Source: Thermofilaceae archaeon (lineage in GTDB: Archaea; Thermoproteota; Thermoprotei; Thermofilales; Thermofilaceae). From it: a DNA stretch of 64,000 nucleotides. Position 1 is the stretch's first letter; each line of letters starts with the position of its first letter. Below are positions 1 to 64,000 of this stretch, in pieces. Both the position numbers and the translations under genes were made by a program. The notes under the pieces are model-generated. The model had not been told where the DNA came from. It did not search any database and worked only from the letters and a program-made list of their open reading frames with translations. The stretch lies in the NCBI GenBank assembly GCA_026986905.1, contig JALSNQ010000006.1:23634-87633 (forward strand). Direction: 5' to 3'.

Positions 1-158
1 AAGGAACTTTGGTTGTCTTTCTGCAGCCCCACCCCAAGATACTCGACAAAGGCTTGGCCATCGGCCCGTTCGCCAAGGGGGACATAGCCTATATTCCGAA
101 AAAGTTTGCTAGGGAACTGGAAGAAAAGGGTATAGTCGAGGTACTGGGGGGAGATTAG
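1..158 (+). CDS. 3' end of a CDS truncated by the window edge (product unknown)
   Basis: The frame is open from the window edge to TAG at 156-158. The C-terminal peptide is ...GPFAKGDIAYIPKKFARELEEKGIVEVLGGD. No diagnostic motif was recognised. Confidence 0.3.
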   Translation, partial: GTLVVFLQPHPKILDKGLAIGPFAKGDIAYIPKKFARELEEKGIVEVLGGD

Positions 159-208
159 TAGGCGTGGCTTTAATAGGGAGGCATTGTTGATGAGAGTAGG
201 GTGATATA

Positions 209-637
209 GTGGGCGAGATAGACTACATGGAGCTTCTGGAGAGGGCGTACAAGAATCTCCCGGAAAAGAGGCTTGATGCAGCTGCGACGGAGCGTTTTAC
301 GCTGCCAAGATTTGAAGTCGTCATCTCGGGGAAGCGCACGTTTATAACCAACTTTAAGAAGGTGGCTGACACGCTGAATAGAAAGCCTGAAATCATTTTG
401 CGTTATATACTAAAGGAGATAGGTGCGCCCGGCGTTGTAGAGGACCAGATGGCTGTTATACAGGGCGAGGTCTCCCCGAAAACTCTGAATCTCCTGCTAA
501 ACAGGTTCTATGAAATGTATGTGAAATGCCCTGTATGTGGCAGCCCGGATACAAAGCTTGTTAAGGAGCGTAAACGCAAGTACATGTATATTGAATGCAT
601 GGCGTGCGGGGCTAAGTCTCCGGTGAAGCCGATTTAG
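209..637 (+). CDS. eif2b: translation initiation factor aIF2 beta subunit
   Basis: 142 aa. Has the aIF2-beta layout with a C-terminal zinc ribbon, CPVCGSPDT...CMACGA. GTG start; an in-frame ATG follows 6 codons downstream. Confidence 0.85.
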   Translation: MGEIDYMELLERAYKNLPEKRLDAAATERFTLPRFEVVISGKRTFITNFKKVADTLNRKPEIILRYILKEIGAPGVVEDQMAVIQGEVSPKTLNLLLNRFYEMYVKCPVCGSPDTKLVKERKRKYMYIECMACGAKSPVKPI

Positions 638-1676
638 AACCTTTTTTCTCGGCCTCTCCCAATAGATATTCTCTGAGAACGTCTAGGTTGTAGTTATTCA
701 GGGCGGATACCTGGAAATCTTCTTTCCCGAAAAGTCTCCTAGCGCGTAAAATATCTTCTTCGGATGAAACGTCTATCTTATTGTAGATGAGGACGACAGG
801 CGTGTCTATAAAGTTGCCTACTATTTCATCGTACACTTTTTTCTGGTACTCTATGGGGAATCCGCATTTTTCGCTGGGGTCTACTATGAAGAGGATTATG
901 TCGGCGAGGTATCTCATTGCCAGAATGGCCTGTCTTTCTATCCTGTTTTTCCTTGAAAGAGGCGTGTCCAAGAGTCCGGGCGTGTCCAGCAGCTGAACCC
1001 TAGCGTTCCGAGATATTATGTGGCCGACAATTATGCTCTTAGTAGTGAAGGGATAGGGTTTTATCTCCGGCTTCGCCCTGGTAAGCGCCTTTAATAGGGA
1101 AGATTTTCCAACATTTGGGGCGCCGGCGATCACCCCCGTGTATGCGTCAAGTTCCACCTCGGGCAGTTTTATTATAACTTGCTGGGCTTTCCTAAGTTTT
1201 TTAAGGCAGGGAGAAGCTCTTTTCAGAACGGAGAGTGTTCTACCGAAGAATGAGCGCTTAGCGAGATATACCTCCTTTTCTTCCTTTGCCGTCATCACTT
1301 TTTTCCTGCATTCCCTATAGATTTTTGCAATTATTTTTTCCGACGAAGCTATCTGTGATAAACATATTTTGTATTCATCTATATTCACGTTTATCTCTAT
1401 GAGAGCTCTGTAAAACGGATGTAGTTCCCTAACATAGGGGGTAGACGTGTATATTTTTCTCAAAATAACGGACAAGTAATTGTATGCTCTACCTAAGCAG
1501 TCGAGTATTTTTGATTTTTTTCTCTTTAACCGGTTTTTTACGCCTGGTGTGGGTGCTTTTCTACACTCTCTGACCGCTTTTTCGAAAAGCGGTTCATGGG
1601 AGGGAGGAGCCAGTACTATTCTCTTCTTATTCAACGGCTTATAGCGCTCTTCTTCCACGATTCTTCCAGTCTTCAT
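612..1676 (-). CDS. NOG1-family GTP-binding protein
   Basis: G1 GAPNVGKSS, G3 DTPGLLD and G4 NKID motifs, with a NOG1-like N-terminal helical region. Confidence 0.8.
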   Translation of the reverse strand: MKTGRIVEEERYKPLNKKRIVLAPPSHEPLFEKAVRECRKAPTPGVKNRLKRKKSKILDCLGRAYNYLSVILRKIYTSTPYVRELHPFYRALIEINVNIDEYKICLSQIASSEKIIAKIYRECRKKVMTAKEEKEVYLAKRSFFGRTLSVLKRASPCLKKLRKAQQVIIKLPEVELDAYTGVIAGAPNVGKSSLLKALTRAKPEIKPYPFTTKSIIVGHIISRNARVQLLDTPGLLDTPLSRKNRIERQAILAMRYLADIILFIVDPSEKCGFPIEYQKKVYDEIVGNFIDTPVVLIYNKIDVSSEEDILRARRLFGKEDFQVSALNNYNLDVLREYLLGEAEKKGSKSASPET

Positions 1677-1748
1677 GGCTACTACTAGCTTTAGCAGTTG
1701 CTATTTCGGTGTTAAATTGTTGTGGCGAAAATAGTTGAGGGGCCATGA

Positions 1749-2849
1749 ATGCTGTTAAAGCTAGCCCGTGCAGCTTTTCTTTCACGGCTTCTTCCAATGA
1801 ATGCGCTTAGCGGAGACTTGGCGGCATTTACTCCTTTTGCGCTCTTTCCACCAGAGGTTGACGAAAAGGGCTGGTTCCTGGGGCGCGATGAGCTTGGGAG
1901 ACCCATTTTCCTTGACGTGGAGAAGCTTCCAAGCATGCATGGTGTCGTACTGGGGACTACTGGAAGCGGTAAAAGCACGCTGGCCAGGCATATATCTCTC
2001 GAGGCCTGGAAGAGTGGGGTGAACGTATGGGTTATTGATCCTCACGGCGAAGAGGAGTATAGGAGGCTGATTGTTGAACGTATGGGAGGTGTAGAGATAG
2101 ACCTGAGCATGCAGGGTTTCGACGTTACGAACCATGAGGGTTGGGTTTTAGGAGATTACGCGCAGACATTAGCGGAGATTGTTGCGTCCAGTTATGGCGT
2201 GCCAGCCATGTTTTCCTTTTCCCTTAAGGATGGTATATTGAGGTATCTGAGCCGTGGGGAACGCGACGCGCTTCTCTCTCCGTTATTGAGTTTCAATGGA
2301 GAACTAAGGATTAGTGAATTGGTTGGAAAAAACGTCTATGTTACTATGAGGGGTGAAAAGGGCCGGGTCTCTCTGCAGAGGATGAGAATCGGGGTTCAAG
2401 TCTTACTTGCAAGGCTAGATGGGATAATGAGGAGCCGCGCCCCCACCCATGCAGCAAAGCTTCTCATAGTAGTAGATGAGGCGCATAACCTCTTCCAGTT
2501 ATATGAGGGAAGTTTTCTAAGCCAGCTTTATAGGGAGTCCAGGAAGTTTGGATACAGCATCTTATCTCTCGTCCAGATACCCTCCTTTTTGCCGGAAGAC
2601 ATATACTCCTTGGCGGGCTTCATGGTGTATCTGAGCGGCCCCAAAGAGTATGTAGAGGAACTTGCCAGGTATAGTTACTTAACTAGGGAAAACATTGAGT
2701 GGCTTCTCTATAGGGTAAGGGGCAATGCTGTGCTGACGCGCCAAGGGGATCCTAGGCCTCGGAATATAGTCTTGGAACCTGCCCCAGAAGCACTCGGCTT
2801 AGGGGCATACGGGTCACTTCGACGCAGCTCGGGGGGCTTTCCCGGCTAA
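1749..2849 (+). CDS. HerA/FtsK-superfamily P-loop ATPase (DUF87-like)
   Basis: Walker A GTTGSGKST and Walker B LLIVVDEAHNL. No NurA partner is adjacent. Confidence 0.6.
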   Translation: MLLKLARAAFLSRLLPMNALSGDLAAFTPFALFPPEVDEKGWFLGRDELGRPIFLDVEKLPSMHGVVLGTTGSGKSTLARHISLEAWKSGVNVWVIDPHGEEEYRRLIVERMGGVEIDLSMQGFDVTNHEGWVLGDYAQTLAEIVASSYGVPAMFSFSLKDGILRYLSRGERDALLSPLLSFNGELRISELVGKNVYVTMRGEKGRVSLQRMRIGVQVLLARLDGIMRSRAPTHAAKLLIVVDEAHNLFQLYEGSFLSQLYRESRKFGYSILSLVQIPSFLPEDIYSLAGFMVYLSGPKEYVEELARYSYLTRENIEWLLYRVRGNAVLTRQGDPRPRNIVLEPAPEALGLGAYGSLRRSSGGFPG

Positions 2850-2902
2850 AAGGGAGTATATAATAGTGAGGAGGTGGAAAATAGAGCCGAGGTGGAGGCA
2901 AT

Positions 2903-3304
2903 ATGTCCACAAAGCCAGTAGAAGCTGGAAGCATAAAGACCGGCTCCTTCGTGGTCATAGACGGTGAGCCCTGTAAAGTCGTTGAAATAGAGAAATCGAA
3001 GCCTGGAAAGCATGGCTCCGCTAAGGCTAGAATAGTGGGGATAGGTATTTTTGACGGAGTAAAGCGTACCCTCATAGTACCTACAAGCGCCAAGGTGGAC
3101 GTACCACTAGTCAGGAAATTTAATGCCCAGGTTATAGCCATTCTCGGAGACACTGTTCAGCTGATGAGCCTCGAAGACTACACCACATTTGAGGTTCCCA
3201 TGCCAGAGGACGAGGATCTTCGAAACAGGCTTGTAGAGGGAGCAGAAGTCGAGGTATGGGAGATAATGGGTAGGTATAAGATACAGAGAGTCCGCGGTCA
3301 GTGA
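2903..3304 (+). CDS. eif5a: translation initiation factor aIF5A
   Basis: Hypusine loop [13 protein letters not shown], with SH3-like and OB domains. 133 aa. Confidence 0.95.
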
Positions 3305-3396
3305 TGGGTTACCATGCATATTTTGCTCATCCAAACTCCGCTGGTTTGAAAACCCAACATATTTTCGCCTATATGTGAAGTCCTGTTAACCTAGTG

Positions 3397-3403
3397 TTTA
3401 TAA
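3397..3403 (+). promoter_or_regulatory. TATA-like box upstream of cydA
   Basis: TTTATAA lies about 55 nt upstream of the cydA ATG. A GGTGGGA Shine-Dalgarno-like element is at 3449-3455. Confidence 0.4.
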
Positions 3404-3421
3404 CAAAATATTGTATCTTAT

Positions 3422-3438
3422 TACTGTAAAATACAGTA
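3422..3438. promoter_or_regulatory. perfect 7-3-7 palindrome TACTGTA-AAA-TACAGTA between TATA box and cydA start (candidate operator)
   Basis: Seen directly in the sequence. It is positioned where transcription would start, about 25 nt downstream of the TATA-like box. Confidence 0.4.
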
Positions 3439-3457
3439 TCCTTTTAACGGTGGGAGA

Positions 3458-5092
3458 ATGAACCCTCTAGCTCAATGGGCTAGCTACGCCGCCTCATGGG
3501 ACAGGTTACTATCAATGATAGGAATAGAAATTCACTGGATAATACTGCAATACGTACTAGGTTTCTCATTCATAGTATTCCTCTTACTACTAATACATTG
3601 GAAAACTGGAAACAAGCACTACTTCAAGTTGGCTAGAACCCTCACCAAGGCCGTAGGCCTAGTATTTGCAGTAGGTGCAGCCACGGGTACAGCCTCTGAG
3701 TTCGGGCTAGTACTGCTATGGCCCAACCTAACCGAGGCGGCTGGCCGCTACATATACTTCCCCCTATACGCGGAGATATTCGCATTTCTCATGGAGGTAG
3801 TATTCATCTACCTACTTGTTTTCGGATGGAGCAAGCTTTCTCCAAAGGCGAGGATAGCTGTGGCGCTGCTAGCTTTCGTAGGAGCCTGGTACTCGGCCTC
3901 CATGATTGTGAGCGTTAACAGCTACATGGTTGCACCCACGGGGATAGTGGCGGCCTACGACCCGCTAAGCGGGTGGAAATACAACCAGGGATACCCCAAG
4001 ATAATGCTAGTCGTACCCAGCAACATTGTCGCCGCCCTGAACGTGCCGAAGCTGCAGAGTCTCGGAATGGAGGTTGTCGGTAAAACAAGCGACGCCGTAA
4101 TAGTTTTAATGCCGTCAAAGATAGTGCAGAGACTCGCATGGGAAGCCTGGAATAACGTCTACGTAAAAGACAGCATATTAATGCTTGTTCTCAACGATGC
4201 CGCTAAAAACAACGCGGCGCTCCTCCATACACCTGTGAAAAACATTGTGGACACAATACTTGTAAAGACCGTAGAACACGTGGGGCCATACACAGTCACC
4301 TTTATGTCACCGGTCTACCCGGGGAGTATCCTCCATGCCCTGGGTGCGGCGTTAACAGTGTCCGGGTTCACACTTATCGGTGCATACGGCTTCAGGCTGT
4401 TAACCGCAAAAGACGAAAAATACAAGAAGTACGTGGAAGACGCCTTCAAATTTGCAGTATACTTCTCCCTAATAGTAATAATTCTCCAGGGCCTCGTCTT
4501 CGGCCACATAATGGGAGAGGAGATAGCCCACTATAATCCCGAGAAGCTTGCGGCGATGGAAGGCACGAGCAGCAAGATACTTAGTCTCTCCGCTCTCACA
4601 GGCTCAGAGAAGCTGATGCCTCTCATAATATACGGCAACCCGAACGCGAAGATGCCTATCTACGATCAGATACCTAAGAACTATTGCTACCTACAGCCAA
4701 GACCCGGCCTACAGGACTGCAGGCCGCCCCTCATCATCCACTACATCTATTATACCAAGATAGGGCTAGGAGTCCTTCTAGGCCTAGACACGCTCATTCT
4801 AGCCTTCCTGCTGATACGCGGCATGAGCATGCCGAAATGGCTGCTTGAATTAAACATCGCCTCGCCCATAGTGGCCCACATCGTAAGCTTCTTTGGATGG
4901 GCAACCAGGGAGATAGGTAGAAAGCCGTGGACAATATATGGTGTCATGACGGTAGACGTGGCTCATACGCCGAACCCCGCGCCACCCGCACTAGTGGCTA
5001 TAATCGCGCTTTACTTTATCGGGATAATCATTGCACTAGGCGTTGCTGTGTGGAAGCTGATTTACATTCCATCACTTAAGGAGGAGGTGTAA
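3458..5092 (+). CDS. cydA: cytochrome bd-type quinol oxidase subunit I (CydA family), atypical
   Basis: C-terminal signature GWATREIGRKPWTIYG matches the GWxxxExGRQPW type. KLAAMEG motif, N-terminal His (IEIHWII) and a His in ILHALGAAL are present. Multi-TM protein. Confidence 0.85.
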   Translation: MNPLAQWASYAASWDRLLSMIGIEIHWIILQYVLGFSFIVFLLLLIHWKTGNKHYFKLARTLTKAVGLVFAVGAATGTASEFGLVLLWPNLTEAAGRYIYFPLYAEIFAFLMEVVFIYLLVFGWSKLSPKARIAVALLAFVGAWYSASMIVSVNSYMVAPTGIVAAYDPLSGWKYNQGYPKIMLVVPSNIVAALNVPKLQSLGMEVVGKTSDAVIVLMPSKIVQRLAWEAWNNVYVKDSILMLVLNDAAKNNAALLHTPVKNIVDTILVKTVEHVGPYTVTFMSPVYPGSILHALGAALTVSGFTLIGAYGFRLLTAKDEKYKKYVEDAFKFAVYFSLIVIILQGLVFGHIMGEEIAHYNPEKLAAMEGTSSKILSLSALTGSEKLMPLIIYGNPNAKMPIYDQIPKNYCYLQPRPGLQDCRPPLIIHYIYYTKIGLGVLLGLDTLILAFLLIRGMSMPKWLLELNIASPIVAHIVSFFGWATREIGRKPWTIYGVMTVDVAHTPNPAPPALVAIIALYFIGIIIALGVAVWKLIYIPSLKEEV

Positions 5093-5095
5093 GCC

Positions 5096-6292
5096 ATGGG
5101 TGTGAGCGAGTTCTTCCTCGCATTCGTGTTTGGCATACACATTGTAATGGTTAACATAGGCATAGCGCTGGCCACGCTCATACCATACCTAGAGTGGAAG
5201 TCGCTGAAACTCGGAGACAACAAGCTCCTTGAGAACGCCAAGAGGCTCTTCAAGATCTACGCGGCTACATACGGCATCGCGGGGGTGTTCGGCACGGCAT
5301 ATACAGTATTCCTCCTCAGCTACTATCCAGAGTTTATAGGCATAGCTGGAAGCGTTACTCTCTACCTCTTCGGCATAGCGATACTATTCATAGTATTACA
5401 CTTCCTCTGCATAGTGACCTACTGGTACGGATGGGGACGCTTCAGCGACACCACGCACCTCTTTATAGGAGGCCTACTAGCCTTCTCCGCCTATATGATA
5501 CCCTTCGGCTTCCGCTCGGTATTCGCATTCCTCAACTTGCCAGCGGGGCTTGAGATAGTTGGGCCATCTAAGCTAGGGCTAAACCTGGCGGCAGCCCTAG
5601 CCAACCCCACATTCCTTCCTCTCTACCTGAAATCCATCGTGGGAGCGCTGATAACGGGCTTCCTCTTCGTGGCGGCGATTTACGCCTATAAGAAGTATAA
5701 AGGCGAGCTAGACGACCCAGTATATGAGCAGGAGCTCATAATCAAGCCTGCAAGAACGTCATTCTACCTCCTCCTAATCCAAGCAGCCCTAGGCTTCTGG
5801 TATATTGGTAGTCTCACACAAGTGCCGTACAAGTTTAACAACATATTCGCCGCGCTTGGAATGAAAATACAGGGGCCAGGCCCAGCTCTAAACCTTTCCT
5901 GGCTCTTCATACTCAAGATGCTCTTCGTAGCTATACAGTTTGCAGCGCTGGCCTATGTCCTTACAACCTGTAAGACGGGGCTTACCGTGAAGGATCTCGA
6001 AATGATTAAGCTAGCTGCAGCATCGGCCGTATTAGGCCTACTCTCCGGCGAGTACCTTAACGCCTTTAGCCAGTACCCATACTTCGTGGCCGCACTGCCC
6101 CAGATAGCGGACAAAGTCCCTGAACCATGGAGAACCGTACTAGCCAGAGCACTAGACTTGCGCAAAGCGAATCCCCTCACCACTGATCCGGGTCTAATAG
6201 CCTTCACAGCGGTTTTCCTAGCTGTCTTGCTAGCAGCAGTGATTTACTTCATCTACGTGATATTTATCAAAGAGGAGAAAAATAACCAGTAA
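5096..6292 (+). CDS. cydB: cytochrome bd-type oxidase subunit II (CydB-like)
   Basis: Polytopic membrane protein of 398 aa, starting 4 nt after the cydA stop. This is the classic cydAB arrangement. Confidence 0.7.
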   Translation: MGVSEFFLAFVFGIHIVMVNIGIALATLIPYLEWKSLKLGDNKLLENAKRLFKIYAATYGIAGVFGTAYTVFLLSYYPEFIGIAGSVTLYLFGIAILFIVLHFLCIVTYWYGWGRFSDTTHLFIGGLLAFSAYMIPFGFRSVFAFLNLPAGLEIVGPSKLGLNLAAALANPTFLPLYLKSIVGALITGFLFVAAIYAYKKYKGELDDPVYEQELIIKPARTSFYLLLIQAALGFWYIGSLTQVPYKFNNIFAALGMKIQGPGPALNLSWLFILKMLFVAIQFAALAYVLTTCKTGLTVKDLEMIKLAAASAVLGLLSGEYLNAFSQYPYFVAALPQIADKVPEPWRTVLARALDLRKANPLTTDPGLIAFTAVFLAVLLAAVIYFIYVIFIKEEKNNQ

Positions 6293-6315
6293 AATATATG
6301 TAAAATTAAAATATA

Positions 6316-7116
6316 TTATTTATTTTTTAAAACGAGTAATTTTAAAACAATTACTTCGTATCTATCTGCTACACGTCTCCACAGAGGGGTCTCCCAGCCC
6401 CTAAGGGACACTTTAACCATATAGCCGCAACAACTTGTTTCATCCCTCAGCGAGAGGTCGGCCGCTACACTATAGGGTATCTTCTTACATATGAGACCAT
6501 CAACTATCGTCTCCTCGAAGACGCCGAGCTCCCCGTAAAGCCTCTCCCCGCACAGCACGCCGCAATCCTTATATACGGTTAACCCTCTGACAAGTCCTAT
6601 CCTGCCTTCTTTAAACCTCACCGGGACACCGTCTAGCAGGCCATATACGCCCTCACCGCATTTCTCCTCACGGCGCCATGCATATTCGCCGGGCCGTATA
6701 CGGGGAACATACTCTCCGTCCAGTACGATGTATTCCCTAATAACCTGTGTTCTCCCCGTCTCGAATGACAGCGACACGTGAGGGTCGCCGTATTTGCCGC
6801 GCAGCCTTATAACTCTGACTATGGCCTCACCTAACCCTAGCAGGGCCTTAGATATACACCTGAGTACTGGGTCGCGGTACACGACCTCGCGTATACCATC
6901 ATACAGCTTGTCCTTCTCCCACACTTCGACGAAGTGTCCGCCATAGTACCCGTAGATCCCGAGTCGTGGGTTATCTTCTCGAGGAAAAATGTATGCCTCG
7001 ATGGCGTCGCCCCTTATAAGGACGGCGTAGCCCCCTCTGCATTCTAAGCCGAGCCCGCAGGCCCTTGCAGCCGCCTCCGCTATCCCACACACAGTTCCCT
7101 CCTCGATATAGGGCAT
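6316..7116 (-). CDS. conserved-looking hypothetical protein, Cys-rich
   Basis: About 266 aa with no motif recognised. The ORF track starts at TTG 7119; an ATG follows one codon later at 7116. Divergent from the flavodiiron gene. Confidence 0.5.
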   Translation of the reverse strand: MPYIEEGTVCGIAEAAARACGLGLECRGGYAVLIRGDAIEAYIFPREDNPRLGIYGYYGGHFVEVWEKDKLYDGIREVVYRDPVLRCISKALLGLGEAIVRVIRLRGKYGDPHVSLSFETGRTQVIREYIVLDGEYVPRIRPGEYAWRREEKCGEGVYGLLDGVPVRFKEGRIGLVRGLTVYKDCGVLCGERLYGELGVFEETIVDGLICKKIPYSVAADLSLRDETSCCGYMVKVSLRGWETPLWRRVADRYEVIVLKLLVLKNK

Positions 7117-7143
7117 CAATATATCCTAGGCGGGGTTGAATAC

Positions 7144-8349
7144 ATGATAAAAATGCCTCGCGTCCATGTTGATGAAATAGTCCCGGATGTTTATGTTCTC
7201 CGTGTAGACGATGAAGAAACAAGGTTCTTTGAAGCCCTCTGGGAGATCCCGGAAGGCATAACGTACAACGCGTACCTAGTACTTGGCGGCGAGAAGAACG
7301 TGCTCATAGATGGCTGGAAAGGCAGCTACGGCGAGCTGTTTATGGAAACGTTGAGGCGCATTGTAGAGCCTGAAAGCATCGATTATATAGTCGTGAACCA
7401 CATGGAACCTGACCATACCGGCACCCTGCCTCTCATGCACGCCAGCGCTAGCCACGCGGTCATACTAGGCCACCCGCTTGCCGCAAAAATGGCGGGGTCG
7501 TTTTACGGGATTAGAGATAGAATAAAACCTGTCAGAGACTTAGAGGAGGTAGACCTTGGAGGAAGAAGAATGGTGTTTCACTACACGCCGTGGCTGCACT
7601 GGCCGGAGACGATGATGACGCTGCTCAGCCCTGATAACATACTATTTTCCTGCGACGCCTTCGGGGGCTACTCGGCGCCGCCTAGCATATATGATGACGG
7701 CGACTGGGAAACATACTCCTATTACGCTAAGAAGTACCTGTTCACCGTTATAGGCGCATACATAGACCATATCGCAAAAAATCTGGAAAAACTTGAGAAG
7801 CGTGGCGTAAAGCCGTCGATAGTTGCCCCCGCACACGGCCTTATTTTTAGGAAAAACCCAGAAAAAATAGTCAAACTTTACGGCGAACTGGCAGCCGGCA
7901 AAACCATGCATCGAAAAGTAGCCGTAATATACGACTCGATGTACGGCTTCGTCGAGGAGCAGGTGTACGAGGCTGTAGCAGGGCTAAAACAGCTAGGAGC
8001 CACCGTTAGCGTGCACCGCTTAGTAGACGACTATCGGTCGACTATAGCCGACTTTATAGGAGAAGCTGGCGACGCCGAAGCCATAATTGTGGGGGCTTCC
8101 ACCTACGAGGCTGGCGTCTTCCCCCTGATCGAATACGTGGTTGACATTTTCCTGAAAAAGATAAGGCGTCCGAAGAAGGTGTTGATAATATCGTCATATG
8201 GATGGGGTGGGGTTGCCGGCAAGAGGCTGGCAAAGAAGTTTAGTGAGGCAGGCCACGAGGTCGTGGCAGTTGTAGAAAACAGGGGTAAAATAGGCGAAGA
8301 TGGGAAGAAGACCCTGAGGGAAGCCTTGGCTAGGCTATTGGAACACTAG
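7144..8349 (+). CDS. fprA: flavodiiron protein (FprA-type O2/NO reductase)
   Basis: Metallo-beta-lactamase di-iron motif HMEPDHTG, plus a C-terminal flavodoxin domain (KVAVIYDSMYG). Confidence 0.85.
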   Translation: MIKMPRVHVDEIVPDVYVLRVDDEETRFFEALWEIPEGITYNAYLVLGGEKNVLIDGWKGSYGELFMETLRRIVEPESIDYIVVNHMEPDHTGTLPLMHASASHAVILGHPLAAKMAGSFYGIRDRIKPVRDLEEVDLGGRRMVFHYTPWLHWPETMMTLLSPDNILFSCDAFGGYSAPPSIYDDGDWETYSYYAKKYLFTVIGAYIDHIAKNLEKLEKRGVKPSIVAPAHGLIFRKNPEKIVKLYGELAAGKTMHRKVAVIYDSMYGFVEEQVYEAVAGLKQLGATVSVHRLVDDYRSTIADFIGEAGDAEAIIVGASTYEAGVFPLIEYVVDIFLKKIRRPKKVLIISSYGWGGVAGKRLAKKFSEAGHEVVAVVENRGKIGEDGKKTLREALARLLEH

Positions 8350-8358
8350 TTTTTATAG

Positions 8359-8979
8359 TTATAGTTTGAAGTTGAAATAAATATCTAGCAATTTAGCTAC
8401 CACATATGTGAGCGAAACAGCCGCTACTATGGCTAAAGAATAGAAGGCGAAACCCACTAGGCCTAGTAGAAATACTATGAAAAGCCTCACGTCCCTCGAC
8501 GCAAACATTGGTACGCGGCCTATCTTTGAGGGATGAACGCCCAGGCTGGCCTCCCCCCGCGCGTGAAGGTAGCTCACCATAATATCGCCGAGAAGCGCTA
8601 AGAGGCCTAAAACGACCGCCGGCATGCCCCACTCTTCATAGGCCCACAGCGTTATTCCACAGATAACGGCGGCGTCGGCGAATCTGTCCAGCATGGCGTC
8701 TATGAACCCCCCAAGGCTAGAGGCCGTGTTCCTGGCGCGAGCAAGCTCCCCGTCAACCCCGTCTATAATTGATGAGGCCTCCACCAAGATGCCGCCGACC
8801 GCCTGTTGGCCCAGGTAAAACGCCAGCCCGGCAGCGACGGCTAGCAGGAAGCTCCCAAGTGATACCTGGTTCGGCGTTATGGGAATGTTCCTGTTCAGAA
8901 TGAACCTCGTAATCCTATGTGAAAACCACCTGTTGATCATCCTAGACACAGGGCCATCAGTACTTTTCCCCAACTCCAT
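8359..8979 (-). CDS. CDP-alcohol phosphatidyltransferase, probable di-myo-inositol-phosphate-phosphate synthase (DIPPS)
   Basis: Motif DGVDGELARx8GGFIDAMLDRFAD (DGx2ARx8Gx3Dx3D) in a membrane protein. It overlaps the upstream cytidylyltransferase gene by 23 nt. Confidence 0.7.
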   Translation of the reverse strand: MELGKSTDGPVSRMINRWFSHRITRFILNRNIPITPNQVSLGSFLLAVAAGLAFYLGQQAVGGILVEASSIIDGVDGELARARNTASSLGGFIDAMLDRFADAAVICGITLWAYEEWGMPAVVLGLLALLGDIMVSYLHARGEASLGVHPSKIGRVPMFASRDVRLFIVFLLGLVGFAFYSLAIVAAVSLTYVVAKLLDIYFNFKL

Positions 8980-9778
8980 ACTCCTTCACCCGGTTATCTA
9001 CCGTCTTCAAAACAAGCTGCCAGCTTTCAATAGCCGCGAAAACCACGTCCCTACGCCTACCCCCTGTCACATCAAGGTAGTCGTCGACCGTATCCACCTC
9101 CGTCCAAGGGATCCCCGTCACATCGGCCACACGCACCCTGTACCCCATCCGGATAGCGAGGTTTATGACGTCGCTTATTCCAAAAGCTTCTTTATCGAGT
9201 GCTAGCAGCCTCGCAGCCTCGAATATTTCTCTTCTCATCACAAAGACCCCTGTATCCACATGGCTCCAGGGGCTGAGCCTTTTACCCACTTTTACCACCT
9301 CCCCCTCCCGTGCCCTTATCCTCGTCGCTTCCTCCACGTCGACATAGAGAGGCCTACGGTCGCCTCCAACAACGGCTACCGAGTCTGAATGCTTAGAGTA
9401 CTCGAGGAGCACTTTTACTGGCAAATCACTAGGATAAATGTGATCGCTCATAGAAAGCAGGAAGGAGTCGCCATCTAGGCATTTCTCCGAAACCAGTAGG
9501 GAGAAACCGTTCTCCCTACGCCATTCATTGTTTACGCATATCTCGTAGCTGACAACGTCGCCCAGCCCGCGCAAAACCCTCTGTAGTAGTGGGATCAACT
9601 GGCCACGCGTAACTACTACAATTTTCTTTACCCCAACACTGGCTAGGCTGAGTATAGGATAATGGATAAGCGGTCTACCAGCTACATTTACCGCAAACTT
9701 AGCGCCGCGCGCTATCTCACCGAGCCTCGACCCTACACCTGCGGCTAATATTACACCCTCCCTTATCACGTCTCTCAC
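8957..9778 (-). CDS. sugar-phosphate nucleotidyltransferase, probable inositol-1-phosphate cytidylyltransferase (IPCT)
   Basis: N-terminal ILAAGVGSRLG nucleotidyltransferase motif. Translationally coupled to the CDP-alcohol transferase gene. Confidence 0.65.
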   Translation of the reverse strand: MRDVIREGVILAAGVGSRLGEIARGAKFAVNVAGRPLIHYPILSLASVGVKKIVVVTRGQLIPLLQRVLRGLGDVVSYEICVNNEWRRENGFSLLVSEKCLDGDSFLLSMSDHIYPSDLPVKVLLEYSKHSDSVAVVGGDRRPLYVDVEEATRIRAREGEVVKVGKRLSPWSHVDTGVFVMRREIFEAARLLALDKEAFGISDVINLAIRMGYRVRVADVTGIPWTEVDTVDDYLDVTGGRRRDVVFAAIESWQLVLKTVDNRVKEYGVGEKY

Positions 9779-9925
9779 CCCCTACCGGATAGCATGAAAG
9801 GAGATAGTAGGGAGTAGCGTGTATAGGAGGAGTAAGCCCCAGAGTAGCTAGGGCTTCACGAGATATTATTCCAGGAGTGGTTTATAATTATTTCTTTGAT
9901 AAAATTTCATATAAAAAATATATTT

Positions 9926-10537
9926 TTACCAATAAGGATAGCTACCCTTAGGTATCTGCTCACCCACGCGTCCCGCGATCTTTATGCTAGGCTTTATAGT
10001 GGGCTTACCAGGCTCCCACTGCGCAGGAGTTACCTCGTCGGGGTGTTCACGTATGTACTGGAGCGCTTTGATTTGCCTTAAGAGCTCGTTCACATTCCTA
10101 CCCATGTTAAGCGTCACTACCTCGTAGGCCTGTATAACGCCGTCGGGGTCTATTATAAAGCGGCCGCGGAAGGCGACGCCCTCATCCTCCTTGTAAACGC
10201 CGTATGCGCGGGCAACCTTCCCTGTGGGATCGGAGCCCATGAGGTGCTTAACGCGGCCCTTGAGTAGGGGCTCCTGCTCAACCCAGCCCTTGTGGTCGAA
10301 GACCGTGTCCGTGCTTATGCTAAGTACCTCGACTCCCAGTTTCTTCAGCTCGTCGTAAACGTTGTTCATTGCGGCCAGCTCAGTTGCGCATACGAACGTG
10401 AAGTCGGCGGGGTAGAAGCAGAGTACAAGCCACTTGCCCTTAAAGTCCTCTAGCTTAACCTTCTTTATCTCGCCGTTAGTTGGGTCATATGCGTCGATTT
10501 CGAACTCAGGCGCCTTTACGCCTGGCTGCAGGACCAT
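9926..10537 (-). CDS. peroxiredoxin (AhpC/TSA, 2-Cys type)
   Basis: Peroxidatic Cys motif FYPADFTFVCATE. 203 aa. Confidence 0.9.
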   Translation of the reverse strand: MVLQPGVKAPEFEIDAYDPTNGEIKKVKLEDFKGKWLVLCFYPADFTFVCATELAAMNNVYDELKKLGVEVLSISTDTVFDHKGWVEQEPLLKGRVKHLMGSDPTGKVARAYGVYKEDEGVAFRGRFIIDPDGVIQAYEVVTLNMGRNVNELLRQIKALQYIREHPDEVTPAQWEPGKPTIKPSIKIAGRVGEQIPKGSYPYW

Positions 10538-10579
10538 GCTGTCTCACCGATACTTTATTATAGAAGGGTATTTCTTAAC

Positions 10580-10595
10580 CTTTTCGTTAGAAAAG
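10580..10595. promoter_or_regulatory. palindrome CTTTTC-GTTA-GAAAAG flanked by TTAAC direct repeats in a divergent promoter region
   Basis: Seen in the sequence between the peroxiredoxin (-) and the ComA-like gene (+). Confidence 0.3.
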
Positions 10596-10696
10596 TTAAC
10601 CGATATATTTGGCGCAACTAATCTCGGTGTAACTCTATCAGGATAACCCCGTAACGTTTTAAACACTATCTGTAGAAAATATGAGGTAGAGGGCTG

Positions 10697-11671
10697 ATGT
10701 ATTTTACAGGGATGCTAGAGATTCTAGGTGTACCGAAGCGTCCTGCAAAGCCCCGTGAAAAAGGAATAACTATGGTACTCGACAAGCTAGTCCCAATAGA
10801 TAGAGATTACCTGGAGGAGGCGGCCCATTATATAGACGTTGTAAAGATAGGGTGGACCCTAAGCTCTACGGTATCTAGAAGCTATCTTGAGAAAAGGATC
10901 CGCTTATACAAGGAGCTTGGGATAGAAGTTTCCAGCGGGGGCACAATACTTGAGCTCGCGTATGCGAAAAAGAATGTAGACAGGCTTCTTTCCCTCTTAA
11001 AGGAACTTGGCTTCGACATTGTCGAGGTAAGCAACGGTATACTCAATCTCATGCCGGAGGAGAAGCGTCTTCTCATTAAGAAGGCAAGGCTTGCAGGATT
11101 TAAGGTGGTGGCGGAGGTAGGGAAGAAGAATCCCTCTTATAGGATGGGGGTGGAGGAGGCTATAGCGGAGGCTAAGCGAGACTTATCAGCTGGTGCATGG
11201 AAGGTTATAGTTGAAGGCAGGGAGATGGGTAAGGCTACATGCATCTTCGACGAAGAAGGAGAAATCCTGTGGGAGAGGGTGAACTCTTTCCTCAGCCAGC
11301 TGCCTGGTGAAGCGTTGGTGTTCGAGGCGCCTCGCCAGGAGCAGCAGATAGAGCTGATCCTTAATATCGGGCCGGAGGTCAACCTGGCTAACGTCGACGT
11401 CAATGATGTGCTTCCCCTGGAGACGCTCAGGCTAGGCATAAGGGGTGACACGTATCTTTTGGGGCGTGAAAGGCCATTAGACGTCTCCCCTTCTGCCCGT
11501 TTCGTGTACTATGTTCTCAGGGAAAGGGGGCCGTTGACGATTAGGGAGTTACAGGAGCATACCGGGCTAAGCAGGAGGACTATTCACAACGTTTTACGAG
11601 AGCTGAGGAGTGTAAACGCGGTGAAGACATACGGCAATAGGGGTAGAGAAAAGCTTTGGGGAATAACGTGA
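10697..11671 (+). CDS. phosphosulfolactate synthase (ComA) family protein with C-terminal winged-helix domain
   Basis: Residues 20-255 run colinear with the ComA family, as I recall the Methanocaldococcus ComA sequence: GWT/GWG, GGT, EVSNG/EISDG, EVGKK, IVEGRE, FEAP, NLANV, LETLRLGIRGDTY. An extra 65 aa tail (RFVYYVLRERGPLTIRELQEHTGLSRRTIHNVLRELR) looks like a wHTH. Confidence 0.8.
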   Translation: MYFTGMLEILGVPKRPAKPREKGITMVLDKLVPIDRDYLEEAAHYIDVVKIGWTLSSTVSRSYLEKRIRLYKELGIEVSSGGTILELAYAKKNVDRLLSLLKELGFDIVEVSNGILNLMPEEKRLLIKKARLAGFKVVAEVGKKNPSYRMGVEEAIAEAKRDLSAGAWKVIVEGREMGKATCIFDEEGEILWERVNSFLSQLPGEALVFEAPRQEQQIELILNIGPEVNLANVDVNDVLPLETLRLGIRGDTYLLGRERPLDVSPSARFVYYVLRERGPLTIRELQEHTGLSRRTIHNVLRELRSVNAVKTYGNRGREKLWGIT

Positions 11672-11677
11672 TAGCCT

Positions 11678-12226
11678 TCACCCAAGCTTGTTGGCGAGAT
11701 ATAGCCGTCTCACCTCGTTGCTTGCGCCGCCAAAACCTAGTGCGACAAGCAGTAAGCCTCCCAAGACGAAGAGAGGATACCTAGTTATGAGGGCTAGTGA
11801 TCCTAAAACTGCGAGCCCGCCGTACTTGTCCAGCATTTCTCTCATGCCAAGCTTTACCGCTAGGCTGTGTAGATAGAGTCCCATTGTTACGAGGACTATA
11901 AGTTTTCCTGTGACTCCTAGGAATTCTCTAAGGGAGAATGGGGGCAGAAGGTAGGGTGCCGCCTCTAAGATTATGCCAGTGGCTAAAAGAACTGTTGCAA
12001 ACCTCTCTCTCCTCCCATTAACTCTAGCAAGCGTGTAGGCCGCGAAGACCACGGTTACCAGAAAATACCCCTCTGCTGCTATCATGAGTACGATGCTTCC
12101 AAGGGCGTATGAGAGCAGGGCTATCGGCGGATAGAGAGCCAGTAAGCCTAGAGCGTCGGCTAGACGCTTGTAGAATGTGAGCTCTTCCTGAGGCACTCTG
12201 GGGTATACTCTTAGGGGCTTTACCAT
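11678..12226 (-). CDS. integral membrane protein (unknown function)
   Basis: 182 aa, with 5-6 hydrophobic spans. Confidence 0.5.
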   Translation of the reverse strand: MVKPLRVYPRVPQEELTFYKRLADALGLLALYPPIALLSYALGSIVLMIAAEGYFLVTVVFAAYTLARVNGRRERFATVLLATGIILEAAPYLLPPFSLREFLGVTGKLIVLVTMGLYLHSLAVKLGMREMLDKYGGLAVLGSLALITRYPLFVLGGLLLVALGFGGASNEVRRLYLANKLG

Positions 12227-12323
12227 TACTCCACACCACCCGGTTAATCAGTAGCTTAGAAGAGCTGTAACGATAAAAATAAGTTAATTTGGATTTAAAA
12301 ACAGTTCATCGCTAAAAATTAAC

Positions 12324-13952
12324 TTATTTTACCGCCTTTTCTACAAGCTCCTTCTCGAGCTTATCAGTCTCGGCTAGGAACTCTGGGTCTTCCTTCTCCA
12401 GCTTTTCAAGCCTCTCAAGGTACAGCTCTTCGCTGCTCTTTGTGAGCAGGTCCTTCACGGTCACGCCGAGGTTCTTGGCACCCAGCTTCAGCGCCCACAC
12501 GAGCAGGGCGGCCCACATGAGTAGGTAGAGCAGCCATACTATTATCTCGCCAGTCCTGTCGAGCGTTATAAGCGCTGGAAGGAAGGTGGTCGGCGCGTAG
12601 GGACAGCACGCCATGAGCGGGTCCCAGAATCCTCTAGCAAGCGTGTAGGGCAGGTAGCCGAGGTAGAAGAACGGCCATATGAGGAGGCCTGTGATGTAGA
12701 GCAGCCCCGTTCTCCCGTAGTTTCTGAACTCGCAGCCAAGCATGAAGACTGTGCCGAGTCCGAGCAGGAAGCCTCCGAACAAGTCCATTGGGAGCGTTGT
12801 CTGAACCCTTATGGTCTTCATGGAGATGCCTGTGTGATGGAACTCGAGGCCCGTGGACTTTGCGAATGCCTCTGCGAACTGGGCTGTAGCCCAGTGGTGG
12901 CCGTCGAGGATTCCGAATAAGGCGAAGCCTAGGAAGAAGGCCGTGCTGGCGATGAGTATATGGACGGCATATGCCGTGAAGGGCCCCATGGACTTGAAGA
13001 CGACCCTTATTGAGTAGGGGAGCTTCCACTTCCTGCCGTACTCGAGCTCCTTCTTCTTGTCTGACATTAGCTGACCCATCTCGAAGTCTATTATAGCGCA
13101 CTCGGTACCGAAGCCGGTCTTGGCTACCGCTAGGCCTAGGAGGCCGCCTACTATCAGCATCAGTATAATGTTCGGCAGGTTGGAGGCCGTGAGCATGTGC
13201 TTGTATATCAGAGTTTTCTCAAAGGGTATGCCGAACACCTTGACCGCGTAGGTGTTGCCGAAGAAGGCCATGTAGAGTATGACTATCGCGAAGATTATCC
13301 AGAAGGCGTAGAGTGCCAGCCTTATCCAGTCCTTGTTGGGGTCATAGTCCTCCCTAAGGGTTAGGCCGTCAGCCCATCCCTTGCTTTTAGCGTACTCCAC
13401 GTACCACTTTGTTTCCTGGCTCTTGAAGTATTGGGAAAGGTTTAGCCTGGAGAGCACCCACAGCCCTATCAGTGCACCTACAGTCGCGGATAGCATGACC
13501 ACGTAGCTCTTCACGTTCATTGCCGCCCAGCCTCCCAGGAGGTGGTGTAGTGTACAGCCGCCAGCGACCCTGGTGCCCCAGGCGAAGAAGAATGCGCCCA
13601 GCGCGACGAAGGCGAGGAACTTCTTGGGATAGTATGCCCACGTCCTAAGCTCGCCCTCGAGCCAGGCGAAGATTAGGCCGGAGAGGAGCGCGCCGAGTAT
13701 TATCCACTGTATGTCGGGCTGGTAGTCGGGCCTGGTGGCTATGAGGCTTGTCCCCGTGAGGAGCGACTCCATGCCGGCGAGCATCCTCGACATTCCGGTG
13801 GTTACTCCGATGAACTTGTGCTTGGGGTGTCCGAGGGGGATTAGCCAGAAGTTTATCGCCTCTGCTAGGCCGGTGAAGAGGCCCGCTGTCCACCATGGCC
13901 ACTGTCGCTTTATGAAGCTCTTAGGGGCTTCGGGCTTTGACAATGTTTTCAC
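12324..13952 (-). CDS. YeeE/YedE-family sulfur-compound (thiosulfate-type) transporter-like membrane protein
   Basis: Polytopic, with the repeated Cys motifs typical of the family (AGGCTLHHLLGG, LGCEFRNYGRTG). Charged coiled C-terminal tail. Confidence 0.65.
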   Translation of the reverse strand: MKTLSKPEAPKSFIKRQWPWWTAGLFTGLAEAINFWLIPLGHPKHKFIGVTTGMSRMLAGMESLLTGTSLIATRPDYQPDIQWIILGALLSGLIFAWLEGELRTWAYYPKKFLAFVALGAFFFAWGTRVAGGCTLHHLLGGWAAMNVKSYVVMLSATVGALIGLWVLSRLNLSQYFKSQETKWYVEYAKSKGWADGLTLREDYDPNKDWIRLALYAFWIIFAIVILYMAFFGNTYAVKVFGIPFEKTLIYKHMLTASNLPNIILMLIVGGLLGLAVAKTGFGTECAIIDFEMGQLMSDKKKELEYGRKWKLPYSIRVVFKSMGPFTAYAVHILIASTAFFLGFALFGILDGHHWATAQFAEAFAKSTGLEFHHTGISMKTIRVQTTLPMDLFGGFLLGLGTVFMLGCEFRNYGRTGLLYITGLLIWPFFYLGYLPYTLARGFWDPLMACCPYAPTTFLPALITLDRTGEIIVWLLYLLMWAALLVWALKLGAKNLGVTVKDLLTKSSEELYLERLEKLEKEDPEFLAETDKLEKELVEKAVK

Positions 13953-14099
13953 CGACTATTGTTAACATAGGTGTTGTTATTTTAACAATTTTAAGTGAGA
14001 TGTTCACATAATTATTAATCGAAGGGGAATATTCTACATTATAAATGTGAATTATTAGTGCAGATTTTGCATACAAGGATGCTAGTAATAGTTATGATA

Positions 14100-14131
14100 T
14101 ATACATGATCAGAAAATAATTTATACATGAT
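14100..14131. repeat. two copies of TATACATGAT spaced 22 bp in an AT-rich divergent promoter region
   Basis: Copies at 14100-14109 and 14122-14131. An additional inverted repeat, ATTGTTAA/TTAACAAT, is at 13958-13965 and 13982-13989. Confidence 0.35.
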
Positions 14132-14162
14132 ACTTTACTAGCCGTACACCAATAATATATCT

Positions 14163-14972
14163 ATGGCCGCGCCAAGCCCTCATAGAGCCATGCACTGCCG
14201 GCTAGCAGTAATTAAAAACATTCAGAGAAGCCCCACCTTAGTGCATGGGATCATCGACGCCCTTAAATCCGCAGCTGAAAACGACCCCTACGCCAGGCCC
14301 CTGGGGTTCACTAAGCACGCGGATGGCTGGGGTTTTGTTGCCGCTGACAGGGAGAAGGGAAGCCTGCACTTCTATAAGACCTCAAAGCCCATATGGCTCG
14401 ACGAGACCTCACCGGGCACGGAATATTTCCTCTACATAGTTCATGCACGTAAAGCCTCCACCGGCATGCCGTTAGGAGTGCAGGCCGCGCATCCATACGT
14501 CGTCGGGGTAGGAGACGGCTCCCTTCTCGCCGTGGCGCAGAACGGCGGCGTAAAGGCCCATATTGTTTCAAGCATTTTAGACGACATGGGGGTTGCTCAC
14601 CCAAGGGCGGGAAGGGTCACCGACACATATCTATACGCAGTGGCGCTGGCGAGCATGCTGTCAAGCTCTGATTCACTCTCCCAGGCGATAGATCGCCTCG
14701 ACCGGATGCTGGAAGAGAAGGGAGCTACTGGGCGCTGTATGAACACGGCCGCGCTGATCATTTCCCCCGGCGATGAGATGGAACTTGCAGTTACGCGGAG
14801 AATATATTCCGACGACAGCAGGCTAGTCGACTACTGTGAACTCTTCGCCGTAGAGGGGGAAGGGGTAGAAGCCGTGGTCTCGAGCACGGTGGTGCGATAC
14901 CTGGAAGAAATAGACCCAAGTATAGACGTCGCGCCTTTATCAGAGAATACAGTTTTCACTCTTTACCCCTAG
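14163..14972 (+). CDS. class II glutamine amidotransferase-like (Ntn hydrolase fold) protein
   Basis: HARKASTG...AAHPY resembles the GATase-2/YafJ-type core. The expected N-terminal Cys sits in the context M-H-C-R-L (Met at 14190), so the start and the activity are both uncertain. Confidence 0.45.
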   Translation: MAAPSPHRAMHCRLAVIKNIQRSPTLVHGIIDALKSAAENDPYARPLGFTKHADGWGFVAADREKGSLHFYKTSKPIWLDETSPGTEYFLYIVHARKASTGMPLGVQAAHPYVVGVGDGSLLAVAQNGGVKAHIVSSILDDMGVAHPRAGRVTDTYLYAVALASMLSSSDSLSQAIDRLDRMLEEKGATGRCMNTAALIISPGDEMELAVTRRIYSDDSRLVDYCELFAVEGEGVEAVVSSTVVRYLEEIDPSIDVAPLSENTVFTLYP

Positions 14973-15999
14973 CTATACCTACAAGTGCTGAAAGCGAGGC
15001 AACTACGCCGGGTGCGGCGAGGGCTGCTGGTAGCGACGTGTGGGACATGGGTGCGCCTATTAGGGGGCCTATAGCGTAGCCGAGGCCTATCGAGGCTTCG
15101 AAAATGCCCGTATATCCGCTGCCCCGGTCGAAGACCTCTCCCAGCGCCTTGGTATACACCACGGCTTCTCCGAAACCTGTTAAGGCGCCTAGCAACGCTA
15201 CCGTGTAGGGGTCGAGAATATATGGTACAAGTATACCTGAGGCCAGCAGGAGCGGCGACAAGTGTACCGCCTCCTCCTCTACCCTCTTTAACCTGCTGAG
15301 GGTTAGGAAGGCAAGTGTGCGGCTCCATATTATGGAGGAGAAGAGGAGTGAAACATACGCTGGCGGCGCGGAGATGGCCTCAACAAATACGGGATAGTAT
15401 ACTAGAAAGCCGCCTAGAGACGTCGAATAAGCGAATGCTAACAGCCAGGCTCTCCACAGCCCACGTACACCCGAAAACGTGGCGGGTTGCGCCTCTCCAG
15501 GGGGCACTGTGAAAAGTGTGAGAGACAAGGCGATGGCTGCTATGCCCATTGCTGCGAAGAGAAGTGCGGGGTCAACTAGCAGCGTCAGGGAGGCGGCAGT
15601 GGCGCCTACCGCGGAGCCGAGGCTCCAGGAAAAGGAGAAAGCGTGAACAGAGCTTTTCCGAGAAGCCGTACATGCCTCTATGGCCGGCCAGAAGAGCGCG
15701 AAAGACGCCATCCCTAGCAGGATAAACGTGGGAACCCCCGCCCACAGGCCTAGGCTGGAGGCCGCTAAGCCCATCATGGAAATGACCGCGGCTCCACGCT
15801 CGCTCCCTCTACCTATAACTGGGGAAGCGGCGATGGCTGTGAGCGAGTATAATATCATTGCTCCGCCACTTAACACACCTATGAGCCAGGACTCTACCCC
15901 CCTAGTAGAGGCGTAGACAGAGAAGGCTGGAAGGTAGAGCACCTGTATAATGGATGCCGAGAAACTTTCTATTAGCAGAATATACGTGTCTCTTTCCAC
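14956..15999 (-). CDS. MFS-type transporter-like membrane protein
   Basis: 347 aa, with 10 or more hydrophobic spans and Gly/Ala-rich composition. No specific motif was recognised. Confidence 0.5.
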   Translation of the reverse strand: MERDTYILLIESFSASIIQVLYLPAFSVYASTRGVESWLIGVLSGGAMILYSLTAIAASPVIGRGSERGAAVISMMGLAASSLGLWAGVPTFILLGMASFALFWPAIEACTASRKSSVHAFSFSWSLGSAVGATAASLTLLVDPALLFAAMGIAAIALSLTLFTVPPGEAQPATFSGVRGLWRAWLLAFAYSTSLGGFLVYYPVFVEAISAPPAYVSLLFSSIIWSRTLAFLTLSRLKRVEEEAVHLSPLLLASGILVPYILDPYTVALLGALTGFGEAVVYTKALGEVFDRGSGYTGIFEASIGLGYAIGPLIGAPMSHTSLPAALAAPGVVASLSALVGIARGKE

Positions 16000-17360
16000 A
16001 GCGGCGCCCAGTCTAGGCCTTACCTTTCATGTGTAAAAATGCTTTAGCCTTATTATAACTGAGGATTGAGAAGAACATGCAGACATAGGGCTGTCGATAA
16101 AGTTTTTGAATGAGTGAAACTGGGGTTCGCGATAACCCGTTAACTCGAGAAGCTCTCCATACATAGCCCGGAGGGTTTTCAGCTTGTAATGGGTAGCTTC
16201 ACGGCTGGTGTAGACCAATACTAAGAAATTTCGGAGTCGGTTTACGGGTTAAAAATATTCACAGCTTTCTTGAAATGTTCCTGTAGTCAACGTTCGCCTC
16301 TGCTCTAGGTAGCTCTCGTAGCCGCTCGGCTTCTCATGGTAGCTCTGCTCCAGCTTTTCCCCGGCTAACACCTCCTTGTCTTCTTTACGCCATAGGGAGA
16401 ATCGTTTACTGCTTGGACTCAGAACTGGACTCGGATATGGTGAACGTGGGAAGCGGGACTTTGCCATGGTGGTCATAGTGCTGCTGCTACTGGTAGTGCT
16501 GACGAACCTGCTCCAGCCCTTAGTCCTTACAACCCCGAGGAATATGGAGACGCTGCAAATATGCGTTAGATTAGGCTCTCGGAGATGCCCTAAGTCTCCC
16601 CCCTTGTGATGTCGCGGCTCTTGATGTGTGTCTCGCCCTCGGTCTGAACTAAGGTCTCTACGTAGCTCTTCGGCCCGTGTTCCACGTGACTGTAAGACAT
16701 CTCATGAATCTCTGCTCTGTTCCACGCTCTAGGCTTGTCTTGCCTCTTGTCTCCTTCCTTGTAGCGCGTAGCTCCTCATATAGCCCCATGGGATGACGCT
16801 GAAGCCTATGCCTGTCGACTCCTGGAATATTGATTACTTGCTCTGCTACTCCGTTATCCTCCTCAATAGTTGATCGGTTGCTTTGACTCCGCTAGCTCTA
16901 GCATGACAATGAAGACGAACCCTCTGCCCATTGGACAGCTGACTCCATCAGTATCTTGACGATGTATAGCCCAGTCTTGAACCCCAAAAACTATGTAGCC
17001 TATTGGATTCTTCCCCGGGCTTCAACACACTCTTGAGGGATACGCTGGGCCTGAACTCGGTAATGCGCTTCATGATCTTCTCGTTTTTCTTAACGCACGG
17101 GGTCTGTACAGCGACTGACTGTATGTGCCTTACAGCAGTCAATTAATGTCGTAAGCCCCCGTCGCGGAACTCATTCGCTCTGCCTAGGTCGTAGTCTTTA
17201 GTTACCTATCCGACGGAAGTCCTCAACGCGTAGGTCTGCTCACGCGTAACGCTACGGCCAGCCTTAAAGTTCTCTTCGCACAGTCCTCCTCCCGGCGGGA
17301 TAATGAGTACAGAGAGTACTATCAAGCGGCTGTGTTTTCCGATACACTTAAGCAAGCATA
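16000..17360. other. 1.36 kb without a credible ORF; decayed coding sequence
   Basis: Only fragments of 77 aa or fewer occur in any frame. Minus-strand reading gives runs of protein-like sequence broken by stops and frame changes. Confidence 0.5.
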
Positions 17361-17367
17361 AATAGCT

Positions 17368-17673
17368 GTGGGTTATGTGGGAATTGTGGGAATCATGGTT
17401 GAGGTTGTTGTTGTGGATGAGAAGGGTAGGGTTGTTATCCCCAGGGGGGTTAGGGAGAGGCTCGGCCTGTCTAAGGGTAGCAGGCTGCTGCTGGTAGAGC
17501 TGGGCGGGGACACAATAGTGCTCAGGAAGCTCGACGTCAAGAAAGTCCTTGAGACAATCGCCAGGGAAGTAAGGAGGAATGGGATAGATCTGGAGGAGAT
17601 AGAGCGCGAGGTGGAGGAAGAGGCTGACGAGATTGCGGCGGATAAGATCGAGGAGGTTCTTGCTGGTCACTAA
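17368..17673 (+). CDS. vapB: AbrB/SpoVT-family antitoxin (VapB-like)
   Basis: Swapped-hairpin motif VDEKGRVVIPRGVRERLGLSKGSRLLLVELGGDTIVLRKL, with an acidic C-terminus. Confidence 0.75.
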   Translation: MGYVGIVGIMVEVVVVDEKGRVVIPRGVRERLGLSKGSRLLLVELGGDTIVLRKLDVKKVLETIAREVRRNGIDLEEIEREVEEEADEIAADKIEEVLAGH

Positions 17674-18082
17674 CGTATTCATAGCAGCCTTCAAGTCTGG
17701 ATGGATCAAGACCACAGAGCTACTCCTAGAGCTACTGACAAACCCCGAGTACGAGCTAGTAGGAAACTCCGTGCTACTGGAGGAGTACAGGAGGTGGGCC
17801 CTAAAGCTAGGCATAGAGAATCCCGCGCTGTAGGAGCCAGCCACAACCCTTTACTCCCTTCTCAAGAACAGGATGAGGATCGTGGAGCCGGACAAGGAGC
17901 ACTTGGAGGCCTACAAGCCCTACTTCCCCGAGAGCGAGAAAGCGGATCTATACCACGCCGCCACTTGCCTGAAGACGGGTGCCCCCCTCATATCTAACGA
18001 CAGGCACTTTGACGAGATAGGGCGGTCCAAGCTAATCAGAGTGTTGAAGACAAGCGAGGCCATAAAGGAAATTATAGGCTGA
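17633..18082 (+). pseudogene. vapC: PIN-domain toxin (VapC-like) inactivated by an in-frame TAG and loss of the first catalytic Asp
   Basis: ORFs 17633-17833 and 17873-18082 are in the same frame, separated by TAG at 17831. The N-terminal motif reads LLVTNVFIAAF instead of LLDTNVFI (GTC where GAC is expected). The C-terminal ISNDRHFDEI is PIN-like. Confidence 0.7.
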
Positions 18083-18097
18083 GTCTCGCTTTATATA

Positions 18098-18580
18098 TCA
18101 GGCTTCTAGCCGCTCGGTGCTGGTATGTCCAAGGGTAGTTCCTAGGGGCCTAGCCTTGGAGCCCCTGTAGACCTTCTCAAGGTGGTCCCTGCTAGCCTTG
18201 AGTTCTAGTCCGTAGGCCGATAGCGTTTCTTGGGCCTCCTCATAGTGCTTTACCAGGAGTCTTAAAAAGCCCTTCACCACCGCCCATACCTGTGCTTGTT
18301 CGCTGAGTTGCTTATTTCCGCTAGGAAGATCCTCGTATCTAAGGCCGAGAAGCTGTTTATGCTCTTTCCTCTATACTTGAGTCACTCCAGGAACTTGTCC
18401 ACCCCCTAGAGGGCGCAGTACTGGGTCTCCGGGTTCCTGTTCTCGGACCTTAGGTGTAGGATGTATAGCTCCAAGAGCTCTCCGTGGAGCTTGGAGAGCT
18501 TCGCCTTTTTTTCTCATCAGCGATCTGCCCACGTTGTGAGAGTCCATGTGAACTGTCTTGAAAACAAGCCTTCCCTTCAC
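18098..18580 (-). pseudogene. unknown gene interrupted by an in-frame TAG
   Basis: ORF 18371-18580 continues in the same frame through TAG (18371-18373) down to the stop at 18098. No family was recognised. Confidence 0.4.
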
Positions 18581-18824
18581 GATGCGCTTTGAGCTCAGCT
18601 TAAAAAGGGGAAGCGCTGACTAACTCTGGGTAGGTCAGCACTCAAGATCTTCTTCATTCCCTGGGGGTCGGTGATAGCCTGGCTCATCACCGTGTATTAG
18701 TGGCGGGCTTGGTTTTATAATGATGGGTGTAGATTGTGGTTTAATTATTTTATATATATGGTTTGAATCTCTAACAAATATGTTTAAATATTCCACATGC
18801 ATAGAGTATTTGCAGGTGAAAGAA

Positions 18825-19526
18825 ATGGCAATGCCACTAATAGGGGACAAGTTCCCCGAGATGGAAGTTGTTACCACGCATGGAAAGATAAAGCTGCCCG
18901 ACGCCTTTGCAGGAAAATGGTTTATTCTATTCAGCCATCCCGCCGACTTTACCCCTGTCTGCACTACGGAGTTTGTGGCTTTTGCCAAGCGCTACGAGGA
19001 CTTCAAGAAGCTTAACACCGAGCTCATAGGCCTTAGCGTCGACAGTACGTGGAGCCACATAAAGTGGACGGAGTGGATAAAGGAGAACCTTGGCGTCGAG
19101 ATACCCTTCCCGATAATAGCTGACCCGAGGGGCTTTGTTGCGGAAAAGCTCGGCCTTCTCCACACGGCGAGTGCGACCCACACCGTGAGGGCGGTCTTTA
19201 TAGTTGACCCCAACGGTGTGATAAGGGCTATACTCTACTACCCGGCGGAGCTCGGCCGCAACATGGACGAGCTGCTGCGTATGGTGAAGGGCTTCCAGGT
19301 AAGCGACAAGTATGGCGTAGCGCTGCCGGCTAACTGGCCGAACAACGAGATAATTGGCGAGAACGTCATTGTGCCTCCTGCATCTACGGTGGAGGAGGCG
19401 GCTGAGAGGCCCAAGAAGTACAAGTGCTTTGACTGGTGGCTCTGCTACAAGTCTGTGCCCGAGGAGGAGGCCGAGGAGGCTAGGAAGTTCCTTGAGCGCG
19501 TGGCGAAGCCTAAGAGCGGCCAGTAA
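18825..19526 (+). CDS. peroxiredoxin (Prx6-like archaeal thioredoxin peroxidase type)
   Basis: [13 protein letters not shown] plus the C-terminal Cys pair CFDWWLC. The start is moved to ATG 18825, which has GGTGA upstream; the upstream 35 codons of the tracked ORF look non-coding and AT-rich (TTTTATATATA). Confidence 0.9.
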
Positions 19527-19568
19527 AAACCCTTTTTATATCAATAATCTTTTTGCTTTAGGAGGAGG

Positions 19569-20876
19569 ATGGAGGAGGCCCGTAGAGGTTTTCTTCGTGT
19601 AGTATCTCGTATAAAGAACTCTGTCCTACTGGATAAGCGCGAGGTAGACGAGGTTATAAGGGAGCTTCAGAGGGCCCTGCTCAGGGCTGACGTTGACGTC
19701 AGACTAGTCTTCGAGGTATCTAAGAAGGTTAGGGAGCGATTCTTCTCGGAAAAGGTTCCGCCGGGCTTTTCTAAACGCGAGGTTCTGCTTAAGATACTCT
19801 ACGAGGAGCTCGTGAAGCTGCTTGGAGGGGAGGAGCCCTACGAGTTCCGTGTGGATAAGAGGCCGAAGGTGGTGATGCTTGTAGGAATACAGGGGGCTGG
19901 CAAAACTACGACTGCCGCGAAGCTCGCCGCCTATTTGGCGAAGAGGGGGTACAGGGTTGGGCTTGTGTGCGCTGACACGTATAGGCCTGCGGCGTACCAG
20001 CAGCTTAAGCAGCTAAGCGAGAAGGTGGGCGCCAGGTTCTACGGTGAACCGGGCTCAGGGGATGCTGTAGGGATAGCTAGGCGGGGGGTAGAGGAGCTTA
20101 GGCGTATGGGCCTCGACGTTATCATAGTCGACACGGCTGGTAGGCACAAGGAGGAGAAGGGCCTGATAGAGGAGATGCGTAAAATTGCGTCGGCGGTGAA
20201 TCCCGACGAGACTATGCTAGTGATAGACTCCACCATCGGTAAGGCGGCCGGGAAGCAGGCAGCGGCGTTCCACGAGGCCGCGCCCATAGGATCAATAATT
20301 TTAACAAAGATGGATGGGAGCGCGAAGGGCGGTGGCGCGCTTTCAGCCGTGGCCGCGACGGGTGCAAGGGTTGCGTTCATAGGTGTTGGTGAGAAGGTCG
20401 ATGACCTGAAGCCATTTGACGCGCGTGAATACGTCTCTAGGCTTCTTGGGATGCCCGATTTAAAGGGCATACTGCAGCGGTTCGAGAAATTCGAGAAGAT
20501 TGAGAGGGAGAGGGCCCGCGCCATAGCCGCGGGAAAGCTTACGCTTCTCGACCTCCGCGATCAGCTGAGAAGGGTCAAGTCGATGGGGCCGCTCTCCTCC
20601 GTCTTGGAGGCCCTGGGCGGTGTCTCTTTGCCTAAGGGCGTGGCGGAGCAGGGGGAGAAAAATATTGAGAAGTGGCTTGTGATAATGGATTCCATGACTA
20701 TGGAGGAGCTGCTGGATCCATCTATAATCGATAAGTCGAGGGTTGAGCGCATTGCGAGGGGCTCCGGGACCAGCCCCAGGGATGTGAGGGAGCTTCTAGC
20801 GGCCTATAAGCGTACGAAGAAGCTCATGAGGCAGCTCTCCAAGTCTAGGCGCAAGTTCGCGGGCCTAGGGTTTTAG
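19569..20876 (+). CDS. srp54: signal recognition particle protein SRP54
   Basis: N domain, G domain (GIQGAGKTTT, DTAGRH) and a Met-rich M domain. Confidence 0.95.
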   Translation: MEEARRGFLRVVSRIKNSVLLDKREVDEVIRELQRALLRADVDVRLVFEVSKKVRERFFSEKVPPGFSKREVLLKILYEELVKLLGGEEPYEFRVDKRPKVVMLVGIQGAGKTTTAAKLAAYLAKRGYRVGLVCADTYRPAAYQQLKQLSEKVGARFYGEPGSGDAVGIARRGVEELRRMGLDVIIVDTAGRHKEEKGLIEEMRKIASAVNPDETMLVIDSTIGKAAGKQAAAFHEAAPIGSIILTKMDGSAKGGGALSAVAATGARVAFIGVGEKVDDLKPFDAREYVSRLLGMPDLKGILQRFEKFEKIERERARAIAAGKLTLLDLRDQLRRVKSMGPLSSVLEALGGVSLPKGVAEQGEKNIEKWLVIMDSMTMEELLDPSIIDKSRVERIARGSGTSPRDVRELLAAYKRTKKLMRQLSKSRRKFAGLGF

Positions 20877-20878
20877 CG

Positions 20879-21385
20879 GTGCAGCGAAGGGTCTTTACGG
20901 CGTGTTTTAGGGGCTTTTACGGCCTCCCCCAGCCGGTATTCTCTAAAATAGTCTCCTCTGCGTTCTTTCTGTCCCATGATATAAGGAGGGACGTGGAGCT
21001 CAACATAGTTTTCTTCGAGGAGGGCGTCGCTGCCCGGTTTATTGGGAGCCGGCTGCGTCATATACATGTCGACGAGGCTTCCCTCAGAGGGGTGTACAGG
21101 AAGCTGAGGCTAGCTGTTGAGAGGGGCGGCGGGAGCCCCCATTGGGGAGTGTATGTGACGCCTCTAAGGAAACTTTCCCGCATGCATGGATACGTGCCTT
21201 CGACTAAAGGGGTTGAGGTTCGCGAGGTTCGTTGCGGTACTACGTGTCTTTTCACCCTTGGATGTCCGTGGGGCGGCGTCGAGGTTAAGGTGTCCGTGAA
21301 GCCGAGGCCCATTGACGCGTACATTGCGCTCGTGAACATACTGCTTGACAGGATAGAAGAAGGCTTACCGCCTCTGCCTCCTTGA
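20879..21385 (+). CDS. SPOUT methyltransferase, TrmY-like (tRNA pseudouridine54 N1-methyltransferase family, DUF358)
   Basis: SAFFLSHDIRRDVEL matches the AFFLSHDIRRDV block that I recall from Methanocaldococcus TrmY. 168 aa, which is shorter than that protein. Confidence 0.55.
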   Translation: MQRRVFTACFRGFYGLPQPVFSKIVSSAFFLSHDIRRDVELNIVFFEEGVAARFIGSRLRHIHVDEASLRGVYRKLRLAVERGGGSPHWGVYVTPLRKLSRMHGYVPSTKGVEVREVRCGTTCLFTLGCPWGGVEVKVSVKPRPIDAYIALVNILLDRIEEGLPPLPP

Positions 21386-21387
21386 TG

Positions 21388-22245
21388 CTATAGTGAGAGC
21401 GCAGCTGCTAGGAGGAAAGGCGTTACTAGTGTGAGCGCCACGCCGTTTGATACTGAGGGTATCGCTGCCTCTTCCCCATAGACCGCGACATATATGGGAA
21501 GCGTGTTGTCCATTGTTGTCGCGCCGCCCAGGGCCAGTAGTCCTATAAACGGTCGCCTCAGAAGAGGCACAAGTAGGAACACGAGTTGCTCTCTGAGGAG
21601 GTTGACTATAAAGATTGAGAGGCCCTCCTCTACCCCTATATGGGAAGCGGCGAAGGGCCCGGAGAAGCTATACCACCCCATCCCCCAGGTGTATAGCAGG
21701 GATACCCTAAGCGGCGTTCCTATTATAACGGAGGCGGAAGCGGCGGCCAGCGCACCAGCGGCCAACGCGATGACACAGCTTTTTACCGTCACAGCAAGGC
21801 TTTTCCTAAAAACGTCGATCTCCACCCTCCTTGCAGTATCGAGGCCGGCTAAAGAGATAAGCGCCAAAACTTCCCCATCAATGAGTCTGCCAAGGGGCAC
21901 TGTACTCGGCGCCTTGAGAACGCTGCCTGTGAGAAATCCTGATACAACCACCAACCAAATTCTCCACGGTACTGGCGCCTCACCTCCTCCTCTCCATTCT
22001 TTCTCTCTTCCTTCCGCTGCAAGACCCAGCGCGACCGTGTAGAGGGTTGTTAGTGCGAGGTAGAGGAGTGCTTTGCCCAATAGTGATGCGGCGGCGCGTC
22101 CCGCTATAACGCTGGCGCCCCAGAAACCCACCGTGAAGACTACGAGGTAAACTGACGCTGAAAGCGCAGGCTCTATGTTTAACCTGATCCTGCGGCCCAG
22201 GGCAAGCGTCGCCGCAAATACAGCTATATATAGTAGCGGGGTCAT
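21388..22245 (-). CDS. integral membrane protein (unknown; DUF340/LysO-like topology possible)
   Basis: The start is trimmed to ATG 22245 because the first 27 tracked codons overlap tRNA-Gln. Confidence 0.5.
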   Translation of the reverse strand: MTPLLYIAVFAATLALGRRIRLNIEPALSASVYLVVFTVGFWGASVIAGRAAASLLGKALLYLALTTLYTVALGLAAEGREKEWRGGGEAPVPWRIWLVVVSGFLTGSVLKAPSTVPLGRLIDGEVLALISLAGLDTARRVEIDVFRKSLAVTVKSCVIALAAGALAAASASVIIGTPLRVSLLYTWGMGWYSFSGPFAASHIGVEEGLSIFIVNLLREQLVFLLVPLLRRPFIGLLALGGATTMDNTLPIYVAVYGEEAAIPSVSNGVALTLVTPFLLAAALSL

Positions 22246-22284
22246 CCCGGTAACCCTACTTGAGCCGTAAGGGGTTATGAAAAA

Positions 22285-22360
22285 TGGTAGCCCGGGGGGG
22301 ATTCGAACCCCCGCCACGGGGGCCAAAGCCCCGTATGCTTGGCCACTACACCACCGGGCT
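22285..22360 (-). tRNA. tRNA-Gln(UUG), intron-free, CCA encoded
   Basis: AGCCCGG UG GUGU..GCAU A CGGGG CUUUGGC CCCCG UGGCG GGGGG UUCGAAU CCCCC CCGGGCU A CCA. All stems are Watson-Crick or G-U paired. Confidence 0.9.
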
Positions 22361-22382
22361 CCATTAGTATATGCCGCCCCGG

Positions 22383-23408
22383 CTAGATATTTTTCTCCCC
22401 TATCTCCTCCTCCGTGAGCTTGAGGCCCCTATAAGTTGCCTCCTTTTCCACAAGGCGCCCCCTACTTATGCCCGAAGCTATGTGTGCCCTGCCCTCGGGG
22501 TATATTCCTTTAAAGAGGCCCCTCTCTACACCCGTAAGCTCGAGCAGCGTACCGTCGTCCGTGACCATATGATGCGGCAGGGCGGACACCTGGCCGCGCC
22601 TATAATGCCTGAGCCCTGTCTGGTAATAGTCCTTAAAACTCGCCGGGCAGAAGTGGACGGTTATCGGCACACCCGTCTCCGCGGCCCAGCCCAGCACGTC
22701 TAACGCGGTCTCTCTGCTTCCCTCAGCAGTTCTATAATCTTCGGCTAGTCTGAACCCGGCCCTCCGTAGGGCAGCAGAGTTCGTCTCCGTGAACTCGAGC
22801 TCGTTGAGGTTTATGAAGGAGGCACCCATTTCCGCGGCAAGCGATATGATCTTTTTCAGGGTCTCACCGCCATTCGGCAGCACGGGGTATTCGAGCCCCA
22901 CGTCGACTTCACCCTCATACCTTAGGGCGATGCGGAGCTTCTCGGGTAGTAGGCTCAGCGGGGTATGTAGCCTAATCTCGTCTAGTCCTGCTCTCGCTAG
23001 AAGCCTCATCTTTTGTTCATCTAAGGTGAGCGCAGAGGTGTACAAGTGGATATGGAAATCGTCTCCAAAAGACTCCTTCAGCGTCCTTATAATCCACACG
23101 GTTCTATCCATCTTCTCTAGTGGATCCCCGCCTGTGATGCCGGCACCTAGGGACGCTGAAGTATACACCTCGTTCAATACAGCTGCTCTCAGGGCTTTAC
23201 GGGGCAAGTCTACGTCTATCTTTCTCTCATTTACGTAGAACACGTCACGGCTTCGGCGGGCCTTGGAGAGGGGACAGTAGAAGCATCGAGCTGGGCAAAG
23301 CCCCGTTAAAAAAACAACGCTCTTCAACCCCCGCTGGCATAGCTCGCAGCCGCGGGGGAGCCGCCCATACACGATGTTCCCGGTGGGGAGTACGCGTGCC
23401 CCGCCCAT
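22383..23408 (-). CDS. radical SAM protein (activase-like)
   Basis: CPARCFYC (CxxxCxxC) near the N-terminus. Confidence 0.75.
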   Translation of the reverse strand: MGGARVLPTGNIVYGRLPRGCELCQRGLKSVVFLTGLCPARCFYCPLSKARRSRDVFYVNERKIDVDLPRKALRAAVLNEVYTSASLGAGITGGDPLEKMDRTVWIIRTLKESFGDDFHIHLYTSALTLDEQKMRLLARAGLDEIRLHTPLSLLPEKLRIALRYEGEVDVGLEYPVLPNGGETLKKIISLAAEMGASFINLNELEFTETNSAALRRAGFRLAEDYRTAEGSRETALDVLGWAAETGVPITVHFCPASFKDYYQTGLRHYRRGQVSALPHHMVTDDGTLLELTGVERGLFKGIYPEGRAHIASGISRGRLVEKEATYRGLKLTEEEIGEKNI

Positions 23409-23409
23409 C

Positions 23410-23682
23410 CTACTCCTCGTCCTTTAATTGTTCCAGCTGCGTTATTACCTGCCATATCCTGGTGCGCGCGTAGAGCGGGGCGTTTGGATCCATTGAGACC
23501 TCGTCCAGCTTGGATATCACGTTGGCGGCGCGCAGTCCAAGGGACATTTTATTATCTAGGAGTATCTCGATGGACTCTGCGGCGACCCGCCTAATGTTGC
23601 GGGGCACGCCGCGGTCCTCAGCGATCTGGCGTAGCAGTTCTATAGCGTTTTTAAGCTGCTGTGGCTGTTCCATATATATCAC
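23410..23682 (-). CDS. UPF0147-family small protein
   Basis: 90 aa, helical. DRGVPRNIRRVAAESIEIL is typical of archaeal UPF0147. Confidence 0.6.
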   Translation of the reverse strand: MIYMEQPQQLKNAIELLRQIAEDRGVPRNIRRVAAESIEILLDNKMSLGLRAANVISKLDEVSMDPNAPLYARTRIWQVITQLEQLKDEE

Positions 23683-23822
23683 CTCTTCCCGGGCGATAGG
23701 CCTTTTAACCTAACATTGTTTTCTCCTAAAAACTTAGCGTGGCCTAGCTATCGGGTAAGGGTTGCCTGCATTTTATAGGTGGATCGTGGCCAAGCGATAA
23801 ATACTGAGGCGCATAGTGTGGG

Positions 23823-25109
23823 ATGGTGCCTGACGTGGGGGACGCCGTCAAGGCCGTTGAAGGCTGGGTAAACAATTCAAAGGTTCTCGGCAGGATAGCC
23901 TTCCTCGAGGTAATCGACGACCTCAGCTTGGGCGTTTTAACTGTAGTTGTCAAGAGAAGCGAGGTTGGGCCAGAGACCTGGGAGCTTGTGAAGAAGATAA
24001 AGATAGGCTCCGCGGTGCGCGTCGAAGGCGTAGAACCGCCAGAGGTTGTTAGCCGTAAGGGCCGCGAACTTCATGCCCTCAGGGTCGAGGTTCTGGCAGA
24101 GCCCGAGGAGCCTCTGCCGGTAGACGTTACGGGAAAGACGCCGGCCGGCCTCGAGACTAGGCTGGAGTACCGCTATGTTTCGCTCCGGCTCCCGGCTTAT
24201 AGGGCGATATTCGTGGCTAGGGCTAGGCTCGCCAGGTATACTAGGGAGTACTTCGAGGAGAAGGGTTTCCTGGAGGTCCACACCCCCAAACTCGTGGGGG
24301 CCGGCGCTGAGGGGGGTGCGACGCTCTTCCGTGTAGACTACTTCGGCGGTACCGCGTATCTTTCCCAGAGCCCCCAGCTATACAAGCAGATGCTTATGTG
24401 CGGTGTGCCTAGGGTGTTCGAGATAACGCCCTACTTTAGGGCAGAGAAGTTCGACACACCCCGCCACTTAAACGAGAGCTGGGGTGTCGATGCCGAGATG
24501 GGGTTTATACGGAGCCACCACGACGTGATGGACATCCTTGAAGGGTACGTCCGGCATGTTTCTCAGAGGCTTGACGAGGAGATGGGCGATGAGCTGAGGA
24601 GGCTCGGGTTCCGCCCTCTAGGCAAGCTGGGTAATATACCCCGGGTGACGTACAGGGAGGCTATAGGCATAGTTGAGGAGCGGGGCCATCGTGTAGAGGG
24701 GGAGGGGGGCGATCTCGATACTAGGGCTGAGAGAATTCTAGGGGAATACATGGCGGAGCAGGGCTACGACGCCTACTTTATAGTGGACTATCCGTGGGAG
24801 GCGAAGCCCTTCTACATCATGAGGGAGGAGAATGGGCTAAGCAGGTCTTTTGACTTGGATATACGTGGGACCGAAATCGCGTCGGGCGGTCAACGGGAAC
24901 ATAGGAGGAGTGTTCTATACTCCAACCTTGTAGAGAAGGGCTTGGATCCCTCGAGCTTCAAATTCTACCTTGAGGCGTTCAAGTACGGCATGCCTCCGCA
25001 CGGCGGCTTCGGCCTAGGCTTCGACAGGCTTCTCATGAAGCTTCTCGGCCTGGATAATATAAGAGAGGTTGTGCTGTTCCCCCGTGACAGGTTCCACCTT
25101 GTCCCATAG
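23823..25109 (+). CDS. aspS: aspartyl-tRNA synthetase (archaeal type)
   Basis: OB anticodon-binding domain and class II motifs (FRAE, GGFGLGFDRL). Confidence 0.9.
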   Translation: MVPDVGDAVKAVEGWVNNSKVLGRIAFLEVIDDLSLGVLTVVVKRSEVGPETWELVKKIKIGSAVRVEGVEPPEVVSRKGRELHALRVEVLAEPEEPLPVDVTGKTPAGLETRLEYRYVSLRLPAYRAIFVARARLARYTREYFEEKGFLEVHTPKLVGAGAEGGATLFRVDYFGGTAYLSQSPQLYKQMLMCGVPRVFEITPYFRAEKFDTPRHLNESWGVDAEMGFIRSHHDVMDILEGYVRHVSQRLDEEMGDELRRLGFRPLGKLGNIPRVTYREAIGIVEERGHRVEGEGGDLDTRAERILGEYMAEQGYDAYFIVDYPWEAKPFYIMREENGLSRSFDLDIRGTEIASGGQREHRRSVLYSNLVEKGLDPSSFKFYLEAFKYGMPPHGGFGLGFDRLLMKLLGLDNIREVVLFPRDRFHLVP

Positions 25110-25118
25110 GTGTAGAGC

Positions 25119-25433
25119 TTGGACCTCGAGAAGCAGGCTAGGAGAGCCGTGGATGGCGGACGTGTAGTAAAGGTGATTTTCAGGGGAGGAGAGTTTTTCC
25201 TCGTGGAGAGCCGTGATAGGAAGAAGTCCTACCTCGTCTACCCGGGGCTATACTGTAGCTGCCCCGACTTCCTGTTTAGCGTGCATATAAGGCATGCTAG
25301 GCCCGCATGCTACCATATGCGCGCGGTGGAGATAGCCCTTAAGGAGGGAAAATACAGGACGTGGAGGGTGGACGAGGCGGAGAGCTCTTGGGAAAAGCTC
25401 TTTCGTAAAATAGTTAGCGGTATATTCTTGTAG
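25119..25433 (+). CDS. SWIM zinc-finger protein
   Basis: The CSCPDF...CYHMRAV (CxC..CxH) SWIM signature. Confidence 0.6.
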   Translation: MDLEKQARRAVDGGRVVKVIFRGGEFFLVESRDRKKSYLVYPGLYCSCPDFLFSVHIRHARPACYHMRAVEIALKEGKYRTWRVDEAESSWEKLFRKIVSGIFL

Positions 25434-25506
25434 CCGCTCATCGGCCGGAAAGGCTATGTGTAAATTTCGGAGTTTAGGAACAGTTGATACTACACTCTAA
25501 GAGGTC

Positions 25507-26883
25507 GTGTTGATGAGTGAGGAGGGCAGCGAGTACAAGAGGCTCGTCGAGGAGATAGCCCGCGTAAAGGGGCTCAGCGTGGCTGAAGTAGAGGAGATGG
25601 TTGAGAAAAAAATCAGGGAATTCGAGGGTCTCATAAAGAAAGACGCGGCGGCCCTAATGCTTGCCCGAAGCCTGGGTGTTGAAGCCGAGACAGCCCACGC
25701 GGACGTTGTGGGCAGCCTGAAGCTCGCCGACCTCGTACCGGGCTTCTTCGGAATCGAGGTTGAGGGCGTGGTCATCGAGAGGGGGGAACCTAGGGAGAGT
25801 AGGAGGGGTGACCTGTTTGCGAGGCTTATAATAGCGGATGAGACGGCGGCAGTCCCCCTTGTGGCCTGGGGGCCCCATGCCGCTAAGCTACGCGGCGTTT
25901 CCCTCGGCGATAAGGCGGTTTTTCGGAACGTCTCCGTGAGGCGTCGAGGAAACGGCGTTGAAGTTGTTTTCTCTGAGAGGAGTAGCGTAGAGGTTGAAGG
26001 AAGCGTTGAGCCGGGAACCCTATGGCGTCTCTCGAGGGAGTATGAGGCCAGGACGCTCGTTCTGGAATGCGGCGCCGCGTCCTGTAGTGCAAGGGCGTGC
26101 TGCCTGTACGGGTTTACGCCAGATGGGACGCCTGCCAGCCTCATGGTTCCAGGCGAGCTGGGGGAGGCTGATTATACGAGGCGGGTTATCGCCGCGTCCA
26201 GGGTTTCTCTAAGGGGGACGTCCCCCATCTCTGCTAGGCTTTACAGGGGAGGCGTGATAGATGTGGTGGCTGGCGGCCAGGCTTCTAGGGAAATGGGAGA
26301 TGTGAGAGGAGAGTTCTCTCTCTCAGGGGTCTTGGCGGGATACATTGTTTTTAGAGCGAAGGGGGGTAGACTGTTCATAGTTGGAGGTGAGACGCCCGCC
26401 GCTATAGCCGTCTTCGACGATGAGGAGTTCTTGGAGGCGGCCAGGAGCCTTGGCCGCGAAGTAGAAGTGTGGGGGTTTAGGAAGAGTACGCGGGGATTGG
26501 TGGCGAATGATTGTTTCAAGCTAAATGTGCTGGGCCCGGCGGCCGTCCGCTATAGTGAGGGCCGCCTCGTTGAGGGGGGATGGATACGTGCCTCTGCCTC
26601 TCTATTGGACATGTCCGTCTATACTAGGTGTATGGGTAACGAGGTCTTGGTTACGCTCCGCATGCTCATAGATGACGGGGTGGGAAGGGTTAGGGCCTTC
26701 ACCTCGGGGGTTGAAGCGCTAGGAAGGCTCCTCGGGCTGGACCCCGAGGATGTGTGCGGGGAGGGTGCTGAGAGCATAGTAGAGTTCGCGGTGGAGGAGG
26801 CCCGTGGAGCGGACTATGTGTTTTCAGGATTTAACGATGTTGAGAGGAAGGTTATGTACGTCTTAGAGGTTGAGGGAGATTAG
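25507..26883 (+). CDS. RPA-like OB-fold single-stranded DNA-binding protein
   Basis: The N-terminal helical module (SVAEVEEMVEKKIREFEGLIKKDAAALMLARSLGV) is followed by an OB fold (GDLFARLIIADETAAVPLVAWG) as in euryarchaeal RPA. The downstream domains are unclear. Confidence 0.5.
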   Translation: MLMSEEGSEYKRLVEEIARVKGLSVAEVEEMVEKKIREFEGLIKKDAAALMLARSLGVEAETAHADVVGSLKLADLVPGFFGIEVEGVVIERGEPRESRRGDLFARLIIADETAAVPLVAWGPHAAKLRGVSLGDKAVFRNVSVRRRGNGVEVVFSERSSVEVEGSVEPGTLWRLSREYEARTLVLECGAASCSARACCLYGFTPDGTPASLMVPGELGEADYTRRVIAASRVSLRGTSPISARLYRGGVIDVVAGGQASREMGDVRGEFSLSGVLAGYIVFRAKGGRLFIVGGETPAAIAVFDDEEFLEAARSLGREVEVWGFRKSTRGLVANDCFKLNVLGPAAVRYSEGRLVEGGWIRASASLLDMSVYTRCMGNEVLVTLRMLIDDGVGRVRAFTSGVEALGRLLGLDPEDVCGEGAESIVEFAVEEARGADYVFSGFNDVERKVMYVLEVEGD

Positions 26884-26920
26884 TTTTTCTAGCAGCTAGG
26901 GCTATGTGTGGTGAGGCGTT

Positions 26921-27238
26921 ATGGGTAGGAGGAGGCGTAGGCGTAAGATACGTTTAAAGCCTAGGCGTAGTTTGCCTAAAATATTTCAATGCCCGCGTTG
27001 CGGCGAGACGTCTGTTAGCGTGATGATAGACAGGCGGAAAGGCGTGGCCAGGGTTGTCTGCTCTAACTGTGGACTGGAGGCGGAGTTTGAATATAACCCC
27101 TATTTGGCGGAGGTCGACTACTATAGTCGTTTCCTCGATGCGTACGAGGAGGGTAAAATAGGTGTAGAGGAAGAGGAGGAATCCAGGGAAGGCGAAGAGT
27201 CCGAGGGCGAGTATTATGGAGGGGAAGAAGTGGAGTAG
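26921..27238 (+). CDS. elf1: transcription elongation factor Elf1 homologue
   Basis: Basic N-terminus, zinc ribbon CPRCG...CSNCG, acidic tail. Confidence 0.7.
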   Translation: MGRRRRRRKIRLKPRRSLPKIFQCPRCGETSVSVMIDRRKGVARVVCSNCGLEAEFEYNPYLAEVDYYSRFLDAYEEGKIGVEEEEESREGEESEGEYYGGEEVE

Positions 27239-27995
27239 TGTACGGGACTACATACTTGAGGGTATAAAGAAGCATGGAGCGCTCCACATGACGCTAATAG
27301 ACCCGGATAAAACCGGGCCTGAAGAGGCGGCGGAGATAGGCAAGGCCGCCCATAGGGCCGGCACATCGGCCATAATGGTGGGCGGCAGCATCGGCGTGTC
27401 CGAGAGCATGACGGACGACATAGTGTTGTCTATTAAAAGGGAAGTCGATATACCGGTTATACTGTTCCCAGGTTCTCCAACCGCGCTTAGCAGGCACGCA
27501 GACGCTGTATGGTTTATCTCCGTGTTGAATTCCCAGAACCCATACTTCATTACTGGGGCTCAGATGCAGGGCGCCTTTATTGTAAAGAAGTATGGGCTTG
27601 AGGTACTATCACTCGGGTACATAATAGTCGGCGTCGGCGGGGCGGTATCCATTGTCAGCTATACCAGGCCCCTTCCATTCAACAAGCCCGAGATAGTTGC
27701 TGCCTACGCGCTGGCCGCAGAGTACATAGGCTTCAGCTTTATATACCTGGAAGGCGGCTCCGGCGGGAAGCCTGTGCCCGCCGAGACGGTGGCCCTCGTG
27801 AGGAAGGCCGTGAAAGTGCCTCTAGTAGTGGGAGGAGGAATACGTGACGCGAAGACCGCCTATAAACTGGTGAAAGCTGGGGCCGACATCATAGTCACCG
27901 GTACAATAGTTGAGGAGGCGGACGACGTAGAGGAAAAACTCAGGGAAATAGTTGACGGTGTGAGAAGGGGCGCCGAGGATAGGCTAAGGCGTTAA
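27216..27995 (+). CDS. geranylgeranylglyceryl phosphate synthase (PcrB family)
   Basis: TIM-barrel PcrB/GGGPS pattern (HMTLIDPDK, YLEGGSG, VVGGGIR). Confidence 0.85.
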   Translation: MEGKKWSSVRDYILEGIKKHGALHMTLIDPDKTGPEEAAEIGKAAHRAGTSAIMVGGSIGVSESMTDDIVLSIKREVDIPVILFPGSPTALSRHADAVWFISVLNSQNPYFITGAQMQGAFIVKKYGLEVLSLGYIIVGVGGAVSIVSYTRPLPFNKPEIVAAYALAAEYIGFSFIYLEGGSGGKPVPAETVALVRKAVKVPLVVGGGIRDAKTAYKLVKAGADIIVTGTIVEEADDVEEKLREIVDGVRRGAEDRLRR

Positions 27996-28190
27996 CGCGC
28001 CGAATACGCCCAGGTGCGCCATTATCACTACTACGGCGGTGAGGAAAGTCGCGGCTAGAACTAGCTCAGGCCTAACCTTTATTCCTCCAATGTCTTCTTC
28101 AAAGAAGGTCATCAGGCCCGCGGCCGAGAGCGGCTGCGGGGATCTCTCCTTGTCTTTTTTCTTCTTCTTAGACTTCCTCCTGGGGGGCAA
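27984..28190 (-). CDS. secG: preprotein translocase subunit Sec61 beta
   Basis: 68 aa: basic N-terminus, GLMTFFEED, and a single C-terminal TM span. Confidence 0.8.
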   Translation of the reverse strand: MPPRRKSKKKKKDKERSPQPLSAAGLMTFFEEDIGGIKVRPELVLAATFLTAVVVIMAHLGVFGALTP

Positions 28191-28225
28191 CGACCACCAC
28201 CTTAGAATTAGACAGGCCTCCAGGC

Positions 28226-28795
28226 TTATCCGCTTTTCGCACCATCCACTTCCTCGACGAGCAGTTTTCTCCTGTCCGCGTTCTCTATTTTGCTTAGCCC
28301 CTCCCTGTCGTCGATGACCACTGTGAACCCCCCTCCCAGATGTTCTACCTTTTCGCGGAGTCTTCTCTCCTCTTCCGTCTCCTCGCCCCCCTCCATCGCC
28401 CTAATCCTCTCCGCCGCGTCTATGAACATCCTCAAAATGCCCTCGATGTTTGTGACAAACATCTCTGCGTCTATCCCTGGCTCCATTTCGAGCCCTAGTT
28501 CGGGGATCTTAATCCTAGCGTAAGGCGACCTGATAACCTTTGCCTCGTAGTCCCTCTCTCCCTCTACCTTGTAGTATATCCTTTTGTGGCCTTCGCTTCT
28601 GAGGGGTATTACGTCGTTGCGGCGATAACCGCATTTAGTGCAGACCTTGTTTACTATAATCACCGGTCCCATGCCGGGTACGTCGTACTGTGTTTCGGTC
28701 ACCACCATGTCTCCCCCGCAAAAGGGGCATTTCATCTTAAAGCTGCCCAAAACCTTCCCGTACGTAGTCTTTTTCCCCGCGTTTCTTTCCTCCAT
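28226..28795 (-). CDS. ZPR1-type zinc-finger protein
   Basis: CPFCGG...CTKCG ribbon followed by a ZPR1 beta-domain. An alternative start is at 28735. Confidence 0.7.
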   Translation of the reverse strand: MEERNAGKKTTYGKVLGSFKMKCPFCGGDMVVTETQYDVPGMGPVIIVNKVCTKCGYRRNDVIPLRSEGHKRIYYKVEGERDYEAKVIRSPYARIKIPELGLEMEPGIDAEMFVTNIEGILRMFIDAAERIRAMEGGEETEEERRLREKVEHLGGGFTVVIDDREGLSKIENADRRKLLVEEVDGAKSG

Positions 28796-28883
28796 AGCCG
28801 GCCACCTCGCCAGAGAATAATCCTGCTATTATGTGATAATGAAATATATACCCGATTTACCCCCTACCTTCAGGTCGGTGAGA

Positions 28884-30140
28884 ATGGCTGAGCTTTATCT
28901 AGCGTTCACCCCACTTGCAGCCTTTCTCCTAGAGGGGGAGAGTGTTGCAGCCCACCATAAGTGGGGTACGGAGGATCCCTCCGCGCTAGCGGAGATACTC
29001 CATAAACTTGAAGAGGGGAAACTGCCGGCTGAACTCGTAGAGTTTCTCCGCGGAGCTTTGGGGGAGGACACTGTTATCGTAGTCGAGGACGAAGATATAG
29101 CGCGTGAAATAGCGTCTACTCTGGGGTTGAAGGTTGAAATAAGGCAGGCCGACCCCGTGTACAGGCGTTTTAGGGAGAACGTGGTGGGGCTTGCGAAGGA
29201 GTATCTAGGGATTGAGCCCCCGGAGTATTACTCCAAGGTTAGAGCGGTTGCCTTAGCTCTTGCCAGAAAGAAGGTTCGCCGGGCAGCTGAGAAGAGGGAC
29301 CTATTTATAGCGCAGGCGATAAACGCGCTCGACGACATCAACAAGACGATAAACCTGTTCGCGTCGAGAGTTAGGGAATGGTACAGCCTACACTTCCCCG
29401 AGCTAAACGATATCGTTGAGGACCACGAGGTGTACCTCAAAATAGTCACGGAGATAGGGTCTAGGGATCAGATGAACGAAGAGAACCTAAAGGAGCTTGG
29501 TCTCGGCGACGAGACGGTAGAGAAGATTCTTGCGGCTGCAAAGGAGAGCATGGGTGCGGATATCACGGACTTCGACCTCGAGGCGATTAGACAGGTGTCC
29601 AGAATAGGCCTAGAGCTATACCAGGCCCGCCGCAACCTCGAAAAATACATAGACGAGGCCATGCTCGAGGTCGCGCCCAACGTCAGGGGGCTCGTCGGCC
29701 CCCTGCTAGGCGCCAGGCTGATCGCGTTAGCGGGCGGTATTAAGAAGCTCGCAATGATGCCTGCAAGTACGATACAGGTGCTCGGCGCGGAAAAAGCTCT
29801 TTTCAGGTTCCTCAAATATGGCACGAGGCCGCCGAAGCACGGCGTCATATTCCAGTACCCGGCTATCTATAGGTCCCCCAAGTGGCAGCGCGGCAAGATA
29901 GCTAGGGCGTTGGCCGCTAAGCTCGCGATAGCCGCGAGGATAGACGCGTTCAGCGGCGAGTATAAGGCTGACGTGTTGAAAGAAGAGCTTGAAAAGAGGA
30001 TCGAGGAGATAAAGAAGACGTATGCAAAGCCCCCAGTGAGGAAGAAGGCGGAGGCTAGGGAAGCTAGGCCGCCCAGGAGGGAGAAGAGGAAGGGTGGCAA
30101 GAAAAAGAAGAAGTTTAGAGGTAGGGGTAGGAGGAGGTGA
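28884..30140 (+). CDS. nop5: C/D box sRNP core protein Nop5 (Nop56/58)
   Basis: NOP domain and Lys-rich tail. The start is set at ATG 28884 (MAELYLAF), which follows GGTGAG. Confidence 0.9.
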   Translation: MAELYLAFTPLAAFLLEGESVAAHHKWGTEDPSALAEILHKLEEGKLPAELVEFLRGALGEDTVIVVEDEDIAREIASTLGLKVEIRQADPVYRRFRENVVGLAKEYLGIEPPEYYSKVRAVALALARKKVRRAAEKRDLFIAQAINALDDINKTINLFASRVREWYSLHFPELNDIVEDHEVYLKIVTEIGSRDQMNEENLKELGLGDETVEKILAAAKESMGADITDFDLEAIRQVSRIGLELYQARRNLEKYIDEAMLEVAPNVRGLVGPLLGARLIALAGGIKKLAMMPASTIQVLGAEKALFRFLKYGTRPPKHGVIFQYPAIYRSPKWQRGKIARALAAKLAIAARIDAFSGEYKADVLKEELEKRIEEIKKTYAKPPVRKKAEAREARPPRREKRKGGKKKKKFRGRGRRR

Positions 30141-30146
30141 AAGGTC

Positions 30147-30848
30147 ATGATAAGGGCTACCGGGTATAAACCCCACGAAAAGTTCGAGGGAGTCTACTGG
30201 GTTGAATTCGAGGATGGGAGTGAGAAGCTGGCCACTGTGAACATGGTTCCAGGTATTAGGGTTTACGGGGAACTCCTAGTTAGGATGGGGGATAAGGAGT
30301 TTAGAATATGGAATCCTTATAGGAGTAAGCTTGCCGGCGCCATCCTTAAGGGTCTCCAAGTGAACCCCATCCGGCCCGGGGTAAAGGTGCTCTACTTGGG
30401 CGTGGCGAGCGGCACCACGCCTAGTCACGTGTCGGACATTATTGGCCCGAAGGGCCTGCTCTACGGCGACGAGTTCGCCCCAAGAGTGATGAGAGAGTTC
30501 ATCGAGAAAGTCGCGGTGCATAGAAGCAATGTTATCCCTATACTTGCGGACGCCCGTTTTCCATCAAAGTATGCTCCGCTCCTCGAGACGGTCGATGTGG
30601 TGTACGCTGACATTGCGCAGCCTTTTCAGAGCAAGATTGTGGCCGACAACGCGGACATGTTCTTGAAGAAGGGTGGATGGATAATGTTCGCCATAAAAGC
30701 CATGAGCATAGATGTGACCGCCGAGCCCTCCGAGACCTTCAGGAGGGAGATAGAACACTTAGAGGAGCGTGGATACAGCGTCGAGGACAAGGTTCATTTA
30801 GAACCCTACGATATAGCCCATGCGTTTATAGTCGCCCAGAAGAAGTGA
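30147..30848 (+). CDS. flpA: fibrillarin (rRNA/tRNA 2'-O-methyltransferase)
   Basis: [21 protein letters not shown] motif. Immediately downstream of nop5. Confidence 0.95.
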
Positions 30849-30887
30849 GAAACTCTTTTATATTTTCCGTAACTCCCTTCACATGTA

Positions 30888-31805
30888 ATGGTGCCCCCCA
30901 CTGTGCGCCGCGTCTTCGCCAGGCTTAGGAGGCTTGAGCTACACGGTAGCCAGTACTGTTTCGACGAGATTATAAGGGATAGGGACAGGATAATCGTCGC
31001 AAAGAACCTAGACGATGTAAAAGACCTCACCCCCAAGGTCGCGGAGGGGCTAAGGGGGTTTAGCGATTTCGTTAAAGGCGTGCCTATCATCGTCTCCAGG
31101 GAAGAGGGGGGTGAAAGACTCGAAGACAACATTATATATACCAGGTACAGGCTACCCGTGGTTACGCCGCAAACCCTTGAGAAGATCCTTAACGGCTCCG
31201 AGGAGCCACTAATCTATGTCTCGAAGGGCGGCGTATACGTTAAATTGCGGGGAGAGGAACTGAGGCGGGCTCGAGAGGAGAAAGGTATGTCGAGGGGCGA
31301 GCTTGCACGCGCGCTAGGCGTGACTAGGAGGACCATCCTCTATTACGAGAAGGGGTTGAGCGACGCTTCAATACAGGTCGCGGCCAAAATGGAGGAATAC
31401 GTGGGGAGCCGCGTTTTTGCTAGGCTAAGCTTAGAGGAAGTTGAGACGCTTATAGAGGAAACCGGTAGGCGTAGGAGCGGCACACGCCTCTCCGTCCGCG
31501 ACGAGGCCATAGGCAAGGTGCTAAGCATTCTTTCCCGCATGGGCTTCAGAGAATACCTTTTCTCCAGGTCGCCGTTCGACGCTGGGGCTAAGAAGGAGTC
31601 CGTGGAAGAGCCTAGGTTGCTTATAGGCAAGGAAAAGGTTGCTGAGGAACCTGTGGAGGAGATATTGGATGTCACGGAGTCCCGGGCTATACTATTGTCT
31701 GAGGGGAGCGGCGTCAAAGAAGGAGGGAGAGTCCTCATTTTGCCGAAGGAGAAGGTTGAAGAAATAAAGAGGCATGTCGGCTTTCTAGTGGGAGAGGAGA
31801 ACTAG
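30888..31805 (+). CDS. XRE-type HTH domain protein
   Basis: Central HTH, MSRGELARALGVTRRTILYYEKG. Confidence 0.6.
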   Translation: MVPPTVRRVFARLRRLELHGSQYCFDEIIRDRDRIIVAKNLDDVKDLTPKVAEGLRGFSDFVKGVPIIVSREEGGERLEDNIIYTRYRLPVVTPQTLEKILNGSEEPLIYVSKGGVYVKLRGEELRRAREEKGMSRGELARALGVTRRTILYYEKGLSDASIQVAAKMEEYVGSRVFARLSLEEVETLIEETGRRRSGTRLSVRDEAIGKVLSILSRMGFREYLFSRSPFDAGAKKESVEEPRLLIGKEKVAEEPVEEILDVTESRAILLSEGSGVKEGGRVLILPKEKVEEIKRHVGFLVGEEN

Positions 31806-31807
31806 GG

Positions 31808-33007
31808 GTGGGCGTCGCAGAGGATTCATCTCTGTTTAAAATAGTGAAAGAGGGTAAGGCTCTGCTTAAGGTCCCCAACCCAGATAGGTTCCGTGACAAG
31901 CGTGGATTCTATGACCCAGCGTGGGCGCCTGTATTCTACAATCCCCGCATGAGAGTGTCTAGAGACCTGGGGTCGGTTATTGTCGGGGTCTATGGCGGAC
32001 GCAGAGGTGATGTGAGGATTCTCGACGCATTGGCGGCGAGCGGCGCGCGGGGTATAAGGTACGCGGTTGAAAATAGAGGCCTCGTGTCTAAGCTTTTGTT
32101 AAATGATATTAATCCACTAGCCGCTAGGATAGCTAGGGAAAACATACGCTTAAACCGACTCGAAGGAGTCGCGGATGTGGCCTCGGAGGACGCAGCTGTG
32201 CTCATGCTACGTGAAAGAGGATTCGATTTTTTGGAGATAGATCCCTTCGGTAGCCCCGCCCCCTTCACAGATCCAGCCCTCAGGTCAGTATCTCATAGGG
32301 GCATGGCGTGTTTCACGGCAACGGATATGCCCCCGCTTCTAGGGAAATACCCCAAGACCAGTCTGAGGAAGTATTTTTCCTGGAGCCTAAGGACAGAGTT
32401 CTCGAGGGAGCTGGGGACAAGGATCCTCCTCTACTTTATAGCTAGGGAGGCTGCAAAACTCGGCAGGAGGGCAATACCCCTCTACGCGCACTCAACCGAC
32501 CACTATATACGTGTATGCGTTAAAGTCGAGAAGACGAAGAGCGGCAGCGGAGGACTGCCGGGAAACATAGGGTATCTCTGGTATTGCCGTAAGAGCCTCC
32601 ACAGAGGAGTTATCGAGGGAATCGTGCCGCGCGTGCCTACAAGCTGCCCTTCCGGTGGCGGCAAAGTGGAGATCGCCGGGCCCCTATGGATAGGGCCGCT
32701 ATGGGATGGGGAATTTGCAGAGGCCGTATACTCACTTTACATGGAAAGGATGGGTGAAGGGTATCTTTCGAGGAAGGGCCTAAAGATTGCTGAGCTGATT
32801 AAAGGCGAGGTGAATGCGCCCCCGTTCTTCTACACGACGGAGGCGTTGGCATCGAGGTATAGCCTTAGGAGTGAACCTTCGCCTCACGCCGTCGTTGAAT
32901 CTCTCTCCGAGGCTGGGGTGAAGGCTAGTTTAACCCACTTTGATCCGAAGGGTTTTAGAACGAACCTTCCTCCCGAGGAAATAATCAGGTTAATAGATGG
33001 TGGGTAA
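31808..33007 (+). CDS. trm1: tRNA (guanine26-N2)-dimethyltransferase Trm1
   Basis: VFYNPRMRVSRDL and DPFGSP motifs. Confidence 0.85.
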   Translation: MGVAEDSSLFKIVKEGKALLKVPNPDRFRDKRGFYDPAWAPVFYNPRMRVSRDLGSVIVGVYGGRRGDVRILDALAASGARGIRYAVENRGLVSKLLLNDINPLAARIARENIRLNRLEGVADVASEDAAVLMLRERGFDFLEIDPFGSPAPFTDPALRSVSHRGMACFTATDMPPLLGKYPKTSLRKYFSWSLRTEFSRELGTRILLYFIAREAAKLGRRAIPLYAHSTDHYIRVCVKVEKTKSGSGGLPGNIGYLWYCRKSLHRGVIEGIVPRVPTSCPSGGGKVEIAGPLWIGPLWDGEFAEAVYSLYMERMGEGYLSRKGLKIAELIKGEVNAPPFFYTTEALASRYSLRSEPSPHAVVESLSEAGVKASLTHFDPKGFRTNLPPEEIIRLIDGG

Positions 33008-33028
33008 AAACGGCGTAGAGAATAGTTG

Positions 33029-34861
33029 TCAGGGGAATTCTATCTCCTTCGAAAAGCCCAGTTTAAACTTCAGTAACTGCTGGAGGAACCTCTTCTCGTT
33101 CTCGCTGAGCTCGCCCGAGAATTTTTCCAGGTAAGTGTTAATTTCCTCGACCGGGACATCGCTGTAAAGGTAGTCCCCCTCCTTCACCTGCCTACCCACC
33201 ATGGCCTTGCTCCTAATCGAAACAGCCACTTCAGCCCCCTCCTCGGCGTACTCTACAGGCTGCTCGTGCTCCTGTATCTGCATGACTTCTCCTATCCTTC
33301 TCCCAGTCCTCGTGATAAGTGGAACCCCTCCCCTAAGCCTGCCGGCTATCACGCGTATACCGACAATTATGGGGTCTCTCCTCCTAAACACGTAGCCTGG
33401 CAATACCTGAATCACCACGGGCGGGGTCATCTTCTCCATTATGCGGCGGCGCTCCAGCTCCTTTTGCTCCTTATACCATTGGAGGTAGTCTTCCACCAGC
33501 CTGTAGATTATTCTCTCGTGGAAAATCGGTATGCCGCTCGCCTTTGCCTCCTCGCGCGCGTTCGGCGTCGCCTTCACGTTAAACGCAAGTATAGCGGCGA
33601 GCTTGGGATCCACGTTTTTCACCAGCTGTGCCTCGACGACGTCTCTCCTAACCACAGGGCCTACATCGGCCTTTCTAACCGGGACATCGTGCCTCTTCAA
33701 ATAATCCACTAGGGCCTCCAACGTGCCAAGGGTATCCGCTTTTACAACCACACCTGCGATATCCCTCTGTACCCTTAACCCCTCGACCTCCTCCCTTGCC
33801 AAGCGGAGGTATCTATCAATTTCCGCCTCGTCCTCCACGACGTATATAGGGGCGCCGGCGACGCTCTTCTCGAGCCCCTCTGCCACCAGCTTGATGCCAG
33901 CAGCAGCTCTAATCTCCTCTACAGCCATAAACCTGTCTTCCGGCGACCTCATTTCGTCGAGGGGCTTCGGCATCAAGATGTACTTAACCCTTGTAACGAA
34001 GGGTTCCTCGAGGCCGCCTACAACTATCGTGTCACCCCTCCTGATAACTCCCTCATAAAGTATAGCCGCGGCGGTCATTCCAAGGCCAGGGTCCTCGCGT
34101 AGCTCAAGTATAACGGCTTTCCCAGGCCCCTCCTTCACTTTAAGCCTGTTTATAAGATACCTTTGCGCTAAGCCGGCGAGGACCAGCAGCAGGTCAGGTA
34201 CCCCCTCCCCCGTGACGGCGCTTATAGGTATTAGAGCGACCACCTTCGTGAAGTCCCTTATCCTATCGTACCTGTCCGCCCTAAACCCCTGCGTCCTAAA
34301 CTGGTTTATAATATACGCGAGCAGCTCCTCCAGCCTCGCTTGAACCTCCGGGCGTTGTTTTTTGTAGGAAAAAACAAAGGGCTCCCCGGGGTGGGGCTCC
34401 CAGCCAGGTATCCTATCGATTTTATTTACAGCGACTATGAAGGGAACCCTCCTGGCCTTCAGTATCTCCAACGCCTCATATGTCTGGTTTTCAAACCCCT
34501 TCAACGCGTCGACTAGAAGTATCGCGATATCCGCTATGCTCCCGCCACGCCTTCTTAGATTAGAAAAAGCCTCATGGCCGGGCGTGTCTATCACGAGGAA
34601 ACCGGGTATACGTATGTTAACCTTTATCTTTGAAGCCAGGGGGCCGGCGAGCTCCTCTAATGCACTCCAGGGTAGAAAGGACGCACCTATGTGCTGCGTG
34701 ATGGTGCCGGGCTCCCTCTTGGCTACGGCTGTCCCCCTGATCCTGTCTAAGAGGGTGGTTTTCCCGACATTAACGTGTCCTAGAACGGTCACTATCGGAG
34801 CCCGTATATATACACGGCTTTCCTCAAAGTCTTTCCCGCTTTTCCTAGGCCTCTTACCCAC
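33029..34861 (-). CDS. infB: translation initiation factor aIF5B (IF2 family GTPase)
   Basis: GHVNVGKTTLLD, DTPGHEAF and NKID motifs. The tracked ORF extends to 34942 and would overlap L24e. GTG at 34861 is a plausible true start, but this is uncertain. Confidence 0.85.
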   Translation of the reverse strand: MGKRPRKSGKDFEESRVYIRAPIVTVLGHVNVGKTTLLDRIRGTAVAKREPGTITQHIGASFLPWSALEELAGPLASKIKVNIRIPGFLVIDTPGHEAFSNLRRRGGSIADIAILLVDALKGFENQTYEALEILKARRVPFIVAVNKIDRIPGWEPHPGEPFVFSYKKQRPEVQARLEELLAYIINQFRTQGFRADRYDRIRDFTKVVALIPISAVTGEGVPDLLLVLAGLAQRYLINRLKVKEGPGKAVILELREDPGLGMTAAAILYEGVIRRGDTIVVGGLEEPFVTRVKYILMPKPLDEMRSPEDRFMAVEEIRAAAGIKLVAEGLEKSVAGAPIYVVEDEAEIDRYLRLAREEVEGLRVQRDIAGVVVKADTLGTLEALVDYLKRHDVPVRKADVGPVVRRDVVEAQLVKNVDPKLAAILAFNVKATPNAREEAKASGIPIFHERIIYRLVEDYLQWYKEQKELERRRIMEKMTPPVVIQVLPGYVFRRRDPIIVGIRVIAGRLRGGVPLITRTGRRIGEVMQIQEHEQPVEYAEEGAEVAVSIRSKAMVGRQVKEGDYLYSDVPVEEINTYLEKFSGELSENEKRFLQQLLKFKLGFSKEIEFP

Positions 34862-34914
34862 TACACAGCCCCCATTAGAAAGGAAGAATATACGTAAAAA
34901 TCTATGTAACCGGG

Positions 34915-35097
34915 CTAGCGCCTCCCATAGAGCGCGGTCCACTTAAGCTTCCTGGGGTCGCGCCTATACTTTATAGCGCTCTTAAAACACTTTGAGGAAC
35001 AAAACCTCAGGACTGTGCCATCCGTTCTCACATACATTAGCCCTGTTCCCGGCTTTATGGGCTTTCCACAGAAGGCGCACTTGTAGAGCCTAGGCAC
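34915..35097 (-). CDS. rpl24e: ribosomal protein L24e
   Basis: [39 protein letters not shown] at 35097 is preceded by GGAGGTGG and a TATA-like AATATATATT. The upstream 45 tracked codons are judged non-coding. Confidence 0.85.
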
Positions 35098-35248
35098 ACT
35101 ATACCACCTCCTCACACAATCGCCTAGTAGAATATATATTGTTTTTCCGACCATAAAACCAGGCGGGCCGTGAAGAAGCTGACCTGCACCGAGGAAACTA
35201 TGCGGGGAATGCACCTCCCCTGAGCCCGTCACATTTTCTCAAAAAGAT

Positions 35249-36487
35249 TTAAACGGCTTTTACGTCCTCGAAGGAAGCTATCTTTAGCTCCGCGGGTTTC
35301 CGTACTATGTCGCCTACGCGCGCCCCTATAATCATCTTCACGCCCTTATTGTACGCCAGGTCTACTAGCCTCTGCGTAACTATGCCGTCAAACACGACGT
35401 AGCTCACACCGTCCACTTCCTGCAGCCGCGAGGTAAGATCCCTCACTGGGAGCCTCTCCATCTCCCTCCACTCGTCATCGTACAGTATGGCCTCAAGCGT
35501 CCCCCTAAGCTCCTCTACGGCCTTGGCTACATGAGCGGGGACTTCAACCGCCTCTGCGGCCCCCGCCGAGCCACTGTTCTCGCTCTGGACTACCTTCTCC
35601 GGCGCAACTACTACCTGCATTTTCGCCTCCTTCCCGCCTCTCCTCTCCTGCCTCTCCTTTTCCAGCAGTTTCACGTACTCCTCTACTGGGATCTTGTTTT
35701 GGAGGGCTTTTGCGATCTCCTTACCCGTGAGCTCTTCCACTTCCCTGCCGGGAGGCGCTCTAGCCACGAAGTCTATGTCGGCGACGTTTAACAGGTTCCT
35801 GGCTATGAGTTCGCCCCCACGGTCCCCGTCTATGAAGAGTATGGTCTTCTTCTTCTTTGAAAGCTCGACTATGCTCTTTGGAATAGACGCTCCGCCGAGC
35901 GCGACAACGTTCCTGTAGCCGTGTTTTAGGAGGTTGAGCACGTCCGCCCGTCCCTCCACTATTATCACTGTGTCAGAGCTCTCCACATCAGGCCCGGCGG
36001 GGAGCTTCTCCGGGCCATAGGAGGTTATCTCCCCCTTCCTTATCTTCTCGAGGACCTCGTCTAAGAGCTCTTTCGTCTCAGGCACTGCCTGGTCGAGCAT
36101 TCTCAGGAGTTCTACAGCTCTTTCAACGATTTTCCGCCTCTTCTCGGCTCTCACGTCCACGAGACCCGTTATGGTAGTCTTCGCCGAGTAAGGCCCCACG
36201 CGGTCGACGCTCTCTATAGCCGCCGCGATGAGCGCGGTCTCGACCTTATCTAGGTTCGAGGGTATCTCTATCTCGGCGATAGTCTTCCCGTTGCTTTTCT
36301 TGGTCTTCACCTCTATCCTGCCAAGGCGCCCCATCTTCTGCAGCTCTCTCAGGTCTAGCTCCTCGCCGAGCAGCCCCTCTGTCTGACCGAAGATAGCGCC
36401 TATTATATCGTGTTTTTCGACAAGCCCTGATACCTCCATCCTAGCCTTTATCACGTATTTTACCGATACCGGTGCTCCACCCATCAC
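35249..36487 (-). CDS. dnaG: archaeal DnaG-like primase (Toprim; exosome-associated type)
   Basis: N-terminal GAIFGQTEGLLG and Toprim motifs IIVEGRADV...IDGDRGGE. Confidence 0.9.
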   Translation of the reverse strand: MMGGAPVSVKYVIKARMEVSGLVEKHDIIGAIFGQTEGLLGEELDLRELQKMGRLGRIEVKTKKSNGKTIAEIEIPSNLDKVETALIAAAIESVDRVGPYSAKTTITGLVDVRAEKRRKIVERAVELLRMLDQAVPETKELLDEVLEKIRKGEITSYGPEKLPAGPDVESSDTVIIVEGRADVLNLLKHGYRNVVALGGASIPKSIVELSKKKKTILFIDGDRGGELIARNLLNVADIDFVARAPPGREVEELTGKEIAKALQNKIPVEEYVKLLEKERQERRGGKEAKMQVVVAPEKVVQSENSGSAGAAEAVEVPAHVAKAVEELRGTLEAILYDDEWREMERLPVRDLTSRLQEVDGVSYVVFDGIVTQRLVDLAYNKGVKMIIGARVGDIVRKPAELKIASFEDVKAV

Positions 36488-36542
36488 CTAACACCTTTCC
36501 ACCTCTATCAGACGTGAATAGGTAAGCGTCATGCGCCCACCC

Positions 36543-36645
36543 GGGGCGCGCTGTCGCCGCTCGTCAACACGCCATTTCACCGCTGTGACGGTACATCGCC
36601 TTTCCGCTCAACGGCGCTCTCTGCGAGCGGCCCGCGCGCGCCCCC
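36543..36645. other. GC-rich structured non-coding element (unassigned)
   Basis: 36543-36551 pairs with 36636-36644 (9 bp) and 36557-36563 pairs with 36624-36630 (7 bp). These enclose 60 nt that contain further hairpins. There is no credible ORF. Confidence 0.35.
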
Positions 36646-36665
36646 TCACCACTACAATAATAATT

Positions 36666-36682
36666 GGAATAAAAAGCATTCC
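36666..36682 (-). terminator. hairpin plus U-run just downstream of tRNA-Leu
   Basis: Minus strand reads GGAAU-GCUUUUU-AUUCC, followed by AAUUAUUAUU. Confidence 0.4.
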
Positions 36683-36698
36683 CTAAAGGAGGATTAGC

Positions 36699-36806
36699 TG
36701 GTGCGGGGGCCGGGATTCGAACCCGGGCAGGCCATCGCCAGCGGAGCCTGAGTCCGCCCCCTTTGGCCAGGCTACCTGCCTTTTGACCTAGCTCGGGCAC
36801 CCCCGC
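36699..36806 (-). tRNA. tRNA-Leu(CAG) with a ~20-nt insertion (non-canonical intron) in the D arm, CCA encoded
   Basis: The acceptor GCGGGGG/CCCCCGC, anticodon arm GCGGA-CUCAGGC-UCCGC, long variable arm and T arm CCGGG-UUCGAAU-CCCGG are all intact. The D region holds two D-loop-like copies (GAGCUAGGUCAAAAGG and GUAGCCUGGCCAAAGGG). The gene is 108 nt against about 88 expected. Confidence 0.8.
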
Positions 36807-36871
36807 GCCGTTTTATATTTGTGTTTCGCCGACTTAAATCTTAGCTGCGCCTGCGCCGGGGCTAGCGTTCA

Positions 36872-37159
36872 CTAGCCTGTGGCGGTAGTCTCGCCGCCCT
36901 CTATCTTCTTTATATACTCTTCCTCCTCGGTGAGGTTTATCTCCTGTCTCATGGCTAACTGCTGCTCTACCCTTTTACGCTGCTTGACGAGTCTCGTGAT
37001 GTAGCCTGCTATCCTGTTTCTAAGCCTCTTAGAGGGTATCTCCGCTACCTCCATGAGTACCTGCTTGTTTTCCTCGAAATTTGTTGTAAACTTGTTGGGA
37101 AACTTCTCGAGCATCTCCTTGGCTGTCCTCTTAACGACCTTGGTTCTCACTTTACCCAT
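36872..37159 (-). CDS. rps17e: ribosomal protein S17e
   Basis: [25 protein letters not shown]... Confidence 0.9.
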
Positions 37160-37280
37160 TCTCTCCCCCCGCCTTTTTCCACGCGGCCTCTATAAATATT
37201 GCCCCGGCGGCGCGCCGCCTTCTCGCGCGGTGAAAGAGATATAGTAAGGTTAATACCGCCGGTTCGGAAAATATTTTATC

Positions 37281-37532
37281 GTGGTAGAAATGGCGCAGAA
37301 GAGCGAGAAGGGCGAAATACCCCTCGCGCCTATAGACAGGATTATACACCAGGAGGGGGGTGAAAGGGTCAGCGTGGAGGCGGCCCAGCTTTTACGCGAC
37401 TACCTAGAGGAGTTAGGCAGGCGGCTGGCTAGAAACGCTGTGGAGCTCGCAAATCATGCTGGGCGGAAAACAGTTACTAGGGAAGACATGGAGCTTGCCA
37501 TAAAACTTTACGAGCGATACTTTACGCACTAG
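37281..37532 (+). CDS. archaeal histone (HMf-type histone fold) with short N-terminal extension
   Basis: IPLAPIDRIIHQEGGERVS...ELANHAGRKTVTREDMELAIK is colinear with HMfB-type histones. Start is GTG 37281 or ATG 37290. Confidence 0.8.
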   Translation: MVEMAQKSEKGEIPLAPIDRIIHQEGGERVSVEAAQLLRDYLEELGRRLARNAVELANHAGRKTVTREDMELAIKLYERYFTH

Positions 37533-37602
37533 GGTCTCTCGGATCCAGGTTTCAGGTTTTCAACGGTCACCGTTATAACTGTGGCTTAACCCCCTTTCTC
37601 TG

Positions 37603-37857
37603 GTGAAGGGCATGGTTGATGTAAAACTCGTGGAGAAGAAGATAAAGTCCATGTTTAAGGATGCGGACTATGAAGTAGAGGAGACGGATAAGGGGCTAAA
37701 GGTCGTGCTAGAGGGTCTCGGCGAGGATCCGGCAGAGCTTTTCGGCAAGATAGGAGACCTTGTCTCAGGGCTGAACAAGTTGACGAAGACTAAGAACGCC
37801 GACATAGTGGCTTCTCTCCAGGGAATGGCGTACGGGGTTGAAATCGAGGTTTATTAG
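37603..37857 (+). CDS. hypothetical small protein (84 aa)
   Basis: Coding-like composition, with no motif recognised. Confidence 0.4.
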   Translation: MKGMVDVKLVEKKIKSMFKDADYEVEETDKGLKVVLEGLGEDPAELFGKIGDLVSGLNKLTKTKNADIVASLQGMAYGVEIEVY

Positions 37858-37917
37858 GGGGTCAGGCCGGATTCGAGGCATCACCTGGCTCAGTGGGGAG
37901 CGGACCTCTTCATCCCC
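37858..37917 (-). ncRNA. C/D box sRNA (2'-O-methylation guide)
   Basis: Minus strand reads GGGG-AUGAAGA(C)-GGUCCGCUCCCCA-CUGA(D')-GCCAG-GUGAUGC(C')-CUCGAAUCCGGC-CUGA(D)-CCCC. The terminal 4-bp stem, 12-13 nt guides and 60-nt length are all canonical for archaea. Confidence 0.8.
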
Positions 37918-37935
37918 TCATCTGATTACCCCGCA

Positions 37936-38985
37936 CTATATTATATTACATGCAGAGAGCTTTTCCTTTAGGAAGCTAACCCTGTCGTCGACTATGCTTT
38001 TCGTGTACTCGTCACTCACGCTTTCCTCTTCGACGGGCTTTATAGGAGACATGTCTCCCCCTAATATGGCCGCAAGCTCAAGCGCCCAGAGACGCGCCGC
38101 CTCTACGGGTACGTAGCCGCCCCCTCCAGTAACGACCACTTTAGCCCCCTTCTCGACGTAGCTGTGTAGGAGTAACGCTAGCCTCCAATACGAGTTATCA
38201 GTAAACCTCAGCCCCACCAAGGGGTCGCCTCTGTGGCCGTCGACGCCCCCTTGTAGCACTATATAACGGGGCCCATAGCTGTCGAGGAGGGGCGCCAGCA
38301 GTTCCTCGAGCACTTTTTCGAAGACGTCATCGCCGCTTGCAAGCGGTACGGGCACATTTACGTTGAGACACTTCCCCTCTCCCTCTCCTAGTTCATCGAT
38401 CCACCCGGTACCTGGGTAAAACCCGTAGCCATAGCCGTGGACGCTTATCTTTAATATGCTGTCCCGGTAGAGGATATCCTGCGTACCGTCCCCGTGGTGC
38501 GCGTCCACGTCTACCACAGCGGTTCTTCCACGCTTTGAGAGTATGCGTGCAGCCAGGGCGACGTCGTTGAAAACGCAGAAGCCGCCAGCGCTCCTCCTCC
38601 TAGCATGGTGGAAACCGCCCTGAGGGTTGAAACACACGGATCGGTTGTCGAGTTGCTCGGCGCAGTGCACGGTGCCGGATACCGCTAGTAGTGCGTCCTC
38701 GAATACCCCTGGATACGCTGGCGTGTCCCCATAGTCGAGCCACCCCCTCCCACTCTTCGACATTCTTTTTACGTAGTCTACGTATTCCCTATCATGTACA
38801 AGGTACAGTATCTCTTCGCTGTATACTTCCGGCTCGACGACCTCAAATCCGAGTCCAGAGAGTAGTGGAACATATTTCTCGACGAAAATCTCAACCCTCC
38901 TCGTCCACGCCCCCCTCAGCTGGGGCGGGGTGAACGCGATCTTCCTGTATTCGTCTCTATATGAGATGGCGCCCATACTCCTCAT
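37936..38985 (-). CDS. histone deacetylase-family (HDAC/AcuC/acetylpolyamine amidohydrolase) protein
   Basis: GGFHHA and DVDAHHGDGTQ active-site motifs. Confidence 0.85.
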   Translation of the reverse strand: MRSMGAISYRDEYRKIAFTPPQLRGAWTRRVEIFVEKYVPLLSGLGFEVVEPEVYSEEILYLVHDREYVDYVKRMSKSGRGWLDYGDTPAYPGVFEDALLAVSGTVHCAEQLDNRSVCFNPQGGFHHARRRSAGGFCVFNDVALAARILSKRGRTAVVDVDAHHGDGTQDILYRDSILKISVHGYGYGFYPGTGWIDELGEGEGKCLNVNVPVPLASGDDVFEKVLEELLAPLLDSYGPRYIVLQGGVDGHRGDPLVGLRFTDNSYWRLALLLHSYVEKGAKVVVTGGGGYVPVEAARLWALELAAILGGDMSPIKPVEEESVSDEYTKSIVDDRVSFLKEKLSACNII

Positions 38986-39036
38986 GCGGTAGAAATAACG
39001 TGTGAGAGGCTATAATCGCTAGCTCCTCGGCGTCAC

Positions 39037-39046
39037 TTATTAATAT
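39037..39046 (+). promoter_or_regulatory. TATA box for the tRNA-Cys 3'-half transcript
   Basis: TTATTAATAT lies 21-30 nt upstream of 39067. Confidence 0.45.
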
Positions 39047-39066
39047 GCATGGGCTAAGTCTCTACT

Positions 39067-39146
39067 GGGGCCGCGGCACGCCTACGCTGCAGTGGTGGGC
39101 GACAGCCACCCGCTTTGTCCGGGTTCGAGTCCCGGCCCCGGCTCCA
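39067..39146 (+). tRNA. tRNA-Cys(GCA) 3' part of a split gene: leader 39067-39085, exon (pos 31-37) 39086-39092, 15-nt cis intron 39093-39107, exon (pos 38-76 incl. CCA) 39108-39146
   Basis: A perfect 3' module is present: A-CCCGC-UUUGU-CCGGG-UUCGAGU-CCCGG-CCCCGGC-U73-CCA. GCUGCAG supplies G31 plus loop positions 32-37 with anticodon GCA. No acceptor 5' strand or D arm is present locally. The leader is complementary to the trailer at 57031-57044. Confidence 0.75.
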
Positions 39147-39258
39147 TTCTCTATCCGTGAAGCCGTGCCTCTGCGCGGGGTGCCATGTTTTCTTCCCGGG
39201 CCGTTCCCTACGGGAAAAGTTAAAAAGGCTGTGGGGAGGGTTACATATGGCGGTAGCC

Positions 39259-39374
39259 GGGCCCGTAGTCTAGTTGGAAGGATGCCCCCGGGGAGGAGGG
39301 GCCTTAAGCCGCCCTGACAGCCGCCAGGGTTAGAGCGGCGGTGGTCCCGGGTTCAAGTCCCGGCGGGCCCACCA
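39259..39374 (+). tRNA. tRNA-Val(GAC) with two introns (about 24 nt at the 26/27 junction, 39285-39308; 16 nt at canonical 37/38, 39320-39335), CCA encoded
   Basis: Exons give GGGCCCG UA GUCU AGUUGGAA GGAU G CCGCC CUGACAC GGCGG UGGUC CCGGG UUCAAGU CCCGG CGGGCCC A CCA. Anticodon-loop CUGAC pairs with intron GUUAG, as in a BHB. Confidence 0.8.
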
Positions 39375-39430
39375 GTTTTCTGGGTATAATGCTTATATTG
39401 AGAGTCTTTCTAGGTAGGTGGGGCTCGTTA

Positions 39431-39742
39431 ATGTCTGTGAAGGAGCTAAAGCTGGTTGAGGAGCGTGACAACAAGCTAGTGGGCAGGAAGGAGTATGTTT
39501 TCATAGTAGATCACTATGGAAGCGGGACTCCTAGGAGGGCAGAGGTTCGGGAGAAAGTAGCTGAGCTGTTGGGTGTGCCCGCGAACTTTATAGTTGTGCG
39601 TAAGCTCGAGACGGAGTATGGGTTGACTAGGTCTAAGGCGCTAGTCCACGTGTATTCGTCTGAGGCGAGGCTTAGAGAAGTTGAGCCGGAGCACGTTATA
39701 CGTAAAAACTTTGGCGGTGAAAAGGAGGGGGGAGGTGAGTAG
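39431..39742 (+). CDS. rps24e: ribosomal protein S24e
   Basis: [24 protein letters not shown]... The start is set at ATG 39431 because the tracked upstream extension overlaps tRNA-Val. Confidence 0.9.
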
Positions 39743-39744
39743 AC

Positions 39745-39942
39745 GTGTCGTGGGTTCACAAGCTCTACGAATACGACTACGAGAAGGGGACTATTAGGCT
39801 GAAGAATAAGAAATGCCCGAGATGTGGGTCGATAATGGCTCACCACCTGAAACCTGTTGAGAGGTGGCACTGCGGGAAGTGTGGCTACACAGAGTTCGTA
39901 ACCAAGAAGGGTAGCGGCAAGTCCCGGAGAAAGAAGGAGTAA
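39745..39942 (+). CDS. rps27ae: ribosomal protein S27ae
   Basis: Zinc ribbon CPRCGS...CGKCGY. 65 aa. Confidence 0.9.
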
Positions 39943-39965
39943 CGTCAAGGTTTTTACCTCTAGCG

Positions 39966-41702
39966 GTGTTTCTTCTAGGAATCATGCGTGGTGACGATCT
40001 ACTTGTACTAGGCATCGAGAGTACTGCTCACACCTTTGGCGTCGGCATCGCTACTAGTAGTGGCCGGATACTGGCGGACGCCAGGTCTACGTATAAGCCG
40101 CCTCCCGGAGAGGGTATCAAGCCCGTCGAGGCTGCAGAGCACCACAGCAGGGTTGCTGGAGAAGTTTTACGCGAAGCACTGGATGAGGCCGGCGTGGGGC
40201 TCGGCGAGATAGACGGTGTAGCGGTGTCATTGGGGCCTGGGATGGGGCCATGCCTCAGGGTGGGGGCTAGTGTGGCGCGTTTCCTTGCATTGAAGCTCGG
40301 TAAACCCCTTATCCCAGTCAACCACGCTGTGGCGCATATAGAGATTGCGAGGCTCACTACGGGGTTGGAGGACCCGGTTGTCGTCTACGTGTCCGGGGGA
40401 AACACCATGGTTACAACCTTTGTGGGGGGTCGTTACAGGGTGTTCGGGGAAACTCTTGACATCTCGCTTGGGAACTGTCTAGACACATTCGCCAGGGAAG
40501 TCGGGTTGGGTTTTCCAGGTGTGCCAAAGGTGGAAGAGCTGGCCTCAAGGGGCAACGTCCTGCTAGATTTCCCGTACCTCGTGAAGGGTCAGGATCTATC
40601 CTATTCGGGGTTATTGACATATGCCTTGAGGGTTCTCAGGGAGGGGGCGAGGATCGAGGACGTAGCCTATACCCTGGTGGAGTACACGTATACAATGCTT
40701 GTAGAGGTCGCTGAGAGGGCAATGGCTCATACGGGGAAGGCGGAGCTCACAATAACGGGCGGAGTCGCTAGGAGTGAGAAGCTTTCCCGCAAGCTGGAGG
40801 ACATGGCTGAGGAGCGGGGAGCCAGCTTTCGCCCCGTAGAGCCCCGCTATGCAGGCGATAACGGAGCCATGATAGCTTATACTGGCGCGTTGGCGATGAG
40901 CAGCGGGGTTAGCTTGCCAGTAGAGAGGAGTGCTATCAGGCCTCTCTGGAGGATTGACAAGGTCGATATTCCATGGAGGAGAGAGGTGGGAAGGAAAAGC
41001 GGCGAAACATTTGTGCCTCGGCTTAAATTACCTGTTTCCCTATCACGTGTAGAGCCCATAGCTCTAGGAGCAGAAGCGGCGCTCTTCGAGGGGTTCCTGG
41101 CGGGGGAGCATGTAGTCGAAAAGTACAGGCTCTCTAAGGGTTATAGGCTGCCGGAGCTTGACAGGAGGCTTCGCAGGAGGAGAACGGCGTTGGAAGCTAG
41201 AGTGCTCGCCAGGGCTGTTGAAGCGGGGGTAGACGTGCCAGGTATAGTATACGTGTCCCCCGAGGACGCTGTGATAATAGAGGAGTATGTGGAGGGGCGG
41301 AGGCTTAAAGAGATCCTTTCTGAAGAGGGGCTTTCGGAGTACGTGGAAAGTGTTCTTAAAGCTCTTGGCAGGAGCGTTGCGAGGCTGCACGTTTCCGGGG
41401 TTGTCCACGGCGATTTGACTACGAGCAACGTTGTTGTACACGATGGAAGGCCCGTGTTGATCGATTTTGGCCTGAGTGAGTTCCGTAGGGATATAGAGGC
41501 CCGAGCGGTGGATTTACATCTTTTCCTACGTTCGCTGGAATCCACGCATCCATGGTATTCAGACGCTGCCTTTGGGAGGTTTGCCGACGGCTACTCGGAG
41601 GTTGTCGGCAGAGAGAATCTTGAGAGAATCCTGGAAAGGGTGCGTGAAATACGCATGCGGGGGCGCTTTGTGGAGGAGAGGAGACGGGGGGTTTGGGGTT
41701 AA
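39966..41702 (+). CDS. kae1-bud32: fused Kae1-Bud32 protein (tRNA t6A synthesis, KEOPS core)
   Basis: The N-terminal ASKHA fold has VNHAVAHIE. The C-terminal atypical kinase has VHGDLTTSNVVV and LIDFGLS. Confidence 0.9.
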   Translation: MFLLGIMRGDDLLVLGIESTAHTFGVGIATSSGRILADARSTYKPPPGEGIKPVEAAEHHSRVAGEVLREALDEAGVGLGEIDGVAVSLGPGMGPCLRVGASVARFLALKLGKPLIPVNHAVAHIEIARLTTGLEDPVVVYVSGGNTMVTTFVGGRYRVFGETLDISLGNCLDTFAREVGLGFPGVPKVEELASRGNVLLDFPYLVKGQDLSYSGLLTYALRVLREGARIEDVAYTLVEYTYTMLVEVAERAMAHTGKAELTITGGVARSEKLSRKLEDMAEERGASFRPVEPRYAGDNGAMIAYTGALAMSSGVSLPVERSAIRPLWRIDKVDIPWRREVGRKSGETFVPRLKLPVSLSRVEPIALGAEAALFEGFLAGEHVVEKYRLSKGYRLPELDRRLRRRRTALEARVLARAVEAGVDVPGIVYVSPEDAVIIEEYVEGRRLKEILSEEGLSEYVESVLKALGRSVARLHVSGVVHGDLTTSNVVVHDGRPVLIDFGLSEFRRDIEARAVDLHLFLRSLESTHPWYSDAAFGRFADGYSEVVGRENLERILERVREIRMRGRFVEERRRGVWG

Positions 41703-41711
41703 AGGGTGGGC

Positions 41712-41786
41712 AGGCCCGTAGCTGGCCGAAGTGCGGCCCCGTTAAGGGGGTGGCCGCCGCCCTGTCCACTAGGCTACGGGCCCACA
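41712..41786. other. tRNA-like / rod-like structured element between convergent genes (unassigned)
   Basis: The minus strand begins GGGCCCG UA GCCU AGUGGACA GGGC G GCGGC, a perfect tRNA 5' half. It then lacks a T arm and folds back with an 11-bp terminal helix. On the plus strand the same stem is followed by ACA. Confidence 0.3.
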
Positions 41787-41789
41787 CAT

Positions 41790-42029
41790 CTAAGATGTCT
41801 GCCGCTTAGATAACTCCTTTGCTACACTAGTTACGGCCGCGTAGCACCTGAGTACGTCGTTTGCGAGGCTTTTCAAGTCGCCAGCGCTTTCCCCTGCTAT
41901 ACAGTACTCGATGGTCGCCCCCGTGTGCCGCGAATGTAGGGCCACTGCTCCCAACTCCGCGTCGTCCGGTTTAAGTGAAAGCCATACTTCACGTGAACCG
42001 GGTAAGAGGATCCTGATCCTATACTTCAT
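41790..42029 (-). CDS. pcc1: probable KEOPS subunit Pcc1
   Basis: 79 aa. The pattern ...IEYCIAGESAGDLKSLANDVLRCYAAVTSV resembles the Pcc1 C-terminal helix. It is convergent with kae1-bud32. Confidence 0.5.
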   Translation of the reverse strand: MKYRIRILLPGSREVWLSLKPDDAELGAVALHSRHTGATIEYCIAGESAGDLKSLANDVLRCYAAVTSVAKELSKRQTS

Positions 42030-43419
42030 GGTTCTCCGCCAGGGCCTCCACGAGGCTGTCCACCTGGCCTTTCTCTATAAGTATCCCGCCTGCCGCCGGG
42101 TGGCCGCCACCATACGCGTTAAGCTTCGCGGAGACCTTCTGTAGTAGGCTACCTATGTCCACCTCTTCCTTCACGCGTCTAAAGGAGACCTTCAGGTGGC
42201 TGTCGTCGACTGGGGCTGCCACGCCTACAAGCTTCACTTTAGCAGCCGCGGCGGAGGAGACTAGGAGGCTTGAGAGGGGGCCCGTGAGCTTAGGCTTCCC
42301 CTCCTCCCCTAGTATATATAGGAGTATGCCGTCCCTTTCAACTAGGCTGCGCCCCTCCTCTATCGTCCTTAAAAGCCTTGATAGCACGCGTTTATACTCT
42401 TTCATCGCGTCGAGGGCACGGACCAGGTAGCGGCCTCTATAACCCATGTTTACCGCCAGTGCTGTGCCGTAACGGTCCATTCTGCCCAGCGCGTTGAGCA
42501 TATAGGCGTATTCTCTTAGGTCGTGGAAGGGGCTTCCCGGGGCTTCGCGTGTATATAGGTATATATATCCGAAGATGCGCTCTGCCTCTTTTAGGGGCAC
42601 GCCCTTTGAGAGCAGATATTTGATAAGCTCTGTTGCCAGTGTTTTTATCTCATCGGGTGTGAGGGAAGAATACATCCTTAATTTACCATTTTCTGTGGGT
42701 TTTATCCCTATTTTCCTTAAAAAATCGTAGCACGCCGCCTCGTTTCCCGTGAGACCTGGAAGGTAGGGGTCAAACGTGTTTGCCAGGGCCCTTACAAGCG
42801 GTCTCTGAGATACGCCGAAGAGTCTTAGACCGACCTTGTACTCTACGAGCTCTAGCTTCCTGGCTTCCTCTACAATCGTCTTGTTAATACCCACCAGGGA
42901 AAACTTTGGGCCGGCGTCCTGCCTATCGCCGAGCGCGCCTGTTAAGGCTAAATGCGCCGCCGCCTCCGGCGCACCGCCAAGCGCCTTATAGACTAGATAC
43001 GTGACGCCCGCTGCGCTAACCTCCTTTGAGGCGTCTATACCCGCGAGATGGGGGTTTACCTCGACGATATCCTTCACGTCCCCGAGTGAGAGGTGGTGGT
43101 CTATGATCAGTATCTTCTCGGCAGGTATGTTTGAGAGAAGCGTCTTATAGCCGCTTCCCAGGTCTAGAAATACGATGTTTCTATATCCAAGCTTGCCGAC
43201 CTCATCTACTATGGAGGGGTAGAGTTGCTCCACTATTTTAAGGTGGAAGGGAGCTTTCAGCTGCTGGAGGAGCATCGTGAAAATAGAGGCAGATGACAAC
43301 CCGTCCGCGTCATAGTGGGAGACCACGAGTATAGGCTCGCCGCTATCCACCATGTCTTCTACGAGGCTGGCGCCGCTAGAGAGCATGTCGTCGAGGGATA
43401 CGCCGGCCATCAACACCAC
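42019..43419 (-). CDS. DHH-family RecJ/Cdc45-like protein
   Basis: HYDADGLSS and IIDHH motifs, with a DHHA1-like C-terminus containing GGGH. Confidence 0.8.
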   Translation of the reverse strand: MVLMAGVSLDDMLSSGASLVEDMVDSGEPILVVSHYDADGLSSASIFTMLLQQLKAPFHLKIVEQLYPSIVDEVGKLGYRNIVFLDLGSGYKTLLSNIPAEKILIIDHHLSLGDVKDIVEVNPHLAGIDASKEVSAAGVTYLVYKALGGAPEAAAHLALTGALGDRQDAGPKFSLVGINKTIVEEARKLELVEYKVGLRLFGVSQRPLVRALANTFDPYLPGLTGNEAACYDFLRKIGIKPTENGKLRMYSSLTPDEIKTLATELIKYLLSKGVPLKEAERIFGYIYLYTREAPGSPFHDLREYAYMLNALGRMDRYGTALAVNMGYRGRYLVRALDAMKEYKRVLSRLLRTIEEGRSLVERDGILLYILGEEGKPKLTGPLSSLLVSSAAAAKVKLVGVAAPVDDSHLKVSFRRVKEEVDIGSLLQKVSAKLNAYGGGHPAAGGILIEKGQVDSLVEALAENHEV

Positions 43420-43463
43420 AATAGTGTAATGGGGGTGTATAGTAAAAAGCTCTGAGTCCAGTA

Positions 43464-43922
43464 TTAGACGTATATGGCTATCTTTTCTGGCTCGTACTTC
43501 CAGTCCTGCGGTAGGACACCTACCCGTTTATAATACTTTGCTAGCCTGTAGATCTTGCTTTCCACTAGTTGTAGTCCACGCTTGGAGTGGAAGTCTTTTG
43601 GGTGCTCTTCGAGGTGGCGCCTTATCCTCACAGCCCTGCGGATCAGGTTAAACAGGTCTTCTGGTATCTCCGGGGCCATGCCACGTTCGCGTAGTATTCT
43701 GAGCATTTTCTTGCCTGTAACCGCCTTTACGAGGGGGATGCCGTACTGGTCTCTTAGGAGTATTCCTATAACTGACAGCGGGTAACCCTTCTTATAGAGG
43801 TTTACGACAAGTTCTTCGACTTTTTCCGGAGGCATGGTCACCCATTCGGGTTTCTCAAGGATTGGCGGACGCGTGGAGTGAGAGCTTCCCCTCTTCTTCG
43901 ACTTCCTCATATGTGTCCCCAC
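43464..43922 (-). CDS. rps15: ribosomal protein S15 (uS15/S13e)
   Basis: [11 protein letters not shown]... and the typical uS15 C-terminal helices. Confidence 0.9.
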
Positions 43923-43961
43923 CTTTCAGCCTTACCCGGTGATATTAACTTTACCCAAGCG

Positions 43962-44660
43962 TCACAATGCGACGGATCCTCTATTTTTCTTCGGAGACTT
44001 GGGTTCCCGCACTCTATACTCGTTGCCCCTAATTTCGAGCACAAGATAGCCTCGCGGCGGCTCAGGAGTCTCAGATACGGCTATCACTCTCCCCCTCTCA
44101 TATACGCTTAGTGGAGCCCTTTCTCCCCTATATACTAGGAGTGCTTCACCTCTCCTGTAAGCATACCCTAAGGCGTACGCGAGTAGCCGCTGCGGCAACT
44201 CTGCTCCTTCCTTAGAACTCTCCGCTAACATGAAGATGTCTAGTATCATGCTAGCACAGTCTCTCCTAACATTGTCCTCGCTCCTCGCGGCTCTTTTAAG
44301 AGCCTCCAAGCCCTTACTCGAAAATTCTTCTATGAGTACTCTGCTACGCCACAAGGGTATACTTCCCTCCCCGGAAAGCGCGCTGCATACTACCTCGACG
44401 ACGTCGCTTAAGACGGGCTTTGAGGAAAAAACCACACGACGCTTAATTTGGTCTACTAGGATGAACTCCGCCCTTCTTTCACGGAGCAGCTGTAAGAGAG
44501 ACGCCAGGAGGTCCTCCGAGAGGAGACCCCCTTTAATCTGCAAGCCCCTTATATACCCTGACTCTAGGGCTGAGAGTATTTTTTCAAACATGTCTGCTAG
44601 CCTTGAGGGGGGTCCGCCTTGCCGGGTAGTCCTCACGGACCCTCGGCCCACTGAAGGCAC
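43962..44660 (-). CDS. hypothetical protein
   Basis: 232 aa with no motif recognised. A possible internal start is at MFEKIL. Confidence 0.4.
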   Translation of the reverse strand: MPSVGRGSVRTTRQGGPPSRLADMFEKILSALESGYIRGLQIKGGLLSEDLLASLLQLLRERRAEFILVDQIKRRVVFSSKPVLSDVVEVVCSALSGEGSIPLWRSRVLIEEFSSKGLEALKRAARSEDNVRRDCASMILDIFMLAESSKEGAELPQRLLAYALGYAYRRGEALLVYRGERAPLSVYERGRVIAVSETPEPPRGYLVLEIRGNEYRVREPKSPKKNRGSVAL

Positions 44661-44690
44661 GTCATCCCCCCACGCTTCTTAGAGCTTGTT

Positions 44691-45287
44691 CTAAAGAAAA
44701 GTGTTTCTAGCTGCCCATTTTTCCTTGAAAAGCGTATAGGTTGCCAGCGTCTTTGCATCAACTATTTCTCCCCTCTTTATCATTTCTTCAAACTCTTTCA
44801 GAGGTATCTCGAGAACCTCTATTATCTCATAGTCTTCAGGTTTTCTTTCCCCTCTTTCAGGGTTTTCTGCCAAGAATGCATACAACTTTTCGTCGCTGTA
44901 ACCTGGGGAGGAATAAAAAGCTCCTAGAGAAACAACGCGCCTAGCGATATACCCCGTCTCTTCCGCTAGCTCTCTTACCGCGCAGGCCTCGGGCTCTTCC
45001 CCAGGTTCAAGCGTTCCTGCTGGAAGCTCATATATCCAGCCATCGAGGGCGGGCCTATATTGTTTTTCAAGTACAACATTGCCGTTCTTCGTTAGAGCCA
45101 GAATTACTACAGCCCCCGGGTGCCTTACAACCTCTTTCTCATATGTTCTACCCTGATGCGTGTAGCGGATCTTTTCTACAGAAAACCTTCTGCCTCTATA
45201 CACCTCGTCTCGGGAAACTATTTCTGGCTCAGGGGGCCTATTCCCATGTTTCACACTCTTGGAGACCGCATCTCCCTTAAATACCAC
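44691..45287 (-). CDS. NUDIX hydrolase (ADP-ribose pyrophosphatase-like)
   Basis: Nudix box GTLEPGEEPEACAVRELAEETG. Confidence 0.85.
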   Translation of the reverse strand: MVFKGDAVSKSVKHGNRPPEPEIVSRDEVYRGRRFSVEKIRYTHQGRTYEKEVVRHPGAVVILALTKNGNVVLEKQYRPALDGWIYELPAGTLEPGEEPEACAVRELAEETGYIARRVVSLGAFYSSPGYSDEKLYAFLAENPERGERKPEDYEIIEVLEIPLKEFEEMIKRGEIVDAKTLATYTLFKEKWAARNTFL

Positions 45288-45308
45288 TTTCTCTTCTGTG
45301 GAAAGGAA

Positions 45309-46517
45309 ATGTTAAGCCGCGGCGCCGCGTGGAAGAGAATATATGACCCAATACATGGTTTTATTCCGCTTACAAGGCTAGAGGTAGGAATACTTGACTC
45401 ATGTTATCTGCAACGTCTACGTAGAATAAAGCAGCTGGGGCCTGCGGACTACGTTTATCCTTCAGCGACACATACGCGTTTCGCGCATTCCCTAGGCACC
45501 ATGTTGTTAGCCGGCAAGATAGCCATGCTTACAGGCCTCAACGATTTTGAAGTGAAAAGCGTTAGGCTAACCGGCCTGCTCCACGACATAGGCCACATGC
45601 CTTTTTCGCACTCTATAGAGCTTGTGAAGCATGAAAAGCTAGGCTTGGCGATAATAGAGAATTACCTCGCCGATGCATTGGGCGACCACGCGGAGATCGT
45701 GGCCAAAATCCTGTCTGGAGAACACAGGCTTAGCCCCATTATAAGCTCTGAAATAGACGCGGATAGAATAGACTATCTTGTACGCGACTCGTATTTCACG
45801 GGGCTTAGATACGGCCTAGTGGATGCTGACAGACTCGTGGAGTCACTGGTTCTGGTGGAGAAGGCCGGGCGCTACGGCTTGGCAGTGCGTGAAGACGCAC
45901 AAGCCGCCGTCGAAAGCCTGCTTATAGGGAGATTTCAGATGTTTAGGAGACTCTATTATCACCGAACTGTGGGAGGCTTTGAGGCCATCCTCTCACGGTT
46001 TTACGAGGAGAGTGTAAAGGAGGGAGCTATGCCTCCTCCCGACGAGGTGTTGAAGGGCGGCGGGTGGTGCGCGTTTGACGACTACAGTCTCGTCGCTGAG
46101 ATGAGGAAACTGGCGCGGGAGAACAGTTACATAGGTGAGCTGGCGAGGCTCTTTCTCACTAGGAGGCCTCTGAAACTTGTGGTGGAGGCGAAGCTCTACC
46201 TGAGCGGTGTATCTGAAAAGAAGCATAGCTTTATTGTCAAGTTGTGGCGCAGAGGAGCATTACTTGACGAGCTGGAAAGTCTAAGCAACGTACCCAGGGA
46301 GTGGATATTTATCCATGTGCCCAAGATGAAGCTGGTTAAGGGCGACGCGCCGCTCTTCGTGATTCGCGACGATGGAGAACTAGTTGAATTAGATAAGCTT
46401 GGCGAAGGGATACTGCCGAGGCTCTACAATCTCGGATACTCGCCGATAAGGGTATACACCAAGAAGGAGTACGCGGGGGAGCTTAGAAGGGCAGTGGAGA
46501 ACATTCGGGGAGGCTAG
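45309..46517 (+). CDS. HD-domain phosphohydrolase (dNTPase/SAMHD1-like superfamily)
   Basis: HSLGT...LHDIGHMPFSH...DADRIDY. The start is moved to ATG 45309 to remove an antisense overlap with the NUDIX gene. Confidence 0.8.
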   Translation: MLSRGAAWKRIYDPIHGFIPLTRLEVGILDSCYLQRLRRIKQLGPADYVYPSATHTRFAHSLGTMLLAGKIAMLTGLNDFEVKSVRLTGLLHDIGHMPFSHSIELVKHEKLGLAIIENYLADALGDHAEIVAKILSGEHRLSPIISSEIDADRIDYLVRDSYFTGLRYGLVDADRLVESLVLVEKAGRYGLAVREDAQAAVESLLIGRFQMFRRLYYHRTVGGFEAILSRFYEESVKEGAMPPPDEVLKGGGWCAFDDYSLVAEMRKLARENSYIGELARLFLTRRPLKLVVEAKLYLSGVSEKKHSFIVKLWRRGALLDELESLSNVPREWIFIHVPKMKLVKGDAPLFVIRDDGELVELDKLGEGILPRLYNLGYSPIRVYTKKEYAGELRRAVENIRGG

Positions 46518-48037
46518 GCTCTGAGTATGGAGGGACGGCCGGGTACTACGATTTGCCTCCAGGGCACTTCTCCGTCTATTCTACCAAGGTATCGTTCTAT
46601 ATTGATGCCGCTCTCCTTAACGGCTTTACGCCAGCCACCAAGTCCTCCGCCCTCGAGAGCCCACCGCAAAAGTAGTTTTCCCAGCTCAGCACCGCCCCTA
46701 GAAATCACCGTCTGAATCTGCGCCCAGCGTGGATCATAGGGTCTGATCTCCGCTACACCGGAGACCCTTCGCTTAAGGTAGTGTATACGGCGGCGTGCCT
46801 CTTTAAGACCAACCCATGGTTCACGTTCAAACTCCGTATGCGGTTTTGGTACAAGGGGGCTTACCGTGACCTTTAACTCTCTGTTCCCTCTGAACCCTGA
46901 TCTAGATATTGTCAATATGTATTCTACGTCGGCTTCAAGATCCTCCAGTTCTTCTCCAGGAAGCCCTATCATAAAGTACATCTTTAGCCCCTTGAACCCC
47001 AGCGCCTTGGCTGCTGTGGCTATACTAAGAGCCATGTCTGGAGGGACGTATTTGCGCAGCCTAATGGCTAGCCGCCGTGAACCCGTTTCAGGGGCGATTG
47101 TTAGCGTCTTCTGAGAAACCTTCCTCATAAGTTCTAACCTGTACTCGTTGAGCGTTTCTGCTCTCAGGGAGGGTATGCTCGCCTCAAGTCTCCTAAGATA
47201 CACTTCCTCTAATAGTTCCTCTGCATGAGAGTAGTCGAAGAATGAAAGACTGATAAACTTTAAGCGGAGCGTGTCGTTTAGCCTGACTCCCTGATCTATT
47301 ATTTCGAGAACGTCGCTGAGCGGCCTCTCTCTCATATAATTAAATATGTGTCCTTCCATGCAGAAGGAGCACATTCTAAAACATCCCCTATTCGTCTCGA
47401 CCATTGTTGCGTGGGTATAGCCTTCTACTTGGTTGATGGGGCTAAACTGTGCTTTAGGATGGAATTCTTTAGGAAGCGGCACTGCATAGTTCATGTATAC
47501 CTTTTCTCCTGTATGCCTCGTTTTACCTGTGTAAAAGCCCTTCTTCGGGTCAAGGCTCTCAAGAAATTTTTCTTTATCTGGATAGTGCTCCACGATTTTC
47601 CCTATAATGGGAGGTAGCGTTGACTCTATTTCACCTATAACCATGACATCGGCGAAATCCTCTATTGGAGAGGGGTTGGATATAATGGGGGGCCCGCCAA
47701 CTATAATCCACGGCTTATTTCTCCGCGAAGCCCTTGGCTCTACGCCTCCCTTGATGAGGATGTAGAGGAAGTTGACGTAGTCCGGCTCGTAGTGTATAGA
47801 CATAAACGCTAGGTCGAAGGCTCGTAGTGGTAAACCGCTTTCCAAGCTTGTCGGCTCTTCGCGCATGACTATTCGTTCCACGTAGAATTGAGGTATGCTT
47901 GCCAGATAGTAGTACAGCATCTGGTATGAGAGTGATGAAGCGGCTATGCTGTAATGTGAAGGGTAGAGTACGGCTACCCTTAGCATGCCGGGGCGCCACT
48001 TTTTTCTCACAAGGTTTCTCTCCTTCAGCCTCTCCAT
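46514..48037 (-). CDS. B12-binding-domain radical SAM protein
   Basis: CFRMCSFC cluster motif after an N-terminal Rossmann-like domain. Confidence 0.7.
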   Translation of the reverse strand: MERLKERNLVRKKWRPGMLRVAVLYPSHYSIAASSLSYQMLYYYLASIPQFYVERIVMREEPTSLESGLPLRAFDLAFMSIHYEPDYVNFLYILIKGGVEPRASRRNKPWIIVGGPPIISNPSPIEDFADVMVIGEIESTLPPIIGKIVEHYPDKEKFLESLDPKKGFYTGKTRHTGEKVYMNYAVPLPKEFHPKAQFSPINQVEGYTHATMVETNRGCFRMCSFCMEGHIFNYMRERPLSDVLEIIDQGVRLNDTLRLKFISLSFFDYSHAEELLEEVYLRRLEASIPSLRAETLNEYRLELMRKVSQKTLTIAPETGSRRLAIRLRKYVPPDMALSIATAAKALGFKGLKMYFMIGLPGEELEDLEADVEYILTISRSGFRGNRELKVTVSPLVPKPHTEFEREPWVGLKEARRRIHYLKRRVSGVAEIRPYDPRWAQIQTVISRGGAELGKLLLRWALEGGGLGGWRKAVKESGINIERYLGRIDGEVPWRQIVVPGRPSILRA

Positions 48038-48150
48038 TACCTGCCTCGTCTACCCCCTATGGATGACTATAAAAGTAGTTTCCCCCTCTATTACTCCGAG
48101 TTAAATATATATAGAAGCGATAATTGTTGTCTCACGCAGTAGGGTGAAGG

Positions 48151-49821
48151 GTGAGTGGAATGGCTGTGGCGCCTGCTCAGATAGGCGGTGTGCCTGTACT
48201 CATACTTAAGGAAGGTACTACTAGGCAGCAGGGAAGGGAGGCATTGCACCTCAACATCATGATTGCTAGGGCGATAGCCGAGACTGTAAAGACGACGCTA
48301 GGCCCTAAGGGCATGGACAAGATGCTTATAGACACTCTTGGCGACATAACCATAACCAACGACGGCGCTACCATACTTGACGAAATGGAGGTTCAGCACC
48401 CGATAGCGAAGCTTCTCGTCGAGATAGCTAAGGCTCAGGATAAGGAGGTCGGCGACGGCACTACAACCTCGGTCGTCCTTACAGGCGAGCTTTTAAAGGA
48501 GGCTGAGAAGCTTCTAGACAAGAATATCCATCCCACAGTAATAGTGAGCGGATATAAGAAGGCCCTAGAGAAGGCTCAGAACGTTATCAAGGAGAAGGCT
48601 ATTAAGGTAAGCCTCGACGACGAGGAGACGCTAAAGAAGGTTGCAATGACTTCCATGAGAAGTAAGGCTGTTGCAAGCGTGAGGGACTACTTTGCTGAAA
48701 TAGCTGTTAAGGCTGTAAAGCAGATAGCCGAGAAGGGCGAGGGAGAGGGCTACAATGTTGACGTCGACAATATACAGATAATAAAGAAGAAGGGTGGAAG
48801 CTTCCTTGATTCACAGCTGGTCTACGGTGTGATAGTCGACAAGGAGGTTGTGCACCCGGCTATGCCTAAGAGGGTTGAGAATGCTAAGATTGCTCTTATT
48901 GATGCGCCCCTCGAAGTCGAGAAGACTGAGATAGACGCTGAGATAAGGATCTCCTCGCCCGATCAGCTACAGGCTTTCCTGGAGGAAGAGGAGAAGATCC
49001 TCAAGGAGATGGTCGAGAGGATTCGTGAGAGTGGTGCTAATGTGGTGTTTTGTCAGAAGGGTATTGATGATCTTGCGCAGTATTATCTTGCGAAGGCTGG
49101 TATTCTTGCTGTTCGTAGGGTTAAGAAGAGTGATATGGAGAAGCTTGCGCGCGCCACTGGTGCCCGTATAGTTACGAGGGTGGAGGACATATCCCCAGAC
49201 GCCCTGGGCAGCGCGGAGCTCGTCGAGGAGCGCAAGGTGGCGGACGAGAAGATGGTCTTCGTAGAAGGCTGCCCCAACCCCAAAGCAGTGAGCATATTGG
49301 TAAGAGGTGGCCTGGAGAGGGCTGTCGACGAGGCTGAGCGCAGCTTAAAGGATGCACTATACGCGGTCGCCGATGTCCTCAGGTATCCCTATATAGTCCC
49401 TGGCGGCGGTGCTATTGAGATAGAGGCAGCTAAGGAGCTTAGGAAGTACGCGACCGTTGTTGGCGGCAGAGAGCAGCTAGCGATAGAGGCGTACGCGAAT
49501 GCGCTTGAGAGTATACCTAGAACCCTTGCTGAGAACGCGGGTCTTGATCCGATAGATATCATGGCGGATCTAAGGGCTGCCCATGAGGATCCAGGTAAGT
49601 GGAGCTATGGTGTCGATGTGATTGAAGGGAAGGTTGCTGACATGCTCTCACTGGGCGTCTTCGAGCCAGCTCTCGTCAAGGAGCATGCGATAAAGGTCGC
49701 TACAGAGGCGGCGGCGATGATACTTAGGATCGATGACATAATTAGTGCGTCGAAGATGGAGGAGAAGAAGGGAGAAGAGGGCGGTAAAGGCTTCGGCGAG
49801 GAAGAGTCTGAGTTTGACTAA
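48151..49821 (+). CDS. thsA: thermosome subunit (group II chaperonin)
   Basis: [16 protein letters not shown] and VPGGGAIE motifs, with a GGK/EE C-terminal tail. Confidence 0.95.
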
Positions 49822-49914
49822 AAACTAAATTTTTAGACAAAAACGCGTCTTGGTATACCTGTTTTCTCTTTTAGTGTAAAAATAATTATCCCTACTTTAC
49901 ACTATACTGGGACT

Positions 49915-50478
49915 ATGCCCTACCTAATACTCGTGGCAGGCATGCCTGGTTCAGGGAAGAGCCTTGTGAGCGATGTAGCTTCAAGCCTAGGATTAAATGT
50001 CTATGTTATGGGCGACGTTGTGAGGGAGGAAGCTAGGAGACGGGGACTTCCGCTTACAGATGAAGTACTGGGCAGGATAGCTGTTGAACTAAGGAAGAAA
50101 GAGGGTATGGACGTCATAGCCCGTAGACTCTACGAAAAACTTGTAGAGAGAGGAGAAAAAGTCGCATTCATTGAGGGTCTACGCAGCCTTGAAGAATACG
50201 ATTTTTTCCGGAAGAACGCTGAGAAGTCACATCTGATAGCCGTGCACGCGTCGCCCGAGACGAGGTACTGCAGGCTAAAGTCTAGGGGAAGAGAAGATGA
50301 CCCAAAAACTAGGGAAGAATTTGATGAGCGCGACAGAAGGGAGCTCGGTATGGGGATAGGATCCGTGATAGCTCTCGCACAGACAATGCTTGTAAACGAG
50401 AACATTGAAAAAACAGAGTTTTCACGTAGGGTGGAGGAGGTTCTCCAAGAGATACTTAGGAGGTGGGATCTGCTGTGA
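49915..50478 (+). CDS. UPF0200-type P-loop nucleotide kinase-like protein
   Basis: GMPGSGKS Walker A. 187 aa. Confidence 0.65.
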
Positions 50479-50912
50479 AGGTGGTTGTACGTGCACCCCT
50501 CTTTCCTACAGAGGATGTGGATAAGGTGATGTCAGCCCTTAAGAAGATCTTTCCAGACATAGGTTTTAGAGTGGAGGGTGAGGGAAAATTCCGCGAGGTA
50601 GTAGGTGAATGCATGTGTTCGCATTGCCTGGAAAACCTCCGGGGCATGCTGCGTAGGCAGAGGATACTGGACTCGGCTAGAAGCTACCTTTACCGGGGTA
50701 GGGAGGCCGGCCTCGTAAGGTTCTACTTGAATAAGCAGGCAGCATACATGGGTAAAGTGAGCTTTTGCTCGATGGAGTTCGGGGAAAGCCCCCTGGGTGC
50801 TATCACCGTTACAGTAGAAGTGGGGGACCGCTTCGACGAATTTGTTAATTGGTTAGCGCCAGCCACTGTCAACGGAAAGCCTGTAGGCGAGGTAGAGGAG
50901 CTCGAGTGTTAA
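50463..50912 (+). CDS. UPF0201 (DUF54) putative RNA-binding protein
   Basis: [20 protein letters not shown] is typical of the family. Overlaps the UPF0200 gene by 16 nt. Confidence 0.55.
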
Positions 50913-51853
50913 AGTTCTCTCTCAAACCCGTATATAATGCTAAATACCCGCTCCTTGCGCCCGCTTATAGCTATGCGCATACCCCGTTCAGCCAGTATCG
51001 TCCTAGGGAACACTCTTTTAGCCTCCTCTAGTAGTTCGTAGACATGTCTGTACCTTACACTGTAGTGAAAAATCACTAGGAGCCTGCTCTTAGAGTATAA
51101 CGCGCATAGCGCGGCTTCCCTGGGCGTGGAGTGCGGTGTTTCAGTATTATGCTCCCAGTCTTTCGTGGAAAGCGTAGCTTCATGTATTAGTAGATCGCTT
51201 CCTCTCGCCAGGGAGGCGAGCCTGTGGCTTGGAAGGGTGTCTCCGCTATAGGTAACCTTTATCCCGGGCACCCTCTCCTTTACGTATAGTTCTAGAAACC
51301 GTTTCCTCCCCTCAATCTCTACTACCCCCTCCTCCAGCAATCTTTTCCTGTCAGCGCCGCGTATCTTGTCGGAATCAAGTTTTTCCGGATTCAACTTAAC
51401 TCTGCTAGGCGTCTCTATGGAATATGCATAGGAGAAGGGGGCATGGGGCACCCTGACGTATTTGATGCTTACATCCAGAAGATTTATCATGCCTTCCTCC
51501 GAGGCCAGTTCTGTATACTCCACAGGGTAGTTATAGGCCGCTAAGCCGTCTAGGACAGAGTCCCTGCTGAACGCCGGCGCTATTATGGTTATCTTCCTCT
51601 TTCTGCCGTTGAGCGAGAGTGTCTGCAGTAGGGGCCTTAAACCTAATATGTGGTCGCCATGTGCGTGGGAAATAAGAACCGCCAATGGAGCGTTAACGCC
51701 GAGTTTAAAATTCAAGAACGATTCCTGGCATCCCTCACCTACGTCTAGTATAAAGATTCGCCCCATCCAGCGGAGGAATATACATGGTAGTCCACGTGAA
51801 TAGCGGGGCTGTGTAGCGCCCACTCCCCCGAAGAATACGTCAACCCTAGGCAT
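50909..51853 (-). CDS. rnz: ribonuclease Z (tRNA 3' endonuclease)
   Basis: Metallo-beta-lactamase motif [11 protein letters not shown]. Confidence 0.8.
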
Positions 51854-52808
51854 AATAGACCCACAGCGTACGGGTTAACCCTGAGTGTATGTATATCTCG
51901 CATTTTTTGCTGAGGGTTAAGGCATCGCTGTAGGGGGGAAGAACATTGCTAGGTGAGAAGAACGCGCATCTACCGCCTCTTCTGAGGGCGTTTGCAGCGA
52001 TGCTCTTTAAGGCGTTATATATTGTCTCGACTTTTTCGCCGTGCGTGGACGCGTATCTCCCGTAAGGAGGGTCAGTCGCTATGGCGTCAAAAGAGCGTCT
52101 CCTAAATGGTGCCCGGGTGCTGTCGGCGAGAACAAGGTCGACAAGGCTAGAAAGTTCATACTGCTTGATGTTTCTCAAAGCCCCCCTTATGTGCCTATAA
52201 TCTAGCTCAACTCCTACGACGTAGAGTCCCCTCAGGGCCGCCTCTATAAGAACTCCTCCAGCACCTGCGAAGGGGTCGAGGAGATTTTCCGAGTTCCTGC
52301 TTAGTGACGCGTTCACCAGAAGTAGTGCGGTGGGCGGGTTGAGGGATGAAGAGATAAAATATATTCTACGTTCAGGTGAGCGCGGCTTAAATCTGTCTCG
52401 CCTCAACTCGAGAAGAGGTAGGTATACTAGGGGTCTGCTTAGCCATTTTATAATATAAGCCGTCTTACCCCTCCCTTCCCTGAAACCCCTTTTATATAAG
52501 GCGTTCTTCACGTGGTTTCTCTCTTCGCCACTCATATTCGGGAAAAGCATTTTTACGGTACAATACTTGGCGTCGCAAACAAGGTCGTCTATATATCCCG
52601 CATTGACGAATAATCCCTCACTGCATGGAAGGTAGTATATTTCCTCAAGCAGTTCCTCCACGTTTTTAGCGTCGAAGAGTACTATTCTCTTATTGACGAC
52701 TAATCTTACCGTTACTGAGAGTCTTTTCAGAGCATCTAGCATAGCATGATAACTGCATTCTCCCTGGAGATGCTTTATCGAGAGGAGGTATCTAGGGGGA
52801 GCGTTCAC
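51846..52808 (-). CDS. THUMP-domain tRNA (guanine10-N2)-methyltransferase (Trm11/TrmG10 type)
   Basis: DPFAGAGG and DPPYG motifs. Confidence 0.75.
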   Translation of the reverse strand: MNAPPRYLLSIKHLQGECSYHAMLDALKRLSVTVRLVVNKRIVLFDAKNVEELLEEIYYLPCSEGLFVNAGYIDDLVCDAKYCTVKMLFPNMSGEERNHVKNALYKRGFREGRGKTAYIIKWLSRPLVYLPLLELRRDRFKPRSPERRIYFISSSLNPPTALLLVNASLSRNSENLLDPFAGAGGVLIEAALRGLYVVGVELDYRHIRGALRNIKQYELSSLVDLVLADSTRAPFRRRSFDAIATDPPYGRYASTHGEKVETIYNALKSIAANALRRGGRCAFFSPSNVLPPYSDALTLSKKCEIYIHSGLTRTLWVYYA

Positions 52809-53875
52809 TTTTCTTTCCCTGTGAGAGATACCCCGAGGACAGAGACTATTATAACGCCTAGCGTTACGAAGAGCCAGGTAAGGAGATTCCTAACGCTACC
52901 ATATCCGGTGAGAAACTTCGCGGATTCTACAATCACCTGGCGCGACACTAGAATAATCGCTATTGCTGCGGGCTCCACGAGGTTTACATGTCTTCTGGCG
53001 ACTAAGTCGTCGAGTATCCTTCCGAGTATCGGAAACGTTGCCCCCAACGCTAGGAGGTCTGCCACTATGAACTGGCTTCCCACAGGCGCTAGGAGCAGGT
53101 AGCCTAATGCCTCGGTTAGCCCCGTGGCGCGTAGCCCTCTAACGTTTTCGAATCCCTGCAGTAGCGCTATTGCAAGTATAAGCGCGGCGAGTACTAGGGA
53201 TGCAAACGTTATGGGCCTTGTCTTGTAGATAGTTTTCGCTTTTTCGTCTAGGTTGAACCCCTTTATAGTGAGGAGTGTGCCGAAGGCCAGCGTCAGTAGC
53301 GGCCAGACAAAGTTGGGCACCATATAGGAGAGAAGAATGTATATTACCGCGAATATCCCCGGGACGCCAAGGGTGTATTTTCTATACTTTTCCTCCTCAA
53401 CGAGTTTCTTAGCGTAGCGTAGTAGAAGAACAAAGGTCTCCTCCACTCCACGTGCCTGCTGCACTATAACCCGTCTAATAGAGATTATTGGCACACGCGA
53501 CTGGATGAGGGGGGCTACAGCCTCATCCGTAGGACCATCCGAAACTAGTATTACACCGTTGACGTCGATCTTTGAGAGGATCTCGTCTAGCTCCTTGAGT
53601 ATTTTTATGTCTGCTCTCACACCTTCCTCCTCAAGACCCGCTATCACGGCGACCTCGACGCTGTCTTCACCCCTCATCTTCTTCATTTCCCGCATGGTCT
53701 GTATAGCCGCGAAAAGGGCGTTCGCGTCGGAATCGTCGGGGCGCCGCAGTATATATTCCAAGGCTGTCCTGAGAACCGCCTCCTCCCCGATAATAGGTGT
53801 CTTCACGCCTAGTATAGCTCCTACGTCGTTGTCTCTATCAACGCACAGCACCAGCACTTTTCCTCTCTGCGACAT
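52805..53875 (-). CDS. DUF373-family membrane protein
   Basis: The N-terminal soluble domain (VLCVDRDNDVG...DDSDANALF) is followed by 6 or more TM spans. Confidence 0.6.
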   Translation of the reverse strand: MSQRGKVLVLCVDRDNDVGAILGVKTPIIGEEAVLRTALEYILRRPDDSDANALFAAIQTMREMKKMRGEDSVEVAVIAGLEEEGVRADIKILKELDEILSKIDVNGVILVSDGPTDEAVAPLIQSRVPIISIRRVIVQQARGVEETFVLLLRYAKKLVEEEKYRKYTLGVPGIFAVIYILLSYMVPNFVWPLLTLAFGTLLTIKGFNLDEKAKTIYKTRPITFASLVLAALILAIALLQGFENVRGLRATGLTEALGYLLLAPVGSQFIVADLLALGATFPILGRILDDLVARRHVNLVEPAAIAIILVSRQVIVESAKFLTGYGSVRNLLTWLFVTLGVIIVSVLGVSLTGKEK

Positions 53876-53954
53876 CGTCGACGTCGACCCCTTAAGGGAA
53901 GACTGCTAACTAGTAGTCTTAAAAGGCGTTAAATATTGTTGCGGAGCCCCGGGT

Positions 53955-55292
53955 CTATAGGCCCCGCTTGGACAAGAACTCCTCCAACAGTCTTCTTAAG
54001 CTGTTTTCTTCGACCTCTACGAGTTCGTATTGCACATGTACAGCCGGCTTGTTTATCCTTATTATCCGGGAAAGATCGGCCGGCGTCCCCAGTACTACCG
54101 TGTCAGCGGGCACCCTATTTATTGTCTTTTCAAGCTCCTCTATCTGGCTTCGGCCGTAGCCCATTGCTGGAAGTACCGGGCCTAGATGAGGGTATTTTTC
54201 ATATGCCTCCCTGATGCTTCCTACAGCGTAGGGCCTTGGGTCGACGATCTCTTTTGCGCCATACTTTACCGCTGCCTGGTAGCCAGCGGCAGTGCCCAGC
54301 GATCCGTGGGTAACCGTCGGGCCGTCTTCGACGACAAGGACGCGTCTATTGCTGATTAGATCGGGGTTGTCGACTGTTATTTCAGACTTTGCAAGAACGA
54401 TCTCGGCTCTTCCATTTACATTCTTAGCATTTTTGATAACCTTTTCAACGTTTTCCCGTGGAGCTATGTTAACCTTGTTTACAACTACTATGTCCGCTAA
54501 CATGAGGTTTATTAGGCCTGGGTATGACGACAATTCGTCGCCGGGACGCGTGGGGTCGAGCACAGTTATGTATAGGTCGGGCTTGTAGAAGGGCCAGTCA
54601 TTGTTGCCTCCATCCCACAGTATTACCTCCGCCTCCTTTTCAGCCGCCTCAAGTATCTTACCGTAATCTACGCCAGCATACACTATGCTGCCTTCACGGA
54701 GATGCGGCTCGTACTCTTCCCTCTCCTCGATCGTCGGCTCATATTTTTCAAGATCATCGAGGCTACTGAATCTCTGTACAACCATTTTTCTTAAATCTCC
54801 ATAGGGCATCGGGTGCCTGACCACTACGTAGGGAATCTTCCTCTCCCTAAGTAGCCTAGCTATCCACCGGCTTACCGTGCTCTTGCCAGCGCCCGTTCTC
54901 GAGGCGGTTACGGCTATCACAGTCTTCCTAGACTTTATCATCGTCTTTTCGACGCCCAAGAGCTTGAAGTCGGCACCATGCACGTTTACGAGCGCATCCT
55001 TCATCACTATGTCGTCTGCACGGAGGTCGCTGTAAGAAAGTACCACTTCCTCAACATTAAATTCCTCTATAAGCCTTCCTAACTCCTCTTCCGGGTATAT
55101 TGGTATGCCATCTGGGTAAAGCGGCCCCGCGAGTTCTGGCGGGTACTGGCGGCCAGCTATATTTGGGAGCTGTCCAGCCGTGAAGGCTACAACCTCGTAG
55201 TGTGGGTTGTCGCGGAAAAGCACGTTGAAGTTGTGGAAATCGCGTCCAGCGGCGCCCATTATAATGATCCTGCGTCGATGAGGTTGCTGCAT
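53955..55292 (-). CDS. COG2403-type predicted GTPase / cyclic 2,3-diphosphoglycerate synthetase-like protein
   Basis: IIMGAAGRDFHNFNVLFRDNPHYEVVAFTA and the P-loop TASRTGAGKST. Confidence 0.65.
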   Translation of the reverse strand: MQQPHRRRIIIMGAAGRDFHNFNVLFRDNPHYEVVAFTAGQLPNIAGRQYPPELAGPLYPDGIPIYPEEELGRLIEEFNVEEVVLSYSDLRADDIVMKDALVNVHGADFKLLGVEKTMIKSRKTVIAVTASRTGAGKSTVSRWIARLLRERKIPYVVVRHPMPYGDLRKMVVQRFSSLDDLEKYEPTIEEREEYEPHLREGSIVYAGVDYGKILEAAEKEAEVILWDGGNNDWPFYKPDLYITVLDPTRPGDELSSYPGLINLMLADIVVVNKVNIAPRENVEKVIKNAKNVNGRAEIVLAKSEITVDNPDLISNRRVLVVEDGPTVTHGSLGTAAGYQAAVKYGAKEIVDPRPYAVGSIREAYEKYPHLGPVLPAMGYGRSQIEELEKTINRVPADTVVLGTPADLSRIIRINKPAVHVQYELVEVEENSLRRLLEEFLSKRGL

Positions 55293-55473
55293 GGCGATCA
55301 GATAGCAAACATTATTTCTTCAAATAAAATTGTCCTAAATGTTGTTTCGCAAAAATGGATTAATGTTAATCATTACGTAAAGAACTCGCAGCTATTTGTA
55401 AATTATATTTATTATAGCTACAGCCGCACCCCCGAGGGAGCCATGCCACGCTATATATATTTCACCTCTGCTA

Positions 55474-55887
55474 ATGACGGTATCAGTGGTGAAGAGAAAA
55501 GCTGTTCTTGACACCAGCGCGCTAATTTACCTGCTGGAAAACAGGCAGGATCCCGTAGATGTGGTGAGGAGCCTCGAAGGTGTACGGGATATATATGTTC
55601 CAAGCTATGTTGTAGATGAGCTAAAAAGGTTAGCTACGGGCGCGTCAGGTAGGAGAAGGAGGCTGGCTAGGGTAGCGCTGAAATACGTTATAAATGCGTC
55701 GAGGAGTAATTTGGTTAAAATAGTGGAAATGGGTGAAGGGTCTGTGGATGACCTTCTCCTTAGGGATGCTGAGGAGAAGGGTCTTGTTATAGTAACGGCC
55801 GATATGGGGCTACGCCGCCGCGCTGTGGAAAAGGGTTTAGAGGTTTTCTCCCCCGAGGCTTCGCGGAGAGGGAGAAGGCTAGTCTAG
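55474..55887 (+). CDS. PIN-domain protein (Fcf1/Utp24-like)
   Basis: AVLDTSALIYL...VVTADMGLRRRA. A GTG a few codons downstream is an alternative start. Confidence 0.65.
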   Translation: MTVSVVKRKAVLDTSALIYLLENRQDPVDVVRSLEGVRDIYVPSYVVDELKRLATGASGRRRRLARVALKYVINASRSNLVKIVEMGEGSVDDLLLRDAEEKGLVIVTADMGLRRRAVEKGLEVFSPEASRRGRRLV

Positions 55888-55937
55888 TGTCGATTAGAGT
55901 AAGATTTATATATTTCTGATATAAGGTTTTCATTGAA

Positions 55938-56933
55938 ATGTTTAAAAAAGTTTCGGGCGACGAGGTCGAGGAGGACGAGACTCTAAGAGAAGCGCGGCTA
56001 TTGAAATCTCTAACCGAGGGTGAAATTCCCTTAACCTGCCCTCAGTGTGGCAGCAACAGGCTGATCTACGACCCCTCCCGGGGGGAGATAATTTGCGCTG
56101 ATTGTGGCTATGTTATCAGTGAACGGGAAATAGATAGGGGTCCTGAATGGCGCGCGTTTACTCCTGAAGAGAGGGAGAGGCGTAGCCGCGTAGGAGCCCC
56201 CATATCCAGGTTGACGCCCGACAGCATTAGCACGGACATAGACTGGAGGAGCAAGGACGCCTCGGGTAGAGAGATAAGCCTGAGGAAGAAGATTGAGATG
56301 CTTAGACTGCGGAAATGGCATGTTAGGGCAAGGGCTCAGAGCTCTATAGAGCGCAACCTTACCCAGGCGGCTATGGAGCTTGAACGGCTTGGTGCGCAGC
56401 TGGGGTTGCCTAGGGCGGTTCTGGATAGGGCGCTTGAAATATACAGGAAGGCGCTGGACAGTAGCCTCGTCAGGGGGAGGTCTATCGAATCAGTCATGGC
56501 CGCGGCTGTCTACGCCGCATGTAGGGAGATGAGGCTGCCGAGGACGCTTGACGAGATAGCAATGTATACCAGGGCTGGAAGAAAGGACGTTGCTAGGTGT
56601 TATAGGCTACTACTGAGGGAAGCCGCAATAAAGGTTCCTCTACCAAACGCGGCGGACTTTGTGCCGAGGATAGGGTCGATGCTCAAACTCTCAGGGCCTA
56701 CAATTAGGAAGGCTATAGAGATCATAGAGAGGGCTCGTGAGATGGGGCTTACTGCGGGTAAAGACCCTGCAGGGCTCGCCGCCGCGGCAATATATATCGC
56801 TGCGATGCTGAACGGTGAGATGCGTACCCAGAAAGAGGTTGCGAGGGCTGCCAGGGTTACAGAGGTTACTGTCAGAAACAGGTACAAGGAGCTTGTAAGG
56901 AAGCTTGGGATAAAGCTGCCTATAAAGAAGTAG
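55938..56933 (+). CDS. tfb: transcription initiation factor TFB
   Basis: Zinc ribbon CPQCGS..CADCG, B-reader region and two cyclin repeats. Confidence 0.95.
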
Positions 56934-56968
56934 ATGGGTGGCGGCAAAGGATAAAAGCGCCCGCGTCT

Positions 56969-56990
56969 CCAAAAAGAGGGGGCTTATAGC
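56969..56990 (+). promoter_or_regulatory. candidate promoter of the tRNA-Cys 5'-half gene
   Basis: The A-rich CCAAAAAGAG is centred about 28 nt upstream of 57002, and CTTATAGC about 16 nt upstream. Neither is a strong TATA box. Confidence 0.3.
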
Positions 56991-57001
56991 CCCCAGGAGG
57001 A

Positions 57002-57044
57002 GCCGGGGTGCCCGAGGGGTAAGGGGGCGGTGGCCGCGGCCCCG
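57002..57044 (+). tRNA. tRNA-Cys(GCA) 5' half of a split gene: exon (pos 1-30) 57002-57030 plus GC-rich trailer 57031-57044
   Basis: GCCGGGG UG CCCG AGGGGUA AGGG G GCGG supplies the acceptor 5' strand, a D arm with A14/G18G19/A21, and the first 4 nt of the anticodon stem. No downstream tRNA parts follow. The trailer GGCCGCGGCCCC pairs with leader 39067-39079. Confidence 0.75.
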
Positions 57045-57060
57045 CCCGTTATCCCGTAAA

Positions 57061-64000: not shown

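What the first reader, a model, noticed from the sequence alone, without database searches (positions are those of the whole stretch)
39037..39146. 3' locus of the split tRNA-Cys carries a leader, a 7-nt micro-exon and an additional canonical-position intron
Seen: the T arm, acceptor 3' strand, U73 and CCA are flawless, but I could not fold 39067-39146 as a cloverleaf on its own. It has no D arm, and the 5' end GGGGCCG does not pair with CCCCGGC. With the 5' half from 57002-57030 everything fits. G39086 becomes position 31 and pairs with C39109. CUGCAG (39087-39092) becomes positions 32-37 with anticodon GCA. 39093-39107 (UGGUGGGCGACAGCC) is a 15-nt intron at 37/38. Its relaxed BHB has C87-G105, U88-A104 and G89-C103, with bulges AG|U and CC|A. 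A39108 is position 38. The mature tRNA therefore needs one trans and one cis splicing event, and the exon between them is only 7 nt. A TATA box (TTATTAATAT, 39037-39046) sits at the right distance from the leader start.
Basis: partly seen in the sequence, partly recalled or inferred. Interest (0 to 1): 0.85.

Follow-up and report, generated by a model that had tools for sequence, protein, structure and literature searches.

The report
Split tRNA-Cys gene with extra intron
An uncultured heat-loving archaeon (family Thermofilaceae) encodes its cysteine tRNA as two pieces 18 kb apart that must be joined as RNA, and the second piece also carries an ordinary intron; this is a new, evolutionarily conserved example of the rare "split tRNA" gene type.

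Summary
Window 39067-39146 is not a tRNA on its own. Joined to 57002-57030, and with 39093-39107 removed, it gives a clean 75-nt tRNA-Cys(GCA) with U73 and CCA.

The 11-nt leader GGGGCCGCGGC has one exact reverse complement in the 64 kb. It sits 2 nt after the 5' exon. The two RNAs can form a bulge-helix-bulge (BHB) motif that places the cuts at 30/31.

The 15-nt intron is the canonical 37/38 intron found in most contiguous crenarchaeal tRNA-Cys genes.

The same split gene occurs in at least four other species in two genus-level lineages. The leader core, promoter position, 5' exon and oligo-T terminators are conserved.

In one assembly that yielded both halves, G29-C41 has become A29-U41. A leader-trailer pair has changed from G-C to U-A. 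These are compensatory changes between separate loci.

Split tRNAs are known, including splits at 30/31. I found no report of a split tRNA-Cys, of one in Thermofilaceae, or of a two-piece split tRNA with an extra cis intron and a 7-nt internal exon. I rate it a new member of a known kind, of moderate interest. No RNA evidence exists, and no whole genome was checked for an intact copy.

The parts
39037..39046 (+). TATA box of the 3'-half transcription unit (TTATTAATAT). Its centre lies about 26 nt upstream of G39067.
   Evidence: Sequence. An A/T-rich box ends 20-25 nt upstream of the leader GGGG in all five species. Function is inferred, not shown.
39067..39085 (+). Leader of the 3' half. 39067-39077 (GGGGCCGCGGC) pairs with the trailer at 57033-57043. 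A39078 is unpaired. C39079 pairs with G57032. 39080-39083 (GCCU) pairs with positions 28-25 of the 5' exon and forms the central BHB helix. A39084 and C39085, with G39086, form the 3-nt bulge, cut before G39086.
   Evidence: The leader core is identical in L247, L256/L264, L267 and L251/L112.
39086..39092 (+). Exon 2, 7 nt (GCUGCAG), tRNA positions 31-37 with the anticodon GCA.
   Evidence: It is invariant in all species.
39093..39107 (+). Cis intron, 15 nt, at the canonical 37/38 position, with a relaxed BHB. Positions 32-34 pair with 39105-39103, and C35 opposite A39102 is a mismatch. The bulges are AG|U and CC|A.
   Evidence: It is orthologous to the canonical introns of contiguous tRNA-Cys genes. 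Its sequence and length (15-17 nt) vary between species while most of the pairing is kept.
39108..39146 (+). Exon 3: positions 38-76, comprising the anticodon-stem 3' strand CCCGC, variable loop UUUGU, T arm, acceptor 3' strand CCCCGGC, U73 and encoded CCA.
39165..39195 (+). Hairpin followed by a T-run (TTTT at 39188-39191). Possible end of the 3'-half transcript.
   Evidence: T-runs follow CCA within about 5-45 nt in four of the five species; none was seen within the 40 nt examined in L267. Inferred.
56950..56957 (+). TATA-like box (GATAAAAG) of the 5'-half unit, 44 nt upstream of the mature 5' end and just after the TFB stop codon (56931-56933).
   Evidence: GGATAAATAG and GGATATATAG sit at the same place in L252/253 and L254/255. 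Inferred.
56978..56994 (+). Conserved GC hairpin (GGGGGC-UUAUA-GCCCCC) in the predicted 5' leader of the 5' half. Role unknown.
   Evidence: The stem is largely kept and the loop varies in three further sequence types.
57002..57030 (+). Exon 1: tRNA positions 1-30 (position 17 absent). It holds the acceptor 5' strand GCCGGGG, U8, the D arm and G27 C28 G29 G30.
   Evidence: The same 5' exon, with A29, lies downstream of TFB in L252-L255.
57031..57043 (+). Trailer of the 5' half. U57031 is the third nucleotide of the 5' bulge G29 G30|U. G57032 pairs with C39079. 57033-57043 (GCCGCGGCCCC) pairs with the leader at 39077-39067.
57061..57065 (+). Oligo-T (TTTTT), the likely terminator of the 5'-half transcript.
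   Evidence: A T5 run lies 9-17 nt after the trailer helix core in all four 5'-half sequence types. Inferred.

Best explanation
This is a trans-spliced (split) tRNA-Cys(GCA) gene. Everything below about transcription, cleavage, ligation and order is inferred from sequence.

**Two transcripts.** One, made downstream of the TFB gene, carries a short hairpin leader, tRNA positions 1-30 and a GC-rich trailer. The other, made 18 kb away on the same strand, carries a complementary GC-rich leader, positions 31-37, a 15-nt canonical intron, and positions 38-76 with CCA.

**Annealing.** The two RNAs anneal through the 7-bp acceptor stem and the 11+1-bp leader-trailer helix. This forms a BHB motif with these parts:
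- a central helix of positions 25-28 paired with GCCU of the leader;
- the bulges G29 G30|U and A C|G31.

**Cleavage and ligation.** The archaeal splicing endonuclease would cut at both bulges. An RtcB-type ligase would join G30 to G31.

**Second step.** The product is an ordinary intron-containing pre-tRNA-Cys like that of related archaea. Its canonical intron is then removed at 37/38.

**Order.** The two BHBs use overlapping nucleotides. Positions 27-28 are either in the trans central helix or in the anticodon stem. C32 and U33 are either in the trans outer helix or in the cis central helix. The two events must therefore be sequential, and the 7-nt exon need never be free. I think trans first is the most likely order.

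**Origin.** The split is old. It is shared by two genus-level lineages.
For: - **Complete tRNA only when joined.** The joined product is called tRNA-Cys(gca) at 75 nt. It has a perfect 7-bp acceptor stem, a 5-bp anticodon stem, U73 and CCA. Neither half alone gives a tRNA.
- **Unique complement.** The leader has one exact complement in the window, and it abuts the 5' exon.
- **BHB geometry.** A 4-bp central helix and two 3-nt bulges put the cuts at 30/31.
- **Homologous 3' halves.** They occur in L247/248, L256-259, L264/265, L267 and L251/L112. All have the identical 11-nt leader core, although the genomes are only about 67-71% identical in DNA and range from 40 to 59% GC. The intron and flanks have diverged.
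- **Homologous 5' halves.** They lie downstream of TFB in L252-L255.
- **Compensatory changes.** Assembly GCA_053991295.1 yielded both halves (L252 and L267). G29-C41 is replaced by A29-U41, and the leader-trailer pair G57032-C39079 by U-A. All other 5' halves of the genus have A29 and all other 3' halves have U41.
- **Promoters and terminators.** TATA boxes and oligo-T runs sit at conserved positions for both halves.
- **Ancestral intron.** The cis intron matches the canonical intron of about 118 contiguous tRNA-Cys genes. Intron-less genes read CTGCAGACCCG.
- **Ancestral locus.** In Infirmifilum (L014) and Thermofilum (L012) a contiguous tRNA-Cys lies next to dnaG, where the 3' half still lies in L251.
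- **Housekeeping genes between the halves.** They include Kae1-Bud32, a radical SAM protein, the thermosome and TFB, plus ribosomal proteins annotated in the syntenic relatives. No integrase appears in those annotations.
[quoted passage not shown] Closely spaced introns that must be removed one after the other are also known (PMC8450103).
Against: - There are no RNA data: no transcripts, ends, junction reads or excised intron.
- No complete genome was scanned, so an intact tRNA-Cys elsewhere is not excluded. None occurs in the 64-kb window or in 116 kb of related loci.
- The MFE cofold prefers a continuous helix in another register to the BHB. This is usual for BHB motifs but gives no support.
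- In the sister species the trans central helix has only 3 pairs plus a C28/A mismatch. The cis central helix has one mismatch in three of the five species.
- The 5' half of the L112/L251 lineage was not found.
- The pairing of halves in GCA_053991295.1 rests on metagenomic binning, because the halves are on two contigs.
- The endonuclease type of these organisms was not checked.
Confidence: 0.87

Rival explanations
1. The two loci are dead tRNA fragments, such as att-site duplications left by integrating elements or debris from rearrangement. They are not transcribed or joined, and a normal tRNA-Cys gene lies elsewhere in the genome.
For: tRNA genes are common integration and recombination sites (PMC3218864). 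No whole genome was scanned. There is no RNA evidence.
Against: - Fragments would not keep an 11-nt non-tRNA leader and its complement identical across genomes that are only ~67-71% identical in DNA and span 40-59% GC.
- They would not keep TATA boxes and T-runs in place.
- They would not show compensatory changes between loci.
- Integration leaves an intact gene plus a duplicate. Here neither locus is intact.
- The order on the strand is 3' half then 5' half, and the genes between are housekeeping genes (syntenic relatives).
Confidence: 0.04
2. The split gene is real and expressed but redundant. A contiguous tRNA-Cys also exists in these genomes, so the split copy is a dispensable second source.
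For: This cannot be excluded. Only the 64-kb window and about 116 kb of related loci were inspected.
Against: Archaea usually have one gene per anticodon (PMC4307357 abstract). The ancestral tRNA-Cys site next to dnaG holds only the 3' half in L251. Purifying selection with compensatory change argues that the gene is needed.
Confidence: 0.08
3. 39146 is the end of a contiguous gene with a very long intron whose 5' part lies just upstream. ARAGORN calls tRNA-Thr(cgt) at 38919-39146 with a 131-nt intron.
For: ARAGORN in intron mode reports it.
Against: The model has a U-G pair in the acceptor stem, a weak 4-bp D stem without the conserved D-loop residues, and a long unpaired extra arm. Its 5' part lies inside the histone deacetylase coding region on the other strand. 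It ignores the GCA loop and the leader, and nothing like it is conserved. The Rfam tRNA model does not score it.
Confidence: 0.01
4. The gene is split, but the processing sites differ. Either the cis intron is cut one nucleotide later, as ARAGORN draws it (38/39, giving U38), or the two pieces are joined at a position other than 30/31.
For: ARAGORN places the intron as ggtgggcgacagcca after GCAGT. Sequence alone cannot fix cleavage sites.
Against: The BHB rule (a cut 2 nt 3' of each central-helix strand) gives 37/38 and 30/31. Intron-less relatives read CUGCAGACCCG, that is A38. Only one G precedes C32 in the 3' locus, and GCGG ends the 5' exon just before the bulge nucleotide, so a 5-bp anticodon stem allows only 30/31.
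Confidence: 0.04

Closest known systems
Split tRNA-Lys(CUU) of Nanoarchaeum equitans and Staphylothermus marinus/hellenicus (Randau 2005; Chan, Cozen & Lowe 2011, PMC3218864)
   Same: Two separately transcribed halves. A GC-rich complementary trailer and leader. A BHB at the exon boundaries. The same ligation site, 30/31. Each half has its own promoter. The halves lie kilobases apart.
   Different: A different isoacceptor (Cys) and a different lineage (Thermofilaceae-like). The 3' half here also carries a canonical cis intron, so there are three exons. Table 1 of PMC3218864 lists no intron for any two-piece split tRNA. This split is shared by at least five species in two genus-level lineages, whereas the Desulfurococcales cases are described as recent and sporadic.
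Tri-split tRNA-Gly of Caldivirga maquilingensis (Fujishima 2009, as summarised in PMC4033280)
   Same: The mature tRNA is assembled from three exons by two BHB-dependent events.
   Different: There all three pieces are separate transcripts. Here exons 2 and 3 are contiguous, separated by a 15-nt intron with no room for a promoter. The middle exon is 7 nt.
Multi-intron tRNA genes of Thermoproteales and Thermofilum, and the permuted tRNA-iMet and tRNA-Tyr of Thermofilum pendens, which also carry a 37/38 intron (PMC3218864, PMC8450103)
   Same: The same family-level lineage. A non-canonical processing site is combined with the canonical intron. The sites are so close that one BHB must be resolved before the other can form.
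   Different: Those are single transcripts, either cis introns or a permuted junction at 59/60. Here the non-canonical site has become a trans junction between loci 18 kb apart.
Contiguous intron-containing tRNA-Cys(GCA) of other Thermoproteota (loci L002-L121)
   Same: The same acceptor stem, anticodon loop, T arm, U73 and encoded CCA. The same canonical intron position, with UGG as the first intron bases. In Thermofilum and Infirmifilum it occupies the same genomic neighbourhood, next to dnaG.
   Different: Those genes are in one piece. Some carry a second cis intron elsewhere, at about 22/23 in Infirmifilum (L014) and about 28/29 in Vulcanisaeta (L102). None seen has one at 30/31.

Membership tests
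Archaeal split (trans-spliced) tRNA | Two non-adjacent gene pieces that give a complete cloverleaf tRNA only when joined | tested here: met
   ARAGORN calls tRNA-Cys(gca) for the joined product and finds nothing in either half. The Rfam tRNA model hits neither half. The same holds for the sister-species pairs.
Archaeal split (trans-spliced) tRNA | GC-rich complementary sequences, a trailer after the 5' half and a leader before the 3' half | tested here: met
   11 bp plus 1 bp. It is the only exact complement in 64 kb. It is conserved in all species.
Archaeal split (trans-spliced) tRNA | A BHB, or relaxed BHB, at the leader/trailer-exon boundaries that puts the cuts at the junction | tested here: met
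   The central helix pairs positions 25-28 with GCCU (4 bp including one G-U). The bulges are GG|U and AC|G. Outer helices lie on both sides. This was drawn by hand; the MFE cofold does not return it. In sister species the central helix has 3 bp plus a C/A mismatch.
Archaeal split (trans-spliced) tRNA | An independent promoter for each half | tested here: met
   TATA boxes sit at conserved distances upstream of both halves in every species compared. This is sequence-level evidence only.
Archaeal split (trans-spliced) tRNA | Both half transcripts and the ligated mature tRNA are detectable | not testable with these tools
   No RNA data are available.
Archaeal split (trans-spliced) tRNA | No contiguous gene for the same anticodon in the genome | tested here: inconclusive
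   None occurs in the window or in 116 kb of related loci. No whole genome was scanned.
Archaeal split (trans-spliced) tRNA | The host encodes a broad-specificity splicing endonuclease, (alpha-beta)2 or epsilon2 | not tested
   Expected for Thermoproteota from the literature (PMC5829648, PMC4033280) but not looked for here.
Canonical archaeal tRNA intron | Located at 37/38 with a BHB or relaxed BHB formed with the anticodon loop | tested here: met
   C32-G, U33-A and G34-C pair; C35 opposite A is a mismatch. The bulges are AG|U and CC|A. It is orthologous to the introns of contiguous tRNA-Cys genes.
Tri-split tRNA | Three separately transcribed pieces | tested here: not met
   Exons 2 and 3 are separated by only 15 nt in one locus.
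Circularly permuted tRNA | The 3' part lies directly upstream of the 5' part in one transcript, which is processed through a circular intermediate | tested here: not met
   The order on the strand is 3' half then 5' half. However, they are 17.9 kb apart with genes on both strands between them. Each has its own TATA box and T-run. In GCA_053991295.1 they are on different contigs.
tRNA fragment left by an integrated element (att duplication) | An intact tRNA gene plus a duplicated part flanking an element that carries an integrase | tested here: not met
   Neither locus is intact. The genes between the halves are housekeeping genes and no integrase appears in the annotations of the syntenic relatives. 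The fragments co-vary.

The most novel reading that the evidence does not exclude
The split gene is the only source of tRNA-Cys in a whole clade of Thermofilaceae-like archaea (at least five species in two genera). It has been inherited stably since before those genera diverged. Its maturation requires an obligatory order of two mutually exclusive BHB conformations around a 7-nt exon. That would make it the first anciently fixed, multi-species split tRNA, in contrast to the 'recently split' Desulfurococcales cases. It would also be the first two-transcript, three-exon tRNA.
Probability: 0.55. Interest if true: 0.6.

Novelty: new member of a known kind. Interest (0 to 1): 0.5.

Why it matters
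- **A new case.** It adds a new isoacceptor (Cys) and a new lineage (Thermofilaceae-like archaea) to the short list of trans-spliced tRNAs. A 2014 review counted 29 split tRNA genes for 12 anticodons in seven genomes (PMC4033280).
- **Covariation between loci.** The split is shared by several diverged species. It therefore shows compensatory change between two unlinked loci and can be placed on a phylogeny. This bears on the question of whether split tRNAs arose early or late.
- **A test of splicing order.** A trans junction at 30/31 and a cis intron at 37/38 use overlapping nucleotides. This offers a natural substrate for asking in what order the splicing endonuclease resolves competing BHBs.
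- **Annotation.** In my runs ARAGORN and the Rfam tRNA model either missed this gene or, in ARAGORN's intron mode, mis-called it as tRNA-Thr. Genomes of this clade could therefore appear to lack tRNA-Cys.

Tried and rejected
- **Metagenome scan wasted.** The scan for 5' halves used GCCGGGGTN{18,28}GCCGCGGCCCC. The pattern was too loose.
- **TFB relatives without a 5' half.** P0032, P0049 and P0005 have no 5' half downstream of TFB. That insertion site is specific to the window's genus.
- **L112/L251 lineage.** Its 5' half was not found in 21 kb around dnaG. It is also absent next to TFB in L125, which comes from the same sample as L251.
- **P0128 lineage.** The contigs are too short and show nothing near dnaG.
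- **ARAGORN tRNA-Thr.** The call at 38919-39146 with a 131-nt intron was rejected as an artefact.
- **MFE cofolding.** It returns the acceptor stem and the leader-trailer helix but a different register at the junction. It was not used as evidence either way.
- **No 30/31 cis intron.** I looked for one in contiguous relatives as a direct precursor of the split. I found only introns at about 22/23 and about 28/29.
- **Literature.** Searches for a split tRNA-Cys or a split tRNA in Thermofilaceae found nothing. Fujishima 2009 (PMC2650326) is not held, so I could not check directly whether the C. maquilingensis split tRNAs lack cis introns.

Full report
**1. What is in the sequence**

The 3' locus reads as follows:
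- TATA-like box TTATTAATAT (39037-39046);
- leader GGGGCCGCGGCACGCCTAC (39067-39085);
- GCTGCAG (39086-39092);
- TGGTGGGCGACAGCC (39093-39107);
- ACCCGC TTTGT CCGGG TTCGAGT CCCGG CCCCGGC T CCA (39108-39146).

The 5' locus reads GCCGGGGTGCCCGAGGGGTAAGGGGGCGG (57002-57030), followed by TGGCCGCGGCCCC.

ARAGORN finds only tRNA-Gln in the window in its default mode. The Rfam gathering scan finds only that tRNA and a 5S rRNA. Permissive Rfam scans of each locus give no tRNA hit for either half. ARAGORN on each half alone finds nothing. On 57002-57030 + 39086-39092 + 39108-39146 it calls a 75-nt tRNA-Cys(gca). With the 15 nt left in, it calls tRNA-Cys with a 15-nt intron.

It is negative.

**2. More than chance**

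The exact 11-mer GGGGCCGCGGC occurs twice in the 64 kb, counting both strands. One copy is the leader. The other is its reverse complement at 57033-57043, two bases after the last base of the 5' exon.

The joined molecule has these features:
- a perfect 7-bp acceptor stem;
- a perfect 5-bp anticodon stem, with G27 C28 G29 G30 from one locus and G31 plus C39-C43 from the other;
- the loop CUGCAGA;
- U73, the discriminator base used by CysRS (established knowledge);
- an encoded CCA.

**3. Geometry of the two processing sites**

I drew these by hand using the archaeal BHB rule, which places each cut two nucleotides 3' of a central-helix strand. I tabulated the pairs.

*Trans site*
- The central helix is G25-U39083, G26-C39082, G27-C39081 and C28-G39080.
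- The 5' bulge is G29 G30 | U57031.
- The 3' bulge is A39084 C39085 | G39086.
- One outer helix is G57032-C39079, then an unpaired A39078, then 11 G-C pairs.
- The other outer helix is G24-C32 and G23-U33.
- The cuts fall after position 30 and before position 31.

*Cis site*
- The central helix is C32-G39105, U33-A39104 and G34-C39103, with C35 opposite A39102 as a mismatch.
- The bulges are A36 G37 | U and C C | A38.
- The anticodon stem serves as the outer helix.

Positions 27-28 and 32-33 are used differently in the two motifs, so they cannot both be formed at once. The tRNAscan-SE 2.0 paper describes the same situation for closely spaced cis introns (PMC8450103).

MFE cofolding reproduces the trans acceptor stem and the leader-trailer helix. 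It chooses a continuous helix at the junction instead of the BHB. This is not informative either way.

**4. The organism**

The proteins are archaeal. The window encodes TFB, a Kae1-Bud32 fusion and archaeal DnaG, among others. The nearest named TFBs are from Infirmifilum (86% identity) and Thermofilum (84%). A metagenome contig, L001, is 99.97% identical over 7 kb. The source is therefore an uncultured Thermofilaceae-like archaeon.

**5. Contiguous relatives**

I scanned one genome per species with the T-arm/acceptor pattern. About 118 hold a contiguous gene; all but one, a tRNA-Thr(UGU) in L023, are tRNA-Cys genes.

Most have an intron right after CTGCAG, typically beginning TGG and resuming at ACCCG. 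Intron-less genes read CTGCAGACCCG. So the 15-nt intron is the ordinary, ancestral tRNA-Cys intron, and A39108 is position 38.

In Infirmifilum (L014) and Thermofilum (L012) the contiguous gene lies beside dnaG.

**6. The same split gene in other species**

One genome hit, L112, is a Thermofilaceae MAG with 40% GC. It has only a 3' half, with the same leader core.

I used DnaG, TFB and a radical-SAM protein of the window to fetch syntenic contigs. This recovered the following 3' halves.

| Loci | Leader |
|---|---|
| L247/248 | GGGGCCGCGGCAACCCAG |
| L256-259 and L264/265 | GGGGCCGCGGCAACCCAC |
| L267 | GGGGCCGCGGCAACCCAG |
| L251 (the L112 species) | GGGGCCGCGGCTTGCCCAA |

It also recovered 5' halves downstream of TFB in L252/253 and L254/255. 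These read GCCGGGGTGCCCGAGGGGTAAGGGGGCAG | ATGCCGCGGCCCCC.

These genomes are about 71% identical to the window in DNA, and about 67% for L251. What is conserved and what varies is as follows:
- The 11-nt leader core is invariant.
- Exon 2 and the junction are invariant.
- The intron varies in sequence and in length (15-17 nt).
- A TATA box ends 20-25 nt before the leader GGGG in every species.
- A TATA box, a GC hairpin and a T5 run flank every 5' half.

All joined products are called tRNA-Cys by ARAGORN.

**7. Compensatory change between loci**

L252 (5' half) and L267 (3' half) come from the same assembly, GCA_053991295.1. There position 29 is A and position 41 is U, where the window has G and C. 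The leader-trailer pair next to the 5' bulge is U-A, where the window has G57032-C39079.

All other 5' halves of the genus have A29, and all other 3' halves have U41. Two loci that never lie on one transcript thus co-vary at a tRNA stem pair and at a pair outside the tRNA body. This is the strongest evidence available without RNA data that the halves pair and function together.

**8. Alternatives**

- **Integration remnant or dead fragments.** This does not fit the conservation, the covariation, the absence of an intact copy at either locus, or the housekeeping genes between the halves (syntenic relatives).
- **Permuted tRNA.** This is excluded by the 17.9-kb distance, the separate promoters and terminators, and the separate contigs in GCA_053991295.1.
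- **ARAGORN's tRNA-Thr.** The call at 38919-39146 with a 131-nt intron has a poor cloverleaf whose 5' part lies inside a coding region. It is an artefact.
- **A redundant intact tRNA-Cys elsewhere.** This cannot be excluded. None is in the window or in 116 kb of related loci.

**9. Mechanism**

All steps are inferred. Two primary transcripts anneal. The splicing endonuclease cuts the trans BHB, and an RtcB-type ligase joins G30 to G31. The product is the same intron-containing pre-tRNA-Cys that relatives make from one gene. The canonical intron is then removed. RNase P removes the hairpin leader, and the 3' trailer after CCA is trimmed.

I favour trans splicing first, because the cis BHB lacks its outer helix (the anticodon stem) until positions 27-30 are released from the trans motif. 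The reverse order is not excluded.

**10. Comparison with what is known**

Split tRNAs are known in N. equitans, C. maquilingensis, A. pernix, T. aggregans and Staphylothermus. The tRNA-Lys(CUU) split is also at 30/31 (PMC3218864; PMC4033280). Thermofilum pendens was known only for permuted tRNAs.

No paper in the searchable library mentions a split tRNA-Cys or a split tRNA in Thermofilaceae. Table 1 of PMC3218864 lists no cis intron in any two-piece split tRNA.

This is therefore a new member of a known kind. It has one architectural twist: two transcripts, three exons, and a 7-nt middle exon. It also has an unusual evolutionary depth, being shared by two genus-level lineages.

**11. Verdict**

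I put confidence in a functional trans-spliced tRNA-Cys at about 0.87. Interest is moderate, at 0.5. The case is clean, conserved and apparently unreported, and it is useful for questions of evolution and splicing order. The mechanism and the kind of gene are already established.

Noticed in passing
window 39259-39372 (+): The tRNA gene 113 nt downstream of the 3' half has two introns, one between the D arm and the anticodon stem and one canonical. Read by eye it is probably tRNA-Val(GAC). Rfam scores it 42 bits with a 51-nt insertion, and ARAGORN mis-calls it Ser. An intron-less tRNA-Val(gac) sits in the corresponding neighbourhood of L251 (c539-613).
   Followed up: partly
window 36699-36806 (-): tRNA-Leu(CAG) with a non-canonical intron, between dnaG and the 3' half. 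It is missed by default ARAGORN and by the Rfam gathering scan. 50 nt of it are 94-96% identical to loci L012, L028 and L060.
   Followed up: partly
window 56978-56994 (+); also L252-L255: A GC hairpin (GGGGGC-loop-GCCCCC) lies directly upstream of the 5' exon, at about the predicted transcription start. The stem is largely kept and the loop varies in four sequence types. Its role is unknown; it could be a 5'-leader structure for RNase P or a stabiliser.
   Followed up: partly
L035 (Desulfurococcales archaeon ex4484_217_1), minus strand around 254-276: Only the part of tRNA-Cys from position 38 onward is present. It is preceded by an intron-like ...CTCCGCCACTACAGGA. No 5' part occurs anywhere in the 8-kb locus. 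This may be an independent split at 37/38 or a very long intron.
   Followed up: no
L014 (Infirmifilum sp.) about 4260-4395; L102 (Vulcanisaeta sp. AZ3): These contiguous tRNA-Cys genes carry a second, non-canonical intron in addition to the canonical one, at about 22/23 and about 28/29 respectively. This shows that the 5' side of the anticodon arm of tRNA-Cys is intron-prone in this order.
   Followed up: partly
window 39067-39146: Folded alone, the 3' half pairs its leader GGGGCC with GGCUCC at its own 3' end, forming a pseudo-acceptor helix (RNAfold, -39.4 kcal/mol). This could compete with annealing to the 5' half or protect the free half.
   Followed up: no
L267 about 9990-10120 (-): The 3' half of GCA_053991295.1 has a variable region 2 nt longer (TTTACGC against TTTGT) and a TTCAAGT T loop. 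ARAGORN still calls the 77-nt joined product tRNA-Cys.
   Followed up: no
window 62541-62657 (+): A 5S rRNA gene (Rfam, 66 bits).
   Followed up: no
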